From the UHGV virus genome UHGV-0153413: a stretch of 14,300 nucleotides of DNA. One strand, 5' to 3'. Every line of letters starts with the position of its first letter. Within the stretch, counting starts at the first letter, position 1. The notes below the pieces were generated by a model. The model searched no databases. It worked only from the letters and a program-made list of their open reading frames with translations, and was not told where the DNA came from. The translations under genes were made by a program, and so were the position numbers. Shown here piece by piece: positions 1 through 14,300 of this stretch. This DNA comes from a virus.

Positions 1-338
1 TGCTCTGCCATCCAGTTGAATGCTGCGATATAGCTCTCCTTGATTGCCGCAGCAGCTTTCCCGGTGAACCCCATCACAACCATGATCCAGCCATCTTTCG
101 TCAGGCTGTACATCGGGCGAACCTTGCCCTGCTCATCGATATAATCAGCCGACGCAAAATTGCGTTGGCTAAACTCACGCGAGCAATCAGCCTTAACCTG
201 CTCGATTTTCCTGAGAACATCACCGTGTCGCTTGCCGAAGTACTTGGCAATTTTTCTGGATGTGGTAACGACCTCTCCGTTTTTGGCTTGCACCATTTCT
301 CGGAAGTCGAAGGCTGGAATAACTGAATGATTATTCAT
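1..338 (-). CDS. Rha-family phage regulatory protein, N-terminal part (C-terminus runs off the window start)
   Basis: Minus-strand ORF starting at ATG 338..336 (MNNHSVIPAFDFREMV...). N-terminus contains SRKIAKYFGKRHGDVLRKI, which resembles the Rha-domain motif (GKxHxxVLRxI) as I recall it. Sits downstream of Rz after a terminator. Confidence 0.55.
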   Translation of the reverse strand, partial: MNNHSVIPAFDFREMVQAKNGEVVTTSRKIAKYFGKRHGDVLRKIEQVKADCSREFSQRNFASADYIDEQGKVRPMYSLTKDGWIMVVMGFTGKAAAAIKESYIAAFNWMAE

Positions 339-487
339 AGCGTCTTTACCTTTTAGAAAGTGAGCCTGTCTCACAGAAAAGCCGCCCCGAGATGGTCGCC
401 ACCATATACGACAGTTCTCAGGCTCAACTTTCTGAAAGGCTCGGGTGATGTAATATGCGCGTGAGATGCGCTGTGAAATTCAGATGT

Positions 488-511
488 AAAAAAAGCCCCG
501 CATCGCGAGGC
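488..511 (-). terminator. Rho-independent terminator downstream of Rz
   Basis: On the minus strand: GCCUCGC, loop GAU, GCGGGGC (7-bp stem with one G-U pair) followed directly by seven U. On the plus strand this reads as A7 (488-494) then the stem (495-511). Confidence 0.7.
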
Positions 512-545
512 TCATTAAATGGACTTTGTGATTTGCAAAAAAAAA

Positions 546-983
546 TTATTTCAGGCATTGCGTCCTGATGTACTCCTGCAGGTAGTTAACCTGCGCAGTT
601 ATCCTGTCGATTCCACTTCGGAGACGGTAATAATTGAGTTCAGCATCTGCTGTAAGTCTTGGGCTTTCTCCATCGCCCATGCTGCTGGCTCCGGTCGTTG
701 ACTTTGCACAGGTGGCGGCGACTTGCAGGCGCTTACGACCAGCAGAAACATCAGCACGGAGACTTTCGATAGTCGCGTTAGCATCAGCAAGCTCCTTTGT
801 GTATCTGGCGTCGAGTTCTGCTACATCACGTTGACGCTTCTGCATGTCAGCGATAGTAGATGCGGCTTTGTCGCGCTGCTCTTTGTAGGCGATGGCGTTA
901 TCACGGTAATGATTAACAGCCCATGACAGGCAGACGATGATGCAGATAACCAGAGCGGAGATAATCGCGGTTACTCTGCTCAT
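546..983 (-). CDS. Rz: Rz i-spanin (inner-membrane spanin)
   Basis: 145-aa [34 protein letters not shown]..., matching lambda Rz from memory (N-terminal TM helix then coiled coil). Start overlaps the R stop (ATGA). Confidence 0.9.
599..790 (-). CDS. Rz1: Rz1 o-spanin lipoprotein, embedded out of frame inside Rz
   Basis: 63-aa ORF wholly inside Rz in another frame. Signal peptide with lipobox LVVSAC followed by the proline-rich [16 protein letters not shown], as in lambda Rz1. The exact start Met was not determined. Confidence 0.7.
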
Positions 984-1456
984 ACCTCAATCTCTCTGAC
1001 TGTTCCGCCAGCTTCTTTGAATTTTGCAATCAGGCTGTCAGCCTTATGCTCGAACTGGCCATAACCAGCCCCGGGCAACGAAGCCCAGATATTGCTGCAA
1101 CGGTCGATTGCCTGACGGATATCACCGCGATCAATCATCGGCAAAGCGCCACGCTCTTTAATCTGTTGCAATGCCACAGCGTCCTGGCTTTTCGGAGAGA
1201 AGTCTTTCAGGCCAAGCTGCTTACGGTATGCATCCCACCAACGTGAAAGAAGCTGGTAACGTCCGGCGGCTGTTGATTTGAGTTTCGGGTTTAGCGTGAC
1301 AAGTTTTCGAGGGTGATCGGAGTAATCAGTGAATAGCTCTCCGCCTACAATGACGTCATAACCATGATTTCTGGTTTTCTGACGTCCGTTATCAGTTCCC
1401 TCTGACCACGCCAGCATATCGAGGAACGCCTTACGTTGATTATTGATTTCCACCAT
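980..1456 (-). CDS. R: Endolysin R (lambda-type lytic transglycosylase)
   Basis: 158-aa [54 protein letters not shown]..., essentially identical to lambda R as recalled. Confidence 0.93.
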
Positions 1457-1763
1457 CTTCTACTCCGGCTTTTTTAGCAGCGAAGCGTTTGATAAGCGAA
1501 CCAATCGAGTCAGTGCCGATGTAGCCGATGAACACGCTCGTTATATAAGCGAGATTGCTACTTAGTCCGGCGAAGTCGAGAAGGTCACGAATGAACCAGG
1601 CGATAATGGCGCACATCGTTGCGTCGATTACTGTTTTTGTAAACGCACCGCCATTATATCTGCCGCGAAGGTACGCCATTGCAAACGCAAGGATTGCCCC
1701 GATGCCTTGTTCCTTTGCCGCGAGAATGGCGGCTAACAGGTCATTTTTTTCTGGCATCTTCAT
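1440..1763 (-). CDS. S: Class I holin S with dual start (antiholin/holin, Met1 and Met3)
   Basis: 107-aa [44 protein letters not shown]..., near-identical to lambda S from memory. The MKM dual-start motif is present. Overlaps the R start. Confidence 0.93.
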
Positions 1764-1888
1764 GTCTTACCCCCAATAAGGGGATTTGCTCTATTTAATT
1801 AGGAATAAGGTCGATTACTGATAGAACAAATCCAGGCTACTGTGTTTAGTAATCAGATTTGTTCGTGACCGATATGCACGGGCAAAAC

Positions 1889-1918
1889 GGCATGAGGTTG
1901 TTAGCGCAACCTCATGCC
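1889..1918 (-). other. Perfect 12-bp stem-loop in the late leader upstream of S
   Basis: Plus strand ggcatgaggttg / ttagcg / caacctcatgcc, a perfect inverted repeat. On the minus-strand transcript it is followed by GUUUUGCCC. Confidence 0.4.
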
Positions 1919-2203
1919 ACCCGCTTTCACGAAGGTCATGTGTAGAAGGCCGCAGCATAACTATCACTGATGAATTCAGGATAGCCAGTGGCTACGGCTC
2001 AGTTTGGATTGTGGCGACCGGTGCTGATCTCCGGTTTGCTGCAACTGCCTACAGCGGGCTACGTGGCCACACCGAATCCAGCGAAAGATTCTTGCCCTTA
2101 CACATCAGCCTGTGCATTCACCACAACGATAAGAGCACTGCGCGGCACCTTTCACCAATTCCGCGAGGTCTGCGGGTTCAATGCTCTTACCTGTTATGCA
2201 AAC

Positions 2204-2245
2204 AAAAAAAGCCACCGTTGCAACTTAAGAGTCACTAACGGCAGC
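2204..2245 (-). terminator. Candidate tR'-like terminator just downstream of the Q gene
   Basis: Minus strand GCUGCCGUU, 17-nt loop, AACGGUGGC (9 bp including two G-U pairs), then U7. Lambda-like sequence (CATAACAGGTAAGAGCATTGA...) begins immediately after the U-tract. Confidence 0.5.
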
Positions 2246-2255
2246 TTACCCTCTA

Positions 2256-2285
2256 ATTATGGCTAAATGGCTAATTGCATGTCAA
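2256..2285 (-). promoter_or_regulatory. Candidate late promoter pR' (-35 TTGACA, 18-bp spacer, -10 CATAAT)
   Basis: Minus strand ccTTGACAtgcaattagccatttagcCATAATtagaggg. The -35 lies in the last codons of Q and the -10 just after the Q stop, in the expected position for a Q-modified promoter. Confidence 0.5.
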
Positions 2286-2781
2286 GGCTTTTAACAGCAA
2301 CATGCTTAACTTTCTCAACACGTTTACGCATTTTGAAAGCATTTTGCATTGGCTGGTATAAAACAAATAATGACGCTTTCAGGATGTCGTCAATTTCGTT
2401 TCTACAGGTTGCCAGTGAAGGTTTTCTCCATCCCTCGCCACCACGTCCACACATCTTGCGTGGCTTTGCAGTCGCGTGATAGTAGGATGCAATTGCTCGC
2501 TTAGATGAACCATGAGCGTAGTAGCTGAGGAGGATGCCAAAGGCTTTCTTGTCAATGTACATGACGGAATCGACGACCTGAGAAATCAACATTCCATCAT
2601 CATCATTACACATTGGCCTTGTCATAACTCTTCCCGGCTCTACGCTCTCCATGAACTTCGCTATTACGCTGCTCATGCGCTTTTCCAGACGACCTGAATA
2701 AACCCATGCGCCCCACAGTTCAAGCCAGCCATTCAGCCACTCATGCTGTTCTTTGGTGAGGTTTAGTTCTCTTATGCCCAC
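2263..2781 (-). CDS. Q: Late-gene antiterminator Q (not the lambda Q type)
   Basis: 172-aa ORF immediately upstream of the late promoter and S, in the Q position after ninI. GTG start with RBS GGGAGAAGG, overlapping the ninI stop. Does not resemble lambda Q as recalled, so it likely belongs to another Q family (21/82/P22 gp23-like); family not determined. Confidence 0.7.
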
Positions 2782-3443
2782 GCGCCTTCTCCCTGTACCT
2801 GAATCAATGTGAGGTTTCCGCAGAACACTGCGCCGGTATCGATATACATCTGGTTGGAAAACTTGAGTGGTTTCACTGCTGGCGTATGACCAAAGATGAA
2901 CGTGTCCGTGCCTTTGATTTCTTTCACGATCCCGTCTTGTGAGTTGCTGATTCGTTCGCGGTTCCAGATTACCTGCTGATGATCAACTGGCTTTCCAAAC
3001 TCGTATTCGTCACAAGGATAATCGGCGTGGCAGATGACATATTTTTTATCTTTGCTCACCAGTTCGATGATTAACGGAAGTTCATCTGCTTTATGGGCAA
3101 GAGCTTTAGCCAGAATTTCTTTGTCGTAATCGAGATTAAAGAACCAGCCACCGCCATTAAGCATCCAGTGATTGACGTTTCCGCGCTCTGATAAGCCATC
3201 AATCATCATTTGCTCATGGTTTCCACGTACAGCTCTGAACCAGGGGAATGTGATTAATTCCAGGCATTCGACGTTCTCTGTACCGCGATCGACCAAATCG
3301 CCAACCGAGATAAGCAGGTCTTTTTTGGTGTCGAATCCTATCGTCTCCAGTTTTTTCATCAGGTTCGTGTAGCATCCGTGCAGATCGCCAACTACCCAAA
3401 TATTTCGGTATTTGCTGCCATCAATTCTTTCGTAATAGCGCAT
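2772..3443 (-). CDS. ninI: NinI Ser/Thr protein phosphatase (lambda PPase)
   Basis: [29 protein letters not shown]...GNHE... carries the calcineurin-like metallophosphatase motifs GDLHG, GDLVDRG and GNHE. Near-identical to lambda orf221 from memory. ATG at 3443..3441 with RBS GGAG; the 248-aa track ORF is an upstream extension. Confidence 0.9.
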
Positions 3444-3627
3444 CTCTTTCACTCCATCCGCGATGAACCATGAGAACGTCGTTGACGATGGCGTGCATTT
3501 TCCCGTCTTTATCATCAACGTATTTTCTGACCGTACCGCGACTACATTTCAGTCTGCGTGCTACTTCTGTCTGGTTTCCGTATGCTTCAACGAGCATGTC
3601 TGGAATGGTTTTTACTGAGAACGTCAT
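3421..3627 (-). CDS. ninH: NinH
   Basis: 68-aa [40 protein letters not shown]..., matching lambda NinH from memory (HTH-like). Overlaps the ninI start. Confidence 0.85.
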
Positions 3628-4235
3628 GCGGCCTCACTTCTGCTATTTCGCAGGTCTTTGAGTTTCTGCTGATACTCCGCCTTGATGGCCCTGCACTCTT
3701 CGACAGTCCAGCGATGGCGGTTATGGTTTGATTCGATTTCGTCTACTGCTTCCTGCCCGATGCGATTAATCAGTTCGACGCGATACGGAACGAGATTTCC
3801 GCTTTTGTGCTGGTTGCACACCACGCATTGCTTGTGAATATTGCGTTCATCAAATCGGAGTTGAGGTGCCGCAGCAGTTGTCCGGTAATGCCCGGCATCC
3901 CACTGAGCAGACGTGAGCGTTCCGCACGAGATACATGGTAAGTCGCGGTCTCTTTCTCTGATGAAGGCGTTTACGGCTTGCTGGGCTTGTTTAATCCAGT
4001 AACTGCGGGGCTTTAAGGCGAGTTTTCGAATCTTCAGTTTATCTTTCTGTTTCTGCTCCTCTCGTCGTCGTTTCTTCTCTGCTGCTTTTTCCGCTTTTTC
4101 GCGTTCTTTGCTTCGTCGTTCGAGTGCTATCTTTGTTCCACACTCTGGAGAGCACCACCACTGATTAGCGAATGCAGGGTGAAACCATTCCCGACATTCT
4201 TCGTTTTTACATCGTCTTCGCGCTGGTTTAGCCAT
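3624..4235 (-). CDS. ninG: NinG (Rap) recombination-promoting endonuclease
   Basis: 203-aa [36 protein letters not shown]... with Cys-rich N- and C-terminal motifs, matching lambda NinG/Rap from memory. Confidence 0.9.
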
Positions 4236-4404
4236 CGTCTTCTTCCTCGTGCATCGAGCTATTCGGATCGCTCATCAGTTCTGCGCAGCAGTGCTCACAC
4301 ACGTGAACTTCCAGCACATGCAGCTTCTGACCGCAGTTAGCGCACGTTAAAGCCCGCTCGACGCTTTCTTTCTGGTATTGAAGGGATTGGGATGGACTAA
4401 GCAT
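4228..4404 (-). CDS. ninF: NinF
   Basis: Internal start [43 protein letters not shown]... (58 aa) matches lambda NinF from memory. The 77-aa track ORF is an upstream extension. Confidence 0.75.
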
Positions 4405-4804
4405 GGCTTTCACCATTAAAAAGTCGCTTGTAAGCATCAATGTCTCGTTTTGCTTCACCAAGCTTTCGTCTTAATTCCATGTTTTCTGATTCAAGCTTTT
4501 CCATGTCTTGCTGGTATCGATCGCGGTGTTCTTTCCATGCTTTTCGATACGCCTTCATGTATGTCGTATTGGCCTTTCTCTTTGCCTGACGAACTGCGTG
4601 GTGGTTTTTCACAAACCAGTCAGGGTCGTTAAATGCTGCTCTGGCGCATGTATACCAATAATTTGTTGCCTCCCTGTTTAGCCAATAAATACTGATAAAT
4701 GGCAACTGGATAGACACCATTTTTCGTTGAGACTCTTTCTCGCCAAACATGTGCCCTTTTTTGATGCTAAGGCCAAATCCAGGTTGAATTAAAAGCATTG
4801 TCAT
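4397..4804 (-). CDS. Hypothetical protein in the NinX position (between ninE and ninF)
   Basis: 135-aa [28 protein letters not shown]... Its ATG overlaps the ninE stop (ATGA). Lambda has no gene here; P22-like nin regions carry ninX at this spot. Homology to NinX not verified. Confidence 0.5.
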
Positions 4805-4977
4805 TTCCTCGCACGATGTCTTAGCCACCGGATATCCCACAGGTGAGCCGTGTAATTGAAGGTTTTTACGTCAGATTCTTTTGGGATTGGCTTGCGTTTA
4901 TTTCTGGAGCGTTTCGTTGGAAGGTATTTGCAGTTTTCGCAGATTATGTCGGTGATACTTCGTCGCTGTCGTCTCAT
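4801..4977 (-). CDS. ninE: NinE
   Basis: Internal start [51 protein letters not shown]... matches lambda NinE from memory. Confidence 0.8.
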
Positions 4978-5384
4978 TCGTACCTCCTGTCGGTAAATCT
5001 GACACCCTGACCAATAGCCCATGCTGTCGTGTACTCAATCAGGCTTGCCATGCGCTTCACGCTCATCTGCGCGCTACTTTCGCGAATGTTGACGTATTCG
5101 CCTTCAAGCCCGGGCAAAACATCAGCTTCCTGCTTTGTTGCCACTGCATGACCGCTGATCAACAAAACCTTCCATTGTTCTGGTTTTAACCATTTATCGC
5201 ACCATTGAACCTGACGTGCGATATCCGCCAGCATCGCGTGAAATTTTGCGTTCTGGTCAAGGTTGCGCTTGTAGTCAGTAATGCGGATGGTGACTGGCTT
5301 GTCTTTATCGAGTGGTGTTGCGAGGATGGCATTTATTGCAGCTTGCTGTTGTTGCTTAGTTCGGAGGAAGATTGTTTGCTTCAT
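4974..5384 (-). CDS. ninB: NinB (Orf family recombination mediator), divergent from lambda
   Basis: 136-aa ORF with NRSLDQN-like core ([29 protein letters not shown]) similar to lambda NinB/Orf as recalled. Sits in the ninB position. Confidence 0.7.
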
Positions 5385-5386
5385 CG

Positions 5387-5779
5387 TTACTCCTTCACTT
5401 TGACTCCAGCAGCGCGGATGGCGCTCTGCACCTCGCTTACATACAGATATGGGGTTCGCCCACTATGCATGGTAAAGCTTTCAGGAAGCTCAATCTCGAT
5501 AGCTGCTCGCGATGCCTGCCACGTTTGCCAGTGGCCTTGAACATCGTCCATCACGTATTGACCACCAATATTACCGCTGCCAATTTCATGGTGATTTTCA
5601 GGGTAACGGATAAGGTCTGAAGATTCGCCCCCACGTCGTAACCAACTCTCTTCAAACTGGCATCTGCTTTCGTCATCTTTCATAAGGCAGTCACATTCAA
5701 TAAAAATCGGCTCTCCCCAAGAAGTAGAACCTCCGCTATCACACATTCCTGTGTTATTGCACTTTTGGCACTTGCTCAC
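5387..5779 (-). CDS. Hypothetical Cys-rich protein (putative zinc-binding)
   Basis: 130-aa ORF, GTG start preceded by RBS GGAGG at 5-nt spacing. N-terminal CQKC...C...ECDC cysteine cluster. No family recognised. Confidence 0.55.
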   Translation of the reverse strand: MSKCQKCNNTGMCDSGGSTSWGEPIFIECDCLMKDDESRCQFEESWLRRGGESSDLIRYPENHHEIGSGNIGGQYVMDDVQGHWQTWQASRAAIEIELPESFTMHSGRTPYLYVSEVQSAIRAAGVKVKE

Positions 5780-5791
5780 ATTAACCTCCGA

Positions 5792-5998
5792 TTAACTCAC
5801 AAAACGCCACGCCATTTTTGCTACAGCGACAGGCATAACACCGATAATCACCCAGACAAATGCAGCGCCAAACAACGTATACCATGGGTCTTTACCGTCA
5901 TTCACAAGACGAATGTAGCTATGCAGAACAATAAAAAACGTCAGAAGAATCCATCCAACGCCAACGCATTTGAATGCGACGAGCATAAACTCAGCCAC
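5792..5998 (-). CDS. Small predicted membrane protein (about 2 TM)
   Basis: 68-aa ORF, GTG start with RBS GGGGGAGAG immediately after the tR2-like terminator. Two hydrophobic stretches (VGVGWILLTFFIVL; LFGAAFVWVIIGVMPVAVA). Confidence 0.5.
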   Translation of the reverse strand: MAEFMLVAFKCVGVGWILLTFFIVLHSYIRLVNDGKDPWYTLFGAAFVWVIIGVMPVAVAKMAWRFVS

Positions 5999-6011
5999 GA
6001 TTTACTCTCCC

Positions 6012-6045
6012 CCAAATAAAAAGGCCTGCGATTACCAGCAGGCCT
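6012..6045 (-). terminator. tR2-like rho-independent terminator between the replication genes and the nin region
   Basis: Minus strand AGGCCUGC / UGGUAAUC / GCAGGCCU (perfect 8-bp stem) followed by UUUUAUUUG. Same position as lambda tR2. Confidence 0.7.
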
Positions 6046-6070
6046 GTTATTAGCTCAGTGACGTAGATGG

Positions 6071-7447
6071 TCATACGTCAGCCCCTTGTGCATATCGTCT
6101 GCCACGCGCAGCGGGCGCATTTGATGCTGTGCAAATCTGTCTGGCTTCATCCTGGTCACATGCAACAAAGTGTCCGTTGCAGAACCGCTGGTAAACCGTA
6201 CCAAGCGAGCCAAAACGGTTTTTTGTCACAATGATTTCAGCAAATGGTGCGGCGCTACTGTTCTCGTCATATACCGCTTCCCGATAGAGCATGATGATTG
6301 AGTCTGCGTCCTGTTCAATGCTTCCTGAATCACGCAAATCTGCGTTTGTCGGGCGTTTGTTTGGTCGCTTCTCAACATCGCGCGAAAGCTGACTCAGGGA
6401 GATAACTGGCGTTTTCAGGTCTTTCGCCATCGCCTTCAGGCTTCCGGAGATGTGAGCAATTGCGAGGTCGTTGCGGTCTGCTTTCGGCTTCTCAATCAGG
6501 CCAAGATAATCCGCCATGATGAGTGACAGGTTTGGATTTTCCTGTTTGTGCCGTTCTGCGATTGAGCGTATTTCTTCGACCGATAACCGCGAGGCATCGA
6601 CTACCCATACATCCAAATCTGCAAGCTGACTCATGCCGTTAGCAACACGCGCCCAGCCTTCGTCATCCATCGATGCAGGATTTCGCAGCACGCTAACCGA
6701 CATCCTCCCGGCGTTGGCAATGCTTCGCTCTGCAATCTGCAATGCGCTCATTTCCATTGAGAAAATCAATACCCCGCGCCGGACGTCAGAACCAGGAATA
6801 ACGCGGCTTGCCACGCCTTCGGCAATCTTCAGAGCCAGTTCGGTTTTCCCCATACCAGGACGAGCAGCGATTATCACCAGGTCTTCCGCGTTCATCCCTC
6901 CGGTGATGGCATCAAGTTCTTCGATTCCGGTCTTCAGGGTATCTGACTCTTCTCCGTTCCTCAGACGCCTGTCAAGCGTGTCGGTGTAGTCAGTGATGAT
7001 TTCCCCTAACCGTACAGGTTTAACCTCGTCACGGGGCTTTCTGATGGCTGAGAGACGCTTTACAAGCTCATCCATCGCCTGACTCGATGCGTCGATGGTT
7101 CCGCTCTGAATTGGTTCACGCATTTCATCCATGATTTCCAGCACCAGACGGCGGTGATAGTTATCCGCGACCATTCCGGCATATCCCTTCAGGTTTGCGG
7201 CACTCGGGCAGTTCTTACTGGTCATCAGGATTGACGTGAAATGCTCCTCTCCGCACGCCTCGGCAACCATCAGCGCATCGATTAGGTTTCTGTTTCTCGC
7301 CTGCTTGCGGATAACCTCGAAGGCTTTCCGGTAGAGCGGAATTGAAAACGCTTCCGGCTCCAGTGTTGCCAGAACGTCGCTGGCGGTTGGAGTTAATCCA
7401 CCAATCAGCAGGCCACCGATAACGCTCGCTTCGATATCCTGTCTCAT
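6071..7447 (-). CDS. DnaB-family replicative DNA helicase (P22 gene 12-like, replaces lambda P)
   Basis: 458-aa ORF with Walker A GMGKT ([15 protein letters not shown]) and DnaB-type downstream motifs. Start overlaps the O-like stop (ATGA). Confidence 0.9.
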
Positions 7448-8265
7448 GCAATCCCCCTGTCTGCAAACTTCCCTTCCCGAACTCCCGTTAACGAGTCTTC
7501 CCTCAGCAGGTAATCAAAATCTGCCGTCCAGCCCGTGTCGTTGTCTCCGAAGTAAAACGGCTTGGCCTGATGCACAAACGCCCTGACATACGCTCTGAAA
7601 CCGTCCACGTTTGGCGTTTTCAGTTGCGGGATGATTTTCTTCAGGCGGCGTTTGCGTTTCTCGTTGACCGCAACAGCATGTGGAAGTCTGTCACCGACTT
7701 CGGTGTTGTAGGCGTTCAGGAAGGATTCATAGTCGATTCGTTCTGCCTTGCGACGTTCAGGTTTAACCTGCCCATCGCCGCCCCCGTTAGGGGGTAAGGG
7801 GGTATTTGTATTTATTGTCTTTTGTATATTGTCTTTTGTGTTTAGCTGACTTGGCTTATACCCATTAGCCGACTTGGCTAATGTTTTATTAGCTGTTTTA
7901 GCTAATGTTAAGCTGTCCTGGCTAATCCACTGAGAAACCACCTTGTTCACTCCGATTTTCACGCCATCAGCAATGAGGAATTTACGCTCGATAAGCTGGC
8001 GCTTGGCAGCGCAAACATGAGTGTGATGAATACCTGTCATGGCTGCTATCTGCGTGTTTGTGAGTCGATCCATCGGCTTATTGAATCCGTATGTCTTGCG
8101 CATGATAGCGAGCATCACCTTCAGCTGCCGGACGGTTAAATCAGCCATCAGCAGACTGTCGGTAATCTCGTTAGCAACGCGCATGAAACCATCTTCGGTA
8201 TCTGCCACGCGATGCTCCACGACCTCCAGTTGAGGCCTGTAATCAGCTAACTTAACGACGCCCAT
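7444..8265 (-). CDS. Replication initiator (lambda O / P22 gene 18 family)
   Basis: 273-aa ORF. N-terminal domain [33 protein letters not shown] resembles the lambda O N-terminus. The linker region is encoded by the iterons. Confidence 0.85.
7801..7928. repeat. Origin of replication inside the O-like gene: four iterons plus an AT-rich region
   Basis: Four spaced repeats, each an internal dyad: ttagctgacttggcttata (7842-7860), ttagccgacttggctaatg (7865-7883), ttagctgttttagctaatg (7889-7907), ttaagctgtcctggctaatcc (7908-7928). AT-rich tract 7801-7841 with repeated gtcttttgt. Same architecture as lambda ori. Confidence 0.7.
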
Positions 8266-8413
8266 GTTTCACTCCTGCTTTGGCTAGTCTGTAAACACCA
8301 ACAAGGCGCTCTGCGAACGCCCTGTTATTTGCTGCGGCTACCACTAATCCCTCAGGTGAATCAGGGTGTCGAATCTCTTCTTTTTCCTGGTATTTCTTAC
8401 GACGTTTTGTCAT
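8252..8413 (-). CDS. Small basic ORF (53 aa) between cII and the O-like gene
   Basis: Hand-translated (below the ORF-track cut-off): ATG 8413..8411 with RBS GGAG at 5-nt spacing, [53 protein letters not shown]. Its stop overlaps the O-like start by 14 nt. Confidence 0.35.
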   Translation of the reverse strand: MTKRRKKYQEKEEIRHPDSPEGLVVAAANNRAFAERLVGVYRLAKAGVKHGRR

Positions 8414-8422
8414 AATTACTCC

Positions 8423-8492
8423 CGTGGATTGATCCAGTCTTTCTACATTAGGCCTCGAAGAATTCGCCGTTCTTCGGGGCTTTTTCTTTTGT
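8423..8492 (+). ncRNA. oop: Candidate oop-like antisense RNA (pO with extended -10; terminator inside the cII 3' end)
   Basis: Plus strand tTGtCATAAT extended -10 (8408-8416), then about 70 nt later a hairpin cctcgaagaa/ttcttcgggg (8452-8480) followed by cTTTTTcTTTT. Antisense to the cII 3' end, as for lambda oop. Confidence 0.45.
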
Positions 8493-8726
8493 CAGCATTC
8501 TGGCTACTTGCTTAGCCAGTTCCGCCAACTCCTCGTCTTCAACACCCCATTCAAGAACAGCCAGAAGCATTCCCATTTTGGGGATGAAGCTGTCTTTCCA
8601 TCGCGAAATTTGCGATTCATTAACCCCTAACGCGTCGGCAACCTTTCGCTGACCACGTACAGCAATTCGATTCAGGATGTTGCTTGTAATTGCATTCGCT
8701 TTCTTGCGAGTACTTGTAAGTTGCAT
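8448..8726 (-). CDS. cII: Transcriptional activator CII
   Basis: ESQISRWKDSFIPKMGMLLAVLEWGVEDEELAELAKQVARML closely matches lambda CII (QISRWK...SMLLAVLEWGV). ATG 8726..8724 preceded by AAGGAAATACTTACAT, as in lambda. The 121-aa track ORF is an upstream extension. Confidence 0.85.
   Translation of the reverse strand: MQLTSTRKKANAITSNILNRIAVRGQRKVADALGVNESQISRWKDSFIPKMGMLLAVLEWGVEDEELAELAKQVARMLTKEKAPKNGEFFEA
8681..8714 (+). promoter_or_regulatory. Candidate pRE with CII-binding direct repeats TTGC-N6-TTGC
   Basis: TTGCttgtaaTTGC at 8681-8694, inside the cII 5' coding region on the opposite strand, followed 14 nt later by a weak -10-like AGTACT. Orientation is toward cI through cro. Confidence 0.4.
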
Positions 8727-8784
8727 ATGTAAGTATTTCCTTAACAAATAAGAAGTTATGCGCATCAACTTGTGCGCGTTGTAT

Positions 8785-8828
8785 TCCCGCATTTCGGCGG
8801 GAATGAGGACCATGACTGTTAAAGAGCG
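8785..8828 (-). promoter_or_regulatory. nutR (boxA CGCTCTTTAA plus boxB hairpin) between cro and cII
   Basis: Minus strand CGCTCTTTAAcagtcatggtcctcatTCCCGCCGAAATGCGGGA. The boxB hairpin (6-bp stem UCCCGC/GCGGGA) is identical to the one in nutL. Confidence 0.6.
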
Positions 8829-8834
8829 GTGTTA

Positions 8835-9029
8835 CTATTTGTTTTTCTTGTTGCTTGGGAAAGGACGAACTTCCTCTCCAATCACACTGCCATCAGGCTT
8901 TACCGTAACCATAATGTTACGGCCTGCCAGAATGGCCTTGCTGATAGCGCACTGGATTACACCAAAGTCACTGGCTGCTTTAGCCTGTCCATGGATTTTG
9001 GCGTAATCGGCAAGTGTCATTCGAATCAT
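8835..9029 (-). CDS. cro: Cro repressor
   Basis: [62 protein letters not shown] parallels lambda Cro ([21 protein letters not shown]...DGSVYAEEVKPFPSNKK). ATG 9029 with RBS GGAGAG. Confidence 0.8.
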
Positions 9030-9058
9030 ATGCACTCTCCGTTATTAACCATGAACAA

Positions 9059-9126
9059 AGAATACTACAGGTATTCAAAACAATCAATACTCAGGGTATT
9101 TTTAGTTTAAGTACCTTAGCTATTAG
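9059..9126. promoter_or_regulatory. OR region: three operator dyads with divergent pR (toward cro) and pRM (toward cI)
   Basis: Operators gaatactacaggtattc (9060-9076, perfect dyad), aatactcagggtatt (9086-9100) and the weaker aagtaccttagctatta (9109-9125), centres 24-25 bp apart. pR on the minus strand: -35 TTGATT (9087..9082), 17 bp, -10 TATTCT (9064..9059). pRM candidate -10 TATTAG (9121-9126) only 9 nt before the cI ATG with no SD, so cI is probably leaderless as in lambda. Confidence 0.65.
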
Positions 9127-9135
9127 AATTAAGCT

Positions 9136-9852
9136 ATGGAAAATAAAAAATCACTGACGACAGAACAGCTCGAAGACGCTAAGCGGCTTAAGGCTTTGTA
9201 TGAGTCAAAAAAGAAAGAATTGGGAATAACCCAATACTCAATCGCTGATGAACTGGGTATCACCCAAGGAGCGGTAGGGCATTATCTTAATGGCAGAAAC
9301 GCGCTAAACGTTGAGGTTGCATCTGGTTTTGCACGACTGTTGCAAGTCTCAATTGCTGATTTTAGCCAGTCAATTGCTGCCAAGGTTGCAGAACAGGCAG
9401 AAAGCCTTAAGAGCGATGCCAACGTAAGGTATGCAGGGGAATACAGAGCAGGAAAGAGGTATCCGGTGTTAAGCAGTATCCAGGCTGGCTCGTGGTGTGA
9501 AGCATGCGAACCATACACCATTAAAGACATAGATGTTTGGCTTGAGTCTGACGCGCATATTCAAGGTAATGCGTTTTGGCTTAAAGTGGAAGGTGATTCA
9601 ATGACGGCACCGGTTGGGTTAAGCATTCCAGAGGGAACATTCGTTCTTTTCGATACCGGAAGGGAGGCGATCAACGGCAGCTTGGTCATAGCAAAACTTT
9701 CTGACTCTAACGAAGCAACATTCAAGAAGCTGATAATCGACGGCGGAAATAAATACCTCAAGGGACTTAATCCTGCATGGCCTCTCGTGCCAATCAATGG
9801 AAACTGCAAGATTATAGGCGTTGCAATTGAGACAAAACTAAGGCTGGTTTGA
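9136..9852 (+). CDS. cI: CI repressor (HTH-XRE N-domain plus S24 LexA-like autopeptidase C-domain)
   Basis: 238-aa ORF. HTH region QYSIADELGITQGAVGHYLNG, Ala-Gly (SIQAGSW) candidate cleavage site, catalytic Ser in GDSM and Lys in FKKL. Divergent from cro across the operators. Confidence 0.9.
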   Translation: MENKKSLTTEQLEDAKRLKALYESKKKELGITQYSIADELGITQGAVGHYLNGRNALNVEVASGFARLLQVSIADFSQSIAAKVAEQAESLKSDANVRYAGEYRAGKRYPVLSSIQAGSWCEACEPYTIKDIDVWLESDAHIQGNAFWLKVEGDSMTAPVGLSIPEGTFVLFDTGREAINGSLVIAKLSDSNEATFKKLIIDGGNKYLKGLNPAWPLVPINGNCKIIGVAIETKLRLV

Positions 9853-9869
9853 TCACGCAAGGGGCGATT

Positions 9870-10238
9870 ATGGTTGGAACCGCTATAGCAAGCTTTTTTG
9901 GGATGTTGGCAATCTCGACAATTTACGTCTTAGCGCATGCTTTTATTGCGAAATCTCTATCAGAAAAAATAAGCCAGGCTTGGGCGCATAGATCAGCTCG
10001 TTTCATGATTCTTGTGATCATAGCAATACAAGGGATATCTGCATTTATCCTCTATGTATCAAGCTTATACCTATTGTATCAAGGCGCGACATTTACGCCT
10101 TACACCAGTGATTACGGAACTCTATACGATGGTAGTGAAGACATCACTGTGGCTTGGATCGTCTTTGGTTTATCTATGGCCGTGTCTGTTGTAGCAGACA
10201 TCATTAAGGTAATTCTCGTCTTAACCTTCGCTGACTAA
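9870..10238 (+). CDS. Predicted 3-TM membrane protein in the rex position (cotranscribed with cI)
   Basis: ATG 9870 with RBS AAGGGG (a TTG at 9849 overlapping the cI stop is an alternative start). Three hydrophobic helices. Sits between cI and OL/pL, where lambda has rexA-rexB. No recognisable similarity to RexB as I recall it. Confidence 0.6.
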   Translation: MVGTAIASFFGMLAISTIYVLAHAFIAKSLSEKISQAWAHRSARFMILVIIAIQGISAFILYVSSLYLLYQGATFTPYTSDYGTLYDGSEDITVAWIVFGLSMAVSVVADIIKVILVLTFAD

Positions 10239-10323
10239 CCCATAATCCCGGCAGCAATAGCTATCGGGATCCACTTCACATATCCCGCATAAAAATCACT
10301 GAACAAGCAGACAGCGAAAAAAT

Positions 10324-10418
10324 AAATATCCTTTGTATTCATTTGTTTATCATTATTTCATCAAAAATAAATACCTTGGGTATTTACACAATAAAATACC
10401 TACAGTATTCTTTAGCCA
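10324..10418 (+). promoter_or_regulatory. OL operators and pL promoter
   Basis: Operators aaataccttgggtattt (10369-10385) and aaatacctacagtattc (10394-10410) share half-sites with OR; a possible distal site aaatatcctttgtattc (10324-10340). pL: -35 TTTACA (10383-10388), 17 bp, -10 TATTCT (10406-10411). The downstream sequence ATCAGCAGGACGC matches the start of the lambda pL transcript as recalled. Confidence 0.6.
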
Positions 10419-10457
10419 TCAGCAGGACGCTGGAAGCCAAACGGAACAGATTGGCAG

Positions 10458-10498
10458 GCTCTTTAACATTGATGGGATTGTCCCGCCGAAATGCGGGA
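10458..10498 (+). promoter_or_regulatory. nutL (boxA GCTCTTTAA plus boxB hairpin)
   Basis: gctctttaa (10458-10466), 14-nt spacer, boxB tcccgc/cgaaat/gcggga (10481-10498), identical to nutR boxB. Lies about 40 nt downstream of the predicted pL start. Confidence 0.6.
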
Positions 10499-10765
10499 AC
10501 CAAAGAGTAGTTGGCTTTGGGGTGTGGTGAAGCCAGCTAGTCACTGGCAAGTGCTTACCTACTGTTGAGCGGTGAAGCGCTCCCAACGCTAGCAATAGCG
10601 TGGACGAGATGGGGAGCCGCGGGCGATAAGGCCGCCATAACGCGCACGTTGTCGCATGGAAAAATCGCTGGGGTGCCGGTTATACCCCTCCGAATGAGAC
10701 TCAACAAGCTGGAGCTAGACTACCAGCCACCACACCACCAAAGCTAATCATCTGAGGAACAGAAA

Positions 10766-10885
10766 ATGTTAGACATCATGACCAACCCAATTCTCGGTGG
10801 TTTAGTTACCACATTCGCCATCTGCTTCGGTTTCACTATCTGGTCTGAAGTAGATGACTGGATGTGGGAACGCAAAAACAAATAA
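10766..10885 (+). CDS. Small single-TM peptide ORF (39 aa) in the N leader
   Basis: Hand-translated: RBS GAGGAA 8 nt before ATG 10766, MLDIMTNPILGGLVTTFAICFGFTIWSEVDDWMWERKNK, stop TAA 10883-10885. One hydrophobic helix then a charged tail. Below the ORF-track size cut-off. Confidence 0.4.
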   Translation: MLDIMTNPILGGLVTTFAICFGFTIWSEVDDWMWERKNK

Positions 10886-10925
10886 TCATCGACACACAAG
10901 GATGTGCACCTACCCGGAGGTCAAC

Positions 10926-11198
10926 ATGACAGTAGTCATTACATATCTGGCTGACGATAACACCAGAAATCGCCGCAGAGCACGCAGACAGGCTCAACGT
11001 GAACAGGCAATGCAAGAGCAGCGACTGGCGCGAAAAATTGCGCTAAAGCTCTCTGGTTGCGTCAGAGCAGATAAAGCAGCATCACTCGGAAGCCTTCGCT
11101 GCAAGAAGGCAGATGAATGCAGCGGAAGTATTTGCCTGCCAAACGTAGCCATTTACGCGGCAGGCTACCGGAAATCAAAACAACTGACAGCGAGGTAA
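10926..11198 (+). CDS. N: Antiterminator N (arginine-rich motif)
   Basis: ATG 10926 with RBS GGAGG at 5 nt. N-terminus MTVVITYLADDNTRNRRRARRQAQREQ carries an arginine-rich boxB-binding motif like lambda and P22 N. First gene after pL/nutL. The 114-aa track ORF is an upstream extension. Confidence 0.75.
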   Translation: MTVVITYLADDNTRNRRRARRQAQREQAMQEQRLARKIALKLSGCVRADKAASLGSLRCKKADECSGSICLPNVAIYAAGYRKSKQLTAR

Positions 11199-11201
11199 GT
11201 G

Positions 11202-11426
11202 ATGAATCAGACATACATTCCATCATGCTTGAGAAATCTGCCAAAGCAGAAAGCAAAGCCCAGCAAGCAAGCCATAAAGGACGCTAAGGCAGAGGTTATT
11301 GATCAAGCAATACAATTGCTCAGGAAGGAGTTAAGAAGTGGCAAGCTCGAAGGAATGATGATGCCCTATCAGCGCGGATATCTATCGGCGATTAGTAAGT
11401 TGGAAGTATTGAAGAGTGAATTATGA
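11202..11426 (+). CDS. Hypothetical 74-aa protein immediately after N (the ral position in lambda)
   Basis: ATG 11202 follows the N stop by 3 nt. Basic N-terminus and predicted helical C-terminus. No similarity to lambda Ral as recalled. Confidence 0.55.
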   Translation: MNQTYIPSCLRNLPKQKAKPSKQAIKDAKAEVIDQAIQLLRKELRSGKLEGMMMPYQRGYLSAISKLEVLKSEL

Positions 11427-11488
11427 ACTATCTGGAATTTCCGGATGGTTCATTGTTTTGGCAGCAAACCACTTATTTTAGGTGATAT

Positions 11489-11938
11489 ATGGAAGAACAA
11501 GCAAACAAGATTCTCGTAGAACTATTGCAAAAAGCCAGTAATGGAATAGACGCGGCTGTTTCATTTAGCCAGGCACAGATTCCTGATGTTATCCATCAGT
11601 TGCTGCTATGGAATATGGTTGACAGTCTGATTAAAACATTAATAGCCATTCTAACAATCCCACTGGTTTTCTGGTTTATGAAGAAGCAGTGCCAAAGAGT
11701 TGAGATAGGTAAAATCGGTAATGAAGGATATTCATGGGAGAAGGGAAATCCCAAATACAGGCCGACAATGGTTTGGGATAGCAAAGGTGATATTAATCTT
11801 CTTATCATGCCATTGGTTGGAGTTTTGACTCTGTGGGGGATTTTTATTATTGGTGCAGTAACCAATATGACTTGGTTAAAAATTTGGCTGGCCCCAAAGC
11901 TTTACCTTATCGAATATGCAGCATCATTGGTTAAGTAA
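11489..11938 (+). CDS. Hypothetical 149-aa membrane protein (2 predicted TM) in the sieB position
   Basis: RBS AGGTGA 5 nt before ATG 11489. Hydrophobic helices LIKTLIAILTIPLVFWFM and LLIMPLVGVLTLWGIFIIGAV. Followed by a strong terminator. A superinfection-exclusion role is inferred from position only. Confidence 0.6.
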   Translation: MEEQANKILVELLQKASNGIDAAVSFSQAQIPDVIHQLLLWNMVDSLIKTLIAILTIPLVFWFMKKQCQRVEIGKIGNEGYSWEKGNPKYRPTMVWDSKGDINLLIMPLVGVLTLWGIFIIGAVTNMTWLKIWLAPKLYLIEYAASLVK

Positions 11939-11942
11939 TTTC

Positions 11943-11968
11943 AGGCCGCATAGTCGGCCTTTATTTTT
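11943..11968 (+). terminator. Rho-independent terminator (tL-type) after the 149-aa membrane gene
   Basis: aggccg / catagt / cggcct followed by ttattttt. Confidence 0.7.
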
Positions 11969-12087
11969 GGCATAAACAACAGAATAAACACTGCACTGTG
12001 TATTCATTCCAACGAGTGAATACACGGAGCAATGTCACTCGTAACTAAACAGGAGCCGACTTGTTCTGATTATTGGAAATCTTCTTT

Positions 12088-12112
12088 GCCCTCCAGTGTG
12101 AGGGCGTTTTTA
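12088..12112 (+). terminator. Rho-independent terminator (tL-type) upstream of cIII
   Basis: gccctc / cagtgt / gagggc followed by gttttta. Confidence 0.65.
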
Positions 12113-12177
12113 TATGCATACCAATAACGCTTCAATTGAGGCGTTTTCGTTATGCAATCAAACAGAAGGAGTTACCC

Positions 12178-12312
12178 ATGATGCACTTTCAGTTAGCGGG
12201 TAGCGGCGTCATGTCCGCTTTCTACCCGCACGAATCTGAATTATCACGCCGAGTTAAACAATTAATCAGAGCAGCAAAGAAACAACTGGAGGCATTATGC
12301 GCAATGAAATAG
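12178..12312 (+). CDS. cIII: CIII-like protease inhibitor (44 aa)
   Basis: RBS AAGGAG then ATG 12178. MMHFQLAGSGVMSAFYPHESELSRRVKQLIRAAKKQLEAL parallels lambda CIII (AIAGWPVAGCPSESLLERITRKLRDGWKRLIDIL) as recalled, including the central amphipathic helix. Confidence 0.55.
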   Translation: MMHFQLAGSGVMSAFYPHESELSRRVKQLIRAAKKQLEALCAMK

Positions 12313-12449
12313 CCATTAATCACCAGATGCTTCGTGCAGCACAAAACAAAGCAGTAATAGCCAGATTTATTGGTGATTCAAAAATGTGGCTTGAAGCAAA
12401 TAAAGCGATGAAATCAGCTATCAACCTTCCGTTGTATCGCAGGAAATGA
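12297..12449 (+). CDS. kil: Kil-like small protein (50 aa; FtsZ-inhibitor family in lambda)
   Basis: RBS GGAGG then ATG 12297. MRNEIAINHQMLRAAQNKAVIARFIGDSKMWLEANKAMK resembles lambda Kil (…IATFIGDEKMF…) as I recall it. Overlaps the cIII 3' end. Confidence 0.5.
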   Translation: MRNEIAINHQMLRAAQNKAVIARFIGDSKMWLEANKAMKSAINLPLYRRK

Positions 12450-12524
12450 GTTTTACAGATAACTGGTCAGACGAAGAATTCATTCGTCAGATGAAAGATT
12501 TAATCGGTAACGAAGGAGATATTC

Positions 12525-12695
12525 ATGTCACTTGCAACCACAGTGAAGGAGAGCAAGTTACAGAGACGCATGTACACGCAGCAGGCGTTAATGTATCGCC
12601 AGAAGGGAGATCGTGAAGGTGTTCGCGTATTTTTAAATGCGGCAAAGACTGAAGTATTAAATCAGCGTTATTTCCTTTGGCCATGTCCATTCTGA
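12525..12695 (+). CDS. Hypothetical small ORF (56 aa) between kil and the annealing-protein gene
   Basis: RBS GGAG 7 nt before ATG 12525 (MSLATTVKESKLQRRMYTQQALMYRQKGDREGVRVF...). A different-frame 56-aa ORF at 12446-12616 (ATGA-coupled to the kil stop) overlaps it; which one is expressed cannot be decided from sequence. Confidence 0.3.
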   Translation: MSLATTVKESKLQRRMYTQQALMYRQKGDREGVRVFLNAAKTEVLNQRYFLWPCPF

Positions 12696-12703
12696 GGTGA
12701 ATT

Positions 12704-13411
12704 ATGAATTTGAATAAATTCGACGAGCCATTCAGCCCTGAAGATATCGAATGGCGAATACAGCAAAGCGGTAAAACACGCGATGGCAAGGTGTGGGCTA
12801 TGGTGCTGGCTTATGTCACGAACCGGGCAATCATGAAGCGCCTGGACGATGTTTGCGGCAAAGCAGGATGGCGCAATGAATACCGCGATATTCCCAACAA
12901 CGGCGGAGTTGAATGCGGCATATCAATCAAGATTGATTCCGAATGGGTAACCAAATGGGATGCCGCTGAAAACACGCAGGTAGAAGCCGTCAAAGGTGGT
13001 CGTTCCGGTGCAATGAAGCGCGCTGCCGTTCAGTGGGGAATCGGTCGGTATCTGTATAACCTTGAGGAAGGTTTCGCACAAACATCTCTCGATAAAAAGC
13101 AGGGGTGGCACAGGGCAAAACTGAAGGATGGAACAGGATTTTACTGGTCCCCTCCATCGCTGCCGGGCTGGGCAATGCCAGTATCAGATAACAAATCACC
13201 ACCAGAAAATACCAACCAGAAATCTCCATCGGTTGACTGCGAACAAATCCTGAAAGACTTCAGCGATTATGCATCGAAAGAAACTGACAAGAAAAAACTC
13301 ATCGAGCGTTATCAGCGTGACTGGCAATTAATGGCTGGCAATGAGGATGCGCAGGCTAAATGCGTTCAGGTAATGAACATCAGAGTTAACGAGCTAAAAC
13401 AGGCGGCATAA
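12704..13411 (+). CDS. Putative single-strand annealing protein (Rad52-like family)
   Basis: 235-aa ORF with RBS GAGGTGA. Sits where lambda has bet, immediately upstream of an SSB gene. N-terminal region (WAMVLAYVTNRAIMKRLDDVCGKAGW...GISIK) is consistent with Rad52-like recombinases as recalled; not verified. Confidence 0.55.
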   Translation: MNLNKFDEPFSPEDIEWRIQQSGKTRDGKVWAMVLAYVTNRAIMKRLDDVCGKAGWRNEYRDIPNNGGVECGISIKIDSEWVTKWDAAENTQVEAVKGGRSGAMKRAAVQWGIGRYLYNLEEGFAQTSLDKKQGWHRAKLKDGTGFYWSPPSLPGWAMPVSDNKSPPENTNQKSPSVDCEQILKDFSDYASKETDKKKLIERYQRDWQLMAGNEDAQAKCVQVMNIRVNELKQAA

Positions 13412-13918
13412 ATGGCAAGCAGAGGCGTAAATAAGGTGATTATCCTTGGTCGGGTAGGACAAGACCCGGAAGTTCGATACTCACCATCAGGAACAGCGTT
13501 CGCTAACCTGACAATAGCCACGTCAGAACAATGGCGAGATAAAAATACTGGCGAGCAAAAGGAATTGACTGAATGGCATCGTGTTGCTGTATCCGGGAAA
13601 CTGGCTGAGGTCGTGGGGCAGTATGTGAAAAAAGGTGATCAGATTTATTTCGAGGGAATGCTGAGAACCAGAAAGTGGAAAGACCAGTCAGGGCAAGACC
13701 GTTACACAACCGAGGTTCATGTCGGAATTAATGGCGTGATGCAAATGCTTGGCGGCATTGGCGACAGCAAACAACAAGCAGCCAGCAGGCAATCACAGAA
13801 GCCACAGCAGCAATCATCACCAGCACAACACAACGAACCTCCGATGGATTTTGACGACGATATACCCTTTGCACCAGTAACTCTCCCCTTCCCTCGTCAC
13901 GCTATTCACGCAATTTAA
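13412..13918 (+). CDS. ssb: Single-stranded DNA-binding protein (SSB) with a 15-aa extension past the DDDIPF motif
   Basis: OB-fold N-terminus [34 protein letters not shown]...W(H)RV, Gln/Pro-rich linker and acidic tip MDFDDDIPF. The ORF then continues [15 protein letters not shown] before the stop. Confidence 0.85.
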
Positions 13919-13931
13919 TCAGGAGAAAATC

Positions 13932-14225
13932 ATGCCAGCGCCTCAGTATGGTGCGGATGACCCGCGCCGCTGTTCCGGCAATTCCGTATCGGAGGTGCTG
14001 GATAAATTCAGAAAAAACTACGACCTGATAATGTCGCTACCGCAGGAAACGAAAAAGGAAAAGGAATTTCGCCACTGTATATGGCTTGCAGAGAAAGAAG
14101 AACGCGAGCGAATTTACCAGACATCAATCCGACCATTCCGCAAAGCCACATATACCCACTTCCCTGAAATTGACCCGCGCCTGCGTAATTACCGCTCACG
14201 CTATGGCGCTATCAGTAATGACTGA
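13932..14225 (+). CDS. Hypothetical 97-aa protein
   Basis: RBS AGGAG 7 nt before ATG 13932. No family recognised. Confidence 0.5.
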   Translation: MPAPQYGADDPRRCSGNSVSEVLDKFRKNYDLIMSLPQETKKEKEFRHCIWLAEKEERERIYQTSIRPFRKATYTHFPEIDPRLRNYRSRYGAISND

Positions 14226-14236
14226 GGAATTTACCA

Positions 14237-14300
14237 TGAGAGGACTTGCATACAATCCCGGCATTCTTCCGGCAGAAATGATTATTCGCCAACGCGTAAA
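14237..14300 (+). CDS. Hypothetical protein, 5' end only (continues past the window end)
   Basis: RBS GAGGAA then ATG 14237 (MRGLAYNPGILPAEMIIRQRV...), open to the window edge. Confidence 0.35.

Follow-up and report, generated by a model that had tools for sequence, protein, structure and literature searches.

The window analysed here, a stretch of 14,300 nucleotides from the virus genome UHGV-0153413, contains a region which, on the evidence of its sequence, is very probably the late-gene regulatory cassette of a lambdoid phage or prophage, of the phage 21 type and, within that type, of the sub-variant carried by Sf6, L and HK75. Cassettes of this sub-variant are already known, being annotated in Sf6, HK75 and CUS-3 and discussed for phage L, and the one described here, being of the phage 21 type, is thus an ordinary one. 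A short leader combined with Q-binding repeats inside the promoter is textbook phage 21 architecture. The preliminary description of this DNA had taken the arrangement of the late promoter pR' and the terminator tR' as unusual; that claim fails, the same architecture being that of phage 21 and annotated in Sf6 and HK75. As the phage 21 architecture is also the one used for cryo-EM structures of Q-loading complexes, it has little discovery value here. What the analysis provides is the anatomy of the sequence, the positions of the module breakpoints, the register in which the repeats lie and the homology of the whole to the characterised cassette of phage 21; start site, pause, termination and Q-dependent read-through of the window variant are predicted by analogy with phage 21.

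The region is not rare. Of 5426 complete E. coli genomes, 751 contain a 171-bp portion of it; among the ten best E. coli records listed, 6 show 100% identity. The same portion is also found in 96 phage records. In a search with the whole window, no single phage or E. coli genome covered at least 80% of it: the window is a mosaic. All the features of the cassette and of its surroundings, from ninG to Rz, lie on the minus strand, in the order ninG, ninH, ninI (matching Pfam NinG, NinH and Metallophos, respectively), Q, about 500 bp of non-coding DNA, S, R and Rz. Their coordinates, together with those of the regulatory elements, are reported in Table 1.

Table 1. Late-gene regulatory cassette and flanking modules. 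Positions are those of the window; +1 is the predicted transcription start.
Feature	Position	Strand	Basis or comment
lambda-like end of ninG, ninH, ninI	2779..3667	-	blastn, 97% identity
Q antiterminator, phage 21 family, 172 aa	2263..2781	-	GTG start, TAG stop 2265-2263
Q codons 1-94	2781-2500	-	97% DNA identity to phage 21
Q codon 95 to position -1	2499-2250	-	66% DNA identity to phage 21 (L005)
late promoter -35, TTGACA, within Q codons	2280..2285	-	aligns with annotated phage 21 late-promoter -35
upstream Q-binding subsite (putative), AATTAGCC, core TTAGCC at -25 to -20	2269..2276	-	phage 21 register
downstream Q-binding subsite (putative), ATTTAGCC, core TTAGCC at -17 to -12	2261..2268	-	phage 21 register
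late promoter -10, CATAAT	2256..2261	-	promoter scan
predicted start, G	2249	-	phage 21 start-site homology and standard -10 to +1 spacing
leader, +1 to end of U-tract	2249-2204	-	98% DNA identity to phage 21
sigma-dependent pause element (predicted), TAAGCT, +2 to +7	2243..2248	-	identical to the annotated phage 21 element
terminator hairpin, 17 pairs, one bulge	2209..2247	-	RNA fold; sequence identical to the phage 21 terminator
U7 tract	2204..2210	-	+40 to +46
likely linker after the U-tract, GTTTGCATAACAGGTAAGAGCATTGA	2178..2203	-	matches the sequence just past lambda's own late terminator
patch without detectable lambda similarity, 164 bp	2014..2177	-	blastn
S, lambda-type holin	1763-1440	-	
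R	1456-980	-	
Rz	983-546	-	

The Q gene shows no blastn similarity to lambda. Its product matches Pfam PF06530 (E = 1e-25) and is unrelated to lambda Q at the sequence level, in agreement with the earlier remark that this is not the Q of lambda. It matches instead the solved phage 21 Q structures, PDB 6jnx and 6p18 (E about 1e-92), and is 86% identical to phage 21 Q over 162 amino acids, residues 1-94 being identical. The window protein is 10 amino acids longer, and the 3' end of its gene, with the stop codon, overlaps the promoter and the QBE, whereas phage 21 Q ends 7 nt before the -35 hexamer. Among the residues by which phage 21 Q contacts DNA, those touching the backbone (S93, K94 and T125) are kept, as are R113, A124 and R127 among those contacting the bases; the contact changes are H95 to R and R128 to N, so that two of the five base-reading residues differ. 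On the opposite strand, antisense to Q, the sequence TTGCGTGGCTTTGC (2456-2488, plus strand) fits the CII-binding consensus TTGCN6TTGC and is accompanied by a -10-like TAGGAT, 17 bp past its central hexamer; an antisense promoter, paQ, and a CII site are annotated at the homologous position inside Q in the phage 21 record.

The phage 21 late cassette, to which the window is best compared, was reportedly described by Guo, Kainz and Roberts in 1991 (PMID 1704887), as its GenBank annotation states. The complete phage 21 record annotates a -35 hexamer, a QBE (ATTGAGCA/AATGAGCA), a -10 hexamer, a start at 39541, a pause element and a terminator at 39543-39590, and an older record has a 50-nt RNA at the site of the late leader. 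The two cassettes share gene order, Q fold family, the positions of the repeats relative to +1, the TAAGCT element, the hairpin, the U7 tract and a leader of about 46-50 nt. They differ in their downstream partner, which is a lambda-like S/R/Rz module in the window and tRNA genes and the pinholin cassette in phage 21, and in part of the promoter: TTGACA is common to both, while the -10 is CATAAT after an 18-bp spacer in the window and AACACT after 17 bp in phage 21.

Within the promoter spacer of the window, two 8-bp direct repeats, AATTAGCC and ATTTAGCC, occupy positions 2276-2261, in the same register as the upstream subsite ATTGAGCA and the downstream subsite AATGAGCA of phage 21, respectively. 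The downstream repeat includes the Q stop codon and shares its last position with the first base of the -10 hexamer. The one-base difference in length between the two phages falls between the -35 hexamer and the first repeat, so that the distance of the repeats from the pause element is kept. In phage 21, the C:G pairs at -21 and -13 are required for antitermination (Shi 2019, PMC6606751), and the numbering of the window repeats agrees with these positions. According to the preliminary description, the Q-binding and pause elements would be compressed into a very short transcribed region. This does not hold: the repeats lie in the promoter spacer and only TAAGCT, at +2 to +7, is transcribed, just as the phage 21 QBE is located between -35 and -10, outside the transcribed region (Shi 2019, PMC6606751; Yin 2019).

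The leader is nearly the same in the two phages: 45 of 46 bases from +1 to the end of the U-tract match phage 21, and the sequence from TAAGCT through U7 is identical. The TAAGCT element also contributes to the 5' arm of the hairpin that precedes the U-tract. The RNA corresponding to 2250-2196 is predicted to fold with an energy of -20.2 kcal/mol (z = -3.7), and none of 200 shuffled sequences was as stable. A simple terminator scanner did not report this hairpin, because of its bulge and G-U pairs. With a U-tract at +40 to +46 and a leader of about 46 nt, the short distance from pR' to tR' noted earlier is real; it is short, however, only relative to lambda, where 194 nt separate the start from the end of the U-tract (the classical 6S RNA), and is normal for the phage 21 family. 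More distant leaders, found in Enterobacter phage vB_Ecl_MII_001 (L129) and Salmonella phage SE16 (L130), keep both TAAGCT and the hairpin; in leaders of this type the changes in the stem are mostly one-sided with pairing kept, and one relative has an internal loop.

A leader so similar in cassettes that share only 66% identity over the adjoining 250 bp might suggest that the RNA of about 46 nt has, beyond its role in cis, a function in trans as a small RNA of the lysogen. A model is offered by StxS, likewise a short constitutive RNA which runs from an antiterminated late promoter to the late terminator: short transcripts of this origin can be Hfq-binding regulators, and such RNAs have also been noted for phage 21 (PMC7547250). 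StxS is longer than the window leader, however, and is processed to a 74-nt form which binds Hfq (PMC7547250). Moreover, the pause element, the hairpin and the U-tract already account for nearly every base of the leader, whose invariance may equally reflect recent recombination through the segment, and when the whole window, the leader included, was compared with Rfam at the gathering thresholds, no family matched. The scan of IMG/VR performed here, which retrieved 120 loci by an exact 38-nt match to the leader, selects for that 38-mer and is thus unfit as a measure of leader conservation. By analogy with StxS a regulatory role in trans may be conceived, but we regard it as unlikely.

The hairpin lies 53 nt 3' of the Q stop codon, as expected of an operon terminator, and it could accordingly be read as serving solely to end the early rightward (nin-Q) transcript, free of any control by Q. 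Marking the end of the early operon and responding to Q are, however, compatible roles. The pause element is contained in the 5' arm of the hairpin and a QBE-bearing promoter lies immediately upstream; furthermore, read-through in response to Q was assayed on the identical terminator of phage 21 (Shi 2019, PMC6606751). A terminator exclusively of the early transcript is, on these grounds, very improbable.

The promoter, formed by TTGACA, an 18-bp spacer and CATAAT, matches the consensus at 11 of 12 positions. As had been pointed out in the preliminary description, whose interval 2204-2290 takes in the 3' end of Q and the next 60 nt, it is buried in the 3' end of Q: it spans the last ten codons and the stop codon of the gene, the TAG lying between the two hexamers. 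Taken alone, the match is weak evidence, since about 19% of Markov-1 random sequences of the size of the window hold one as good; what makes it convincing is where it lies and that it is homologous to the late promoter of phage 21. The suggestion that it arose by chance within Q, the true late promoter lying elsewhere, for example downstream of the hairpin, where the HK629 record indeed sets a "putative late promoter" past a terminator, is hardly credible: the window promoter aligns base for base with the characterised late promoter of phage 21, with the register of QBE and pause element kept, no second match of at least 11/12 occurs in the 14.3-kb window, and HK629 itself has the same Q, QBE and CATAAT promoter, followed by a pause-like hexamer and a terminator of its own. 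Among the IMG/VR loci, TTGACA is found in every upstream variant bearing a promoter, and both TTGACA and CATAAT are invariant in all loci of the Sf6/L type, although the surrounding 3' half of Q is only 66% identical to phage 21. The start previously proposed near 2249 agrees both with the usual spacing and with the annotated phage 21 start: the predicted G, like the start in phage 21, is located 7 nt past the -10 hexamer and 1 nt ahead of TAAGCT.

In Sf6 (gene 59), HK75 (Q), CUS-3 (Q) and phage L (gene 23), the corresponding regions have essentially the same sequence as the window. The records of Sf6, HK75 and CUS-3 annotate a promoter, a Q target site and a terminator at the same places; in Sf6 the promoter is described as "nearly identical to phage 21 late promoter", and in CUS-3 the stretch from promoter to terminator is labelled as a "boundary sequence", bsq4. 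For phage L, a variant QBE, its overlap with the Q-like gene and a following gene located 46 bp past the predicted start have been discussed (10.1101/2020.10.05.325894). The upstream repeat is AATTAGCC in the window and Sf6, and AATTATCC in HK75, CUS-3 and L; past the terminator, Sf6 and L have tRNA genes, while the window has a lambda-like stretch.

With lambda the region shares its logic: a constitutive promoter whose spacer holds a QBE, a pause that depends on sigma, and, ahead of S, an intrinsic terminator. The S, R and Rz genes are homologous in the two phages, as is the sequence just past the U-tract. The promoter, in contrast, is placed differently: in lambda it follows the Q stop codon at a distance of 43 nt, and in the window it overlaps the end of Q.

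Module breakpoints were placed by blastn against lambda, phage 21, Sf6 and HK75. On the left, the junction coincides with the overlap between the ninI stop and the Q start: the lambda-like sequence breaks off with the Q start codon (2779), a boundary (ninI/Q) for which the lambda record itself notes a recombination point. From there to 2210, across Q, promoter and hairpin, blastn detected no similarity to lambda. On the right, lambda similarity resumes inside the U-tract, at 2210, confirming the mosaic junction previously placed there. The sequence beyond had been described as lambda-like throughout; this is true of 2210-2178, U-tract included, which is 88% identical to lambda 44775-44807, and of 2013-735, which begins upstream of S and is 93% identical, while the intervening 2177-2014 has no detectable similarity. 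This 164-bp patch, which stands in for 128 bp of lambda, is shared with HK75 and CUS-3, and neither an ORF nor an RNA family could be convincingly recognised there. The short lambda-like segment at 2178-2203 is likely a recombination linker, to judge from these alignments.

About 120 nt upstream of S, a further hairpin (1922-1880, minus strand; -30 kcal/mol, followed by GUUUUG) is conserved in lambda, and might act within the late leader, either as a weak second terminator or through RNA stability. As a selected structure it was rejected, the pair which looks compensatory in comparison with lambda being often mismatched across loci.

The other relatives place the junctions consistently. Similarity to phage 21 spans 2794-2199, ending just past the U-tract; Sf6 is 99% identical over 4137-2205, beyond which its sequence departs from that of the window and continues with tRNA genes; HK75 and the window are collinear, at 94% identity, all the way from Q through Rz. 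A tRNA scan of the whole window found none, and the window is thus without the tRNA-Asn and tRNA-Thr which follow the terminator in phage 21 and Sf6. With respect to phage 21 (L005), the real discontinuity is inside Q, at about codon 95; the divergent 250 bp (2499-2250) hold the DNA-binding half of Q and the repeats.

Among the 120 IMG/VR loci, the 38-nt leader is preceded by repeats of the phage 21 type, by repeats of the Sf6/L type or by an HNH endonuclease gene, and is followed by tRNA-Asn or by a lambda-like TGCAYAACAGG (TGCAYAACAGGTAAGAGCATTGA), and all combinations of upstream and downstream partners occur. The same lambda-like stretch follows lambda's own late terminator. These alignments identify the U-tract and its flank as a shared linker, joining unrelated Q cassettes to different downstream modules. 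The cassette is flanked by short, nearly identical sequences, namely the ninI/Q overlap at one end and the U-tract with TGCAYAACAGGTAAGAGCATTGA at the other, through which it would recombine with varying neighbour modules. Both the ninI/Q overlap and the late terminator's U-tract are clearly recurrent boundaries between modules in lambdoid phages.

A more elaborate arrangement is seen in HK629 (L001, 2018-2730), where the same Q, with repeats of the TTAGCC type and a CATAAT promoter, is followed by a different leader, featuring the pause-like hexamer TATGCT and the hairpin AAGCCCACCTCCTGTGGGCTTTTTT. Next come an HNH endonuclease gene and a second, promoterless copy of the phage 21-type leader and terminator; phages of this type thus have two tandem late-operon terminators with a gene between them. 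The same arrangement occurs in 10 of the IMG/VR loci (for example L029, L041, L050 and L077).

By analogy with phage 21 (Yin 2019; Shi 2019, PMC6606751), the cassette is expected to work as follows. RNA polymerase with sigma-70 would start at the constitutive late promoter, with +1 near 2249; sigma region 2 would then bind again, to the -10-like TAAGCT, and the polymerase would pause or backtrack with the transcript in its mid-teens, the complex of phage 21 being arrested at +14 (Shi 2019, PMC6606751). Without Q, transcription would end at the hairpin and U7, yielding a transcript of about 46 nt. Once Q has accumulated, two protomers would, like those of phage 21 Q, occupy the two 8-bp repeats and engage the paused polymerase, one of them as a ring narrowing the RNA exit channel. 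The ring would prevent the hairpin from forming, so that transcription continues through S, R and Rz to the remaining late genes, the structural genes among them.

The sub-variant also differs from phage 21 in the core of the repeats, TTAGCC in the window and TGAGCA in phage 21, with two of six positions changed. The residue changes at 95 and 128 of Q parallel this change of the core. Binding of the window Q to the TTAGCC repeats is predicted from the sequence, and H95R and R128N are consistent with an altered specificity rather than with a loss of binding. In the IMG/VR loci which could be scored, R95 and N128, with the 10-amino-acid C-terminal extension, go with TTAGCC-type repeats in 57 of 57, and H95 and R128 with TGAGCA repeats in 38 of 38. 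Such co-occurrence fits a co-evolved change of specificity, although physical linkage by itself could suffice to explain it. The repeats of Enterobacter phage vB_Ecl_MII_001, CCTTTAGCC/ATTTAGCC, extend the TTAGCC type beyond Escherichia and Salmonella.

For phage L, the equivalent repeat has been proposed as the QBE, the Q-like protein was reported to diverge from residue 94 on, with three of six contact residues different, and a difference in specificity from phage 21 has been predicted in print (10.1101/2020.10.05.325894). A study of the co-transfer of interdependent lambdoid genes makes no mention of Q and its site (PMC9836094). We tentatively suggest, with somewhat more doubt than confidence, that the Sf6/L-type Q (R95, N128 and the tail) and its TTAGCC repeats are orthogonal to phage 21 Q and TGAGCA, and that the pair is swapped as a specificity cassette of about 250 bp. 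The exchange would proceed by recombination between the polymerase-binding half of Q (97% identical) and the near-invariant 46-nt leader (98% identical).

Should the two pairs prove orthogonal, only the experimental proof and the framing as a cassette exchange would be new. The window would then exemplify a natural second specificity in the phage 21 Q family, in which two base-reading residues of the protein and two positions of the core change together, and its Q/repeat pair could be used for probing how Q reads its site or for building orthogonal antitermination switches.

Follow-up and report, generated by a model that had tools for sequence, protein, structure and literature searches.

The closest described counterparts of the two genes analysed here encode gp58 and gp59 of phage HK022. 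The former, together with the ORFs that follow terminator tR2 in HK620 and H-19B, represents PHROG 1165, whose members are alike in their length of 68 aa and in their two hydrophobic segments; they are located right after tR2 and are translated from the Shine-Dalgarno (SD) sequence adjacent to it. The latter, which likewise follows a 68-aa ORF and precedes ninB, represents PHROG 343 (PF26207), a family with a common core made of an SRxQFE.W helix, the motif W..WQASRAAIEIELP and an AGLKVK tail. Our pair lies in a window of 14,300 nucleotides, the whole stretch of virus genome UHGV-0153413 that was analysed. Its 68-aa protein is an ordinary member of PHROG 1165 with no notable difference. The 130-aa protein differs from its PF26207 relatives in an additional N-terminal module, a predicted C4 zinc ribbon, and in the particular way in which its middle and C inserts are combined.

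All features of the locus are on the minus strand. The final gene ahead of the terminator (6071..7447) encodes a replicative helicase of DnaB type, as in P22 gene 12 and HK620 P (Pfam DnaB_C E=9.5e-78, DnaB E=4.5e-13; PHROG 19). It is followed by the intrinsic terminator tR2 (6014..6045), located by terminator scan and alignment, which consists of the stem-loop AGGCCTGCTGGTAATCGCAGGCCT (6045-6022; 8-bp GC-rich stem, 8-nt loop) and, directly 3´ of it, the T-tract TTTTATTT (6021-6014). The 68-aa ORF (5792..5998) starts with GTG, 6 nt downstream of the SD GGGGGAGAG (6005..6013), which was identified by direct reading and alignment. Its stop is separated by 12 nt from the GTG of the 130-aa ORF (5387..5779, TAA stop), whose SD, GGAGG (5785..5789, direct reading), is placed 5 nt 5´ of the start. 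Both ORFs, taken from the ORF list, thus have the strong ribosome-binding sites and the position between tR2 and ninB that the earlier note ascribed to them. The ninB gene for the Orf recombination mediator (4974..5384; Pfam NinB E=4.2e-54, PHROG 72) begins 2 nt after the TAA, and its own SD (AAGGAG, 5395-5390) falls inside the last codons of the 130-aa gene. Rfam and tRNA scans of the whole window were empty.

The terminator, first described as tR2-like, can be named more precisely. We aligned its block with lambda, HK620, H-19B, SPN9CC and one E. coli prophage. The 24-nt stem-loop with its tail is identical to the lambda ren-ninB interval, and the same element is annotated as "terminator tR2" in HK620. 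Because every base of the hairpin equals that of lambda, we consider it to be tR2 itself. In lambda, the SD GGGGGAGAG serves ninB directly; compared with lambda, the two genes are inserted precisely where the tR2/SD block meets the start codon of ninB. They do not stand where lambda has ren, as was supposed, since in lambda and H-19B ren precedes tR2 and falls outside the tR2-ninB slot, which in lambda is empty. Ren is also a small non-essential protein encoded between replication genes and ninB, but it has no sequence or profile similarity to the present proteins: hhalign of our 122-sequence profile against lambda Ren gave a probability of 0.2% (E=0.35), and no Ren match to either protein was found in Pfam or NCBIfam. 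In Pfam and PHROG, neither protein matches NinB, NinE, NinF, NinG, NinH or NinX, and the same scans match neighbouring ORFs strongly to NinB, NinE, NinF and NinG. The view that the two proteins stand apart from the Ren and Nin families therefore agrees with hhalign, Pfam, PHROG and NCBIfam alike.

NinA, the first named nin ORF of P22, HK620 and HK630, resembles the present genes in its position at the tR2 terminator. It is, however, a 27-aa ORF over the hairpin and matches neither of the two proteins. Its counterpart in our window is a 27-aa ORF at 5991..6074 (ORF list, ninA annotations, block alignment), whose start codon overlaps the stop of the helicase gene (ATGA). It spans the tR2 hairpin, corresponds to the 84-nt "ninA" annotated over the terminator in HK620, HK630 and SPN9CC, and is a doubtful coding sequence. 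The identification of the 68-aa ORF as NinA was rejected, because the annotated ninA is this separate ORF (6074-5991).

A scan of the minus strand from the terminator to ninB found no sigma-70-like promoter, and only 6 nt lie between the terminator T-tract and the SD-to-start block, so that a promoter cannot fit there. We consider it safe to infer that expression of both genes depends on read-through of tR2. The exclusive dependence stated in the earlier note is a stronger claim, as terminators leak. In lambda, deletions of the nin region give independence of N. By analogy with lambda, tR2 would terminate transcription unless N is present, and the window contains the two elements expected for such a switch. 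Firstly, an N antiterminator gene is located in the leftward operon (10854..11198, plus strand; Pfam N_peptide PF25694, E=2.3e-14), its real start probably being internal to this ORF. Secondly, direct reading revealed a nutR-like site just after cro (8784..8828, minus strand), composed of a boxA-like CGCTCTTTAA (8828-8819) and a hairpin UUCCCGC-CGAAAU-GCGGGAA (8803-8784). The boxA pattern by itself is not above chance in a pattern search, and the nutR assignment was made because of its position and established lambda biology; the site would be a candidate for loading of N-modified, terminator-resistant transcription. Both genes would then be transcribed only as delayed-early from pR, by N-modified RNA polymerase reading through tR2, and their products would be active in the lytic cycle, but not in lysogens.

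It was overstated to call the two proteins unrecognisable: both belong to catalogued families (PHROG 1165, PHROG 343, PF26207) that occur in long-sequenced phages (HK022 as gp58/gp59, HK620, H-19B). The 68-aa protein matches PHROG 1165 over its entire length (E=5.2e-39, residues 1-68 vs profile positions 1-68 of 68). It is equivalent to HK022 gp58 (56% identity) and is 94% identical to an ORF of HK620; in HK620 and H-19B the equivalent is unannotated. The family counts 107 phage records. Our search gave 61 homologous clusters, mostly of exactly 68 aa, and this length is kept in homologues down to 51% identity. The dN/dS of the ORF is 0.33-0.55. Two hydrophobic stretches (residues ~4-27 and ~40-60) have Kyte-Doolittle 15-residue means of at least 1.8, with maxima of 2.1 and 2.5, respectively, and the GRAVY is 1.20. 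They are separated by a polar loop RLVNDGKDPWY with conserved GKD, and the C-terminal half is highly conserved (WVIIGVMPVAVAKMAWRFVS). Each of them appears long enough to span the membrane, in line with the two transmembrane segments proposed originally, and the product may form a helical hairpin in the inner membrane with N-in/C-in topology. Its matches to T4SS_pilin (E=0.027, below cut-off) and a cation/H+ antiporter subunit (E=0.019) were put down to hydrophobic composition. For neither protein did Pfam, NCBIfam or PADLOC return anything significant. Nothing relevant on PF26207, phiTE_015, HK022 gp58/gp59 or the peptide motifs of either protein came up in the literature, and neither gene is mentioned in the literature retrieved on nin regions and accessory-gene screens.

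The 130-aa protein belongs to PHROG 343 (E=2.5e-26, residues 25-130 vs profile positions 26-125 of 135) and, in residues 36-130, shows 74% identity with HK022 gp59. A precomputed assignment to PF26207 (Phage_phiTE_015) at E<=1e-5 exists for P0001, which is 98% identical to it, and for each of the 120 homologues listed. Our local Pfam-A scan returned no family for the 130-aa protein and none for the labelled homologues alike; the PF26207 model is therefore probably missing there. A single-sequence search found 163 homologous clusters, a profile search 4,074. At 90% identity, the family comprises over 4,000 clusters, every one labelled hypothetical; one member is a homologue of "unknown protein encoded by BP-933W" in vB_EcoP-683R2. 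According to an exhaustive profile search, 832 representative clusters share the core, encoded here by codons 33-130 and the stop (5387..5683). The order of its elements is a helix SRxQFE.W, a variable middle insert, a helix W..WQASRAA, a strand IEIELP, a variable C insert, a helix and the tail AGVKVKE, with W84, W87, S90 and R91 being invariant. The core motif is conserved in protein to about 30% identity, including Pseudomonas, where no DNA identity remains, and the core region compared with HK022 has dN 0.043 and dS 0.172. Judged by such comparisons, both ORFs are real genes under purifying selection. Because the KVKE codons double as the ninB SD, constraint on the DNA could account for part of the conservation of KVKE. 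AlphaFold gave an unusable model from a 43-sequence alignment (pLDDT 56) and a confident one from a 122-sequence alignment (pLDDT 87.5). No solved structure matches the latter. In sequence comparisons with solved structures, the single sequence found nothing and the profile only S10 (E=1.2). An ArdA match in one relative (E=0.89) was disregarded.

For a stretch 100% identical to ours, RefSeq/PGAP calls a shorter protein of 98 aa, beginning at the internal Met33. We favour the GTG start and 130 aa, because this GTG is accompanied by GGAGG, the N-terminus is conserved and relatives start equivalently, one of them with ATG. With the GTG as the true start, the RefSeq gene model loses a conserved zinc-ribbon module. 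(The PGAP features of NZ_CP063515 were rejected as annotation of the whole window, since identity is confined to a 664-bp stretch and cI and N fail to map by coordinate.) The module, codons 1-32 (5684..5779), has the arrangement C4-x2-C7 ... C29-x-C31 and the signature TG..DSGG..WGEPI..ECDC. The cluster was reported earlier as CxxC...C...CxC. The CxxC and CxC pairs stand, with C4, C7, C29 and C31 conserved family-wide, but C13 and C40 vary, and the cluster should therefore be written CxxC...CxC, a C4 site. Among the module-bearing relatives inspected, the sole ligand exception is P0230 with Gly at the position of C29. The module is conserved in relatives of 39-47% identity; pN of this Cys-rich N-terminus is 0.23-0.30 and synonymous sites are saturated in comparison with distant relatives. 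AF2 predicts a beta-hairpin (strands 12-18 and 24-28, pLDDT about 88) between the Cys knuckles, so that four conserved Cys in two knuckles flank a hairpin, as the suspected zinc ribbon would demand. We regard the N-terminus as a predicted C4 zinc ribbon, which would bind zinc; Pfam zinc-finger models gave no match to the protein at E<0.1. The same module is found N-terminally on otherwise mostly unrelated phage proteins (PAK_P3, Seurat), and about 1 in 7 of the PF26207 members parsed possess it. The 130-aa product would be a soluble, acidic protein in which a C4 zinc ribbon is fused to the small alpha/beta domain of PF26207.

Many nucleic-acid-binding proteins contain zinc ribbons, and the 130-aa protein might be an accessory factor of DNA metabolism. 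The ribbon, together with a conserved patch of basic residues (R39, R91, K127, K129), would contact DNA or a protein of replication or recombination, and the factor would aid the upstream helicase as well as the downstream NinB/Orf and NinG/Rap. The gene is indeed situated between replication genes and ninB, in a region rich in recombination functions, PF26207 is the commonest occupant beside ninB among the loci listed, and the invariant Ser-Arg with the terminal Lys-x-Lys could contact phosphate. Yet the protein is acidic overall (pI 4.9), and so is the family (median pI 5.1, 85% of members net negative). Most members do without the ribbon (153 of the 197 parsed, and all 36 carriers of PF26207 among the listed tR2 loci), and the predicted fold resembles no DNA-binding domain above noise. 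The family also occurs in Pseudomonas jumbo phages and in unrelated virulent phages of Skate/C1 type (about 47 kb), where it is found among small early genes next to weak Lar-like, Tad2-like and NinX-like ORFs and adjoins neither NinB nor recognisable replication genes. We consider a role in DNA metabolism unlikely. The presence in virulent and jumbo phages rather suggests a general role in phage infection, not lysogenic conversion.

How the tR2-ninB slot is occupied in other phages was surveyed in IMG/VR, where at least 120 loci have an exact tR2; 108 of those listed have ninB within reach, the locus sample being redundant. In 57 of the 108, ninB stands directly 3´ of tR2, and the remaining 51 contain inserts of 0.2-1.3 kb. 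The commonest occupants among these loci are the PF26207 gene (36 loci, twice in two of them) and/or the 68-aa gene (25 loci). The tR2-ninB junction thus forms a variable cassette slot, bounded on the left by the tR2/SD block and on the right by the ninB start. In complete E. coli genomes, part of the 664-bp stretch is found in 1,982 of 5,426 (about a third), and at least 80% of it in 52.

One might assume that the two genes work as one unit, a membrane effector with a cytoplasmic partner that senses or regulates; such a unit might, for instance, exclude superinfecting phages, abort infection or time lysis. The two genes are adjacent at 12 nt and occur together in 18 of the loci listed; moreover, the same pair with identical spacing is found behind replication modules of DnaB type, IstB/DnaC type and primase-helicase type. 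Many small membrane proteins of phages are agents of exclusion, such as T4 Imm and HK97 gp15. On the other hand, the genes assort independently: in the loci listed, PF26207 is present without the 68-aa ORF in 18 and the 68-aa ORF alone in 7, HK620, H-19B and HK630 carry the 68-aa ORF without its partner, and PF26207 is widespread in phages that have no member of the 68-aa family. A position behind tR2 with no promoter of its own would be poor for exclusion expressed from a prophage, and neither protein matches the PADLOC models of defence systems at E<=1. A joint unit is in our opinion very unlikely.

Within the PF26207 gene itself, the inserts are combined freely. The middle insert of the 130-aa protein pairs with 18 different C inserts and three N-terminal architectures, its C insert pairs with 7 different middle inserts, and four-gamete squares are present among the insert combinations. 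The variable inserts may reflect relaxed constraint and homologous recombination at linkers rather than diversifying selection. On another view, both ORFs would be hitch-hiking filler with little or no function, kept in place because conserved linkers promote homologous recombination among lambdoid phages, namely the tR2/SD block, the stretch coding for WQASRAAIEIELP and the KVKE/SD junction. Recombination joints do coincide with conserved blocks, frameshifted copies exist in some genomes (e.g. P0072, P0192), and the slot is empty in about half of the phages listed, so that its content is dispensable. Nevertheless, filler would hardly remain under purifying selection in both ORFs, retain the core motif of its protein in Pseudomonas and further hosts, where identity has dropped to about 30%, maintain the length of 68 aa strictly and be predicted to adopt a compact, confident fold. 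We find this explanation barely credible.

Taken together, the locus is ordinary lambdoid mosaicism of catalogued hypothetical genes and no new system. With moderate confidence, we favour two genuine, independent accessory genes in the recombination-prone tR2-ninB slot of a lambdoid prophage with a P22/HK620-like early region. It is not likely that either of them is essential. Our best guess is that they encode delayed-early, N-dependent accessory proteins which bind targets of the host or of rival elements. In the PF26207 protein, a scaffold of two Trp-containing helices, S90-R91 and the C-terminal KVK tail would display two swappable inserts, which are exchanged between phages in a combinatorial manner, as is the optional N-terminal module. 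What follows is the most speculative step of the proposal. Because combinatorially swapped inserts sit on a conserved scaffold, we think of a small binding protein; it might sequester or modulate a variable target in the host or a competing element early in infection, with the zinc ribbon as an extra, portable interaction module, and would act as a host take-over or counter-defence factor.

A much bolder version would make PF26207 a large, structurally novel family of counter-defence or take-over proteins with cassette-exchanged specificity, and the tR2-ninB junction a dedicated, N-switched "anti-defence slot" of lambdoid phages. This seems to us decidedly unlikely. If true, hypervariable inserts and N-terminal modules (the zinc ribbon, "MRWAIKHKSGR") recombine at conserved intragenic linkers and provide phages with a combinatorial repertoire against variable host targets, in a slot turned on only after N-mediated antitermination. 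The locus by itself changes little. Its modest uses are a correction of the RefSeq model for such genes, which misses the conserved zinc-ribbon module, a well-defined and easily engineered cassette slot that mostly holds a PF26207 gene, and attention to a very large family with a confident predicted fold lacking an analogue among solved structures and with striking intragenic shuffling. Once the function of one PF26207 member is established, thousands of genes in phages and prophages of enterobacteria and Pseudomonas could be annotated.

Two further groups of known proteins invite comparison. T4 Imm and HK97 gp15 are, as predicted for the 68-aa protein, very small helical proteins of the inner membrane encoded by non-essential phage genes. 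No homology to them was detected, PHROG labels the family "unknown function", and the 68-aa gene differs from theirs in standing behind a terminator in a lytic operon, with no prophage promoter. C4 ribbons and the CxxCxGxG knuckles of DnaJ type share with the 130-aa protein a CxxC followed by Gly-rich residues (CPKCNGTG in P0100), then a beta-hairpin and a second Cys pair that closes the site. Here there is a single site and its second knuckle is CxC instead of CxxC. Unlike the C4 and DnaJ-type knuckles, the zinc module of the 130-aa protein is a portable, phage-specific one.

The two genes lying between tR2 and ninB on the minus strand of the window are both real, and their products are ordinary members of catalogued, uncharacterised families. 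The earlier note read the anatomy of the region correctly (terminator, 68-aa and 130-aa ORFs with strong ribosome-binding sites, ninB next) and overstated matters in calling the proteins unknown; both occur in phages sequenced more than 20 years ago. That note regarded homology to a Ren or Nin protein whose function is established as contrary to its reading; none was found for either protein, and open-access full text yielded nothing on either family. In complete E. coli genomes the 664-bp stretch finds a partial match in 1,982 of 5,426, and is covered to at least 80% in 52.

The 68-aa ORF (5998-5792, minus strand) begins with GTG, 6 nt behind the Shine-Dalgarno (SD) sequence GGGGGAGAG, and its product matches PHROG 1165 from end to end (E=5.2e-39). 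Its 61 homologous clusters are nearly all exactly 68 aa long, with identity down to 51%, and the protein is encoded in 107 phage records, including HK022 (gp58) and many Stx2a phages; in HK620 and H-19B the gene is present but unannotated. Comparison with five relatives gave dN/dS of 0.33-0.55. Residues 4-27 and 40-60, approximately, are hydrophobic; there is also a polar loop (GKD), and the C-terminal half hardly varies. Judging from its sequence, the product would form an inner-membrane hairpin, and the basic C-terminal tail suggests N-in/C-in topology. A second terminator-like hairpin with a T-run lies within this ORF (5937-5962, minus strand); it is weak (three GC pairs, G-T pairs) and probably due to chance, as the terminator scan returned 4 sites against 2.1 expected.

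The 130-aa ORF (5779-5387, minus strand) also starts with GTG, 12 nt past the stop of the 68-aa ORF and 5 nt behind the SD GGAGG, and its TAA precedes the ninB ATG by 2 nt. The SD of ninB is made of the final codons of the 130-aa gene (AAG GAG, from ...KVKE; 5390-5395, minus strand), so the conservation of C-terminal KVK(E) among lambdoid members may be partly a matter of DNA. The protein matches PHROG 343 (E=2.5e-26), and PF26207 (Phage_phiTE_015) is the precomputed Pfam assignment of every one of its homologues; a local Pfam scan matched neither the 130-aa protein nor the proteins so labelled, the model being probably absent from our copy. Against HK022 gp59 the core of the gene gives dN 0.043 and dS 0.172; in the Cys-rich N-terminus, compared with distant relatives, synonymous change is saturated and pN is 0.23-0.30. 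That the genes are functionless filler, retained through recombination linkers, is very unlikely in view of this purifying selection and of the deep conservation at protein level. In some genomes, genes of the 130-aa type are frameshifted or truncated (P0072, P0192, P0202 and P0249, E. coli and metagenome homologues), which fits decay in cryptic prophages.

The start of the 130-aa gene deserves attention, since a mis-called start here hides a predicted zinc ribbon. In E. coli EH01-18-04-A (NZ_CP063515.1, 985539-985835), where the DNA is 100% identical, RefSeq/PGAP calls only 98 aa from Met33, omitting a conserved N-terminal module (window 5684-5779, minus strand). The evidence favours GTG: it has GGAGG 5 nt upstream; the Met33 start would open a gap of 108 nt in an operon whose genes are elsewhere closely packed; relatives begin in the corresponding place (GTG in close ones, ATG in a single distant one); and residues 1-32 are conserved at protein level among proteins of 39-47% identity. 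Many database entries starting "MKDDESRC..." look like the same truncated call (for example homologue P0025, with 96 member sequences). The CxxC...C...CxC cluster described in the earlier note holds in part: C4, C7, C29 and C31 are kept across the relatives of 39-47% identity, except for Gly at the C29 position in homologue P0230, as are TG, DSGG and WGEPI, whereas C13 and C40 vary. Structure prediction, suggested at the time as a check for a zinc ribbon, gave an AlphaFold model in which a beta-hairpin (12-18, 24-28) separates one Cys pair from the other, and a single C4 zinc ribbon is predicted. The whole product would, judging from its sequence, be a soluble acidic zinc-ribbon protein. The same module of about 30 residues heads proteins, for the rest mostly unrelated, of Pseudomonas PAK_P3-like phages (403 aa) and coliphage Seurat (179 aa), and is therefore portable. 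In the PAK_P3 403-aa protein (viral locus L013, 1471-2682) the ribbon is followed by "EEFLAW...GWMARAA", which resembles the first two PF26207 helices, and then by a second Cys pair region (CSTC...CPDC); this hints that ribbon and helical hairpin may travel together.

PF26207 itself is large: an exhaustive profile search gave 832 representative clusters at 50% identity and a word-indexed one 4,074 at 90%, with source names "hypothetical" or "phage protein" throughout the matches listed. A typical member has 85-105 aa and lacks the zinc ribbon. It opens with a helix (SRxQFE.W) and ends in the tail AGLKVK; between these come, in order, a first variable insert (about 25-40 residues), the helix that carries invariant W..WQASR, the strand IEIELP, another variable insert and a further helix. 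The family is acidic (median pI 5.1). These genes (window 5387-5779, homologues P0001-P0404) are built from independently recombining cassettes, namely N-terminal module, middle insert and C insert, with the conserved helices acting as joints. The middle insert of the window (WLRRGGESSDLIRYPENHHEIGSG..GGQYV.DDVQGH) is joined elsewhere to 18 different C inserts and three N-terminal architectures, its C insert has 7 different middle inserts as partners, and reciprocal combinations were found. Phage contigs of some 47 kb show a second option at the N-terminus, the module "MRWAIKHKSGRTLFVTSDEFIANNRRKMGWIVEE", at times alongside the zinc ribbon. It is its size, its novel predicted fold and this cassette-shuffled architecture that make the family of note.

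Mosaicism extends to the interval between tR2 and ninB. The pair of 68-aa ORF and PF26207 gene follows three different replication modules, and its spacing is the same in each case. We surveyed at least 120 IMG/VR contigs with the exact tR2 hairpin, a redundant set whose proportions are indicative only. Among the matches listed, ninB is within reach in at least 108 loci; it follows tR2 directly, as in lambda, in at least 57, and inserts of 0.2-1.3 kb intervene in at least 51. Also among the matches listed, the PF26207 gene occupies the interval in at least 36 loci and the 68-aa ORF in at least 25: both together in at least 18, PF26207 only in at least 18, the 68-aa ORF only in at least 7. The two genes thus assort independently, which, together with their place behind tR2, makes it improbable that they constitute a two-gene module of membrane protein plus sensor. 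None of the 36 PF26207 genes listed for these loci has the zinc module, which makes the form with the zinc ribbon the less common of the two. Two listed loci (L078, L092) each hold two different PF26207 genes in one interval.

A sequence scan found no promoter-like site on the minus strand between tR2 and ninB. The window encodes N (Pfam N_peptide, E=2.3e-14), and a boxA-like CGCTCTTTAA with a hairpin lies directly past cro. By analogy with lambda, both genes would be delayed-early: they would be expressed only if N-modified polymerase passes tR2, and would then act during lytic growth. PF26207 members are found in temperate lambdoid phages, in Pseudomonas jumbo phages and, among small early genes, in virulent Skate/C1-type siphoviruses, which points to a role in infection generally rather than in lysogenic conversion. 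The conserved scaffold, combinatorially exchanged inserts, early accessory-gene neighbourhoods and acidic character together lead us to speculate that the protein could be a small binding protein directed against variable targets of the host or of rival elements, serving host take-over or counter-defence. We hold the anatomy and mode of expression to be quite probable and this function to be doubtful, if worth proposing; for the whole combined, the chances are about even. A helper in DNA metabolism for the adjoining replication and recombination genes seems unlikelier still than a binding protein.

The surroundings are those of a lambdoid prophage early region in reverse orientation. On the minus strand, cro and a cII-like gene are followed by an O-type initiator (7444-8265), a DnaB-type helicase (6071-7447) and, after the two genes, ninB (4974-5384), ninE, a PHROG 1511 gene, ninF, ninG, a NinH-like ORF, a phosphatase gene (from its product sequence), Q and lysis genes. 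The PHROG 1511 gene (4397-4840; E=5.7e-86, function unknown) takes the NinX position between ninE and ninF; no Pfam family matches it significantly, and towards the C-terminus it resembles a coiled coil. Between Q and the holin gene about 500 nt (1764-2262) contain no convincing ORF, tRNA or Rfam match and are presumably the pR'/qut/tR' late-promoter region; many Stx phages, in contrast, carry tRNA genes there. The leftward operon includes a gene (12704-13411, plus strand) for an annealing protein of the Rad52/Rad22 family (Pfam E=4.7e-26), and the next ORF (13412-13918, plus strand) appears SSB-like, with C-terminal DDDIPF. A strongly hydrophobic 129-aa ORF (9849-10238, plus strand) overlaps the end of the gene for the cI-like repressor (9136-9852). 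It occupies the place that rexA/rexB have in lambda, and so its product is a candidate for a membrane protein expressed in the prophage; its sole Pfam match, Cation_ATPase_C, is weak (E=0.002, below cut-off).

The insertion point is cleanly defined. Directly after the helicase stop the terminator scan placed an intrinsic terminator (stem-loop 6045-6022, T-tract 6021-6014), which, over its 24-nt stem-loop and tail, does not differ from the hairpin that lambda has in its 73-nt ren-ninB gap; it is tR2 itself. A block of about 75 nt, ATGACCATCTAC...AGGCCTGCTGGTAATCGCAGGCCTTTTTATTTGGGGGAGAG, is nearly invariant across lambda, HK620, H-19B, SPN9CC and E. coli prophages. A 27-aa ORF (6074-5991, minus strand), starting in an ATGA overlap with the helicase stop, spans the hairpin and is conserved with lambda; it may be a genuine gene or may simply result from conservation of the terminator block. 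It is the counterpart of the annotated ninA of HK620, HK630 and SPN9CC, a 27-aa frame over the hairpin, and the 68-aa gene is accordingly not ninA. The SD that ends the block serves ninB in lambda and the 68-aa ORF in the window; measured against lambda, the pair is therefore inserted exactly between this tR2/SD block and the start codon of ninB. They do not stand where lambda has ren, as had been supposed: the window phage, with its DnaB-type helicase, has no ren, and in lambda and H-19B ren lies upstream of tR2 and hence was not displaced by them.

Follow-up and report, generated by a model that had tools for sequence, protein, structure and literature searches.

The window analysed here, the whole 14,300-nucleotide stretch of the virus genome UHGV-0153413, carries a cI-type repressor gene (9136-9852, plus strand) and, on the minus strand, cro (9035-8835), a cII-type activator gene (8448-8726), a small ORF of 162 nt (8252-8413), an O-like replication initiator gene (7444-8265) and a gene for a DnaB-family replicative helicase of the P22 gp12 / HK97 gp55 type (6071-7447). 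The cII gene is a P22 c1-like allele (Pfam Phage_CII, E 1.7e-42, full length), the initiator was assigned by Pfam Phage_rep_O (E 5.8e-33), and the helicase by Pfam DnaB_C (E 9.5e-78) together with a DnaB N-terminal domain. A direct-repeat search placed the replication origin iterons inside the O-like gene, in four copies spaced 20-24 nt (7844-7926). The small ORF, here called ORF53, encodes 53 amino acids (MTKRRKKYQEK...) and was delimited from the ORF listing and its match to PHROG 1331.

The interval between cII and the initiator measures 182 nt (8266-8447), from the cII stop at 8450-8448 to the O-like ATG at 8265-8263, compared to 32 nt in phage lambda, where cII ends at 38653 and O starts at 38686. 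These values agree with the sequence-only reading of this DNA, which had set a gap of about 30 bp in lambda against 182 bp here. The same reading described the ORF as having a ribosome binding site (RBS) and a stop codon overlapping the O-like start, and this is what we observed: a GGGAG Shine-Dalgarno (SD) sequence (8419-8423, minus strand), recognised from the sequence and from an alignment with lambda, is located 5 nt before the ATG and is homologous to the SD of lambda gene O, and the TAA (8254-8252) falls 14 nt within the O-like gene. The initiator has an RBS of its own, AGGAG at 8276-8272, inside ORF53. No promoter or terminator belonging to ORF53 itself was found in a promoter and terminator scan, and the ORF is a part of the pR operon whose overlap with the initiator is fixed. 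The proposal of an extra gene relative to lambda, laid out for translational coupling to the initiator, is supported by this arrangement, as a stop codon placed within the initiator start and kept there across relatives is the layout that would be expected of a translationally coupled pair.

ORF53 opens inside the 33-bp lambdoid boundary sequence (ACTGGATCaATCcACAGGAGTaATTATGaCAAA, 8406-8438), which has one mismatch to the published consensus (PMC3349717) and corresponds to the 'bsq5 boundary sequence' in the annotation of Sf6; the boundary pattern was matched by at least 120 IMG/VR contigs. Previously, this conserved sequence has been described as carrying the oop 5' end and the pO -10 (PMC3349717). 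In the window it holds both of these together with the RBS and ATG that open ORF53, and that open O in lambda. The window stretch ...ACTGGATCAATCCACGGGAGTAATTATGACAAAA matches lambda ...ACTGGATCTATCAACAGGAGTCATTATGACAAAT base for base, the lambda stretch being the RBS and start of gene O. It is known that the pO -10 of lambda overlaps the O start codon (PMC3985674, PMC3349717). The predicted pO -10 of the window, CATAAT (8411-8416), and its upstream TG (8408-8409) are identical to those of lambda in the base-for-base alignment (TGTCATAAT, 8408-8416, plus strand), and CAT at 8411-8413, the ORF53 start codon read on the other strand, forms the first half of the hexamer, just as the sequence-only reading had placed the ATG inside the -10. 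A -10-like hexamer occupies the pO position in 22 of 23 diverse loci, even when the ATG is shifted by 3 nt. The pO -35 position (CTGGTA, 8387-8392) is part of a nucleotide-invariant block (TTTTTCCTGGTA, 8381-8392, plus strand) that coincides with ORF53 codons 8-11. As a -35 element this candidate is poor (3/6, with a spacer of 18 nt) and much weaker than TTGAGT of lambda, while diverged loci have TTGAAA, TTGAGT or TTGAAT at the same position. Because of the poor -35, a simple sigma-70 consensus scan called no promoter at the predicted pO, and the upstream TG may compensate for this weakness.

From pO, an oop-like antisense RNA of about 65-69 nt is predicted (8424-8492, plus strand), its +1 being set by homology to lambda oop (PMC3349717). 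Its predicted 5' end, G 8424, lies immediately beyond the SD, 11 nt before the ATG, and from there the RNA would read away from the ORF into cII, covering the spacer between cII and ORF53 and the final ~40 nt of cII with no overlap with ORF53. The predicted RNA folds with a minimum free energy of -27.1 kcal/mol (z = -4.7), and a terminator scan detected an intrinsic terminator hairpin of 14 bp (8450-8482, plus strand) followed by a T-run to 8492. In relatives sharing the cII tail the terminator stem is kept by compensatory substitutions, with double-sided changes in 8 of 18 pairs. In the annotation of HK629, oop RNA lies directly upstream of the gp53 homologue, and OOP RNA has been detected in the P22-like prophage BTP1 (PMC7067206). 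Rfam, searched at gathering and permissive thresholds, contains no oop family, and the sub-threshold matches were driven by the terminator hairpin. The features of the lambda junction thus retained here are the 33-bp boundary, the TG-preceded CATAAT that overlaps the start codon, the predicted 5' end of oop, and a terminator within the cII 3' end. It had also been suggested that oop-mediated antisense control may act on the ORF. This is unlikely, because the predicted RNA is wholly upstream of the SD and because lambda oop acts on cII and has no effect on the O-P mRNA (PMC3985674). What differs from lambda is the gene that the boundary ATG opens: in lambda it opens O, of which the first 11 residues are a ClpX degron, whereas the corresponding ATG here belongs to ORF53, and the initiator, which has a different N-terminal peptide, begins 149 nt beyond it. 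The alignment thereby identifies the ORF53 start with the ancestral O start inside the pO/oop boundary.

ORF53 is already known and annotated, as a hypothetical gene. Its protein matches PHROG 1331 ('unknown function') over residues 1-53 of 53 (E 1.4e-37), is 100% identical to HK97 gp53 and Sf6 gp42 and 94% identical to ES18 gp58, and belongs to a family that also includes ST104 ORF27 and epsilon34 gp49. HK97 offers the closest comparison, since the identical protein, the position between cII and the initiator and the 14-nt overlap are all as in the window; the sole notable difference is the upstream cII allele, which here is of the P22/Sf6 type and not of the HK97 type. The layout 'cII-oop-orf-O-P' was published by Hayes et al. 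(2012), who stated that lambda 'is naturally missing' the orf, and an HK97 gp53 homologue was named for the orf between oop and O (PMC3349717). As the gene is catalogued and the layout has been described, the finding is a correct re-discovery, and the idea of a new regulator does not hold. The family is encoded in 97 phage records, all essentially full length, and dozens of phages with differing flanks share the protein without a single amino acid difference. The ORF is present in 571 of 5426 complete Escherichia coli genomes (~10%), with at least 99% nucleotide identity in 566 of 573 matching E. coli records, and the E. coli copies among the matches listed are annotated as 'hypothetical protein'. 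In the literature searched, we found no functional study of HK97 gp53 or of P22 orf48 and no experiments on the expression or function of any member of the HK97 gp53 family; P22 orf48 was mentioned there only as part of cloned replication regions.

The pattern of substitutions indicates that ORF53 is a genuine conserved protein-coding gene under purifying selection. Compared to diverged copies found in phages of Cronobacter, Erwinia and Enterobacter (75-79% amino acid identity), the ORF gave a dN/dS of 0.07-0.16, with dS near saturation in these comparisons, and 22-29 of the 33-49 differences were at third codon positions. The other two frames gave ratios above 1, and all indels were multiples of 3. 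The comparative examination of the junction that the sequence-only reading had proposed turned out in favour of the gene, the ORF being intact in all 97 phage records and in 45 of the 46 IMG/VR loci listed. Among 21 distinct nucleotide sequences, conserved residues at codons 12-49 are written with 2-6 synonymous codons each. Codons 8-11 (TAC CAG GAA AAA), opposite the pO -35, have zero synonymous variation, compared to 13 of 14 polymorphic columns among the other two-fold codons (Fisher p = 0.0016), and codons 50-55, which overlap the initiator spacer, its ATG and its first codons, are likewise without synonymous variation. The synonymous pattern therefore points to constraint at the protein level throughout, and to additional nucleotide-level constraint at both ends from the overlapping signals.

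The predicted protein is small and basic (6.1 kDa, net charge +8, pI 10.7). In an AlphaFold2 model based on a 32-sequence alignment, residues 1-19 are disordered and residues 20-29 and 31-49 form helices, with a mean pLDDT of 68, and it is with moderate confidence that we describe the modelled fold as a two-helix hairpin with a basic disordered tail. That the tail binds nucleic acid is a guess from its composition. Scans of Pfam and NCBIfam gave no match to ORF53, PADLOC defence profiles gave 0 families at E <= 1, a profile search of PDB sequences gave no match, and Foldseek of the model against PDB and BFVD returned hits at E > 5 only; across these domain, defence, structure and fold libraries there was thus no homologue with a known function. 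An HMM search of 1.84 billion representative proteins recovered 24 clusters, all of ~50 amino acids, and no larger protein containing the ORF53 domain. When the family was compared to lambda P, lambda O and P22 ORF48 with hhalign, no relationship was detected, so that ORF53 is no diverged fragment of those lambda proteins that it 'replaces'.

The neighbourhood of the gene was compared in 23 diverse loci from phages and prophages of Escherichia, Salmonella, Edwardsiella, Citrobacter, Enterobacter, Yokenella, Serratia, Rahnella, Brenneria and others. In all 23 the gene downstream of ORF53 is a replication initiator, and the overlap between the two is 14 nt in 21 of them and 17 nt in the other two; in the IMG/VR gp53 loci listed with an identified downstream initiator, the overlap is 14 nt in 42 of 42. 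The bodies of these initiators vary, being of the Phage_rep_O type or having DnaD-like N-domains. The genes upstream vary as well and include several cII alleles, a YdaT-type CII analogue, a KilAC protein and a beta-clamp-like protein, and in loci with a non-cII upstream gene the antisense -10 and/or the terminator is missing (L010, L020, L023). As the upstream gene varies while the overlap with the initiator stays fixed, pO/oop belongs with cII and the ORF with the initiator. The comparison hence establishes ORF53 as physically and evolutionarily a part of the initiator end of the replication module and not of the cII/oop unit.

This linkage extends into the initiator itself. The coding sequence of its N-terminal decapeptide (8236-8265, minus strand; GVVKLADYR region) travels with ORF53 onto different initiator bodies, and a close variant of the peptide starts 17 of 22 distinct initiator N-termini. 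Residues 5-10 of the decapeptide, encoded outside the overlap, are conserved despite synonymous change, with Ala encoded by GCT, GCA or GCG, Asp by GAT in 8 and GAC in 8 cases, and Arg by five codons. The peptide is located at the position of the ClpX degron of lambda O, where N-motif 1 has been reported as TNTAKILNFGR (PMC12723719). Comparing GVVKLADYR to lambda TAKILNFGR by eye gives the shared pattern hydrophobic-hydrophobic-K-hydrophobic-x-(D/N)-(Y/F), a short and loose likeness, and the N-peptide as a degron-like element may be regarded as a lead; the peptide is a part of the initiator and not of ORF53. In the initiator of the ES18 type, residues 17-155 are 94% identical to the origin-binding domain of lambda O, whereas neither the first 16 residues, which make up the gp53-linked peptide, nor the helicase-partner domain in the C-terminal third resembles lambda. 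Judging from this alignment, both flanks of the ES18 initiator have switched together around a shared middle.

In every locus examined with ORF53 the phage encodes its own helicase and never a lambda P-type loader. The position between the boundary sequence and the initiator, referred to here as the slot, is filled by unrelated small genes. In P22 and HK022 it holds ORF48 (orf48; Pfam DUF2740), which takes its RBS and ATG from the boundary in the same way as ORF53, overlaps the P22 initiator gene 18 by 8 nt and resembles ORF53 in size and charge (48 amino acids and net +7 in P22, compared to 53 and +8). In hhalign the two gave a probability of 0.1%, i.e., no sequence relationship, and ORF48 matches DUF2740 whereas ORF53 has no Pfam match; like gp53, ORF48 was found only with own-helicase replicons among the loci classified. 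The third occupant is an ORF of PHROG 2519 (~90 amino acids), which is placed directly before an initiator paired with an HK97-type DnaB helicase. It is unrelated to gp53, longer, and ends 2 nt before the initiator with no overlap. The initiator downstream of it starts with MSNTAKIYDF. As a separate observation, the C-terminus of the PHROG 2519 ORF weakly resembles the start of the O domain.

We scanned IMG/VR with the boundary sequence and classified the contigs, at least 120, by what follows the boundary. Among the matches listed, gp53 was in the slot together with a DnaB-type helicase in 33 loci, a primase-helicase in 3 and lambda P in 0, and for ORF48 the corresponding numbers were 12, 8 and 0. 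When the slot was empty, with the initiator starting at the boundary ATG, the partner was lambda P in 34 loci and a DnaB-type helicase or a primase-helicase in none. A slot ORF was thus present in 56 of 56 classified own-helicase loci and 0 of 34 lambda-P loci among these matches, in contigs that are far from independent and in which the ORF-less loci in essence represent a single lineage (lambda O/P); when each distinct module combination is counted once, the contrast is 7 vs 1 (Fisher p = 0.125). Each of the two ORFs, gp53 and ORF48, is combined with three or four kinds of initiator body. In a second sampling, loci were fetched by gene and not by the boundary sequence. All 76 loci fetched by lambda P were without a slot ORF, and among the 78 classifiable loci fetched by the HK97-type DnaB helicase, 46 had gp53, 31 had the PHROG 2519 ORF and one had no assignment (L281, of the PHROG 2519 type, with no upstream ORF detected). 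In this helicase-fetched set, 33 loci at first appeared to have an 'empty slot' and in fact hold the third kind of small ORF. The association between slot ORF and helicase type is suggestive, and as the loci are not phylogenetically independent it could reflect historical linkage.

In the explanation that we favour, and regard as likely with a probability of roughly 0.6, ORF53, in itself a genuine early gene and a member of the HK97 gp53 family, is coupled to the initiator and functions as an accessory factor of initiation in lambdoid replicons with their own helicase. It would be transcribed from pR after cII, and ribosomes finishing ORF53 would be delivered onto the initiator start, adding coupling to the initiation provided by the initiator's own SD. 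Translational coupling is plausible from the arrangement of the two genes, and it is possibly dispensable because the initiator has a strong SD of its own. The helical hairpin with its basic disordered tail would then act in replication initiation, and such a role alongside the phage's own helicase would explain why lambda, with its P-type loader, is without the ORF. We consider the trans-acting part of this proposal, specific to own-helicase replicons, as tentative and less likely than not. The pO/oop element would be retained for the same work as in lambda, on cII and on pR read-through, and would constrain the first 11 codons of ORF53 at the nucleotide level, the ORF not being its target.

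A further, rather speculative extension is that gp53 and its non-homologous analogues, P22 ORF48 and PHROG 2519, are dedicated accessory factors of own-helicase lambdoid modules. As an example, gp53 could act on the initiator's N-peptide at the degron position and thereby set initiator stability, or alternatively it could help to recruit the phage helicase. Dedicated factors would explain why the linkage reaches both the initiator's first ten residues and the helicase type although the DNA-binding domain in between recombines freely, and also why there is none in lambda, which borrows host DnaB via P.

Among the other explanations is a translated leader, in which the ORF only carries ribosomes to the initiator, by coupling or by unmasking of the RBS, and the peptide has no function in trans. 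A boundary kept for its pO -10 and oop start would unavoidably bring along a good RBS and ATG, ORF53 begins at the ancestral O start, its overlap with the initiator does not vary, and three unrelated ORFs fill the slot, all abutting the initiator start, as if any ORF would do. However, the initiator has its strong AGGAG, and along the whole helical core of ORF53, with its conserved FAER/GLVV segments and an invariant F33-A34-E35-R36, the amino acids are strongly conserved despite abundant synonymous change (dN/dS ~0.1). Because the amino acid sequence is conserved in a way not expected of a mere spacer ORF, we consider the leader explanation unlikely.

The alternation of unrelated occupants at one site, next to a boundary sequence that promotes mosaic exchange, is also typical of accessory-gene hot spots, and ORF53 is small and without a known domain. 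It could therefore be a 'moron', a host-takeover gene or an anti-defence gene that has settled in a recombination hot spot and has nothing to do with replication. Against this, ORF53 belongs to the pR operon, lacks a separate promoter and terminator, and has a fixed overlap with the initiator. ORF53 is moreover extremely conserved and not fast-evolving, and in the loci classified it is never associated with lambda O/P replicons although the boundary sequence is common to both. An accessory gene unrelated to replication thus seems improbable to us.

A role in the lysis-lysogeny decision had been put forward as well, and an ORF that modulates cII, oop or pO, or that is itself controlled by oop, would fit a gene that adjoins cII and oop, overlaps pO with its first 11 codons and is similar in size to lambda CIII. 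The linkage pattern disfavours this role: the ORF accompanies the initiator and not cII alleles, and it occurs beside non-cII upstream genes where pO/oop is missing (L010, L023). In addition, the predicted oop-like RNA reaches neither its SD nor its coding sequence, and the absence of an effect of lambda oop on the O-P mRNA speaks against control by oop, making a lysogeny function quite improbable. Finally, it is hardly credible that ORF53 merely happens to be open in DNA that is conserved on account of pO, oop and the translation signals of the initiator, as the substitution pattern effectively excludes it: the overlapping signals do impose nucleotide-level constraint at both ends, but the middle 38 codons are free at synonymous sites with the protein kept, and frame and length are maintained from Escherichia to Serratia, Rahnella and Brenneria.

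The cII-oop-O junction is among the most studied phage DNA, and still it contains an uncharacterised, highly conserved small gene in the majority of lambdoid phages apart from lambda. Roughly a tenth of complete E. coli genomes have the gene, and Stx-converting prophages of O157:H7 are among its carriers. If ORF53 is a component of initiation specific to phages with their own helicase, it would fill a gap in the understanding of replicons of the P22/HK97 type. The comparative pattern, i.e., the fixed overlap, the conserved N-peptide of the initiator, the association with own-helicase replicons only and the three non-homologous occupants of the slot, forms a testable hypothesis.

Two other features of the ORF were considered and set aside. 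A programmed frameshift fusing ORF53 to the initiator was rejected, as a TGA two codons upstream of the initiator ATG closes that frame and the 14-nt overlap contains no slippery site. The window mRNA folds somewhat better than shuffled sequences (z = -3.3), but a conserved mRNA structure inside ORF53 was discarded because synonymous sites in codons 12-49 vary freely. A point against the favoured explanation comes from one contig (L130), in which the ORF is frameshifted and the replication genes are intact.

Codons 8-11 of ORF53, the 53-codon member of the HK97 gp53 family lying between the cII-type activator gene and the O-like initiator gene, show no nucleotide variation; on the plus strand this stretch (window 8381-8392) is the position of the -35 element of pO, the lambda-type antisense promoter. 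In the most diverged members of the family (L015, L017, L019, L021 and L024), KYQE is replaced by FFKQ, KLKQ or FKAQ, and these loci also carry far better -35 hexamers (TTGAAA, TTGAGT, TTGAAT). As the changed tail residues and the better -35 occur in the same diverged members, the gp53 N-tail and pO co-vary. On the same antisense side, two loci with a YdaT-type CII analogue in place of cII upstream (L007 and L013) still have a strong hairpin and T-run downstream of the antisense -10. This hairpin lies entirely within the 85-90-nt intergenic spacer, and an oop-like RNA, if made there, would therefore be without a coding-sequence target.

The place between cII/oop and the initiator gene is also held by other ORFs. 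P22 ORF48 (L025 401-547) matches Pfam DUF2740 (E 2e-28), and its PHROG family, 1913, is labelled 'tail protein'. That label is almost surely wrong, because the position of ORF48 is fixed between c1 and gene 18. A third occupant, unrelated to the others, is an ORF of ~90 aa belonging to PHROG 2519, a family of unknown function, found in the IMG/VR loci L235, L231 and 31 more of the L231-L310 set. Its stop lies 2 nt upstream of the initiator gene in this set, and the initiator that follows begins MSNTAKIYDF, near the ClpX degron of lambda O (TNTAKILNF). The final ~35 residues of the PHROG 2519 ORF bear a weak likeness, below threshold at E 0.05, to the beginning of the Phage_rep_O domain; the ORF may therefore be what is left of an initiator N-terminus. 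What appears to be a further cargo type at the same site is seen in L072 and L136 (IMG/VR), where the ATG of the conserved lambdoid boundary sequence begins a 214-aa ORF (MTYENDKFQVLKSM...) that is itself neither one of the small ORFs of this place nor a recognisable initiator. In another IMG/VR locus, L130, the gp53 homologue is cut to 22 aa by a frameshift in the A-rich run GAAAAAGAAGAG, and the initiator and DnaB-type helicase are both intact despite this; the frameshift reflects a sequencing error or else hints that a prophage can do without the ORF.

In the window, four origin iterons AGCYGNNYTDGCTWAT, spaced 20-24 nt (7844-7926), lie inside the O-like gene and adjoin a T-rich tract (~7800-7840), which is the expected lambdoid ori-in-O arrangement. 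The mechanical ORF list begins cII at an upstream ATG, 8813 (121 aa; 8448-8813, minus strand). This start was rejected, as the Pfam match and the relatives show the true start to be the ATG at 8726, which gives a 92-aa product.

Some source labels are doubtful. Typical enterobacterial lambdoid replication modules are found in L008 (MAG 'Bacillota bacterium'; gp53 identity 100%) and L011 ('Chryseobacterium sp. 18061'; 83%), and these contigs, labelled as non-enterobacterial, are probably mis-binned or contaminant sequence. In the phage collection, MW057783.1 ('Campylobacter phage CJLB-4', 48,361 bp) looks like lambda DNA and not a Campylobacter phage: its cII match equals that of lambda in identity and score, at almost the same coordinates.

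Follow-up and report, generated by a model that had tools for sequence, protein, structure and literature searches.

The segment at positions 7781–7926 of the 14.3-kb window (the window being the whole stretch of DNA that was analyzed, to which all coordinates refer unless another genome is named) very probably serves a lambdoid prophage as its vegetative (theta-mode) replication origin and lies within the prophage's own initiator gene. Five lines of observation converge on this assignment: the anatomy of the segment, its homology, its collinearity with the origins of lambda and P22, its conservation at the level of the DNA and the covariation of the modules that surround it. The elements of the origin and of the two genes that belong to it are as follows, listed in the direction of transcription of the initiator gene.

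7444–8265, minus strand: O-family replication initiator gene (273 aa); the whole origin lies inside it
7927–8211, minus strand: N-terminal DNA-binding domain of the initiator (aa 19–113, Phage_rep_O / phage_O_Nterm), with the TGIHHTH motif (His80, His83) specific to TTAGC-type origins
7908–7926, minus strand: iteron I1, gene sense ATTAGCCAGGACAGCTTAA; left arm perfect, right arm degenerate; codes for ISQDSL
7888–7906, minus strand: iteron I2, gene sense ATTAGCTAAAACAGCTAAT; perfect 6+6 dyad; codes for LAKTAN
7864–7882, minus strand: iteron I3, gene sense ATTAGCCAAGTCGGCTAAT; perfect dyad, 6+6 to 7+7; codes for LAKSAN
7841–7859, minus strand: iteron I4, gene sense ATAAGCCAAGTCAGCTAAA; left arm degenerate; codes for (Y)KPSQLN
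7830–7840, minus strand: CACAAAAGACA box, directly abutting iteron 4; lambda, P22, ES18 and every related locus examined have it in this place; information content 1.86 bits per column
7803–7840, minus strand: AT-rich tract (38 nt), A-rich in gene sense, with a GC fraction of about 0.2; presumed DNA-unwinding element
7781–7802, minus strand: GC-rich C5/G5 element, gene sense CCCCCTTACCCCCTAACGGGGG; short CCCCC/GGGGG inverted repeat; codes for PLPPNGG
7447–7773, minus strand: C-terminal domain of the initiator (about aa 165–273), presumed to recruit the helicase
6071–7447, minus strand: DnaB-family replicative helicase gene (458 aa), the start of which overlaps the initiator stop codon

The open reading frame that holds the origin encodes an O-family initiator, as a preliminary description of this DNA had proposed: residues 19–113 match Pfam Phage_rep_O (5.8e-33) and residues 21–113 match NCBIfam TIGR01610, phage_O_Nterm ('phage replication protein O, N-terminal domain'; 5e-28). 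The C-terminal 123 residues matched no Pfam or NCBIfam family, and a sequence search of the PDB with the initiator returned no relative with a solved structure. The neighboring helicase had been called DnaB-like rather than lambda P-like, which is confirmed by matches to DnaB_C (9.5e-78), the DnaB N-domain (4.5e-13) and TIGR00665 (3e-100) and by its 90% identity (414/458 residues) to P22 gp12. The genes are ordered as a cI-like repressor (plus strand), cro and cII (both minus strand), a 53-aa ORF, the O-like initiator and the helicase; beyond the helicase lie NinB, NinG, a phosphatase, Q, holin and Rz, and a Rad52-like recombinase and an SSB lie on the opposite side. The region is a lambdoid early region, and the origin is located in its early rightward operon downstream of cro–cII, a position from which activation of the origin by transcription would be possible. 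The closest relatives of the window include both P22-like podoviruses (Lederbergvirus) and HK97-like siphoviruses; because its gene content comprises early, nin, Q and lysis genes and no virion genes, neither the virion type nor the backbone, which the preliminary description had called lambda-like, can be assigned from it.

The iteron array consists of four 19-bp repeats with an internal dyad of the ATTAGC-N7-GCTAAT type and spans 7841–7926. A repeat finder recovered it as a four-copy family (7844–7859, 7867–7882, 7891–7906 and 7911–7926) with a plus-strand spacing of 23/24/20. Read in the direction of the gene, the iterons start at positions 341, 361, 385 and 408 of the initiator gene, giving a start spacing of 20/24/23, or about two helical turns, and they fill initiator codons 114–142, in the interval that separates the DNA-binding domain from the C-terminal one. 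When three mismatches are allowed, the consensus 19-mer has three matches in the 14.3-kb window where 0.01 are expected (a count of three was reached in 0/200 shuffles), and the dyad pattern TTAGC-N7-GCTAA, with at most one mismatch, recovers all four iterons within 86 bp. Searches with the consensus and with the dyad pattern revealed no second iteron cluster in the 14.3-kb window. A candidate fifth iteron at 8512–8528, inside cII and one mismatch from the dyad, was set aside as a probable chance match (0.47 such matches are expected per window), and a 'terminator-like' call at iteron 3 on the plus strand was dismissed as an artefact of a dyad followed by a T-rich tract. An Rfam scan of the window at gathering thresholds gave no match.

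Directly downstream of the last iteron is the AT-rich tract, which begins with the CACAAAAGACA box that is also found in lambda. The tract is strand-asymmetric (64% T on the plus strand, equivalent to 64% A in gene sense) and has a GC fraction of 0.19–0.24; with a GC fraction of 0.19, positions 7803–7844 rank second lowest among the 42-nt windows of the 14.3 kb, and positions 7801–7842 are among the lowest 0.5% of windows by GC. The GC-rich element that follows (7781–7802) occupies the place of lambda's right-hand inverted repeat and adjoins the junction zone of the natural chimeras considered below. The four dyad iterons and adjacent AT-rich tract that the preliminary description had placed in an O-like coding sequence are thus found where it had put them, by repeat finder, dyad search and GC windows alike.

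That a replication origin can lie within the gene for its initiator is known from textbook accounts of lambda, and the layout of the lambda origin is that of the window: it is found in the central part of an O-family gene and comprises four dyad iterons of about 19 bp, spaced 20/24/23, followed by the CACAAAAGACA box and an A-rich tract. The ori iterons of the lambda reference record are at 39034, 39054, 39078 and 39101, a start spacing equal to the one measured here. The components that fill this layout differ. The N-domains of lambda and the window fall in one Pfam and TIGRFAM family, yet are only about 38% identical; the lambda iteron arms are TCCCTC/GAGGGA rather than TTAGC/GCTAA; the lambda C-domain is unrelated; and lambda uses the P loader for host DnaB, whereas the window encodes a phage DnaB-family helicase. 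When eight O-family genes (from the window, P22, lambda, ES18, EhrS49, RCIP0098, PhiR70_1 and phiES15) were anchored on CACAAAAGA, seven of the eight aligned base by base and had their four iterons in a common register, the exception being phiES15, in which the gap between the second and third iterons is wider. The tract after the last iteron is 57–64% A, with a GC fraction of 0.21–0.33, in 8/8 of these genes. Both the lambda mechanism and the principle of an ori in gene O have been described (PMC7466680, PMC8022706).

The P22 reference record carries a rep_origin feature in gene 18 that is collinear with the repeats and AT tract of the window, and the annotation of that feature reads 'similar to phage lambda'; the P22 and HK97 origins appear to have been assigned by similarity to lambda. 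The comparison with the lambda and P22 origins that had been recommended for this DNA shows the repeats and AT tract to match, base by base, the order of the iterons annotated in lambda and of the P22 rep_origin. P22 also shares the gene order (orf48-like gene, initiator, DnaB-like helicase), the iteron register and an identical AT-rich tract, its CCCCC..GGGGG element and C-domain are very similar, and the C-terminal half of the window's initiator is far closer to its P22 counterpart than the N-domain is. On the other hand, the P22 iterons are TTTACC-N5-GGTAAA, not TTAGC-N7-GCTAA, and the P22 N-domain is 39% identical to that of the window and has A/K where all TTAGC types carry H80/H83. Because the iterons and N-domains differ, the P22 and window origins are predicted to differ in specificity. 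The proposal that this is a P22-type replication module therefore stands for the helicase and the initiator C-domain and falls for the N-domain and the iterons, which have the specificity of HK97 gp54; a 'P22 origin' was rejected, as far as specificity is concerned, on the same grounds.

HK97 provides the closest match throughout. The initiator is identical in 272/273 residues to HK97 gp54 (gene O, 'similar to P22 gp18') and the helicase in 456/458 residues to HK97 gp55 (gene P, 'similar to DnaB'), and the 176-bp origin segment at 7770–7945 is identical in 176/176 nucleotides to HK97 30188–30363. HK97 gp54/gp55 is the same element as the module in the window, with only a handful of synonymous or near-synonymous differences, and its iterons and N-domain mark the origin specificity as HK97-type, not P22-type. 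The replication module is already known, in that its sequence has been public since the HK97 genome. The 176-bp segment is also 98–99% identical in HK446, HK544, mEp213, ST104, phage 2851, YYZ-2008, several Stx2 phages and Salmonella phages, and the initiator gene (at least 80% coverage) is present in 395/5426 complete E. coli genomes (about 7%). The module also goes by another name: Llarena et al. (2021) described Eru2A/Eru2B, from the Stx2c prophage carried by E. coli O157:H7 TW14359, as a non-lambdoid replication module, in a paper in which iterons or an origin are not mentioned (PMC8044961). The window's initiator matches Eru2A in 272/273 residues, its helicase matches Eru2B in 458/458, and the iteron arrays are identical. 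The HK97 GenBank record has no origin feature, the RefSeq annotation that we examined is likewise without one, and a literature search, to which the HK97 genome paper (PubMed 10860721) was external, found no paper describing or testing HK97-type iterons and no replication assay or other experimental evidence for this specificity.

As the iterons lie within a coding sequence, they might be a coding repeat only, the duplication of LAKxAN providing a flexible interdomain linker and the DNA having no role in cis; the preliminary description, too, had the repeats encode a repetitive linker of the initiator. Two iterons do share a reading frame, I2 (LAKTAN; codons TTA GCT AAA ACA GCT AAT) and I3 (LAKSAN; codons TTA GCC AAG TCG GCT AAT), and the region is situated between two protein domains. 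However, I1 (ISQDSL; codons ATT AGC CAG GAC AGC TTA) and I4 (KPSQLN; codons (TA)T AAG CCA AGT CAG CTA AAC) use the other two frames, making three frames in all, neither 20 nor 23, two of the spacings, is divisible by three, and the geometry of the array is that of lambda, whose iterons code for unrelated peptides. Conservation was assessed in 80 related viral loci that were picked solely by N-domain peptide patterns, not by DNA, and whose N-domains are 57–100% identical to that of the window. The array is present in 80/80 of them, as four TTAGC-N7-GCTAA sites with 20/24/23 spacing and then AACACAAAAGA (a few have a fifth TTAGC-N7-GCTAA site), so the lack of conservation in homologous initiator genes that had been named in advance as an argument against an origin is not what was found. 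Information content, computed over 30 distinct diverged sequences, is 1.88 bits per column in the iteron arms, a value subject to some ascertainment bias from locating the arrays by motif search, although a limited one, as the loci were chosen by protein and 81/81 sequences have the array. It is 1.86 bits per column in the box after I4, 1.33 in the iteron centers, 1.17 in the inter-iteron spacers, 0.82 in the upstream N-domain coding sequence (117 nt) and 0.43 in the downstream coding sequence. At third-codon positions, the arm columns reach 1.98 bits per column, against 0.53 upstream in the conserved N-domain, and the arms are fixed for TTA, a rare Leu codon, and for GCT (Ala). Because the iterons are read in three frames and the third-codon positions of the arms are near-invariant, this pattern indicates that selection acts on the DNA itself and not on a peptide repeat. 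The frame analysis effectively refutes a purely coding repeat, which we consider extremely improbable; what survives of the linker is the common LAKxAN frame of I2 and I3, and with I1 and I4 in other frames the linker is a by-product.

Acceptance of the array as a DNA signal leaves the nature of that signal to be considered. The iterons could bind the initiator in a mainly regulatory capacity (autoregulation, transcriptional roadblock, handcuffing copy control, exclusion or incompatibility), with opening and loading taking place elsewhere. It is general knowledge that in iteron plasmids the same repeats serve both control and initiation, and sequence alone is no proof of melting at 7803–7840. 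Ectopic copies of the lambda ori iterons, furthermore, inhibit lambda replication (PMC3349717). Against these points, a role of this type would add to origin function, not replace it, and no second iteron cluster is present in the 14.3-kb window. In lambda, melting at the A-rich tract next to the iterons is established, and in the window the asymmetric AT-rich tract and CACAAAAGACA box abut iteron 4 exactly as they do in lambda; we regard a mainly regulatory array as improbable. The segment could also be an inactive relic in a defective prophage, origin-like in appearance and no longer firing. Many E. coli prophages are cryptic, as is generally known, and none of the complete E. coli genomes was found to cover at least 80% of the window, which makes the element a mosaic, and the prophage as a whole may not be intact. 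The initiator and helicase ORFs are, nevertheless, full length and 99–100% identical to those of the plaque-forming phages HK97, HK446, mEp213 and phage 2851, and the 176-bp origin segment is 100% identical to that of HK97, so that a relic is very improbable, more so than a regulatory array.

Returning to the preferred reading, a vegetative origin of the lambda kind, natural chimeras provide information on how its parts are combined. In Salmonella phage P6, a window-type C-domain follows the N-domain and iterons of P22, and the join falls somewhere between the start of the AT tract and the end of the GC-rich element, a stretch in which both parents are near-identical. ES18 combines the N-domain and iterons of lambda with a primase-helicase and a C-domain unrelated to lambda's, Cronobacter phage phiES15 and one of the related loci (L061) have TTAGC-type iterons with a lambda-P-like loader, and Stx2_EH0505 and S.Inf 5-2 carry the window-type C-domain on a non-O N-domain with different internal repeats of its own. 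Across loci, C-domain type corresponds to the type of helicase or loader encoded downstream, but the correspondence is not graded: the window-type C-domain precedes the window-type helicase, and the lambda-type C-domain precedes the P-like loader (L061). Compared at the sequence level, these loci show the iterons traveling with the N-domain and the C-domain tracking the helicase or loader.

Within the N-domain, His80 and His83 of the TGIHHTH motif are invariant in 32/32 TTAGC-type N-domains, and the corresponding positions are A/L/P and K/R in 5/5 N-domains of other iteron types. Specificity would reside in the iteron arms (TTAGC/GCTAA) paired with the N-domain, with His80 and His83 as candidate determinants, presumed to lie in a recognition helix. 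The preliminary description had held that the iteron sequence defines ori specificity, and both the covariation of arms with N-domain and the natural chimeras fit that view. In lambda, iteron recognition falls to the N-domain and recruitment of the helicase machinery to the C-domain (PMC8022706, PMC7466680); by analogy, the two domains of the initiator in the window may divide their work in the same way. A broader proposal, which we put forward tentatively and consider rather doubtful as a whole, is that the TTAGC-N7-GCTAA iterons and the TGIHHTH N-domain form a distinct, experimentally uncharacterized specificity class that is swapped as one cassette, by recombination between the CACAAAAGACA box/AT tract and the GC-rich element, against at least four C-domain/helicase-loader cassettes, among them DnaB-like helicases of the window/P22 type, more distant DnaB-like helicases and a lambda-P-like loader, in which case the Stx2c 'Eru2' phages would use a canonical lambdoid origin.

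On the model of lambda, initiator binding, melting, helicase recruitment and origin firing may be envisaged as a single pathway. Dimers of the O-family initiator would bind the four dyad iterons through their N-domains, and the fixed 20/24/23-bp phasing would give a wrapped 'O-some'. Torsional stress and rightward early transcription from the cro-side promoter would then melt the A-rich/T-rich tract at 7803–7840, starting at the CACAAAAGACA box. The initiator C-domain would bring in the phage DnaB-family helicase, as is thought for P22 gp18/gp12, in place of the hijacking of host DnaB by lambda P, and host primase and Pol III would take over. It may also be speculated that the perfectly palindromic inner iterons, once melted, form ssDNA hairpins that trigger OLD- or Lamassu-type defenses; ssDNA hairpins have recently been proposed as an OLD/Lamassu trigger, and HK97 is reported to be OLD-sensitive (bioRxiv 10.64898/2026.07.10.737580).

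The origins of RK2 (TrfA), pSC101 (RepA) and R6K (pi) resemble that of the window in having repeated initiator sites beside an AT-rich unwinding element. In iteron plasmids, however, the repeats are direct repeats without an internal dyad, are bound by monomers and lie outside the rep gene, usually with DnaA boxes, and we know of no homology between the initiators of RK2, pSC101 or R6K and the initiator described here. The Stx phages 933W and P27, like the window, have lambdoid origins inside gene O; they have six lambda-type iterons, for which binding by O has been shown experimentally (Kozlowska et al. 2020, PMC7466680), and an O/P pair, as opposed to the four iterons of another sequence and the DnaB-type helicase of the window.

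The origin is of the ordinary, textbook lambdoid kind and, as a discovery, matters little. What is added is the demonstration of constraint at the level of the DNA, the connection of Eru2 to the HK97/lambdoid origins, and a definition of the HK97-type origin to the base, with its consensus and coordinates; the HK97 record and the RefSeq annotation examined leave this origin unannotated. The 'Eru2' module of Stx2c-converting phages is that of HK97, and its origin is a canonical one of the lambda type, a point of relevance because Stx production depends on phage replication (PMC7466680). Finally, the comparative loci amount to a natural experiment on initiator–iteron specificity, in which His80/His83 and the sequence of the TTAGC arms constitute a directly testable pair.

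In the window array (7841-7926) and in 30 diverged arrays, the outer members of the four dyad iterons inside the initiator gene, I1 and I4, are half-degenerate. The deviating arm is in each case the inner one: in I1 the right arm, which reads GCTTA, GCGAA or GCAAA, and in I4 the left arm, which reads TAAGC or TTCGC. The outer arms of I1 and I4, together with both inner iterons, remain canonical. Because the inner arms of the two outer iterons are degenerate and the rest is canonical, the array as a whole has a higher-order pseudo-symmetry, which is kept across relatives.

The features that lie beside the array and upstream of the initiator gene are as follows.

7781-7802, minus strand: C5/G5 element with the sense sequence CCCCCTTACCCCCTAACGGGGG, including a 5-bp inverted repeat and encoding PLPPNGG
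8252-8413, minus strand: 53-aa ORF overlapping the initiator gene start, the counterpart of HK97 gp53
within 8404-8492, plus strand: -10-like hexamer CATAAT, part of the oop-like unit
8450-8482, plus strand: strong 14-bp hairpin followed by a T run, in the oop-like unit

Elements similar to the C5/G5 element occupy the equivalent place in P22, in phiES15 and in the chimeric initiators with a non-O N-terminal domain described below, and lambda has its right-hand inverted repeat at this position. The element may be a signal in the DNA or simply a run of Pro/Gly codons. Further upstream, the 3′ end of cII is faced by a putative oop-like antisense RNA unit (8404-8492, plus strand). The 5′ end of this unit (GTGGATTGATCCAGT) resembles that of lambda oop, and the annotated oop promoter and terminator of P22 align with the same region; an Rfam scan of the window returned no match for the unit. 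The putative oop promoter (~8404-8415) is located just upstream of the 53-aa ORF, which matched no Pfam family and is equivalent in position to P22 orf48.

The C-terminal domain of the window initiator also occurs, at 95-98% identity, in the initiators of the Stx2a phage Stx2_EH0505 and the Salmonella phage S.Inf 5-2 (chimeric loci L005:1443-2390 and L006:1440-2360). Their N-terminal domains are unrelated, non-O domains with internal repeats of their own, comprising CCGCACATGA-like units that encode AHEAAQTTAH in one chimera and a ~33 bp direct repeat (TCACCCGATGAACCATGCGATAAACCATCCGAT) in the other. Both initiators presumably combine another type of origin with the helicase-recruiting domain that the window also has.

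Two kinds of insertion were observed in relatives. The DnaB-like helicase of three related loci (L025:3319-5343; also L026 and L058) carries a 338-aa in-frame insertion in its P-loop, after GMGK201, that is absent from the window helicase. It begins with Ala, ends in ...VTHN|T and contains the LAGLIDADG-like motifs LLGDGS and LLETDGW; it has the appearance of an intein that includes a homing endonuclease. Separately, in several Stx phages with the module (e.g. AP012538, NC_049945 and MG986485) the initiator-helicase stretch is interrupted by ~0.66 kb of additional DNA that carries an HNH endonuclease annotation, so that the match of these records falls into two pieces.

On the leftward-operon side, the window carries a recombination module that is neither lambda Red nor P22 Erf, a further sign that the element is a mosaic.

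12704-13918, plus strand: Rad52/Rad22-family annealase, then SSB

The 'Eru2' replication type of Stx phages has been classed as non-lambdoid, in a description that reports an N-terminal identity of only 24% to the O protein of 933W and makes no mention of the origin (PMC8044961). The present comparison identifies Eru2 as the module of HK97 gp54/gp55, whose iteron origin is of the canonical lambda type.

Follow-up and report, generated by a model that had tools for sequence, protein, structure and literature searches.

Positions 8700 to 10500 of the window (the whole 14,300-nt stretch of viral genome UHGV-0153413 that was analysed) very probably, with a probability of about 0.93, hold an HK620-type immunity module (immHK620, the same as the immunity of mEpX2) that works as a lambda-style bistable switch. 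The module sits within a mosaic lambdoid/P22-like early region. It is an already known immunity region, a textbook-style lambdoid switch that is real but ordinary. Three of its genes are needed for what follows:

8835..9029, minus strand: cro, 64 aa, lambda-Cro fold family (Pfam PF09048 Cro, E = 3.6e-26)
9136..9852, plus strand: cI, 238 aa, with N-terminal HTH_3 (Pfam PF01381) and C-terminal S24 peptidase (Pfam PF00717) domains
9870..10238, plus strand: hkaS, a 122-aa hydrophobic protein (GenBank hkaS; only a sub-threshold Pfam match)

Identity and extent of the module

Between 8800 and 10500 the window is 99.6% identical in nucleotides to coliphage HK620 (AF335538) over 1701 bp. Cro is identical to HK620 Cro at all 64 residues, and CI at 237 of 238, with Ala66 here and Thr66 in the HK620 record. 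The same CI is found, identical over 238/238 residues, in mEpX2, HF4s and Stx2c_EH1904; it is one residue off in HK620, HK630 and HK140. All six operators (OR1-3 and OL1-3) are those of HK620. OL matches exactly, and the sole difference in OR is the spacer base at 9080 (A versus G). The HK620 record (AF335538 / NC_002730), whose pR, pL and nut sites the window shares, annotates OR1-3, OL1-3, pR, pL, pRE, nutL, nutR and tIMM at matching positions; for transferred annotation, the window coordinate is the HK620 locus (L001) coordinate plus 7299.

The module is also found in mEpX2, HK630, HK140, HF4s, HZ41, phi296, phi367 and Stx2c phages, with 98.5-99.6% identity over 8800-10500. At least 80% of the 1701-bp query is covered in 16 phage records and in 146 of 5426 complete E. 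coli genomes (~3%). OR1-3 and OL1 are identical in seven phages, and OL2 differs by one central-spacer base, in HK140 only. Variable columns among the seven number 48 of 1701, too few for a purifying-selection test on the operators.

CI has the features of a lambda-type repressor: an HTH with a LexA-like S24 autoprotease, an Ala-Gly site and a Ser/Lys dyad. It is 43% identical to lambda CI, its Ala117-Gly118, Ser155 and Lys197 line up with their lambda counterparts, and the conserved Asp of helix 2 (IAD) is visible. hkaS occupies the position of lambda rex and is predicted to be co-transcribed with cI.

Outside the immunity module the window is a mosaic unlike HK620, with ~320 extra bp in the N leader, and the best whole-window matches span only ~63% of it. 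Many heteroimmune phages match the window from 10411 on, and this position is therefore taken as the module boundary (annotated bsq5 in CUS-3). The antitermination site nutL lies just beyond it:

10457..10498, plus strand: nutL, with boxA GCTCTTTAA (10458-10466) and boxB TCCCGCCGAAATGCGGGA (10481-10498), from sequence and GenBank

A 235-nt folded stretch at 10513-10747 was considered as a mobile element or a new RNA, and this was rejected; both in its closing stem and in where it lies, it matches the large N-leader hairpin of the lambda type, and in other prophages it always lies between pL/nutL and N. In Rfam searches no family reached the gathering threshold in the window, and 10400-10950 gave no hit up to E = 1.

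Operators, early promoters and the predicted switch

Between the divergent cI and cro genes lie three operators, which overlap pR and pRM. A second cluster of the same specificity, OL, lies at pL, where the third site is ambiguous. This is the arrangement of a lambda-type switch, and its elements, apart from pRM and the third left site, are as follows:

8703..8742, plus strand: pRE, including the CII-binding site (TTGC-N6-TTGT), placed by means of the GenBank annotation of HK620
8784..8828, minus strand: nutR, with boxA CGCTCTTTAA (8828..8819) and boxB hairpin TCCCGCCGAAATGCGGGA (8801..8784), from sequence and GenBank nutR
9052..9087, minus strand: pR, with -35 TTGATT (9087..9082), a 17-nt spacer and -10 TATTCT (9064..9059), from sequence; GenBank pR has the same coordinates
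9060..9076, no strand: OR1, GAATACTACAGGTATTC, exact pattern match and GenBank OR1
9085..9101, no strand: OR2, CAATACTCAGGGTATTT, exact pattern match and GenBank annotation
9109..9125, no strand: OR3, AAGTACCTTAGCTATTA, degenerate, GenBank annotation
10369..10385, no strand: OL2, AAATACCTTGGGTATTT, exact pattern match and GenBank annotation, overlaps the pL -35
10383..10418, plus strand: pL, with TTTACA (10383-10388), a 17-nt spacer and TATTCT (10406-10411), from a promoter scan and GenBank pL
10394..10410, no strand: OL1, AAATACCTACAGTATTC, exact pattern match and GenBank annotation, contains the pL -10

The exact pattern AATAC-N5-GTATT occurs four times in the 14.3 kb (0.01 expected; none of 200 shuffles reached four), at 9061-9075 (OR1), 9086-9100 (OR2), 10370-10384 (OL2) and 10395-10409 (OL1), and nowhere else in the window. 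With one mismatch allowed there are five sites (0.33 expected), the fifth at 10325-10339. The operators differ from those of the classical phages. The best OR/OL matches to the consensus of lambda (TATCAC-N5-GTGATA), 434 (ACAA-N6-TTGT) and P22 (ATTTAAG-N4-CTTAAAT) have 5/12, 2-3/8 and 4-5/14 mismatches, compared with 0/10 for AATAC-N5-GTATT; the lambda and P22 sequences were taken from annotated records.

The outer 6+6 bases of OR1 are symmetric. Its centre is at -68 relative to the cI ATG and at about -16 relative to the pR start, predicted near 9052; the pR -10 lies inside it, and the -35 overlaps the edge of OR2. The OR2 centre, at -43, is 1 bp farther from the cI ATG than in lambda (-42), and in relatives it ranges from -40 to -44 with a mode of -43. 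OR3, which adjoins cI, has two core mismatches (AGTACCTTAGCTATT), is centred at -19 as in lambda and overlaps the pRM -10. The -10 hexamers of pR and pL each consist of the last five operator bases plus T. Most of what the original prediction had said of this region is thus borne out: a half-site family common to OR and OL, the lambda logic of OR with its degenerate dyad at pRM, operators distinct from those of lambda, 434 and P22, and a common TATTCT embedded in OR1 and OL1. Its coordinates for the OR2 17-mer have been corrected to 9085-9101.

Cro is 63% identical to lambda Cro, its gene has a strong Shine-Dalgarno sequence (-9.3 kcal/mol), and the nutR boxB downstream is identical to that of nutL. 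In its recognition helix, Q-C-A-I-S-K, position H1 is Gln, H3 is Ala and H6 is Lys. In the published Cro code (PMC6649833), as applied in this analysis, these residues predict A2, A5 and C6, and the operator half-site shows A2, A5 and C6. That an HK620-type half-site obeys the code is a modest gain.

The steps of the switch are inferred from the sequence, the geometry and homology to lambda; the identity with HK620/mEpX2 and the presence of the elements are observed directly. Both CI (HTH plus S24 autoprotease) and Cro (lambda-Cro fold) would bind 17-bp dyads built from the half-site R-A-A-T-A-C-Y. In the lysogenic state, CI dimers would occupy OR1 with OR2 and OL1 with OL2, burying the TATTCT -10s and touching the -35s of pR and pL, so that both early operons would be off. 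CI at OR2 would adjoin the weak pRM and probably activate it, and Cro, or high CI, at OR3 would shut off cI. Induction of the prophage would follow from RecA-stimulated self-cleavage of CI at Ala117-Gly118, in which Ser155 and Lys197 would take part. pRE, the establishment promoter, would yield a cI transcript with a long leader. The literature searched contained no binding, footprinting or transcription start data for HK620-type CI or Cro, and nothing specific on the immunity typing of HK140 or HK630 or on a ts/clear mutation.

Candidates for the third left operator, and relatives in other genera

Two sites compete for the third position at OL:

10347..10363, no strand: OL3 according to GenBank, TTATCATTATTTCATCA, poor match to the half-site consensus
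10324..10340, no strand: operator-like site, unannotated in GenBank, AAATATCCTTTGTATTC, 9/10 core matches, 45 bp from OL2

The site at 10325-10339, with 9/10 core positions, is a much better operator match than GenBank OL3, which has no core match within 3 mismatches. It can tentatively be suggested, as the less favoured reading, that the functional third left operator is 10324-10340 and not GenBank OL3, or that OL has four sites with ~25/22/23 bp spacing. Among the seven phages compared, 10324-10340 is invariant and GenBank OL3 varies at 10361 and 10363, but at ~3% divergence the lack of any substitution over 17 bp does not reach significance. Morganella relatives likewise have two good OL sites 45-47 bp apart; the 45-bp spacing from OL2 is, however, unlike lambda. 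The position of GenBank OL3 is homologous to that of OL3 in relatives L004, L007 and L008, where a good site lies 21 bp from OL2, and in these relatives (L004 and L007) no operator match, with up to 3 mismatches allowed, is seen at the counterpart of 10324-10340. The HF4s record annotates a small minus-strand ORF across 10324-10340.

Related CI/Cro modules with the QGAVGHY core in CI are found in prophages of Serratia, Pectobacterium, Yersinia, Pantoea, Proteus, Morganella, Photorhabdus and others, and in the phages Hafnia Pocitis76, Serratia OS31 and Erwinia EhrS_49. The core is kept in all 19 enterobacterial relatives, with S for G in one and two flanking residues changed in another. At least one AATAC-type OR site within one mismatch is present in 18 of the 19, and OR centres at about -67/-43/-19 in 15. 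These relatives differ from the HK620 type in that their CI N-terminal domains are 64-84% identical and the flanking and central operator bases are changed. The joint reading, in which 10324-10340 is a real fourth or alternative CI/Cro operator and QGAVGHY/AATAC is a specificity class that crosses genera, is doubtful. If it were true, the site might be the true OL-OR looping partner, or a regulatory element where the cI-hkaS transcript ends, and prophages of different hosts might, judging from their sequences, cross-repress as members of one class.

pRM and the start of the cI message

The cI mRNA is probably leaderless, a trait that appears to be inherited in the lambda family. The element on which this depends is

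9124..9129, plus strand: probable pRM -10, TAGAAT; the next 6 nt, TAAGCT, lead up to the predicted start at the A of the cI ATG

The lambda pRM has the same layout (TAGATT, TAACGT, ATG). Of 26 relatives, 19 have TAnnnT at -12..-7, in a range that runs from lambda to Pseudomonas prophages. In 20 enterobacterial sequences T-12, A-11, A-8 and T-7 are conserved and -6..-1 are variable. As a prediction, leaderless cI is well supported, because this phasing is kept while the adjoining bases vary. Lambda cI and other repressors are leaderless, with the lambda start at the A of the ATG, and PY54 cI and PaaR2 have been mapped as leaderless (PMC8630535, PMC4488713).

An alternative -10, TATTAG (-15..-10), was rejected; its last base is unconserved in the same 20 sequences (information content 0.07). 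The original prediction had placed the -10 at 9 nt before the ATG, and the conserved bases favour TAGAAT at 6 nt instead. The -35 is poor (TTTAGT or TTAGTT), and an in-frame TAA lies 6 nt 5' of the ATG. As had been claimed, cI lacks a Shine-Dalgarno sequence: its anti-SD duplex energy is -0.6 kcal/mol, compared with a median of -2.4 for random 20-mers and -6 to -10.7 kcal/mol for cro, N, hkaS and the replication genes.

It is unlikely that cI in the lysogen is expressed from a leadered transcript, made from a promoter farther upstream or from a start several nt before the ATG, with ribosomes engaging the short leader independently of a Shine-Dalgarno sequence. In favour of this reading, annotation puts the start of P22 pRM 4 nt 5' of the c2 ATG, TATTAG would give a leader of 2-3 nt, and translation of cI from the pRE transcript has to do without a Shine-Dalgarno sequence anyway. 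The -12..-7 phasing is also broken in Morganella relatives, where the OR3-to-ATG distance is 3 bp shorter and misfits a simple leaderless geometry. Against this stand the exact TAnnnT phasing in the 19 relatives, lambda among them, the unconserved -10 position, and a promoter scan of the plus strand over 9036-9135 in which no alternative promoter was found. The pRM start most probably coincides with the A of the cI ATG or falls no more than 1-2 nt from it, which would make the cI-hkaS mRNA leaderless, like the cI message of lambda. Thus the leaderless part of the original prediction stands as probable, but the trait is not peculiar to this phage, because it is the lambda layout, conserved across the CI family. 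The analysis adds comparative support for that "-10, 6 nt, ATG" layout, out to Pseudomonas prophages.

Comparison with typed phages and with lambda

HK620 was reportedly sequenced and annotated in 2001 by Clark, Inwood, Cloutier and Dhillon (J Mol Biol 311:657). The phage had been expected to define its own immunity group; that expectation fails because cI, cro and the operators are those of HK620, annotated since 2001, and CI is that of mEpX2, so that comparison with known types leads to an already typed group. A new specificity absent from typed lambdoid phages, to which operators unlike those of lambda, 434 and P22 and a nearest classical repressor (lambda CI) only 53% identical in the DNA-binding domain might point, is highly improbable, given CI, Cro and operators identical or nearly so to those of HK620, mEpX2, HK630, HK140, HF4s, HZ41 and two Stx2c phages, the published operator annotation, and the immunity typing of mEpX2 (PMC3442831). 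In that typing mEpX2 forms a group separate from lambda, HK022, phi80, mEp043, mEp213, mEp235 and mEpX1. The discovery value is correspondingly small: the switch elements are annotated in HK620, and through mEpX2 the literature already documents heteroimmunity to lambda, HK022 and phi80.

Lambda and the window share gene order and protein families (cI-OR-cro, OL-pL), 17-bp operators, and pR and pL -10s that fall within OR1 and OL1. In lambda the OR centres are at -66/-42/-19, and in the HK620-type window they are at -68/-43/-19. The half-site is RAATACY in the window and TATCACC in lambda; the two agree at A2, A5, C6 and C7 and differ at positions 1, 3 and 4. The recognition helices differ as well, with QGAVGHYLN in CI and QCAISK in Cro, compared with QSGVGALFN and QSAINK in lambda. 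Where lambda carries rexAB the window has hkaS, and heteroimmunity between the two types has been shown via mEpX2 (PMC3442831).

An HK620-type immunity module

The switch of HK620 type found here is already known. In the immunity region (8835-10418) a control region of 106 bp lies between cro and cI, and a second one lies beyond the small ORF that follows cI.

8835-9029, minus strand: cro, read leftward
9087..9059, minus strand: pR, TTGATT-17-TATTCT
9136-9852: cI, read rightward
9870-10238: hkaS, a small hydrophobic ORF
10324-10340: unannotated operator-like site, AAATATCCTTTGTATTC
10347-10363: OL3 of the GenBank annotation, TTATCATTATTTCATCA
10383-10411: pL, TTTACA-17-TATTCT

Over 1701 bp (8800-10500) the sequence is 99.6% identical to coliphage HK620 (AF335538) and 98.5-99.6% identical to HK630, mEpX2, HK140, HZ41, HF4s, phi296, phi367, 611R6 and two Stx2c-converting phages. 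The module is carried by 146 of 5426 complete E. coli genomes. OR1, OR2, OR3, pR, OL1, OL2, OL3, pL, pRE, tIMM, nutL and nutR are annotated in the HK620 GenBank record, and they coincide with the sites in the window after conversion (window = locus + 7299). The OR regions of the two phages differ by a single base (9080, in the OR1-OR2 spacer) and the OL regions not at all. Cro is identical to that of HK620 at 64/64 residues and CI at 237/238; CI is identical at 238/238 to those of mEpX2, HF4s and Stx2c_EH1904. The mEpX2 immunity group (for the origin of mEpX2, see PMC9836094) is reported to be separate from a phage set including lambda, HK022 and phi80 (PMC3442831). Because cI, Cro and operators are thus of a type already immunity-typed, the original prediction that this phage defines its own immunity group is wrong.

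Residue 66 of CI (window 9331) is Thr in the HK620 record and Ala in the window, HK630, mEpX2, HK140, HF4s and Stx2c_EH1904, as well as in lambda CI. The HK620 sequenced by Clark et al. 2001 was reportedly a temperature-sensitive clear-plaque mutant, and Thr66 may be that mutation. A further match, to the cro/nutR end of the module, lies about 0.8 kb from the end of the Aeromonas phage AP1 record (MT713136.1, 254 kb; 253490-253659 against 8800-8969, 170 bp, 99.4%). The AP1 record seems to be contaminated or misassembled at this point.

Mosaic surroundings and the N leader

The window is a mosaic lambdoid/P22-like early region, ordered lysis, Q and nin, replication genes, immunity module, N and recombination genes, and any single phage record spans at most about 63% of it. 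Position 10411 closes the immunity module, at a boundary sequence annotated as bsq5 in CUS-3; beyond it many heteroimmune phages match.

8784-8801, minus strand: boxB of nutR, TCCCGCCGAAATGCGGGA
10481-10498, plus strand: boxB of nutL, identical (18 nt)
10513-10747: folded stretch of the pL leader
10766-10885: hydrophobic ORF of 39 codons with a Shine-Dalgarno sequence, MLDIMTNPILGGLVTTFAICFGFTIWSEVDDWMWERKNK
10926-11198: N (PF25694)

A boxA, CGCTCTTTAA or GCTCTTTAA, stands before each boxB. N belongs to the HK620/H-19B/21 type, and the interval from nutL to N is about 320 bp longer than in HK620. This addition consists of two parts. The first, a stretch of 235 nt, is GC-rich and strongly folded (MFE -109 kcal/mol, z = -4.1); its closing stem (GGCTTTGGGGTGTGGTG / CACCACACCACCAAAGC) matches the basal part of the large N-leader hairpin of lambda type, although its interior differs and is longer. 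The stretch has no Rfam family and recurs, upstream of N, in 86 E. coli genomes whose immunities are different; in both of the loci inspected it lies, without annotation, between pL/nutL and N. The second part, the 39-codon ORF, is inserted between this hairpin and N and has no Pfam match. Taken whole, 10500-10915 matched nothing in the phage collection; among 5426 E. coli genomes, just 6 match it over its full length.

Operators, promoters and the start of cI

The sites themselves were described correctly in all essentials, and the mechanism put forward is essentially right. There are exactly four copies of AATAC-N5-GTATT in the 14,300 bp (9061, 9086, 10370 and 10395; 0.01 expected), and 0 of 200 shuffles gave as many. 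One mismatch admits a fifth site at 10325 (0.33 expected) and two mismatches recover OR3 at 9110. As described, the strong dyad lies next to pR, where OR1 (GAATACTACAGGTATTC) is fully symmetric in its outer 6+6 bases, and the degenerate one, OR3, adjoins cI. The shared -10 of pR and pL, TATTCT, is embedded in an operator, being composed of the operator's last five bases plus T. Operators of lambda, 434 or P22 type were looked for in OR and OL and none was found, in keeping with the distinctness claimed for this family.

The third left operator has two candidates. GenBank OL3 does not match the 10 core positions (AATAC plus GTATT) within 3 mismatches and is variable among the seven phages aligned for the HK620-type module; three comparison loci (L004, L007, L008) have a good OL3 at its place, 21 bp from OL2. 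The site at 10324-10340 matches 9/10 core positions, is invariant in the seven phages and stands at a distance of 45 bp from OL2. In L004 and L007 no match within 3 mismatches is present at the homologous place, and two good OL sites with a spacing of 45-47 bp also occur in Morganella relatives.

The cI start codon is not in doubt since the N terminus of CI aligns with that of lambda CI; an in-frame TAA stands at -6. The anti-Shine-Dalgarno duplex before cI is essentially nil (-0.6 kcal/mol), compared with -6 to -10.7 kcal/mol for cro, N, hkaS and the replication genes and a median of -2.4 kcal/mol for random 20-mers. The absence of a Shine-Dalgarno sequence was thus correctly described; the -10 was not, the best candidate for pRM being TAGAAT (9124-9129), six bases ahead of the ATG, rather than TATTAG. 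Lambda pRM has the same layout (TAGATT, six bases, ATG), and its transcript is a classical leaderless mRNA (PMC8630535).

This layout was compared in 24 prophage loci from Serratia, Pectobacterium, Yersinia, Pantoea, Proteus, Morganella, Photorhabdus, Pseudomonas and others, with CI N-terminal domains 42-84% identical to that of the window. When the 20 enterobacterial sequences are anchored at the ATG, T-12 is found in 19, A-11 in 18, A-8 in 19 and T-7 in 14. Positions -6 to -1 are unconserved, and position -10, the critical last base of TATTAG, has an information content of 0.07. With lambda and five Pseudomonas prophages included, TAnnnT stands exactly at -12 to -7 in 19 of 26 sequences and at -13 or -11 in three; it is at -9 solely in one Morganella lineage. 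A constant phase combined with six spacer bases that vary freely is the pattern predicted if transcription starts at the A of the ATG, and because of it the pRM transcript is probably leaderless, or has a leader of at most 1-2 nt (roughly three chances in four). A leaderless cI would be a trait inherited within the family rather than something special to this phage. PY54 cI and PaaR2 have been mapped as leaderless (PMC8630535, PMC4488713), and for P22 the annotated start of pRM precedes the c2 ATG by 4 nt. No start-site mapping for the HK620-type module was found in the searchable literature.

In the Morganella loci L017, L018, L019 and L021 (about 1480-1503), OR3 lies 3 bp closer to the ATG, which follows GGTATTACTATAGT, and TAnnnT is at -9 or -6, not -12. 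This lineage differs in either start codon or promoter.

Specificity among relatives and compared with lambda

By sequence comparison, the HK620 specificity appears as one member of a broad class, because relatives share helix core, AATAC sites and OR spacing. The recognition-helix core QGAVGHY is kept in 19/19 enterobacterial relatives (one with S for G; another with two flanking residues changed), one or more OR sites of AATAC type (up to one mismatch) in 18/19, and the -67/-43/-19 OR spacing in 15/19. Hafnia Pocitis76, Serratia OS31 and Erwinia EhrS_49 are phages of the same set. The Pseudomonas relatives (L022-L026; N-terminal domains 42-51% identical) have the helix QGSFSHYLN, in one case QGSLSHYLN, GC-richer dyads at homologous positions (e.g., AATGC-N5-GCATT in L022) and TAnGGT followed after 6 nt (7 in L022) by ATG. 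Helix and half-site look as if they co-vary over a conserved leaderless layout.

Identity to lambda CI is 43% for the whole of CI (HTH_3 plus Peptidase_S24) and 53% for its N-terminal domain; in the alignment, Ala117-Gly118, Ser155 and Lys197 fall on the cleavage site and catalytic dyad of lambda CI. Operator centres lie at -68/-43/-19 from the cI ATG, against -66/-42/-19 in lambda. The half-site consensus, R-A-A-T-A-C-Y (12 half-sites), has A2, A5, C6 and C7 in common with lambda TATCACC but differs at positions 1, 3 and 4. Cro falls in PF09048, the lambda Cro family; it has 63% identity with the lambda protein and carries the recognition helix Q-C-A-I-S-K (Gln H1, Ala H3, Lys H6). In the published 'evolutionary code' of Cro, this combination specifies A2, A5 and an opposite-strand G6 (PMC6649833), and as applied here the HK620-type half-site appears to fit that code.

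What the first reader, a model, noticed from the sequence alone, without database searches (positions are those of the whole stretch)
9870..10238. Uncharacterised 3-TM membrane protein in the rex slot of the immunity region
In lambda the interval between cI and OL/pL holds rexA-rexB, the classic prophage-encoded exclusion system expressed in the lysogen. Here it holds a single roughly 122-aa protein with three predicted transmembrane helices and no partner gene. It begins 18 nt after the cI stop (or overlaps it if the TTG start is used), so it should be made from pRM in every lysogen. It has no similarity I can recognise to RexB. A lone membrane protein at this locus is a strong candidate for a new superinfection-exclusion or abortive-infection determinant.
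Basis: partly seen in the sequence, partly recalled or inferred. Interest (0 to 1): 0.7.

Follow-up and report, generated by a model that had tools for sequence, protein, structure and literature searches.

The report
Orphan membrane gene hkaS beside repressor
The ORF is real: it is hkaS, a small inner-membrane protein gene that always follows the phage HK620-type repressor gene, has been annotated "unknown" since 2001, resembles no studied protein, and is a plausible but untested candidate for protecting lysogens against other phages.

Summary
Window 9870-10238 (+) encodes a 122-aa protein with three predicted transmembrane helices. It starts 17 nt after the cI stop and ends about 100 nt before OL/pL, the position that rexA-rexB occupy in lambda.

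It is not a new ORF. It is hkaS of coliphage HK620 (99.4% DNA identity, annotated "unknown") and belongs to PHROG 6534 (unknown function).

It is a real gene:
- All 80 IMG/VR copies are intact.
- The Shine-Dalgarno sequence and ATG are conserved.
- dN/dS is 0.15-0.2, and piN/piS is 0.26 against 0.017 for cI and cro.
- The AlphaFold model has mean pLDDT 92.

It is strictly linked to one repressor lineage: 146 of 146 complete E. coli genomes, 79 of 79 viral contigs, and the Salmonella and Hafnia-type relatives. The carrier phages have different virion types.

The family is tiny. A profile search of 1.84 billion representative proteins found one full-length relative. There is no detectable sequence or profile similarity to RexB, P22 SieA or the window's holin, no Pfam, NCBIfam or PADLOC family, and no significant fold match.

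Function remains unproven. My best guess (about 0.4) is a lysogen-expressed inner-membrane protein that excludes heterologous phages. This rests on the precedent of the slot (RexAB, Hex, Stk, BstA) and of small membrane exclusion proteins. It is a good experimental candidate but not a surprise.

The parts
9136..9852 (+). cI repressor (238 aa), first gene of the pRM/pRE operon to which hkaS belongs
   Evidence: Pfam Peptidase_S24 (5e-24) and HTH_3 (8e-10). It is 99.4% identical at DNA level to HK620 cI.
9859..9864 (+). Shine-Dalgarno-like AAGGGG, 5 nt before the hkaS ATG
   Evidence: Read from the sequence. An equivalent AAGGA lies 7-8 nt before the ATG in the Salmonella, Hafnia-type and metagenome relatives.
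9870..10238 (+). hkaS: 122-aa inner-membrane protein with 3 predicted TM helices, predicted N-out/C-in. Cytoplasmic loop 28-44, periplasmic loop 71-93, invariant D110/K113, and C-terminal tail 115-122 (ILVLTFAD)
   Evidence: pLDDT 92.3. phrog_6534, E 2e-77. HK620 hkaS AAK28867.1. Intact in 80 of 80 viral contigs, piN/piS 0.256. dN/dS 0.15-0.2. Conservation by region.
9964..9969 (+). A6 run inside codons 32-34 of hkaS, the site of a 1-nt deletion in phage HF4s
   Evidence: Alignment of the window with HF4s.
10245..10270 (+). Hairpin (7-bp G+C-rich stem) 7 nt after the hkaS stop, with no T run. Possibly a transcript-stabilising or terminator element
   Evidence: RNA fold of 10225-10345, z = -3.0. 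A hairpin of different sequence sits at the same place in L007 and L009, and an imperfect one in L003. Its role is inferred.
10320..10350 (+). tIMM, the terminator of the cI transcript as annotated in HK620, overlapping OL3
   Evidence: Transferred from the HK620 annotation (window coordinate = L001 coordinate + 6599). The terminator scan did not call it.
10347..10418 (+). OL3-OL2-OL1 operators and pL, the downstream boundary of the slot
   Evidence: HK620 annotation. A promoter-like site lies at 10383-10411. The operator sequence AAAAATAAATA(T/C)C is kept in the distant relatives.
9060..9125 (.). OR1-OR3 with pR and pRM, the presumed source of the cI-hkaS transcript in the lysogen
   Evidence: Coordinates transferred from the HK620 annotation. 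OR3 (9109-9125) and part of OR2 lie inside the aligned stretch. OR1 is extrapolated. Promoter activity was not tested.

Best explanation
Well supported (about 0.9). hkaS is a real protein-coding gene and the second, last cistron of the cI (pRM/pRE) operon of the HK620-type immunity module. It encodes a 122-aa polytopic inner-membrane protein with three TM helices and predicted N-out/C-in topology. It has a basic cytoplasmic loop carrying a short amphipathic helix, an acidic periplasmic loop with a small beta-hairpin, and an invariant D110/K113 pair followed by the nearly invariant C-terminal tail ILVLTFAD at the cytoplasmic end of TM3.

Inferred. Because it is co-transcribed with cI, it should be made whenever repressor is made, both during establishment of lysogeny and in the lysogen.

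Most likely function (inferred, about 0.4). It is a lysogenic-conversion "moron" that protects the lysogen from heteroimmune phages by acting in the inner membrane. The most probable mechanism is interference with phage genome translocation, either directly on the incoming channel or through a host inner-membrane protein that phages use for entry. This is how other small polytopic membrane exclusion proteins work. A RexA/RexB-style sensor-plus-channel suicide system is less likely.
For: It is a real gene:
- 80 of 80 IMG/VR copies are intact at 122 aa.
- dN/dS is 0.15-0.2 between lineages whose synonymous sites are near saturation.
- The Shine-Dalgarno sequence and ATG are conserved.
- AlphaFold2 gives pLDDT 92.3 from only 7 sequences.

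Operon membership:
- The gap after cI is 17-19 nt in 79 of 79 viral contigs and 17-20 nt in the Salmonella, Hafnia-type and metagenome relatives.
- No promoter-like or terminator-like site lies between cI and hkaS.
- HK620 annotators place tIMM after hkaS.

Long-term retention with the repressor:
- cI and hkaS each occur in the same number of complete E. coli genomes, 146 genomes and 147 places.
- The pair stays together while cI diverges to 85-88% and HkaS to 50-60% identity.

Independence from virion type:
- The module is carried by HK620 and HF4s (Lederbergvirus), HK630 (Lambdavirus) and Stx2c-converting phages.

Precedent for the slot:
- RexAB, 434 Hex and 933W Stk are made from pRM and exclude other phages (PMC3564112).
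- BstA lies downstream of cI, and the cI-N interval is described as a mosaic hotspot (PMC8585504).
- A 58%-identical cI in Erwinia phage Midgardsormr38 has a P63C-domain gene in the slot, and 434 has hex.

Sequence pattern:
- The periplasmic loop is the most variable part (17% invariant positions) and adjoins a balanced T93V94/S93M94 dimorphism, 44 to 36. This fits a surface that meets changing phage components.
- The protein has no soluble domain that could sense infection in the cytoplasm, which argues against a self-contained abortive-infection sensor.
Against: - There are no functional data of any kind. No paper in the searched library mentions HkaS together with HK620.
- There is no detectable sequence or profile similarity to SieA, RexB or the window's holin (hhalign probabilities 0.3%, 0.7% and 0.2%), to any PADLOC defence model, or to any Pfam or NCBIfam family above threshold.
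- Fold searches return only generic helical bundles.
- The strongest conservation is on the cytoplasmic side: 89% of positions 114-122 are invariant, against 53% for the cytoplasmic loop. That would equally fit binding to a cytoplasmic or membrane host factor unrelated to phage entry.
- The variable periplasmic loop may simply be less constrained. piN/piS of 0.26 indicates relaxed purifying selection, not positive selection.
- The slot also hosts a gene whose main shown role is not exclusion (Hex).
- The plaque-forming phage HF4s carries a frameshifted hkaS as deposited, so the gene is dispensable for phage growth and lysogeny.
- Expression from pRM is inferred only.
Confidence: 0.4

Rival explanations
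1. HkaS is an abortive-infection membrane effector. It is a dormant pore or channel, RexB-like or holin-like in logic, that is opened by some infection cue and collapses membrane potential. The cue would be sensed by HkaS itself or by a host or other prophage factor. The infected lysogen dies or arrests before the invader replicates.
For: - It occupies the slot of rexA-rexB and bstA, both abortive-infection systems.
- Its 3-TM N-out/C-in topology is the same as that of class I holins (own knowledge; topology).
- An invariant intramembrane D110/K113 pair plus conserved polar residues Q54, S65 and S106 could line an oligomeric pore.
Against: - There is no adjacent sensor gene like rexA.
- The cytoplasmic parts total about 17 loop residues plus a short C-terminal tail, which is little to sense with.
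- There is no detectable similarity to RexB or to the window's own holin.
- There is no charged C-terminal tail as holins have.
- There is no PADLOC match.
Confidence: 0.17
2. HkaS tunes the lysis-lysogeny switch rather than excluding other phages. It would act through a conserved host partner at the cytoplasmic face of the membrane, for example the FtsH/HflKC protease that controls CII and CIII. Alternatively it could stabilise the cognate repressor, as 434 Hex does. Either way it would affect establishment or stability of lysogeny.
For: - Linkage to one cI lineage is strict over deep divergence.
- The gene would be expressed from pRE with cI during establishment (inference from position).
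- The strongest conservation is on the cytoplasm-facing loop, LSxKIxQxWxHxxARF with a short helix at 31-38, and on the C-terminal ILVLTFAD tail.
- Precedent: Hex, in the same slot, blocks RecA-stimulated cleavage of its own repressor and lowers spontaneous induction 30-fold (PMC3564112).
- RexB has been reported to inhibit ClpXP-dependent degradation (own knowledge).
Against: - Linkage can be explained by mere adjacency (17 nt), with no homology available for recombination in between.
- No similarity to Hex, which has no predicted TM segment by the hydropathy scan.
- No similarity to CIII or to any FtsH modulator was detected.
- HF4s, with a frameshifted hkaS as deposited, still forms stable lysogens.
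Confidence: 0.15
3. HkaS is a lysogenic-conversion factor for host physiology unrelated to phages. For example, it could be a small regulatory subunit or inhibitor of a host membrane transporter or enzyme, or a membrane-stress or colonisation factor.
For: - The gene is maintained intact and under purifying selection in prophages of E. coli, Salmonella and Hafnia-type hosts.
- Its GC content is lower than that of its neighbours (41.5% against 45.5% for cI), as is typical of morons.
- Small polytopic proteins often act as regulators of transporters (own knowledge).
- There is a weak sub-threshold hit to the C-terminal TM region of cation P-type ATPases: 21.5 bits against a cut-off of 27.3.
Against: - The ATPase hit is below threshold, is seen in only 3 of 7 family members, and is probably a hydrophobic composition effect.
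- No other family, fold or context clue supports this reading.
- Occupants of this slot with known function act on phages or on the switch.
Confidence: 0.13
4. The ORF is not functional. It is a chance or decaying reading frame in the spacer between cI and OL.
For: - Some database entries are frameshifted: P0005, P0007 and P0009 and HF4s.
- It has no known domain.
Against: - 80 of 80 viral-contig copies are intact and of equal length.
- piN/piS is 0.26 and dN/dS is 0.15-0.2.
- The start signals are conserved.
- 46 positions are invariant across lineages only 50-60% identical.
- The structure prediction is confident.
Confidence: 0.02

Closest known systems
HkaS of coliphage HK620 (AAK28867.1) / PHROG 6534
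   Same: It is the same gene. DNA identity is 99.4% over cI-hkaS-OL. The protein differs from the HK620 protein at one residue, V63 for G63. The PHROG match is full length, E 2e-77.
   Different: Nothing of substance. Both entries are annotated as unknown function, so membership gives no mechanism.
Lambda RexB (with RexA)
   Same: Both sit in the same genomic slot between cI and OL, are co-transcribed with cI, and are small polytopic inner-membrane proteins.
   Different: There is no detectable sequence or profile similarity (BLASTP E 1.5; hhalign probability 0.7%). HkaS has three TM helices. RexB shows three hydrophobic stretches in my scan, the last long enough for two helices, and is reported to have four. 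HkaS has no RexA-like sensor gene next to it.
P22 SieA
   Same: Both are prophage-expressed inner-membrane proteins with three predicted TM domains and no partner. SieA alone blocks DNA injection (PMC10883804). This is the best functional analogy.
   Different: There is no detectable similarity (hhalign probability 0.3%). SieA is 162-164 aa with a long soluble loop. It sits next to the ejection-protein genes under its own promoter, not behind the repressor. It targets phages of its own virion type, whereas hkaS travels with the repressor across virion types.
434 Hex, 933W Stk and BTP1 BstA (other occupants of the cI-pL slot)
   Same: All are accessory genes transcribed with the repressor in the lysogen, are non-essential, and act on superinfecting phages or on repressor stability (HK022 Nun from own knowledge).
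   Different: None has a membrane-protein architecture like that of HkaS. Hex shows no hydrophobic segment above the scan threshold and has a signal-peptide-like N-terminus. The literature read here describes Stk as a kinase and BstA as localising to sites of phage DNA replication. None is homologous to HkaS.
HK97 gp15 and T4 Imm (small inner-membrane exclusion proteins)
   Same: They are small membrane proteins that block genome entry at the inner membrane without a partner. This comes from my own knowledge; the gp15 paper is cited in PMC11364771 but could not be read.
   Different: They were not compared by sequence here. They lie at different genomic locations, with fewer TM helices.

Membership tests
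HkaS / PHROG 6534 | Full-length sequence match to the family profile | tested here: met
   phrog_6534 E 2.1e-77, residues 1-122 against profile positions 1-122 of 122. DNA is 99.4% identical to HK620 cI-hkaS.
HkaS / PHROG 6534 | Position directly downstream of an HK620-type cI and upstream of OL/pL | tested here: met
   Window; 79 of 79 viral contigs; relatives at 50-81% identity; 146 E. coli genomes for both genes.
Lambda RexB | Sequence or profile homology to RexB | tested here: not met
   BLASTP best E 1.5; hhalign probability 0.7%; no Pfam or PADLOC Rex model matched.
Lambda RexB | Adjacent rexA-like sensor gene | tested here: not met
   There is no other conserved ORF between cI and OL.
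Lambda RexB | Location between cI and OL in the pRM operon | tested here: met
   for location. Transcription itself is not testable with these tools.
Lambda RexB | Exclusion of T4rII and membrane depolarisation on activation | not testable with these tools
   Needs plating and membrane-potential assays.
P22 SieA-type superinfection exclusion | Sequence homology to one of the SieA types | tested here: not met
   hhalign probability 0.3% against P22 SieA. The other two SieA types were not compared.
P22 SieA-type superinfection exclusion | Inner-membrane protein with about three TM domains, sufficient alone | tested here: inconclusive
   Three TM helices are predicted. Localisation and sufficiency were not tested.
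P22 SieA-type superinfection exclusion | Blocks DNA injection of superinfecting phage | not testable with these tools
   Needs K+ efflux, DNA entry or transduction assays.
Class I holin | 3 TM helices, N-out/C-in | tested here: met
   Prediction only.
Class I holin | Charged cytoplasmic C-terminal tail, location in the lysis cassette, and homology to S-type holins | tested here: not met
   The C-terminus is hydrophobic (ILVLTFAD). The gene lies in the immunity operon. hhalign probability against the window's holin (1440-1763) is 0.2%.
Known anti-phage defence systems (PADLOC-DB v2) | Match to any defence-protein model | tested here: not met
   0 families at E <= 1.
pRM-operon accessory gene (moron) of lambdoid phages | Non-essential gene co-transcribed with the repressor and expressed in the lysogen | tested here: inconclusive
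   The position and the lack of intervening signals fit. Dispensability is suggested by the frameshifted copy in phage HF4s. Expression was not tested.

The most novel reading that the evidence does not exclude
HkaS founds a new family of stand-alone, sensor-less inner-membrane immunity proteins that co-evolve with one repressor lineage. In this reading its invariant cytoplasmic loop and C-terminal ILVLTFAD tail dock onto a conserved host membrane machine, such as an entry portal or the FtsH/HflKC protease. Its fast-evolving periplasmic loop would set phage specificity. It would be a single 122-aa protein doing what RexA/RexB need two proteins for, or coupling exclusion to control of the switch.
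Probability: 0.2. Interest if true: 0.65.

Novelty: new member of a known kind. Interest (0 to 1): 0.4.

Why it matters
The interval between the repressor gene and pL is one of the few places in a lambdoid prophage that is transcribed in every lysogen. Each occupant studied so far has turned out to be biologically interesting: RexAB, Nun, Hex, Stk and BstA. hkaS is present in about 2.7% of complete E. coli genomes (146 of 5426). It also occurs in well-used laboratory phages (HK620, HK630, mEpX2) and in Stx2c-converting phages. It has no homologue of known function, is small, and is easy to clone. A phage-exclusion phenotype would add a new sequence family to the known membrane exclusion proteins. 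It would also give a tractable one-gene model, with natural alleles, a balanced two-residue polymorphism and a natural frameshift mutant already available. A switch-tuning phenotype would extend the Hex precedent to a membrane protein. If neither is found, the gene is an ordinary orphan moron.

Tried and rejected
1. Homology to RexB, P22 SieA and the window's S holin: none.

2. Pfam, NCBIfam, PADLOC and PDB sequence searches: only a sub-threshold Cation_ATPase_C hit (21.5 bits against 27.3). It appears in 3 of 7 members and was rejected as a hydrophobic composition effect.

4. Search for distant relatives. The word-indexed search gave 12 clusters, the most distant at 52% identity. The exhaustive profile search of 1.84 billion representatives gave 1 full-length hit and 1 fragment. 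The scan of species-representative genomes gave none.

5. TM1 as a cleavable signal peptide (A22-H23-A24): rejected. There is no basic n-region, the motif is absent in relatives, and cleavage would put the basic loop in the periplasm.

6. A partner gene on the minus strand (36-aa ORF at about 10236-10346, annotated in HF4s as g00039): rejected. It is not conserved, L009 has an early stop, and its ATG lies in the operator region.

7. Using published Hf4s lysogen phenotypes as a test of HkaS. The lysogen is sensitive to G7C and phiKT, and DT57C grows once the O-antigen is lost. This was rejected because the deposited HF4s hkaS has a 1-nt deletion in the A6 run.

8. Positive selection. piN/piS of 0.26 and dN/dS of 0.15-0.2 show relaxed purifying selection, not adaptive evolution. 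My first 9-sequence sample was chosen for hkaS diversity and is biased.

9. Literature. No paper holds HkaS together with HK620. The plain search for \"HkaS\" returned only herbarium codes.

Full report
**What is there**

The window is a lambdoid phage early region read in the opposite direction to the lambda map. In order it carries:
- the lysis genes Rz/R/S, then Q, nin genes, a DnaB-type helicase and an O-like initiator, cII and cro, all on the minus strand;
- then cI (9136-9852), the ORF in question (9870-10238), OL/pL, nutL and N on the plus strand.

The ORF runs from ATG to TAA and encodes 122 aa. It starts 17 nt after the TGA of cI. AAGGGG lies 5 nt before the ATG. The upstream in-frame TTG at 9849 is unlikely to be the start, for two reasons. 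Relatives keep AAGGA 7-8 nt before the same ATG. The Salmonella relatives have an in-frame TAA immediately before it.

Hydropathy gives three membrane segments, at about 3-27, 45-70 and 94-120. Loop 28-44 has four basic residues and loop 71-93 has four acidic ones, so the predicted topology is N-out/C-in. AlphaFold2 on a 7-sequence alignment gives a confident three-helix bundle. Mean pLDDT is 92.3 and pTM 0.79. The model has a short helix at 31-38 in the cytoplasmic loop and a small hairpin in the periplasmic loop.

**Identity**

The stretch 9100-10538 is 99.4% identical to coliphage HK620. There the ORF is annotated as hkaS, "unknown", between cI and tIMM/OL3. The same module is in HK630 ("HkaS protein"), mEpX2, HK140, HF4s, phi296/phi367 and some Stx2c-converting phages. 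The protein matches PHROG 6534, which has unknown function, over its full length with E 2e-77.

NCBI annotates it as a hypothetical protein in all 25 E. coli genome rows listed. No paper in the searched library mentions HkaS together with HK620. So the ORF is known as an annotation but uncharacterised.

**Is it a real gene?**

Yes.
- All 80 copies fetched from IMG/VR are intact and of equal length.
- In those copies piS is similar for cro, cI and hkaS (0.020, 0.025 and 0.028). piN/piS is 0.017, 0.017 and 0.256 respectively.
- There are 24 protein alleles of HkaS against 7 of cI.
- Between deep lineages dN/dS is 0.15-0.2 where dS can be estimated, and dN is 4-5 times that of cI.

The gene is thus under purifying selection, but much more relaxed than the repressor genes beside it. 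That is typical of an accessory gene. I see no evidence for positive selection.

A few database entries are frameshifted. The plaque-forming, lysogenising phage HF4s has a 1-nt deletion in an A6 run at codons 32-34, as deposited. The gene is therefore dispensable for the phage life cycle. It also means the published Hf4s lysogen phenotypes cannot be used for or against an exclusion role.

**Distribution and linkage**

The family is very small.
- The word-indexed search of 5.8 billion clusters gave 12 clusters, the most distant at 52% identity. They come from E. coli, Salmonella Mbandaka, Hafnia paralvei and metagenomes.
- An exhaustive profile search of 1.84 billion representatives gave one full-length hit and one fragment.
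- None of 185,579 species-representative genomes has a relative.

In complete E. coli genomes cI and hkaS give identical counts: 146 genomes and 147 places, all chromosomal. In IMG/VR, cI lies 17-19 nt upstream in all 79 contigs that extend that far. The divergent relatives have the same order: cro, then cI, then hkaS, then OL/N. Where cI is 85-88% identical, HkaS is only 50-60% identical.

The pair has therefore stayed together through long divergence. Meanwhile the flanking replication, N and recombination genes are shuffled, and the carrier virions differ: Lederbergvirus for HK620 and HF4s, Lambdavirus for HK630. Related repressors have other things in the slot:
- hex in phage 434 (cI 52% identical);
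- a P63C-domain gene in Erwinia phage Midgardsormr38 (58%);
- nothing in P22, nor in an E. coli prophage with a P22-type repressor.

**Comparison with known proteins**

There is no detectable sequence or profile similarity to the proteins one would think of first.
- Lambda RexB: BLASTP E 1.5, hhalign probability 0.7%.
- P22 SieA: 0.3%.
- The window's own S holin: 0.2%.
- Any PDB chain by sequence: none.
- Any PADLOC or NCBIfam model: none.

The only Pfam signal is a sub-threshold match to the C-terminal membrane region of cation ATPases. It is seen in 3 of 7 members, and I regard it as a composition effect. Structure searches gave nothing specific.

**Pattern of conservation**

I compared five lineages that are 50-60% identical overall. 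The share of invariant positions is:

| Region | Residues | Invariant positions |
|---|---|---|
| C-terminal tail | 114-122 | 89% (eight of nine; positions 115-122 read ILVLTFAD) |
| Cytoplasmic loop | 28-44 | 53% (LSxKIxQxWxHxxARF) |
| TM2 | 45-70 | 42% |
| TM1 | 1-27 | 33% |
| TM3 | 94-113 | 25% |
| Periplasmic loop | 71-93 | 17% |

D110 and K113, three residues apart in TM3, are invariant. At the periplasmic end of TM3 there is a two-residue dimorphism, T93V94 against S93M94, at 44 to 36 in the viral contigs. So the cytoplasmic face is the constrained one and the periplasmic face the variable one.

**How it most likely works**

Shown:
- It is a real gene encoding a polytopic membrane protein (by prediction).
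- It lies immediately behind cI with no intervening promoter-like or terminator-like signal.
- It is strictly linked to one repressor lineage.

Inferred:
- It is transcribed from pRM in lysogens and from pRE during establishment.

Function is by analogy only. Genes made from pRM with the repressor include RexAB, 434 Hex and 933W Stk, all of which exclude other phages (PMC3564112). BstA, an abortive-infection protein, lies in the same place, and the cI-N interval is described as a hotspot of mosaic diversity (PMC8585504). P22 SieA shows that a lone inner-membrane protein with three predicted TM domains can block DNA injection (PMC10883804).

HkaS has no soluble domain to sense infection and no sensor partner. 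I therefore rank a block of genome entry at the inner membrane first (about 0.4). Next come an abortive-infection pore (about 0.17), tuning of the lysis-lysogeny switch through a host membrane partner or the repressor (about 0.15), and a phage-unrelated host effect (about 0.13). The Hex precedent and the cytoplasm-facing conservation keep the switch rival alive. None of these can be decided with sequence tools.

**Verdict**

A specialist would not be surprised to find a moron here. The value lies in a well-defined, cheap experiment on a gene present in standard laboratory phages and in 2.7% of complete E. coli genomes.

**Side observations**

- The N leader between nutL and N contains a long hairpin whose base is conserved. 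Its next stem segment changes by compensatory substitutions between phages, and its interior ranges from about 75 nt in HK620 to about 235 nt in this window. It has no Rfam match.
- N starts at 10926, as in HK620, not at the ORF-list start 10854.
- Between the hairpin and N the window has a 39-aa single-TM ORF with no counterpart in the phage collection.

Noticed in passing
window 10510-10747 (+): This is a G+C-rich, roughly 238-nt element in the N leader between nutL and N. It is closed by a 20-bp inverted repeat (GTTGGCTTTGGGGTGTGGTG ... CACCACACCACCAAAGCTAA). The RNA fold gives -108.5 kcal/mol, z = -5.4. It has no Rfam match even at E <= 1. HK620 and other hkaS phages have shorter or different interiors, but the same stem base and compensatory changes in the next stem segment: GTGACG/CGTCAC, ATTGGATG/CATCCAAT and GTGTGGTG/CACCACAC. 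It is probably a structured N-leader hairpin like the RNase III site of the lambda N leader (own knowledge). The 235-nt unit occurs with sharp ends in 60 of 5426 E. coli genomes, unannotated in 14 of the 15 rows listed.
   Followed up: partly
window 10766-10885 (+): A 39-aa ORF with one predicted TM helix (MLDIMTNPILGGLVTTFAICFGFTIWSEVDDWMWERKNK) lies between the leader hairpin and N. The stretch 10748-10930 has no megablast match in 50,697 phage records. The corresponding stretch carries no annotation in E. coli EN-1077, which shares the upstream leader element and its flanks; its sequence there was not compared. It has no family match.
   Followed up: partly
window 10926-11198 (+): The N antiterminator most likely starts at ATG 10926 (ATGACAGTAGTC..., identical to the HK620 N start). 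It does not start at 10854, which is the first start codon of the mechanical ORF.
   Followed up: yes
window 11489-11938 (+): A 149-aa protein with two predicted TM segments lies in the pL operon downstream of N. It matches PHROG 3054 (unknown function), E 9e-64, with no Pfam, PADLOC or NCBIfam match. It sits roughly where sieB lies in lambda, P22 and HK620, but on the pL strand.
   Followed up: no
L020 (phage HF4s MT833387.1) 1071-1438; window 9964-9969: HF4s hkaS has a 1-nt deletion in the A6 run of codons 32-34. The ORF is broken, and the record annotates only a 78-aa C-terminal piece plus a 36-aa minus-strand ORF. This is either a natural null allele or a homopolymer sequencing error. Other frameshifted versions exist in protein databases (P0005, P0007, P0009).
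   Followed up: partly
window 10146-10151 (codons 93-94 of hkaS); loci L021-L100: There is a balanced two-residue polymorphism at the periplasmic end of TM3. T93-V94 occurs in 44 viral contigs and S93-M94 in about 35, while the adjacent cI protein is almost invariant. The window's allele also carries V63 where all 80 contigs have G63, and V20, which only 2 of 80 share.
   Followed up: partly
L102 (phage 434, OL657227.1) 2409-2813: The 434 Hex protein ("repressor protection protein", 134 aa), which occupies the same slot, begins with a signal-peptide-like hydrophobic N-terminus (MIRIAALLSILLTTSANS...). It has no hydrophobic segment above the scan threshold. This sits oddly with a cytoplasmic action on RecA-stimulated repressor cleavage (PMC3564112).
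   Followed up: no
L104 (E. coli EN-1077, NZ_CP159209.1) 737-2294: The same 235-nt N-leader element, with 100% identical flanks, is joined there to a different, P22-c2-like repressor with an empty cI-OL slot. The mosaic junction between immunity module and N module therefore lies between pL/nutL and this element.
   Followed up: no

Follow-up and report, generated by a model that had tools for sequence, protein, structure and literature searches.

The pL transcript encoded in the window, the 14,300-nt stretch of the virus genome UHGV-0153413 that was analysed, carries a structured element that is probably a cis-acting hairpin for processing and translation control of the N leader, as judged from its position, its conservation and its homology to phage lambda. 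The window includes a lambdoid immunity region oriented such that pL transcribes rightwards, in which a cI-like repressor gene (9136-9852) and a membrane ORF (9849-10238) are followed by the operators and pL. The pL promoter was located on the plus strand at 10383-10411 by promoter scanning (TTTACA-17 nt-TATTCT); the annotated pL of HK620 (L002, 1444-1479) maps to 10383-10418 of the window, and identity to lambda ATCAGCAGG suggests a transcript start at ~10418. The nutL site (10457-10498, plus strand) is identical to the annotated nutL of HK620 (L002, 1518-1559); within it, boxA (GCTCTTTAA) spans 10458-10466, and 10481-10498 form the boxB hairpin, which appears in the minimum free energy (MFE) fold of the leader. 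The antiterminator N of 90 aa (10926-11198, plus strand) belongs to the HK620/21 type, matches phrog_271 (E 7e-33) and is 97-99% identical to N of HK620-type loci. The element is placed between nutL and N, on the transcribed strand of the pL transcript and between the nutL boxB and the first translated gene, with the first Shine-Dalgarno sequence after the helix at 10754. The membrane ORF between cI and pL encodes 129 aa and corresponds to phrog_6534 (HkaS-like, no assigned function); its location is that of the rex- or sieB-type genes expressed from the lysogen in other lambdoid phages.

The original prediction described a GC-rich block whose ends pair over about 16 bp with one bulged A, and both features were confirmed. 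The G+C content was 0.58-0.59 over 10500-10750, compared to 0.32-0.45 in the flanks. The closing helix, referred to here as P1, is formed on the plus strand by the 5' arm ggctttggggtgtggtg (10513-10529) and the 3' arm caccacaccaccaaagc (10728-10744), with 10514-10520 pairing with 10738-10744 (7 bp), 10521-10529 pairing with 10728-10736 (9 bp) and A10737 left bulged. P1 closed the MFE fold of 10499-10744 (-98 kcal/mol, z -2.96) as well as the fold of the entire leader, 10418-10940 (z -4.3). As a bare inverted repeat, the two arms ranked only 14th of 16 comparable pairs in an ungapped scan of the window, and such an unremarkable rank means that the reality of P1 must rest on comparison with other phages. 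P1 was judged to be real owing to its conservation and covariation among related phages, as described below.

Comparison with the lambda genome (NC_001416) revealed the arms GGCUUUGGGGUGUGUG and CACACACC-A-CCAAAGC between nutL and N, at the same place as P1. The strands of the lambda helix, at +81-96 and +187-202 of the N leader, are homologous to the arms of P1, the 5' arm in the window being the lambda 5' arm plus one extra G. The lambda helix ends 8 nt upstream of the N Shine-Dalgarno sequence, and the distance from boxB to the AUG of N is ~157 nt. Lambda had originally been credited with only a short leader, which was misleading, as these ~157 nt carry the same helix; lambda's own copy had been missed. 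The two hairpins share their position in the pL transcript, the homologous arms (GGCUUUGGGGUGUG(G)UG with CA(C)CACACC-A-CCAAAGC), the bulged A, a short competing hairpin upstream and a Shine-Dalgarno sequence ~10 nt past the base of the helix. They differ in the interior, which in the window is 198 nt long and unrelated in sequence to the ~90 nt of lambda, in the presence of a 39-aa ORF directly after the helix with N 160 nt further on, and in the type of nutL and N, which in the window is that of HK620/21. Sf6 has nutL, N and arm flanks of lambda type but the exact 235-bp block of the window between them, and HK620 has nutL and N of the window type but an interior of 40 nt between the arms GGCUUUGGGGUGACGUG and CGCGUCACC-G-CCAAAGUC. 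Taken together, the comparisons with lambda, Sf6 and HK620 indicate that P1 corresponds to the base of the lambdoid N-leader hairpin, the interior alone being different. Hence, on sequence grounds, P1 is very probably a homologue of the lambda N-leader stem, and this homology lends support to the earlier suggestion of a regulatory RNA or processing site controlling N. Judging by its sequence, the 5' strand of P1 carries the boxC of nutL, the alternating GU run that follows boxB (PMC6614797); the boxC-like run in the window spans 10519-10529 within the 5' arm, on the plus strand. Short repeat expansions of the GU run were seen in the 5' arms of two loci, L164 and L015 (GGGGTGGGGTGACG; GTGTGTGTGTG). 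The 3' arms had not changed correspondingly, and such one-sided expansions suggest slippage in the boxC-like tract.

A comparison of N leaders for compensatory change, proposed earlier as a check, was made on 240 IMG/VR loci around N genes of the lambda type, the HK620 type and the P22 gp24 type, together with reference phages. The architecture of the N leader and the base of the helix were retained in 242 of the 246 N-gene loci of these three types, the four exceptions being truncated or rearranged. The base, (G/A)G(C/G)UUUG(G/A) paired with (C/U)CAAAG(C/U), was nearly invariant. The upper helix differed wholesale between classes, with versions including GUGUGUG/CACACAC, ACUGGCG/CGCCAGU, GUGUGGUG/CACCACAC, GAUUGGAUG/CAUCCAAUC, GUGACGUG/CGCGUCAC, GUAGCGCG/CGCGUUAC and GUUGCAGGUAG/CUAUCUGCAAC. 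Over 33 distinct arm pairs, 93.2% of the cells were paired as compared to 35-44% with the 3' strand slid, a percentage somewhat inflated by the filter of at least 6/7 complementary bases with which the arms were located and which 242 of the 246 loci passed. Changes on both sides were found at 11 of the 17 base pairs (103 cells), a result matched by none of 500 shuffles, showing that the helix covaries. The presence of G-U pairs in classes A and F, and of wobble changes specific to the plus strand in class E, indicated that the plus strand is the RNA.

The alternative hairpin was also conserved. A competing local hairpin had been predicted upstream of P1, and it does exist, although its first strand lies at 10500-10505 and not at 10499-10504: CCAAAG at these positions (plus strand) is an upstream copy of the base of the 3' arm and can pair with CUUUGG at 10515-10520. 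The hairpin is kept in five nutL contexts, namely those of the window (CCAAAG-9 nt-CUUUGG), lambda (UCAAAGC-AGAAG-GCUUUGG), the 933W type (CCAAAG-UGAA-CUUUGG), a third nutL type (CAAAG/CUUUG) and the P22 type (CCAAAC-7 nt-GUUUGG). The last of these shows a C/G-to-G/C swap, and as the change affects both sides, it argues that the alternative hairpin is conserved and did not arise by chance. The upstream hairpin would compete for the base of the 5' arm and might thereby hold this arm until the 3' arm has been transcribed; it may also, or instead, cap the 3' end of the nutL RNA released by cleavage.

Within the helix, at least 10 unrelated interiors of ~40-198 nt were found, and every interior class folded on P1 as its base (z between -3.8 and -2.3). 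N of the lambda type and N of the HK620 type were each seen together with interiors C, D and E. From the sequences compared, lambdoid phages evidently exchange these interiors as cassettes, with the conserved arms as the recombination boundaries. The interior of the window, E, is a GC-rich structured cassette of 198 nt (10530-10727, plus strand) and, by this comparison, the largest of them. It was 100% identical in Sf6, HK544, HK633, HK446, mEp213, mEp043, Sf101 and Bas106, was present in 59 IMG/VR loci and, with identities never below 95%, in 80 of 5426 complete E. coli genomes, and was paired with at least five nutL/N types, including the 933W-type N and one further N type. Copies diverged by 6-7% were found in three loci (L298, L299 and L300). 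The question raised earlier, whether the block occurs elsewhere, was answered by this search, as all copies lay inside N leaders, with at most three places per genome. Six degenerate patterns derived from the block identified no relative of E among GTDB species representatives, within the sensitivity of such patterns. A metagenome scan recovered near-identical copies, one divergent type that was already known and truncated copies, with no additional covariation power. The first ~117 nt of the block occur alone in a 143-kb metagenome contig (L325) and in E. coli MSB1_9I (H70), with a breakpoint at ~10629-10630 of the window, at which the contigs L324 and L326 also end; in L325 the partial block is joined to unrelated sequence that appears integrase-like by eye, so that this copy is probably what a deletion has left of a prophage.

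The internal structure of E was evaluated on an alignment of 16 variants. The predicted hairpin cgcta-GCAA-tagcg with a GNRA-type loop was confirmed at 10587-10600, extended by CCA/UGG to 10583-10603 (plus strand), and is supported by covariation: two pairs were changed on both sides (C-G to U-A and G-C to A-U), one wobble change was present, the loop varied from GCAA to GUAA, and no cell was broken. The hairpins H1 (GCCAG/CUGGC with loop CUAGUCA; 10532-10548) and H5 (GCUGG/CCAGC; 10708-10727), both on the plus strand, were obtained by MFE folding as well as by RNAalifold; the stem of H1 was invariant, and in H5 one A-U pair had become G-U, a change specific to the plus strand. As H5 adjoins the 3' arm, it can stack on P1, which itself showed one G-C to A-U change among the E variants. 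The H1 loop sequence UAGUC (10538-10542) is complementary to GACUA in the loop of H5 (10718-10722), and both are invariant where the neighbouring bases vary, a hint that the two loops may be in contact. The two MFE-predicted helices of the central domain (10605-10614 with 10685-10692, and 10620-10627 with 10664-10671) were unsupported, one pair being broken in 7 of the 16 variants. The RNAalifold consensus of the 16 variants contained a long-range alternative in place of the GCAA hairpin, backed by wobble-compatible transitions alone; the local hairpin is preferred on account of its double-sided changes.

The region between the helix and N differs from that of HK620, in which AATCATC and GGAGG are adjacent (...CCAAAGUC AAUCAUC GGAGGUCAACAUG(N)). 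In the window, a cassette of 163 nt (10753-10915, plus strand) is inserted between AATCATC at 10746-10752 and the N Shine-Dalgarno sequence GGAGG at 10916-10920. It encodes a hydrophobic ORF of 39 aa (CDS 10766-10885, Shine-Dalgarno sequence 10754-10758, plus strand) that matches phrog_7482, of unassigned function (E 8e-25). In L091 this ORF cassette is found behind interior C, and in other loci the slot between the helix and N is occupied by different small ORFs. Owing to this insertion, the first cistron past the presumed RNase III cut is the 39-aa ORF and N is the second. Insertions recur in this slot, as small ORFs or as ~200 nt of additional DNA (also in L009/L047, L025, L221/L229/L230 and L085/L086). 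A 7-nt direct repeat (AATCATC, 10746-10752 and 10884-10890) brackets the 39-aa ORF. A long imperfect hairpin of ~21 bp is predicted within its CDS at 10807-10869 in both the MFE and the centroid fold of the leader, and this region was the source of a spurious match to mir-1420 in Rfam.

The lambda N leader reportedly contains an RNase III site with boxC in its 5' strand, Kameyama and co-workers (1991) being among the authors named for it. A passage of PMC5725501, citing Wilson 1997 and 2002, places lambda nutL ~200 nt upstream of N and states that N together with Nus factors at nutL represses N translation, that the intervening RNA is highly structured and that RNase III modulates the repression; the N leader is likewise given as a target of RNase III processing in a passage of PMC5371410 (citing Steege 1987). 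By analogy, it is likely that P1 works as the lambda helix does, in that cleavage by RNase III would uncouple nutL from the ribosome-binding sites downstream and so tune early translation. The RNase III of the host would cut the paired arms of P1, the cut would sever the complex of nutL, N and Nus factors from the downstream message, and this would set the translation of the first cistrons, i.e., the 39-aa ORF followed by N. Two features of the window count against this reading. At 16 bp plus the bulge, or ~20 bp if weak extensions or the stacking of H5 are counted, P1 is at the short end for RNase III substrates. Also, the helix is followed by the 39-aa ORF and not by N, so that any control of N may be indirect.

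A comparable arrangement is known from the rrn operons, where boxC lies in the 5' strand of a helix between leader and trailer, and the Nus complex at boxA is believed to retain this strand until its partner emerges (PMC10250234, PMC4807359); the stem at the base of 16S is the site of the first RNase III cut in the rRNA precursor (PMC4807359). In both cases, boxA precedes a GU-rich boxC that supplies one strand of a long-range helix, namely the 5' strand, and the other strand is transcribed only much later. However, the rrn helix encloses 1.5 kb of rRNA in contrast to 40-200 nt in N leaders, and it functions without the N protein and without a translated gene downstream, and the resemblance would best be regarded as an analogy through the common motifs boxA and boxC. 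Transcript data for a relative come solely from P22B, a small RNA of 96 nt from the leader of P22 gene 24 that accumulates in infected cells and vesicles (PMC13397905, 2026). P22B derives from the equivalent leader hairpin of the P22 type, with the base GGUUUGG paired with CCAAAGCC and the bulged A retained. Its interior is unrelated to E, its function is unassigned, and it ends inside the first interior hairpin and 8 nt past the 3' arm. Since these ends do not match cuts in P1, P22B is not simply an excision product of RNase III. A leader RNA that accumulates with ends away from the P1 cuts would thus count against the reading of the element as a processing and translation-control hairpin.

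The main competing view is that interior E is itself the payload: RNase III cleavage in P1 would excise a stable, highly structured RNA of ~210 nt, the helix being mainly an excision site. Since pL is transcribed as soon as infection or induction begins, the excised E could act in trans; decoy, sponge and anti-defence functions are all conceivable. This joint reading is considered unlikely. In its favour, E is far larger than the 40-nt interiors that are evidently enough for HK620-type and most lambda-N phages, it moves independently of the type of nutL and N, and a discrete 96-nt RNA accumulates from the equivalent leader of P22 (PMC13397905); moreover, the helices kept by both folding methods show four compensatory and two wobble changes against four breaks in single sequences. 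On the other hand, copies that diverge by only ~6-7% are too similar to demonstrate selection over most of the interior, the helices in the central domain of E are unsupported, and ten unrelated interiors in one slot fit a generic structural role at least equally well. A role specific to this cassette, possibly in trans, is put forward as a doubtful model. Published work on prophage anti-sRNAs (AgvB/AsxR, Pas) deals with the PR' region and not with the N leader. A broader version appears less likely still: the N-leader hairpin would be a general "RNA cassette holder" whose contents are excised by RNase III, with E as a stand-alone early trans-acting RNA that might, e.g., sequester a host factor or a defence sensor, or, in a related form, the family would descend from or mimic a tRNA precursor. 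In that form, the upper helix would stand for the acceptor stem, the bulged A for the discriminator base and the CCA for the CCA end of a tRNA, and the placing of the first interior hairpin 2 nt in and of the last one abutting the 3' strand may point the same way. Among P22-like Salmonella phage loci, interior class H of the gene 24 leader hairpin (L176, 592-673; also L207, L203 and L225) was called by ARAGORN as a tRNA of 82 nt (Pro-GGG or Ala-GGC), with canonical-looking D (GCUC AGCAGGUA GAGC) and T (ACCAG UUCAAGC CUGGU) arms and with the upper closing helix, followed by A-CCA, as its acceptor stem. The Rfam tRNA model did not match class H, which leaves the tRNA idea as a lead only, and ARAGORN made no call on L241. 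In the window itself, ARAGORN detected no tRNA; a search of Rfam 15 at the gathering threshold gave no match in the window, nor in the leaders of 12 loci representing every class, and a search of 10380-10950 at E<=10 returned noise only, with no tRNA.

The remaining readings treat the block as something other than part of the leader. The window contains an open 60-aa frame with a TTG start (10565-10747), which one annotation pipeline called and which is listed for Bas106 as a hypothetical protein. It is interrupted by an in-frame stop in L298 and by a frameshifting 1-nt deletion in L302, it has no PHROG match and no Shine-Dalgarno sequence, and it is unannotated in Sf6, the HK phages and RefSeq E. 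coli. Nor was there a synonymous excess in its frame or most others (synonymous to non-synonymous changes 4:6, 4:8 and 5:8). A protein-coding function is accordingly the least probable of all readings, being refuted as far as sequence can show. Scarcely more credible is that the block is a MITE-like element with terminal inverted repeats, or that it supplies the RNA, and the 39-aa peptide the protein, of a type I toxin-antitoxin pair, both of which were in line with possibilities raised in the original prediction. The mosaic boundaries at the arms are sharp, as expected of a mobile element; yet the arms are present in all N leaders around unrelated interiors, which assigns them to the site and not to the insert, and the copies are confined to N leaders, at most three places per genome, without a target-site duplication. 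What stood of the inserted-element proposal is that the interior behaves as an exchangeable cassette bounded by the arms, and what fell was the transposon. As for the toxin-antitoxin pair, the hydrophobic ORF does adjoin the block, but Sf6-type loci have E without it and L091 has the ORF next to interior C, so that the two assort independently, and a promoter scan found no promoter on the minus strand; an antisense or antitoxin partnership with the peptide ORF was thus contradicted.

Regarded as a processing and translation-control hairpin of the N leader, the helix belongs to textbook lambda biology and hence reveals no new mechanism. To the best of our knowledge of the literature, the analysis makes three additions: the base of the helix is conserved across phages of the lambda, 21/HK620, 933W and P22 types, as is the competing hairpin, and the upper helix covaries; the interior can be swapped as a cassette, of which at least ten unrelated versions exist; and small ORFs have been inserted repeatedly between the helix and the ribosome-binding site of N. 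Several carriers of E, namely Sf6, HK544, mEp213 and mEp043, are held in culture collections. Should the larger cassettes, E among them, prove to be excised in the form of stable RNAs, they would constitute a pool of abundant, very early and as yet unstudied non-coding RNAs of phages.

Follow-up and report, generated by a model that had tools for sequence, protein, structure and literature searches.

In the textbook left operon of lambda-like phages, the stretch expressed before antitermination holds N alone, and the N leader of lambda is cleaved by RNase III at a site within this leader. Small membrane proteins of the AcrZ, MgtS, MgrB and CydX class act by binding larger membrane proteins. 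Lambda, Sf6 and HK620 share the order pL, nutL, N-leader (RNase III) hairpin and N, and for lambda the structured region between nutL and N has been tied to RNase III and to the repression of N translation by N and nutL (PMC5725501 and its references 28 and 29). The window analyzed here, a stretch of 14,300 nucleotides from the virus genome UHGV-0153413, is the early region of a lambda-like (HK620/P22-like) prophage. It has the same operon, the same nutL and the same closing stem of the hairpin as these phages, and the first start codon past the hairpin also follows at a distance of 18–21 nt. In contrast to lambda, Sf6 and HK620, this start codon belongs to a small ORF of 39 codons, and N, which has a second copy of the RBS, is displaced by 160 nt in the downstream direction. 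In our joint reading, to which we assign a probability of roughly 0.8, the small ORF is a gene under selection for a single-helix membrane protein of the phrog_7482 family and forms the first cistron of the pL operon before N.

According to the gene annotation, the minus strand of the window carries Rz, endolysin, holin, Q, the nin genes, a DnaB-like helicase, an O-like initiator and cII, and the left operon is located on the plus strand. The cI gene (9136–9852, +) was recognized by its HTH and S24 peptidase domains. Directly after cI, in the rex position, follows a gene for a multi-helix hydrophobic membrane protein of 122–129 aa (9849–10238, +; phrog_6534, a homologue of HK620 hkaS), which is likely expressed in the lysogen. 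The order on the plus strand is then pL, nutL, a structured leader of 240 nt, the small ORF, N and, by annotation, cIII, erf, ssb and abc2. The pL promoter-like site TTTACA-17-TATTCT (10383–10411, +) was found by a promoter scan and corresponds by alignment to the position of the annotated pL of HK620. The scan, which covered both strands of 10200–11300, gave no further promoter-like site, so that pL is the sole one 5′ of the small ORF. Since pL and the small ORF are not separated by another promoter, the latter is the first cistron of the pL operon.

The nutL element is of the HK620 type (10457–10498, +), with boxA GGCTCTTTAAC at 10457–10467 and the boxB hairpin at 10481–10498, as judged by the near-identical alignment with the HK620 annotation (L002:1658-1699). 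Folding, homology to lambda and covariation define the N-leader hairpin (10510–10748, +), which has a 20-bp closing stem (10510–10529 pairing with 10728–10748, A10737 bulged). The leader fold has a z-score of −3.75, and the closing stem is present in both the MFE and the centroid structure. The N leader of lambda has the same stem flanks, GGCTTTGG-GGTGTG... and ...CACACC-A-CCAAAGC, and covariation of the inner stem extends over at least six leader types, that of lambda included, with interiors of 29–217 nt. The leader of the window has the long homologous closing stem and the compensatory changes that characterize a lambda-type N-leader hairpin. A conserved frame GG[C/G]TTTGG ... bulged A/G ... 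CCAAAG was observed in lambda (L052), HK620 (L002), Sf6 (L005) and the loci L003, L008–L010, L035 and L039. The leader end ...CACACC-A-CCA, which we also considered as a tRNA- or tmRNA-like feature, is more readily accounted for by the lambda-type closing stem, of which it forms the 3′ strand, with the A bulged out and CCAAAG paired to CTTTGG. ARAGORN detected neither a tRNA nor a tmRNA in the window, and Rfam at gathering thresholds gave no family over its whole length.

The interior of the leader (10526–10747) is 100% identical to the Sf6 leader, with identity also to HK544 and HK446, so that the window combines nutL and N of the HK620 type with a leader interior of the Sf6 type. Because an HK620-type nutL is joined to this Sf6-identical interior, we place a mosaic junction at boxC. 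A different interior was seen in E. coli AR_0058 (L009:1401-1482) and also in L024, L027 and L028, where it consists of a tRNA-like gene directly 5′ of the small ORF. ARAGORN assigns this gene to tRNA-Pro(tgg) and PGAP to “tRNA-OTHER”, and its acceptor stem is the inner stem of the hairpin; tRNA processing could substitute for RNase III cleavage in this leader type.

The small ORF (10766–10885, +) starts with ATG and is translated into MLDIMTNPILGGLVTTFAICFGFTIWSEVDDWMWERKNK; its assignment to a membrane-protein gene is based on translation, conservation, family match and the predicted helix. The Shine-Dalgarno sequence GAGGAA (10754–10759, +) was read from the sequence, and the spacing to the ATG is 8 nt for the GAGG core and 6 nt for the full hexamer. 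An equidistant GAGG or GGAG, 6–8 nt 5′ of the ATG, is kept in all five lineages described below despite differing neighboring bases. The best 19-residue stretch of the peptide, residues 9–27, has a mean Kyte-Doolittle hydrophobicity of 1.74 and both the length and the hydrophobicity of a membrane span. An AlphaFold2 model shows a single continuous helix over residues 8–38 (mean pLDDT 83.9), which begins at Pro8 after the short acidic N-terminus MLDIMTN, and the C-terminal part is composed of a juxtamembrane acidic/Trp motif, SEVDDWMW, and the terminal RKNK. The lipoprotein or signal peptide reading was discarded, as a lipobox is absent and Cys20 is replaced by Gly in other alleles. From hydropathy and model we infer that the product is a 39-aa single-pass inner-membrane protein. 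The positive-inside rule suggests an N-out/C-in topology, and with this topology the conserved acidic/Trp motif would be situated at the cytoplasmic face. A first-pass annotation of this stretch had proposed an ORF with a good RBS, encoding one hydrophobic helix and a charged tail and lying directly after the structured element. All of this agrees with the present data, with the additions that the Shine-Dalgarno sequence is conserved across lineages, that the tail is rich in Trp and that 10748 is the last position of the closing stem on its 3′ side.

The length of the ORF alone is unremarkable, since the probability of 39 open codons is (61/64)^39, which amounts to about 0.15 for each ATG, and 1.8 kb of this region contain 26 ORFs with 25 aa or more. 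Its status as a gene is derived from conservation, which, unlike ORF length, exceeds chance. Copies were collected by megablast against complete E. coli genomes (31 of 5426, 84–100% identity), by a degenerate pattern of the C-terminal tail in IMG/VR (20 contigs) and by a degenerate pattern of the N-terminal motif in IMG/VR (6 further prophage-type contigs) and in metagenomes (4 further prophage-type contigs). Both degenerate patterns gave 0 hits in the GTDB species representatives, and there was no DNA-level copy of the ORF in 50,697 phage records. The full-length copies come from the window, from E. coli genomes and from contigs of IMG/VR and metagenomes; 35 of 35 are intact with exactly 39 codons, so that the reading frame is conserved in the related prophages recovered. 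Two of the locus sets require part of the peptide to match and are biased toward intact copies, but the C-terminal pattern left the start, the N-terminal half and the stop unconstrained. Only two broken copies were found (P0005 and P0006), and both are also without N. In the contigs L050 (Logan SRR8140205) and L051 (ENA ERZ24909973) the ORF is truncated at codon 22–24 and fused to erf or integrase-gene DNA, and N is missing. The two truncated copies look like deletion derivatives of prophages, with an assembly chimera as a possible alternative for the truncated contig with 2.4x coverage.

For the analysis of divergence we used 31 copies, which represent 12 DNA alleles, 9 proteins and 5 lineages. 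Pairwise dN/dS between lineages ranges from 0.05 to 0.25 at dS values from 0.26 to more than 1, and the pooled pN/pS is 0.21 for the frame of the small ORF, 0.51 for the antisense frame that shares its wobble positions and 1.09–1.42 for the other four frames. The amino-acid replacements are conservative (L/A, V/I, T/I, F/I, M/I and D/E). This substitution pattern shows 10766–10885 to be a protein-coding gene under purifying selection. In lineage A, an imperfect hairpin of 21 bp is predicted within the ORF (10809–10867). As four of five substitutions in lineage B disrupt this hairpin, the constraint acts on the protein and not on the RNA, and we rejected the hairpin as a functional RNA because it is not conserved in lineage B. 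The lineages A and B differ at 1 position in about 61 nt at 10838–10899, a tract that comprises the 3′ 48 nt of the ORF and 14 nt past the stop (TAATCATCGACACACA), versus 18 differences in the 5′ 72 nt of the ORF. This near-identity is most simply explained by recent recombination, but could also reflect a function or constraint at the nucleotide level; synonymous changes are present in the 3′ tract of the ORF in the lineages C and D.

A search against PHROGs v4 assigned the peptide to phrog_7482 (E = 8.1e-25, 87.5 bits), with residues 1–39 aligned to positions 1–39 of the 46 profile positions, and the peptide of lineage B matched the same family with E = 1e-22. The family is annotated as unknown function and includes Shigella phage Sf18 gp86 (“putative membrane protein”), Citrobacter phage Michonne gp114 and peg.130 of Avunavirus phage 19-1-2; Sf18 gp86 and the Avunavirus protein match the PHROG with E = 1.6e-29 and E = 6.6e-24. 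A tblastn search of the 50,697 phage records revealed no close copy but relatives of 45–46 aa with 32–35% identity in virulent Mooglevirus (Sf13–Sf19, Michonne and Mordin) and Avunavirus, some of them annotated as “putative membrane protein”; at the level of the whole database this link is marginal (tblastn E = 0.02). In a direct BLASTP comparison, the window peptide and Sf18 gp86 are 35% identical over 37 residues (E = 2e-10) and have the pattern MLDI(I/M)xNPIL...SE(V/I)xD in common. An HMM built from six Mooglevirus and Avunavirus proteins only recovered the window peptide with 27.8 bits (E = 2.5e-7 among 2519 ORFs) and all prophage peptides with 25–31 bits, and the best unrelated ORF of the 2519 reached 7.4 bits. 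A profile search in 1.8 billion representative proteins yielded only 7 hits, all of them the prophage peptide or start-extended or truncated versions of it, apart from one repetitive 489-aa protein, which we take to be spurious; the virulent-phage relatives were not among these hits. The comparison with Pfam, NCBIfam and PADLOC gave nothing significant (best match TrbC with E = 0.064, below its cutoff), and in Pfam there was no hit at E values up to 10.

The prophage form and the virulent members of phrog_7482 share the N-terminal motif M(L/I)(D/E)I(I/M/L)xNPIL(G/C)G and one hydrophobic helix, which is followed by the acidic motif (S/G)E(V/I)xD and a basic tail. Their placement also suggests early expression in both cases, as the virulent-phage homologues are located about 40 nt 3′ of a promoter-like site (TTGCAA-17-TATAGT) and the prophage form is served by pL. 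In contrast to the virulent members with 45–46 aa, the prophage form has only 39 aa and the Trp-rich tail DDWMWERKNK, sequence identity is limited to 32–35%, and the gene has no promoter of its own but is part of the pL operon 5′ of N. In Mooglevirus, a GC-rich hairpin follows 3′ of the homologous ORF, and the gene next to the homologue in the virulent phages is not N-like. Judged by profile matches and shared motifs, the window ORF is an unannotated prophage member of an existing, uncharacterized family of phage small proteins. The description of the ORF as hidden in the first-pass annotation is thus only half true: PGAP annotates it in none of the E. coli loci inspected, but the family already exists as phrog_7482. 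In E. albertii, a protein search with the peptide lengthened by one upstream in-frame residue pointed to a version over-extended at the N-terminus to 61 aa, which is annotated as “hypothetical protein”.

Downstream of the small ORF, an intercistronic spacer (10886–10925, +), described from sequence and folding, contains a small hairpin at about 10891–10910, which is stronger in lineage B (8 bp), and the Shine-Dalgarno sequence GGAGG of N (10916–10920). It is followed by the gene for the antiterminator N of the HK620/21 type with 90 aa (10926–11198, +), which was identified by PF25694 (E = 7e-15), phrog_271 (E = 7e-33) and synteny. The stop codon of the small ORF is 30 nt away from this GGAGG and 40 nt from the ATG of N (10926), and the 40 nt to the N RBS given earlier are in fact the distance to the start codon. 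The ACACACA after the stop was considered as an AgvB-like sponge for GcvB (anti-sRNA) and rejected, as such RNAs lie downstream of PR′ and not in the pL leader. In all prophages, the small ORF is located 6–10 nt 3′ of the N-leader hairpin, and in the window it starts 18 nt after the hairpin. The ATG of N itself follows 19 nt (lambda and Sf6) or 21 nt (HK620) after the leader hairpin in phages without the ORF. The start site of the small ORF, CCAAAGCTAATCATCTGAGG, is a diverged copy of that of N (CCAAAGTCAATCATCGGAGG in HK620), and N has a second copy, CGGAGGTCAACATG. The 35 full-length prophage copies, in all of which the ORF is situated between the leader hairpin and an N-like gene, span at least four N types, several nutL types and at least six immunity regions.

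While the N allele of the window is present in 777 E. coli genomes, the small ORF was found in 31 of 5426, which puts the share of ORF carriers among the E. coli prophages that have this N allele at about 3% and leaves about 97% without it. Because so few of these prophages carry it, we regard the ORF as an accessory insertion. An 8-nt direct repeat, TAATCATC, flanks the ORF module in lineage A at 10745–10752 and 10883–10890, with the stop codon included in the second copy. The AATCATC of this repeat also precedes the Shine-Dalgarno sequence of N in HK620, and the repeat is absent upstream of the ORF in lineage B; it may mark the recombination that inserted the ORF.

Several other explanations of the locus have to be weighed. 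The region could contain no gene at all, with the frame open by chance within a mosaic leader, or the true coding frame could be an antisense ORF of 51 aa (10744–10899). ORFs of comparable size are indeed common by chance, PGAP annotates nothing at the locus, and the antisense −1 frame is open through the region in 5 of 5 lineages. Chance does not account for a frame whose length, start, stop and Shine-Dalgarno sequence are conserved despite saturated synonymous divergence and whose peptide has a match in an already described protein family. It is only the lack of Tyr, His and Gln in the peptide that keeps the antisense frame open; this frame shares its third positions with the sense frame, its length varies, and we rejected it because of its higher pN/pS (0.51 versus 0.21, the lowest of the six frames) and the missing conserved start codon. 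It is hardly conceivable to us that the locus holds no sense-strand gene. The first-pass annotation offered the alternatives of a type I toxin and a small membrane regulator, of which the latter is reasonable and the former is unsupported. A toxin would be a membrane-damaging hydrophobic peptide with translation kept in check by an antisense RNA from the opposite strand, and the ORF resembles Hok, TisB, Ldr and Ibs in size and profile, with a hydrophobic helix and a charged tail 3′ of a highly structured leader; overexpression might be toxic. However, this leader is the ordinary N-leader hairpin that is also found in lambda, Sf6 and HK620 without the ORF, and the peptide has no detectable sequence similarity to the Hok, TisB, Ldr and Ibs toxins. 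An antisense promoter, for which the first-pass annotation had suggested a search over 10700–10900, was not found: a consensus scan of the minus strand of 10200–11300 gave no sigma-70-like promoter, and a relaxed scan was likewise negative for the window and revealed no site with a conserved position among the five lineages, although weak or atypical promoters could escape such consensus-based scans. An Rfam antitoxin RNA was not found either, and, unlike the genes of these toxins, the ORF has no promoter of its own but belongs, as the first cistron, to a phage operon under repressor control in all loci, so that it would be silent in the lysogen and need no antitoxin. The homologues are ordinary early genes of virulent phages. 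With neither an antisense promoter nor an own promoter found, nothing in the sequence marks the peptide as the toxin of a toxin-antitoxin pair, and we consider this interpretation very unlikely.

The proximity of N leads to a further alternative, in which the peptide itself is functionless and the act of its translation opens or closes the RBS of N or guards the leader from Rho or from repression by N and nutL. This is suggested by the N-like gene immediately downstream in each of the 35 full-length copies, irrespective of the N type, and by the start region of the ORF, which is a diverged copy of that of N (AATCATCTGAGG versus AATCATCGGAGG) at equal distance from the hairpin. The leader hairpin and nutL control the translation of N in lambda (PMC5725501), and the insertion must therefore alter the relation of the N start site to the leader. 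On the other hand, the strong purifying selection acts on the amino acids (pN/pS 0.21), the virulent-phage homologues have a different downstream gene, and the ORF is missing from about 97% of the prophages that have this N allele. A coupling of its translation to N, as also put forward in the first-pass annotation, would be expected to involve overlapping or abutting stop and start codons or a conserved structure that hides the RBS. Instead, stop and ATG are separated by the 40-nt gap, N keeps its own GGAGG-N5-ATG, which is identical in phages without the ORF, and the predicted pairings between the ORF and the Shine-Dalgarno sequence of N differ between lineages. Nor does the peptide look dispensable and unconserved outside the regulated context, as a leader peptide would be. 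Amino-acid conservation and the homologues in phages without N therefore argue against a mere leader peptide, and we consider it unlikely that coupling to N is the main role of the ORF, which may still have a side-effect on the regulation of N.

The preferred reading, a conserved membrane protein encoded in the first cistron of the pL operon, can be extended to a function by comparison with small membrane regulators. Like AcrZ, MgtS, MgrB and CydX, the peptide has fewer than 50 aa, a single helix and no signal peptide; it differs from them in being phage-encoded and in the absence of detectable homology or of a Pfam or NCBIfam hit. The MLELLK/MLDIIK similarity to AcrZ is superficial and not significant (BLASTP E = 0.47; no Pfam hit at E up to 10). 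As to the function, our best inference is an immediate-early effector that targets the host inner membrane. Because there is no promoter between pL and the gene and the gene is located before N, it would be off in the lysogen and its product made only upon infection or induction, together with N in the N-independent immediate-early phase, as this slot alone in the left operon lies upstream of the N-dependent terminators. Such an immediate-early slot without the need of antitermination would explain why an accessory gene whose action is needed immediately is always found beside N. In the virulent phages, the homologue would obtain early-type expression from its own sigma-70-like promoter. After insertion into the inner membrane, the peptide might, by analogy to the small membrane regulators and as a tentative proposal, bind a host inner-membrane protein via the helix and the acidic juxtamembrane motif and alter its activity early, either for take-over of the host or for the exclusion of other phages. 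It is also imaginable, if rather doubtful, that the insertion does both, that is, delivers an immediate-early membrane effector common to temperate and virulent enterobacterial phages and rewires the control by N. In this dual role, the effector might, for instance, block a host membrane protein on which phage entry or defense relies. The leader hairpin and the nutL-bound N complex would then act on the start site of the peptide instead of that of N, and N, 160 nt downstream with a fresh RBS, would escape or change its autoregulation.

A minority of prophages places a conserved 39-aa membrane protein ahead of N, in the position from which the translation of N is controlled, and unrelated virulent phages encode relatives of this protein among their early genes. 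The ORF is thus a concrete candidate for an immediate-early host-directed small protein, and its insertion is a natural experiment on the dependence of N translation on the distance from the leader hairpin. The ORF is also a further example of a real gene that is skipped by standard annotation (PGAP) because of its length; small ORFs are abundant in phage genomes, so the finding is useful more than surprising. A literature search gave nothing relevant on a small ORF between nutL and N or on phage small proteins detected by ribosome profiling. A different rearrangement around N was observed in phage mEp213 (L004, JQ182733.1 30879-32636), which carries two N genes in the left operon: an N of the lambda/HK244 type right after an Sf6-type leader and an N of the HK620 type about 1.5 kb further downstream.

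What the first reader, a model, noticed from the sequence alone, without database searches (positions are those of the whole stretch)
11202..11938. Two-gene accessory module (74-aa soluble ORF plus 149-aa membrane protein) in the N to cIII hotspot
Lambda carries ral and sieB between N and cIII, a known anti-restriction and exclusion hotspot. This window has instead two unrelated ORFs with good RBSs, bounded downstream by two intrinsic terminators. The 74-aa product is basic then helical; the 149-aa product has two predicted TM helices. Neither resembles Ral or SieB as I recall them. By position they are candidates for an anti-defence and exclusion pair.
Basis: partly seen in the sequence, partly recalled or inferred. 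Interest (0 to 1): 0.65.

Follow-up and report, generated by a model that had tools for sequence, protein, structure and literature searches.

The report
Two unlinked phage accessory genes
The two small genes after the phage N gene are real and conserved, but they are two unrelated, separately mobile accessory genes of unknown function rather than a working pair; the membrane one belongs to a very large uncharacterised phage protein family.

Summary
Both ORFs (74 aa, 11202-11426; 149 aa, 11489-11938) have ribosome-binding sites, evolve under purifying selection and are followed by terminator hairpins. The 149-aa product has two hydrophobic helices. Neither resembles Ral or SieB.

The "two-gene module" reading does not hold:
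- Each gene occurs mostly without the other. Among 5,426 complete E. coli genomes, orf74 is in 145, this orf149 allele is in 130, and both lie together in 6.
- In other phages each one sits next to Ral, and orf149 also next to SieB, so neither replaces them.
- Both have relatives in strictly virulent phages, at unrelated accessory positions.

orf149 is a homologue of Sf6 gp34 (PHROG 3054), a family of at least 2,587 sequence clusters. Its plan is a conserved acidic N-terminal 41 aa, a transmembrane hairpin with a hypervariable loop, and a conserved C-terminal helix. orf74 (PHROG 5305) is a basic tail plus a helical hairpin.

No sequence or fold search links either protein to any characterised protein. 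In this window both lie on the N-antiterminated PL transcript with no promoter of their own, so they are probably lytic-phase genes, not prophage-expressed ones. Their function remains unknown. An exclusion role at the cell envelope for orf149 is a guess at about 25-30%.

The parts
10383..10411 (+). PL-like promoter (TTTACA-17-TATTCT), overlapped by the repressor operators AATACCnnnGGTATT
   Evidence: Promoter scan. Operator repeats at 10325-10339, 10370-10384 and 10394-10408, with matching copies at OR, 9060-9100.
10458..10497 (+). nutL-like site: boxA GCTCTTTAACA (10458-10468) plus a boxB-like 5-bp hairpin (10482-10497)
   Evidence: The boxA pattern occurs exactly twice in the window: here, and at 8817-8827 on the minus strand, which is the nutR position. 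Hairpin seen in the fold. The interpretation as nut sites is inferred from lambda biology.
10926..11198 (+). N antiterminator gene (context: first long gene of the PL operon)
   Evidence: Pfam N_peptide, E 7.4e-15; phrog_271.
11202..11426 (+). orf74: small basic soluble protein with a disordered basic tail and a helical hairpin; PHROG 5305, function unknown
   Evidence: RBS GAGG at 11192-11195, immediately before the N stop codon.
11423..11453 (+). 14-bp RNA hairpin over the orf74 stop codon, followed by UGUUUUGG. Candidate tL1-like terminator or processing site; it marks the 3' end of the orf74 cassette.
   Evidence: dG -20.8 kcal/mol, z -4.5, and weaker on the minus strand (-13.5). orf74-only phages share DNA up to about 11505.
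11489..11938 (+). orf149: two-transmembrane-helix inner-membrane protein, homologue of Sf6 gp34; PHROG 3054, function unknown. Layout: N-terminal motif 1-41, TM1 about 42-64, loop 65-103, TM2 about 104-126, C-terminal motif 127-149.
   Evidence: RBS AGGTGA at 11480-11485.
11943..11968 (+). Intrinsic-terminator-like hairpin with a T-run directly after orf149; it travels with the orf149 cassette
   Evidence: orf149-only phages share DNA from about 11457 to at least 11960, the end of the query. The 3' flank 11873-11975 is 86% identical to Sf6.
12087..12145 (+). Two further terminator-like hairpins (12087-12106 and 12126-12145) just before cIII. By position they match the site that the Sf6 record annotates as a homologue of lambda tL2A.
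   Evidence: dG -28.3 kcal/mol, z -5.3; Sf6 annotation.

Best explanation
The region holds two unrelated, independently mobile single-gene accessory cassettes, sitting side by side in the N-proximal mosaic hotspot of a lambdoid PL operon.

**Expression (inferred)**
- Both are transcribed only as part of the N-antiterminated delayed-early transcript: PL, nutL, N, orf74, hairpin, orf149, terminators, cIII, kil.
- They would therefore be made during lytic growth or induction, not in the repressed prophage.

**orf74 (PHROG 5305)**
- A small, basic, presumably cytoplasmic protein: a disordered Lys/Arg-rich tail followed by a helical hairpin.
- Probably translationally coupled to N.

**orf149 (PHROG 3054, the Sf6 gp34 family)**
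- A two-helix inner-membrane protein.
- The selected parts are the acidic N-terminal 41 residues and the amphipathic C-terminal 23 residues.
- The transmembrane hairpin and its loop behave as a freely variable anchor.
- Charge distribution predicts that both termini face the periplasm and the Lys/Arg-rich loop faces the cytoplasm.

**Function (guess)**
- The family occurs alone, at many different accessory positions, in both temperate and virulent phages of Proteobacteria. It most likely acts on its own at the inner membrane or periplasmic face, on a conserved envelope target.
- My preferred guess, at about 25-30%, is that it protects the infected cell's envelope, for example by blocking secondary DNA entry in the manner of T4 Imm.
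- The biochemical function of both proteins is not established.
For: **Shown: gene map**
- cI, PL with operators, nutL, N, orf74, orf149, terminators, cIII, kil.

**Shown: independent inheritance**
- orf74 without orf149 in mEpX2, ECP1, mEp213 and JEP4; orf149 without orf74 in HF4s, Gally and Oslo.
- In E. coli complete genomes: 145 with orf74, 130 with this orf149 allele, 6 with both.
- In 160 viral loci the two are adjacent in only about 5. orf149 follows N, ral, Sf6 gp36, sieB (minus strand) or orf74. orf74 always follows N and precedes ral, gp17, ea10, gp33 or cIII.

**Shown: orf149 family**
- A profile search finds 2,587 representatives of 50%-identity clusters.
- All share the plan of N-terminal motif, TM, variable loop of 10-75 aa, TM, C-terminal motif.
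- dN/dS: N-terminus 0.07, C-terminus 0.05, loop 0.18, TM2 0.78.
- Against Sf6 gp34, only the 5' 133 nt and the 3' 103 nt align at the DNA level.
- The family is present in virulent phi92-like and N4-like phages, in Vibrio phages and in a Ralstonia jumbo phage.
- In other prophages it lies after the spanin gene, between terminase and portal, or after a NinG-like gene.

**Shown: orf74 family**
- Relatives in virulent siphoviruses, and as the first ORF annotated after a consensus-like promoter, with no N gene annotated, in the early-left region of HK225.

**Inferred**
- Topology, from 110 family members: the N-tail has net charge -3.8, and 2.2 K/R fall in the first 8 residues after TM1.
- No sigma-70-like promoter on the plus strand between PL and 12451.
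Against: - There is no experimental or homology evidence for any function. Pfam, NCBIfam, PADLOC, PDB sequence searches and Foldseek all return nothing.
- The promoter scan is a crude consensus match and could miss a weak or non-sigma-70 promoter, so expression in the lysogen is not excluded.
- The topology rests on the positive-inside rule alone. The C-tail has net charge +2, which is atypical for a periplasmic segment.
- The AlphaFold2 model of orf149 is only moderately confident (pLDDT 70).
- Known exclusion proteins are usually narrowly distributed and fast-evolving. This family has motifs conserved across orders of bacteria, which fits a conserved host target better than recognition of an incoming phage.
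- Adjacency in six E. coli genomes shows that the pair can travel together. A functional interaction in this particular phage cannot be formally excluded.
Confidence: 0.6

Rival explanations
1. One reading: orf74 and orf149 form a functional two-gene module, with an anti-restriction or anti-defence protein plus a membrane exclusion protein, that substitutes for ral and sieB.
For: They are adjacent and co-oriented in the hotspot where lambda carries ral and sieB. The window lacks ral and sieB. The same adjacent pair occurs in 6 E. coli genomes.
Against: - Only about 4-5% of occurrences of either gene have the other next to it.
- A ral remnant lies between them in strain GPEC1446.
- orf149 homologues coexist with ral and sieB, and orf74 with ral.
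- A strong hairpin separates the two genes.
- Each family occurs alone in virulent phages.
- There is no similarity to Ral or SieB.
Confidence: 0.05
2. orf149 is a prophage-expressed superinfection-exclusion or abortive-infection protein, working like SieB, RexB or SieA and protecting the lysogen.
For: It is a small inner-membrane protein in a known exclusion hotspot. In some prophages and phages the homologue is an isolated opposite-strand gene inside the structural module, which is the classic moron arrangement.
Against: - In this window it has no detectable promoter of its own. It lies downstream of PL, nutL and N, on the same strand, and behind a terminator-like hairpin.
- The family is common in strictly virulent phages, which have no lysogen to protect.
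- hhalign against SieB (lambda and P22) and SieA gives probabilities below 1%.
- A different membrane protein, at 9870-10238, occupies the cI-linked rex slot.
Confidence: 0.07
3. orf149 is a lysis-timing factor (holin, antiholin or lysis regulator) that acts with the holin, endolysin and spanin system.
For: It has two transmembrane helices, like class II holins and the N4 gp62 regulator (paper PMC12642591). In Proteus and Providencia prophages the homologue overlaps the end of the Rz-like spanin gene, directly after holin and endolysin.
Against: - In this window it is 10 kb from the complete S/R/Rz cassette (546-1763) and sits in the early operon.
- Most contexts have no lysis genes nearby.
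- The region after the lysis cassette is itself an accessory hotspot in P22-like prophages.
- There are no holin Pfam hits, and hhalign against N4 gp62 and gp63 gives probabilities below 1%.
Confidence: 0.12
4. orf149 and/or orf74 are host-takeover or counter-defence factors. On this reading orf149 binds and inhibits a conserved host inner-membrane or periplasmic protein or a membrane-bound defence system, and orf74 is a small cytoplasmic inhibitor, for example of a restriction or other nucleic-acid-targeting defence, or a modulator of N or transcription.
For: - Both are made early in the lytic programme.
- Both occur in virulent as well as temperate phages.
- The orf149 motifs are conserved across Enterobacterales, Vibrio, Pseudomonas and Burkholderiales phages, which suggests a conserved target.
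- orf74 has the size and shape typical of phage inhibitor proteins, a basic tail plus a helical hairpin. In lambdoid phages it always sits directly after N.
Against: There is no similarity to any known anti-defence protein or PADLOC-listed partner. Neither protein's peptide strings were found in the supplementary files of the Silas et al. accessory-gene screen, PMC12373910. The argument rests on position and shape only.
Confidence: 0.25

Closest known systems
Shigella phage Sf6 gene 34 protein (NP_958210) and the 'TM helix-containing protein' HF4s_0037; PHROG 3054
   Same: True homologues in the same slot, at the end of the N-proximal segment and before the site annotated as a tL2A homologue. 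HF4s_0037 is 95% identical. Sf6 gp34 is 49% identical overall, with a near-identical N-terminal 40 aa and C-terminal 25 aa.
   Different: The Sf6 allele carries a completely different TM-loop-TM centre that cannot be aligned at the DNA level. None of these proteins has an assigned function.
Lambda and P22 SieB (abortive superinfection exclusion)
   Same: A membrane protein encoded in the same N-to-cIII hotspot.
   Different: - No sequence or profile similarity.
- sieB is transcribed antisense to the PL operon; the P22 record annotates its own promoter, and the P22 SieA paper lists it among prophage-expressed genes. orf149 is co-oriented with N and the scan found no promoter for it.
- SieB and orf149 homologues coexist in the same phages.
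T4 Imm, P22 SieA and HK97 gp15 (inner-membrane blockers of phage DNA entry)
   Same: Small inner-membrane proteins that act alone. T4 Imm is made early in a lytic infection (from my own knowledge). This is the closest functional analogy for my preferred guess.
   Different: No similarity: the Pfam scan gave no hit to any exclusion family, and hhalign against SieA gives probability 0.2%. Those proteins are narrowly distributed, whereas PHROG 3054 spans many phage families and host orders. No DNA-entry phenotype has been tested.
Lambda Ral (restriction alleviation)
   Same: A small soluble protein of about 66-74 aa, encoded just downstream of N in the PL operon.
   Different: No similarity. Ral and orf74 occur together, in the order orf74 then ral, in several phages. 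orf74 is therefore not a positional substitute for Ral.
Phage N4 gp62 (two-TM lysis regulator) and class II holins
   Same: Two transmembrane helices and a similar size.
   Different: hhalign probability below 1%. gp62 lies next to the endolysin gene and its termini are predicted to be cytoplasmic (PMC12642591). orf149 is not linked to lysis genes here, and its termini are predicted to be periplasmic.
Morons: autonomous accessory cassettes of tailed phages (Juhala/Hendrix concept, from my own knowledge)
   Same: Presence/absence polymorphism between otherwise near-identical genomes, conserved boundary sequences, an own terminator, and occurrence at unrelated genome positions.
   Different: In this window neither cassette has a detectable promoter of its own. 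Both depend on PL and N read-through.

Membership tests
PHROG 3054 / Sf6 gp34 family (orf149) | Full-length profile match | tested here: met
   phrog_3054, E 9.1e-64, residues 1-149. Ten distant relatives all hit the same PHROG.
PHROG 3054 / Sf6 gp34 family (orf149) | Architecture: conserved N-terminal motif (F-S-x-x-Q-I-P-D-V-x-x-Q-L-L-x-W), two transmembrane helices around a variable loop, conserved C-terminal motif (W-L-K-I-W-x-A-P-K-L-Y-L-x-E-Y-A-A) | tested here: met
   Alignments A1 and A3; hydropathy; loop length 10-75 aa in 110 representatives.
PHROG 5305 (orf74) | Full-length profile match | tested here: met
   phrog_5305, E 6.7e-37, residues 1-74. 39 homologous clusters, mostly of 74 aa.
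SieB superinfection exclusion (lambda, P22) | Sequence or profile similarity to SieB | tested here: not met
   No Pfam hit at E<=1 other than noise. BLASTP E>1. hhalign probability 0.3% and 0.2%.
SieB superinfection exclusion (lambda, P22) | Encoded antisense to the PL operon with its own promoter, so that it is expressed from the prophage | tested here: not met
   sieB lies on the strand opposite to N in lambda and P22, with an annotated promoter in P22. orf149 is on the N strand, and no promoter-like site was found between PL and 12451.
SieB superinfection exclusion (lambda, P22) | Aborts growth of superinfecting phage in mid-cycle | not testable with these tools
   Needs plating and one-step-growth experiments.
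Ral restriction alleviation | Sequence similarity to Ral | tested here: not met
   BLASTP E 1.4 against P22 Ral. hhalign probability 0.1%. No ral anywhere in the window.
Ral restriction alleviation | Alleviates type I restriction or enhances modification | not testable with these tools
   Needs efficiency-of-plating tests on EcoKI+/- hosts.
Inner-membrane DNA-entry blockers (T4 Imm, P22 SieA, HK97 gp15) | Sequence similarity to a known member | tested here: not met
   No Pfam family hit. hhalign against P22 SieA gives probability 0.2%. T4 Imm and HK97 gp15 were not compared directly; only Pfam stood in for them.
Inner-membrane DNA-entry blockers (T4 Imm, P22 SieA, HK97 gp15) | Integral inner-membrane location | tested here: inconclusive
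   Two hydrophobic helices are predicted. Topology is inferred from charge bias only. There is no experimental localisation.
Inner-membrane DNA-entry blockers (T4 Imm, P22 SieA, HK97 gp15) | Blocks DNA injection by a superinfecting phage | not testable with these tools
   Needs potassium-efflux, DNA-entry or plating assays.
Holin / antiholin / lysis regulator | Similarity to a holin family, or to N4 gp62/gp63 | tested here: not met
   No holin Pfam hit. hhalign probability 0.1% and 0.5%.
Holin / antiholin / lysis regulator | Encoded in the lysis cassette next to the endolysin | tested here: not met
   The window's S/R/Rz genes are at 546-1763, about 10 kb away in the late operon. Adjacency to Rz is seen only in two Proteus/Providencia prophages.
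Moron-type autonomous accessory cassette | Presence/absence polymorphism with conserved boundaries among otherwise similar genomes | tested here: met
   (the mEpX2 slot keeps both flanks with a different insert).
Moron-type autonomous accessory cassette | Own promoter and own terminator | tested here: inconclusive
   A terminator-like hairpin follows each cassette. No promoter-like site precedes either in this window, but the scan is crude.

The most novel reading that the evidence does not exclude
PHROG 3054 (orf149, Sf6 gp34, phi92 gp220 and relatives) is an unrecognised, very widespread class of phage inner-membrane effector. A disposable transmembrane hairpin displays a conserved acidic N-terminal domain and an amphipathic C-terminal helix at the periplasmic face. 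Both virulent and temperate phages of Proteobacteria would use it to act on a conserved envelope target, for example as a generic block to secondary DNA entry or as a modulator of the envelope or of the proton-motive force. orf74 (PHROG 5305) would separately be a new small cytoplasmic inhibitor.
Probability: 0.25. Interest if true: 0.6.

Novelty: new member of a known kind. Interest (0 to 1): 0.35.

Why it matters
- **For this window:** the result removes a tempting but unsupported "anti-defence plus exclusion pair" annotation. The two genes should be studied separately, and probably as lytic-phase functions.
- **More broadly:** orf149 belongs to a family of at least 2,587 sequence clusters, with a sharply defined plan and no Pfam, NCBIfam or PDB relative. 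It is carried by model phages that can be manipulated genetically (Sf6, HF4s, phi92-like BASEL phages, N4-like phages). A single well-chosen experiment could therefore annotate thousands of "hypothetical" phage membrane proteins.
- **On method:** the case shows that position in a hotspot is weak evidence of function. The same slot holds Ral, P22 gp17, a 60-aa acidic protein or this membrane protein in sister phages.

Tried and rejected
**Family and structure searches that found nothing for either protein**
- Pfam, NCBIfam and PADLOC scans, and Pfam on 10 distant orf149 relatives.
- PDB sequence searches with profiles.
- Foldseek of the orf149 model against BFVD, which returned only an uncharacterised family member (Pseudomonas phage Bjorn), and against PDB, which returned no hits.
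- Foldseek of the orf74 model against PDB, which returned only generic helical hairpins at E>1.
- The afdb50 library was unavailable.
- An Rfam scan of 10200-12400 found nothing.

**Profile comparisons with no relation (probability below 1%)**
- orf149 against lambda SieB, P22 SieB, P22 SieA, N4 gp62 and N4 gp63.
- orf74 against Ral.

**Literature**
- Searches by accession or PHROG id, by 'Sf6 gp34' and by mEp phage names gave no functional study.
- The supplementary files of the Silas et al. accessory-gene screen do not contain either protein's peptide strings.
- The phage L genome paper states that most early-left genes have unknown functions.

**Readings considered and rejected**
- The minus-strand 89-aa ORF inside orf149 (11596-11865) as a SieB-like antisense gene: it has no homology.
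- The corresponding annotated minus-strand ORF in mEpX2: it is just the conserved flanks of the slot read backwards.
- The position after Rz in Proteus and Providencia prophages as evidence for a lysis role: that site is itself an accessory hotspot.
Full report
**What is there**

The window is the early and lysis region of a lambdoid E. coli phage or prophage, drawn in the opposite orientation to the lambda map.
- On the minus strand: Rz, R and S (546-1763), Q, the nin genes, a DnaB-type helicase, a replication protein, cII and cro.
- On the plus strand: cI (9136-9852), a 122-aa three-TM protein (9870-10238), N (10926-11198), the two ORFs of the finding, cIII (12178-12312), kil, a Rad52/Erf-type recombinase and ssb.
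- A PL-like promoter at 10383-10411 is overlapped by three copies of the operator AATACCnnnGGTATT, which recurs at OR.
- The boxA sequence GCTCTTTAACA occurs exactly twice. One copy is at 10458 on the plus strand, followed by a 5-bp hairpin (nutL). The other is at 8817-8827 on the minus strand, just downstream of cro (nutR).

The finding therefore lies on the N-antiterminated early-left transcript.

**Check of the observation**

Both ORFs are real.
- orf74 starts at ATG 11202, six bases after GAGG and three bases after the N stop codon. orf149 starts at ATG 11489, after AGGTGA.
- Each matches a PHROG of unknown function over its full length: phrog_5305 at 6.7e-37 and phrog_3054 at 9.1e-64.
- Each has many homologues of conserved length.
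- Each is under purifying selection: dN/dS is 0.21 for orf74 and 0.17 for orf149.
- orf74 has pI 9.8, with 5 K/R and no acidic residue in its first 22 aa. It is modelled with pLDDT 85 as a disordered tail plus a helical hairpin, with helices at 21-45 and 55-73.
- orf149 has two hydrophobic segments, about 39-65 and 100-130. Its model shows a helix at 2-68, a loop, then helices at 106-125 and 128-148, with pLDDT 70.
- A terminator-like hairpin with a T-run follows orf149 at 11943-11960. Two more precede cIII, at 12087-12106 and 12126-12145.
By position it resembles lambda tL1.
- The window holds no ral, sieB, ea10 or gene 17.

**Not a pair**

- No phage record in the collection carries both genes. 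orf74 is present without orf149 in mEpX2, ECP1, mEp213, mEp506 and JEP4. orf149 is present without orf74 in HF4s, Gally and Oslo.
- Among 5,426 complete E. coli genomes, orf74 is in 145, this orf149 allele is in 130, and the two together are in 6. In one of those six a ral remnant lies between them.
- In 160 IMG/VR loci the two are adjacent in about five.
  - orf149 follows N, ral, Sf6 gp36, an antisense sieB or orf74, and precedes ea10, a TolA-like gp33 or cIII.
  - orf74 always follows N directly, and precedes ral, P22 gene 17, ea10, gp33 or cIII.
- Ral occurs beside each gene in sister phages, and SieB beside orf149; Sf6 itself has the order N, gp36, ral, gp34. The two ORFs therefore do not replace Ral and SieB.
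- The DNA shared with orf74-only phages ends at about 11505. The DNA shared with orf149-only phages begins at about 11457 and runs to at least 11960, the end of the query, so it includes the first terminator.
- In mEpX2 the orf149 slot keeps both flanks but holds a different 60-aa ORF.

These are two separate cassettes with conserved boundaries.

**The orf149 family**

- orf149 is 95% identical to the HF4s 'TM helix-containing protein' and 49% identical to Sf6 gp34. The first 40 and last 25 residues are almost identical to gp34, and the middle is unrelated. At the DNA level only 11480-11612 (95.5%) and 11873-11975 (86.4%) align with Sf6.
- A profile search of 1.84 billion representative proteins finds 2,587 clusters at E<=1e-3 and 1,206 at E<=1e-10, with lengths of 115-185 aa.
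- All members share one plan:
  - a conserved N-terminal stretch of about 42 aa (...G-I-D-A-A-V-S-F-S-Q-A-Q-I-P-D-V-x-x-Q-L-L-x-W);
  - TM1;
  - a loop of 10-75 aa with no conserved sequence;
  - TM2;
  - a conserved C-terminal motif, (D/T)-W-L-K-I-W-x-A-P-K-L-Y-L-x-E-Y-A-A-x-L-x-K.
- Among close relatives dN/dS is 0.07 for the N-terminus, 0.05 for the C-terminus, 0.18 for the loop and 0.78 for TM2. The termini carry the function and the hairpin behaves as an anchor.
- In 110 representatives the N-tail has 1.9 K/R against 5.7 D/E. The loop has the highest K/R density, with 2.2 K/R in the first eight residues after TM1. By the positive-inside rule this predicts N-out, loop-in, C-out. That is an inference, not a measurement.

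**Distribution of the orf149 family**

- Hosts include Enterobacterales, Pseudomonas, Alcaligenaceae and Thalassotalea.
- Strictly virulent phages carry it: phi92-like myoviruses (gp220), N4-like Ithacavirus and Vibrio schitoviruses, Vibrio myoviruses and a Ralstonia jumbo phage.
- Its position differs each time:
  - the early/middle region of N4-like phages;
  - next to an AAA ATPase gene in phi92;
  - an isolated opposite-strand gene between the head-closure and tail-completion genes in Vibrio phage 115E34-1;
  - between terminase and portal, on the opposite strand, in Pseudomonas and Rahnella prophages;
  - after a NinG-like gene;
  - directly after holin, endolysin and Rz in Proteus and Providencia prophages.

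This is the behaviour of an autonomous single-gene accessory function. It is not tied to lysogeny or to one stage of infection.

**orf74**

- The word-indexed search finds only 39 clusters, all in Enterobacteriaceae.
- tblastn finds relatives at 35-54% identity in virulent siphoviruses (Sasha gp03, Bas81, swi2, SeSz-2). There they sit in small opposite-strand islands beside the terminase genes.
- In HK225 the relative is the first ORF annotated after a consensus-like promoter in the early-left region, where no N gene is annotated.
- It too is an independent accessory gene.

**Function**

- No search connects either protein to a characterised family. This covers Pfam, NCBIfam, PADLOC, PDB sequence profiles, Foldseek against BFVD and PDB, and hhalign against SieB, SieA, Ral and N4 gp62/gp63.
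- Literature searches found no study of them. The phage L genome paper notes that most early-left genes have unknown functions.
- What can be said:
  - In this phage both genes depend on PL and N. No promoter-like site precedes them, and a hairpin lies between them. They are probably lytic-phase genes, unlike sieB, which in lambda and P22 lies antisense to the PL operon and in P22 has an annotated promoter of its own.
  - orf149 probably acts alone in the inner membrane through its conserved termini, on something conserved across Proteobacteria.
- Among the candidate mechanisms I rank them as follows:
  - envelope-level protection of the infected cell (Imm-like): about 25-30%;
  - host takeover or counter-defence against a membrane target: about 25%;
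  - lysis timing: about 12%;
  - prophage-expressed exclusion: about 7%;

**Novelty and interest**

- Near-identical copies of both genes are already deposited and annotated as hypothetical proteins, and both sit in PHROG families. The window therefore adds new members of known but uncharacterised accessory-gene families in a well-known mosaic hotspot.
- The pair hypothesis, which gave the finding its appeal, is not supported.
- The remaining interest lies in the size, sharp architecture and total lack of annotation of the orf149 family, and in its presence in tractable model phages.
- Overall interest: 0.35.

Noticed in passing
window 9870-10238 (+), or from TTG 9849: A 122/129-aa protein with three hydrophobic segments (phrog_6534, unknown function). 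It starts at or overlaps the cI stop codon, in the slot where lambda has rexA/rexB. It is probably co-transcribed with cI from PRM, which makes it a better candidate for a lysogen-expressed exclusion function than orf149.
   Followed up: partly
window 10766-10885 (+): A 39-aa hydrophobic ORF (MLDIMTNPILGGLVTTFAICFGFTIWSEVDDWMWERKNK) with RBS GAGGAA, lying in the long leader between nutL and N. It matches phrog_7482 (E 8e-25) but is present in only 1 of 160 related viral loci.
   Followed up: partly
window 11423-11453 (+): A strong 14-bp hairpin over the orf74 stop codon (dG -20.8 kcal/mol, z -4.5; weaker on the minus strand), followed by UGUUUUGG. It is a possible tL1-like terminator or RNA-processing site between the two cassettes.
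   Followed up: partly
L004 (phage mEpX2, PV340544) 2752-3021 (-) and 2791-2973 (+): The annotated minus-strand 89-aa 'hypothetical protein' looks like a mis-call. Its two ends are the conserved flanks of the orf149 slot read backwards. A plus-strand 60-aa acidic ORF uses the same RBS and start position as orf149.
   Followed up: partly
window 8817-8827 (-) and 10458-10468 (+): The boxA-like sequence GCTCTTTAACA occurs exactly twice in the window, at the positions expected for nutR (after cro) and nutL (after PL).
   Followed up: yes
L002 (E. coli GPEC1446 prophage) 1837-2500: An HNH endonuclease gene sits where the 5' part of N should be, leaving only a 75-nt N remnant, yet orf74, a ral remnant and the orf149 homologue downstream are intact.
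   Followed up: no
L178 and L179 (Rahnella and Pseudomonas lundensis prophages), about 4760-5520: The orf149 homologue lies on the opposite strand between the terminase and portal genes. It is bracketed by GC-rich terminator-like hairpins, the downstream one bidirectional in L179, and no promoter-like site was detected immediately upstream.
   Followed up: partly

Follow-up and report, generated by a model that had tools for sequence, protein, structure and literature searches.

The ssb gene and its recombination module

The window, i.e. the whole 14,300-nucleotide stretch of the viral genome UHGV-0153413 that was analysed, carries on its plus strand at 13412..13918 an ATG-started open reading frame of 168 residues that encodes a bacterial-type SSB, a protein that binds single-stranded DNA, and closes with a TAA stop codon at 13916-13918. 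The Pfam SSB profile PF00436 covers residues 6-104 of this protein (E=1.6e-36; 125 bits, the cut-off being 26), PHROG 44 is matched at E=1.6e-66, and the gene shares 99.8% nucleotide identity with the gene for HK75 gp31. Immediately upstream lies the gene of a Rad52/Rad22-family single-strand annealing protein (12704..13411, +; Pfam PF04098, E=4.7e-26), whose stop codon abuts the ssb ATG; the HK75 counterpart of this Rad52-like annealase is annotated "Erf-like". Downstream, 13 nt past the ssb stop and behind a GGAG ribosome-binding site at 13922-13925, starts abc2, a P22-type anti-RecBCD gene (13932..14225, +; Pfam PF11043, Anti-RecBCD_p2, E=2.1e-63). The contiguous order of annealase, ssb and abc2, an early-left operon arrangement, is that of HK75, and the remainder of the window resembles the immunity and replication regions of lambdoid phages. 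By its reading frame, its profile matches and its identity to HK75, the gene in the window encodes a true SSB and forms part of a lambdoid prophage recombination module of the HK75 type, which consists of a Rad52-like annealase, SSB and Abc2. The same protein with the same C-terminal extension is found in HK75 (gp31, 99-100%), mEp235, mEpX2, epsilon34 (gp35) and ECP1, and the shared gene order makes the window a member of this HK75 group. In the relevant text of a survey of lambdoid modules, HK75 is the prototype of "SSB-1" of the lambdoid Rec module, and its SSBs are without experimental study (PMC12315714).

Four regions can be distinguished in the SSB. The OB-fold ssDNA-binding core (residues about 8-115; 13433..13756, +) comprises, in an AlphaFold2 monomer model built on a 108-sequence alignment, strands E8-15 to E109-115 with pLDDT of 72-88. 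It is followed by a Q/P/S-rich linker (residues 116-145; 13757..13846, +) that is assigned as disordered from a pLDDT of about 30 and from column entropy, and that in the same alignment is hypervariable between alleles with the exception of a conserved PPM immediately before the tip. The acidic tip DFDDDIPF (residues 146-153; 13847..13870, +), delimited by sequence, entropy and pN/pS, is internal rather than C-terminal, and beyond it stands a conserved, disordered C-terminal motif of 15 residues, the extension (residues 154-168; 13871..13915, +). The last 28 residues, read directly from the sequence, run through the tip and extension to the TAA, and the sequence-only reading of this gene, which had counted 15 residues beyond DIPF, was exact: the tip is 146-153 and the extension 154-168, ahead of the TAA at 13916. 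The OB-fold profile match, the disordered linker and the acidic D-F-D-D-D-I-P-F are all properties of the SSB family; what the window protein lacks is the property by which the tip becomes a hub, an IPF with a free Phe alpha-carboxylate at the extreme C-terminus, residues 154-168 coming after it. Comparison with E. coli SSB (tip DDDIPF) gives the same result, i.e. likeness in the OB core, the disordered Q/P-rich linker and the intact MDFDDDIPF, and a difference at the terminus, where in E. coli SSB the Phe is last and partners bind its carboxyl end (PMC3152348), whereas in the window SSB 15 residues lie beyond the Phe.

Conservation and selection of the extension

The extension follows the consensus [AS]-P-[VI]-[TG]-L-[PQ]-[FY]-[PS]-[RK]-H-x-[IV]-[HY]-x-[IL]. 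The sequence-only reading had proposed a comparison with SSB genes of related prophages, and when this was carried out the extension proved to be conserved, being present in 112 of the representatives of the 120 best 90%-identity protein clusters, with a length of exactly 15 residues in all but one of the 112 (a truncated copy). The extended clusters carry names from Klebsiella, Citrobacter, Pluralibacter, Phytobacter, Enterobacter and Salmonella, and besides E. coli, prophages of at least five further genera carry the extension. Among isolated phages the tip-extension junction occurs at 99.4-99.8% nucleotide identity to the window in HK75, mEp235 and mEpX2, at 89% in epsilon34, g341c and NM-3, and at 73-75% in ECP1 and HZ41, and it is found also in the ssb of CP-1639; independently sequenced phages with the extension span 73-100% nucleotide identity. 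A 97-nt junction probe has matches in 406 of 5426 complete E. coli genomes, with the tip-extension junction itself covered in 297 of the 5426, and the matched genes are annotated ssb by the NCBI pipeline. DNA encoding PVTLPFPRH is present at at least 120 viral loci, and 93 of the 120 among the matches listed are extended SSBs. Judged by this recurrence, the extension is no mere accident of an open frame, and tip plus extension are common to a large family of SSBs from enterobacterial prophages.

Selection on the peptide was assessed in a sample of bacterial contigs, one genome per species, in which only DIPFAPVT was imposed and codons 5-15 of the extension were left free. The 8 true matches, two of them from Escherichia sp. 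and the others from Enterobacter, Kluyvera, Pseudescherichia, Buttiauxella and an assembly with an odd label, all retain LPFPRH[ATS]IH[AS]I and a stop codon at the identical position. Over the 11 free codons 16 synonymous and 4 non-synonymous differences from the window are seen, the latter confined to two positions. Nei-Gojobori sums over 15 pairs, from a sample that was not chosen for these 11 codons, give pN/pS of about 0.09 for extension codons 5-15 and of 0.025 for the 12 codons that immediately precede it, tip included. One haplotype (L043/L161) has 8 synonymous and no amino-acid changes in the extension. The extension is as conserved as the tip: column entropies in the 108-sequence alignment range over 0-0.5 bits for the tip and 0-1.3 bits for the extension, against values of mostly 1-2.8 bits for the linker. 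Since pS is only 0.47 in the extension and reaches 0.88 in the tip, part of the likeness among extensions may be due to a recent spread through recombination and not to constraint over the long term.

Residues 115-168 are predicted by AlphaFold2 to be disordered (pLDDT about 30), and because it is conserved yet predicted disordered the extension behaves as a selected, portable short linear motif of the SSB C-terminus. The monomer model gives no sign of the tail docking on the OB fold, which speaks only weakly against such docking, since SSB is tetrameric and the tail may bind in trans. When 1.49 Mb of retrieved phage loci were scanned for further proteins ending in the motif, it turned up only in SSBs, in the nuclease discussed below and in two remnants.

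The portability of the motif is apparent from its surroundings. Tip and extension are joined to three OB cores, the phage SSB-1 core, a host-like core (L144) and a core of the MAINTITVSG type (L145, L150, L151). Among the matches listed, the gene that follows the extended ssb is abc2 at 58 loci or a DnaQ-like exonuclease gene at 35, and the gene that precedes it encodes a Rad52-like annealase in 73 cases, Erf in 9, a Sak4-like protein in 1 (L144) and another HNH gene product in 6. Because the cores and the upstream and downstream genes all vary, the extension, as these gene arrangements indicate, is part of an ssb 3' module that is independent of the neighbouring gene or of any single annealase family.

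An endonuclease-gene insertion point between tip and extension

In phages Sf6, IME10, N7, CurroJimenez and Huey the match to the window ssb is interrupted by about 440-480 nt annotated "endonuclease", and among the matches listed the same point is occupied in Sf6, in locus L013 and in 24 viral contigs. The arrangement is clearest in a pairwise alignment with Huey. The first 431 nt of the two genes are identical (13412-13842); there follow 8 mismatches within the 25 nt of the tip codons (13843..13867, +), a stretch that is a candidate endonuclease recognition or immunity region, and then an in-frame insertion of 438 nt in Huey between the codons for F153 and A154 (13870..13871), a point that is empty in the window and that the sequence-only reading had missed. 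Past the insertion the alignment resumes for 72 nt with a single mismatch, the middle base of a codon that is GCA in the window and GAA in Huey. The inserted DNA encodes PMNFDDEIPF and a stop, and behind these it contributes a ribosome-binding site and an ORF of 155 codons. In Huey, Sf6, IME10 and N7 the SSB consequently ends at a canonical IPF, and the nuclease ORF runs in frame through the same 14-15 codons that in the window belong to ssb, as can be read in the 26 C-terminal residues of the Huey endonuclease. The endonuclease ORFs at this locus, Sf6 gp26 included, end in YPDE, then E or A, then 14 residues of the extension; where the junction residue is Ala (L013, L027, L034, L116) all 15 residues are shared. 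The sequence-only reading had allowed for a stop directly after IPF in related genomes; such stops do occur, but they come from the endonuclease cassette or from another type of locus.

Occupied and empty alleles differ also in their tips. The occupied alleles have MNFDD(E or SD)IPF followed by a stop in 26 of the 27 recovered, the remaining one (L087) having MDFDDSDIPF and a stop, and almost all empty alleles have M(D/E)FDDDIPF. Empty alleles with an atypical tip, exceptions to this pattern, are CP-1639, L023, L037 and L120. CP-1639 and L023 combine the endonuclease-type tip (NFDDEIPF) with the extension, a combination that a precise loss of the endonuclease gene would be expected to leave. 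A second type of locus with another downstream flank shows the same alternation, M(D/E)FDDDIPF-TGA when empty and, in four occupied cases, MNFDDEIPF-TAG plus a nuclease that ends YPEDLKAA. Those nuclease copies that could be placed in context adjoin the 3' end of an ssb, even of a non-orthologous one (L007-L009, L013, L014). Degenerate forms are also found: a decayed nuclease copy with an internal deletion in phiKp_30, SSB-OB::nuclease fusions in P0016 and P0017 and further fusions in P0013 and P0024, and, in L014, a frameshifted tail with the nuclease ORF retained. Rearrangement breakpoints cluster close to the insertion site in L118 and L090.

A precise presence/absence site and sequence differences clustered beside the insertion are what an empty homing allele displays, and both are found here. 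By this comparison the window is an endonuclease-free allele of an insertion site at the ssb 3' end, and occupied and empty alleles are distributed as for a free-standing homing endonuclease gene aimed at the conserved tip-coding DNA, with cleavage putative. An intein- or intron-borne endonuclease was considered and ruled out, as in occupied alleles ssb is closed by a stop after IPF and the nuclease has a ribosome-binding site and an ATG of its own, so that two proteins result rather than one spliced product. Free-standing homing endonuclease genes are familiar from phages, e.g. seg and mob of T4, and mobE, which splits nrdA in Aeromonas phage Aeh1. With these the present gene shares its own start codon, the precise presence/absence site, the clustered flank changes and the occurrence of decayed copies; it differs in that the insertion falls between two motifs, trims the SSB to a canonical end and reuses the codons beyond it, homing itself being putative.

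The inserted gene is of the Sf6 gp26/PHROG 2340 type, and the profile stops at residues 139-143; no Pfam family is recognised in the nuclease, and a Foldseek search of its model against the PDB gave nothing significant. AlphaFold2 assigns pLDDT >90 to most of residues 1-142 and <50 to residues 143-155. In a 32-sequence alignment, members of the nuclease family end 3-13 residues past the catalytic motif and the long tail is present only at this locus. Both nuclease subtypes occur with both locus-specific tails (P0005 vs P0023), so that the tail goes with the locus. Among the matches listed, 21 extension haplotypes occur in the SSB context vs 9 in the nuclease context, the former being the more divergent and the wider in genera. 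The diversity of haplotypes and the family alignment together point to the extension as the older element, into which the endonuclease gene was inserted.

Other sources of the extension fared poorly. A mosaic junction with P22-type DNA, in which the extension would stem from the abc1 3' end or from the spacer between abc1 and abc2, was rejected, as Abc1 ends in SRLSRLRKK and no similarity to the spacer is seen by eye, and is disfavoured also by the different gene that follows the extension in epsilon34-type phages. Read-through into the spacer of the second locus type was likewise rejected, with a local alignment score of 13 against 13.4 +/- 2.4 for shuffles. A search with only the last 44 SSB residues returned short fragments alone and was uninformative.

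The events proposed are then as follows. An endonuclease gene, putatively of HNH type, would have entered a pre-existing extension at F153|A154; besides the nuclease ORF it supplies a stop codon, a ribosome-binding site and a changed tip, either NFDDEIPF or NFDDSDIPF. Empty alleles would be cut by the endonuclease in the DNA that codes for DFDDDIPF, and the N..E tip variant of its own gene would shield the occupied alleles from it. Taken as a whole, the account in which tip and extension form a selected module that was split by the nuclease, the window is a nuclease-free allele and the extension caps SSB docking is considered reasonably probable.

The opposite polarity, a neutral scar, is regarded as unlikely. 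It supposes that an ssb ending in IPF-stop followed by the endonuclease gene was ancestral, and that a deletion of 3n nucleotides fused SSB to the nuclease tail, the fusion then spreading by recombination; the deletion would begin with the ssb stop codon and leave just the final 15 codons of the nuclease ORF. The identity of the 14-15 residues and of their DNA in the SSB and nuclease contexts, and the sharing of all 15 residues by the Ala-junction nuclease copies, would fit such a fusion, as would the pairing in CP-1639 and L023 of the nuclease-linked tip with the extension, and the nuclease gene is seen to decay by deletion (phiKp_30, and the fusions P0016, P0017 and P0024). Against these stand the location of the tail outside the folded nuclease and its profile and its absence at other loci; the far greater number and divergence of extension haplotypes in the SSB context, over more genera; and a pN/pS of 0.09 in that context, which is not neutral. 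The deletion would moreover have to start exactly at the stop codon, and no matching bases lie at the required end points, so that a microhomology-mediated deletion of the nuclease gene was rejected.

Proposed capping of the tip and alternative roles of the extension

The free C-terminal tip of SSB underlies the recruitment of more than a dozen genome-maintenance proteins, and the consequence of extending it can be derived from the manner in which the tip is bound. Partners clamp both the side chain and the free alpha-carboxylate of the terminal Phe, and for this reason the extension should weaken or abolish docking of the tip, blocking at least that docking which depends on a free Phe carboxylate. 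RecO, e.g., uses an arginine, Arg132, to anchor the tip at its carboxyl end (PMC3152348), and it is by extrapolation from partners of this type that the burial of the terminal Phe carboxylate, claimed in the sequence-only reading, can be said to hold. In the favoured account of a selected tip-plus-extension module the extension would be a cap that weakens SSB docking to host partners, and this is its least certain step. The conserved tail residues P155, L158, F160, R162, H163, I165 and I168 probably serve a second purpose, in binding a partner or in stability; i.e. the extension may offer a second short linear motif, PVTLPF..RH.IH.I, for a different partner or for the control of protein turnover. 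An altered partner specificity of the extended SSB, as the sequence-only reading had suggested, is plausible. Insertion of the endonuclease gene would then uncap the SSB and transfer the motif to the nuclease. Huey and Sf6 function with an uncapped SSB in the same module, and the cap is therefore dispensable in at least some phages.

A bolder form of this idea, thought distinctly unlikely, is that the tail is a portable host-factor docking or turnover signal and that endonuclease invasion acts as a toggle that uncaps SSB and hands the peptide to the nuclease. By eye only, PVTLPF has some likeness to beta-clamp-binding hexapeptides such as QLSLPL, and RH-AIHAI-COOH to the basic and non-polar C-terminal tags of the ClpX type. 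Were such a toggle real, the capped phage SSB would stay off the host partner network and the uncapped one would be competent for the host hub, and a selfish element would be rewiring the interaction network of a phage recombination module.

The adjacent annealing protein, which the sequence-only reading had offered as an example of a new partner, finds no support, and retargeting of SSB by the extension to the annealase encoded upstream is held to be improbable. There is precedent for it in that cognate annealases can need phage SSB tails, the last six residues of HK620 SSB being required for the stimulation of Sak4 (PMC5928155), and the ssb start follows immediately on the annealase stop. 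HK620 SSB is like the window protein in being a recombination-module SSB whose C-terminal residues matter, there for the phage partner Sak4 (PMC5928155); it differs in having a free NDYPPF end with no extension, and in being of another SSB type. However, the extension is found beside all three annealase families in the counts given above, Huey pairs a nearly identical Rad52-like annealase (23 differences in 708 nt), together with Abc2, with an SSB that has no extension, and the nuclease bears the same tail where SSB is without it.

That the conserved element acts as DNA or RNA, e.g. as a nuclease recognition site, a module boundary or a signal for translational coupling, with the peptide irrelevant, is very improbable. 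The lower pS of the extension relative to the tip would fit such an element, as would the main haplotype, which stays unchanged on ssb cores with 11-27% divergence, and the rearrangement breakpoints near the site in L118 and L090. Divergent haplotypes, however, alter 5-8 third positions with the amino acids unchanged, length and frame are kept in all but one of the 112 extended representatives, and the variation of the downstream gene and spacer (abc2 or the exonuclease) argues against a coupling signal for one gene. Hardly credible at all is an artefact at the ssb 3' end, whether from sequencing, assembly or a frameshift, the alternative entertained in the sequence-only reading, since hundreds of assemblies made independently, some of them complete genomes and some isolated phages, share the identical junction, base-calling error is untenable because the extension recurs independently, and the extension is inherited, widespread and under purifying selection.

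The sequences concerned are public and annotated, and it is the extension and its link to the nuclease gene that appear undescribed. A literature search on the peptide, and on ssb with HNH, homing or C-terminal extension, returned no account of the extension, nor of the fact that the nuclease tail is identical to it; of the two possibilities joined in the sequence-only reading, that the extension is widespread and already characterised, the first is borne out and the second finds no support in this search. The survey of lambdoid modules does not discuss the extension in its relevant text, and there lists HNH genes, cautiously, as possible module members (PMC12315714). A closely similar described arrangement is the SSB/endonuclease pair gp27/gp26 of Sf6, with that of Huey, which belongs to the same module and in which gp26 ends in 14 residues of the window SSB; it differs in that SSB stops after DIPF and the tail is on the nuclease, whereas the window is without the nuclease gene of about 438-480 nt. 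The Sf6 record itself points out 14 residues identical to "E. coli SSB". In Sf6-type modules the "endonuclease" has the look of a mobile insertion and not of a constituent of the module. For annotation this means that the last 14 residues of the nuclease are borrowed from ssb and that ssb-nuclease deletion fusions are now annotated as SSBs. Lambdoid modules are also being mined for recombineering tools that rely on SSB tails. In about 5% of complete E. coli genomes, then, a prophage SSB family keeps the tip and buries it under a conserved peptide; these buried-tip SSBs provide a natural test of the free-terminus rule and hint at an unrecognised interaction or regulatory motif.

Reading frame and fusions of the nuclease gene

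At loci of the window type the HNH-type endonuclease gene (Sf6 gp26 / PHROG 2340 family), which in related phages is inserted between the acidic tip of the SSB and its 15-residue extension, has its ATG in frame with ssb and is separated from it by only the stop codon and 3-5 codons (phage or prophage loci L004, 1960-1980; L002, 2972-2990; and L013, 1456-1476), so that one change in the stop codon would be enough to fuse SSB and nuclease by read-through. Where the downstream flank differs, at the second type of locus (L007), ssb and the nuclease gene are out of frame with each other.

Among the proteins of this nuclease family P0016 and P0017 (E. coli), P0013 (Salmonella) and P0024 are deletion fusions. 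In P0016 and P0017, labelled 'single-stranded DNA-binding protein', an N-terminal part from an SSB OB-fold passes directly into the C-terminal half of the nuclease, and the tail [14 protein letters not shown] is retained. P0013 consists of unrelated sequence fused to the N-terminal half of the nuclease, and in P0024 the downstream exonuclease is fused, via a frameshift, to the C-terminal part of the nuclease.

Two loci have undergone independent rearrangements with breakpoints at most about 10 nt from the IPF/A junction, the boundary of tip and extension (13870/13871 in the window). At L118 (about 2090-2210) an IS256-like transposase gene adjoins ...[18 protein letters not shown], and at L090 (about 3050) ...GIPF-APVTL... 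has a J-like tail-fibre gene of a prophage directly beside it. These breakpoints fit a break-prone site at the junction; they could also be a coincidence.

Annotation, integrity and hosts of the module

The annealase gene 5' of ssb (12704-13411 in the window; 2293-3000 in L001) is termed 'Erf-like' in RefSeq phage records, but its product matches Pfam Rad52_Rad22 (E=4.7e-26) and not ERF; genuine ERF-family annealases adjoin other extended SSBs, e.g. at L013. In Salmonella phage 103203_sal5 (1501-1972) ssb translated from the conserved start meets stops after ~25 codons, the sole CDS that the record gives in this region is a shorter one from 1550, and the abc2 frame downstream (about 2600-2760) looks disrupted too, reflecting either a module in decay or sequencing errors.

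In Escherichia sp. E1V33 ssb with the extension occurs twice; the tails are identical and the downstream modules differ, one being of exonuclease type and one of abc2 type, which implies two prophages with this module in one genome. The 799 kb contig CACSKA010000001.1, labelled 'Chryseobacterium sp. 18061', also encodes an extended SSB of enterobacterial prophage type; the taxonomic label or the purity of this assembly looks doubtful.

A second HNH family beside ssb

A second HNH family, HNH_3 (Pfam; T7 gp7.7-like), unrelated to the first, also adjoins ssb. Its gene lies downstream of ssb in ES18 (2010-2531) and 103203_sal5 (2140-2532), and between the annealase gene and ssb at L008 (2077-2544) and at 6 of the extended-SSB viral loci. 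Nuclease-gene insertions appear to be drawn to both ends of ssb.
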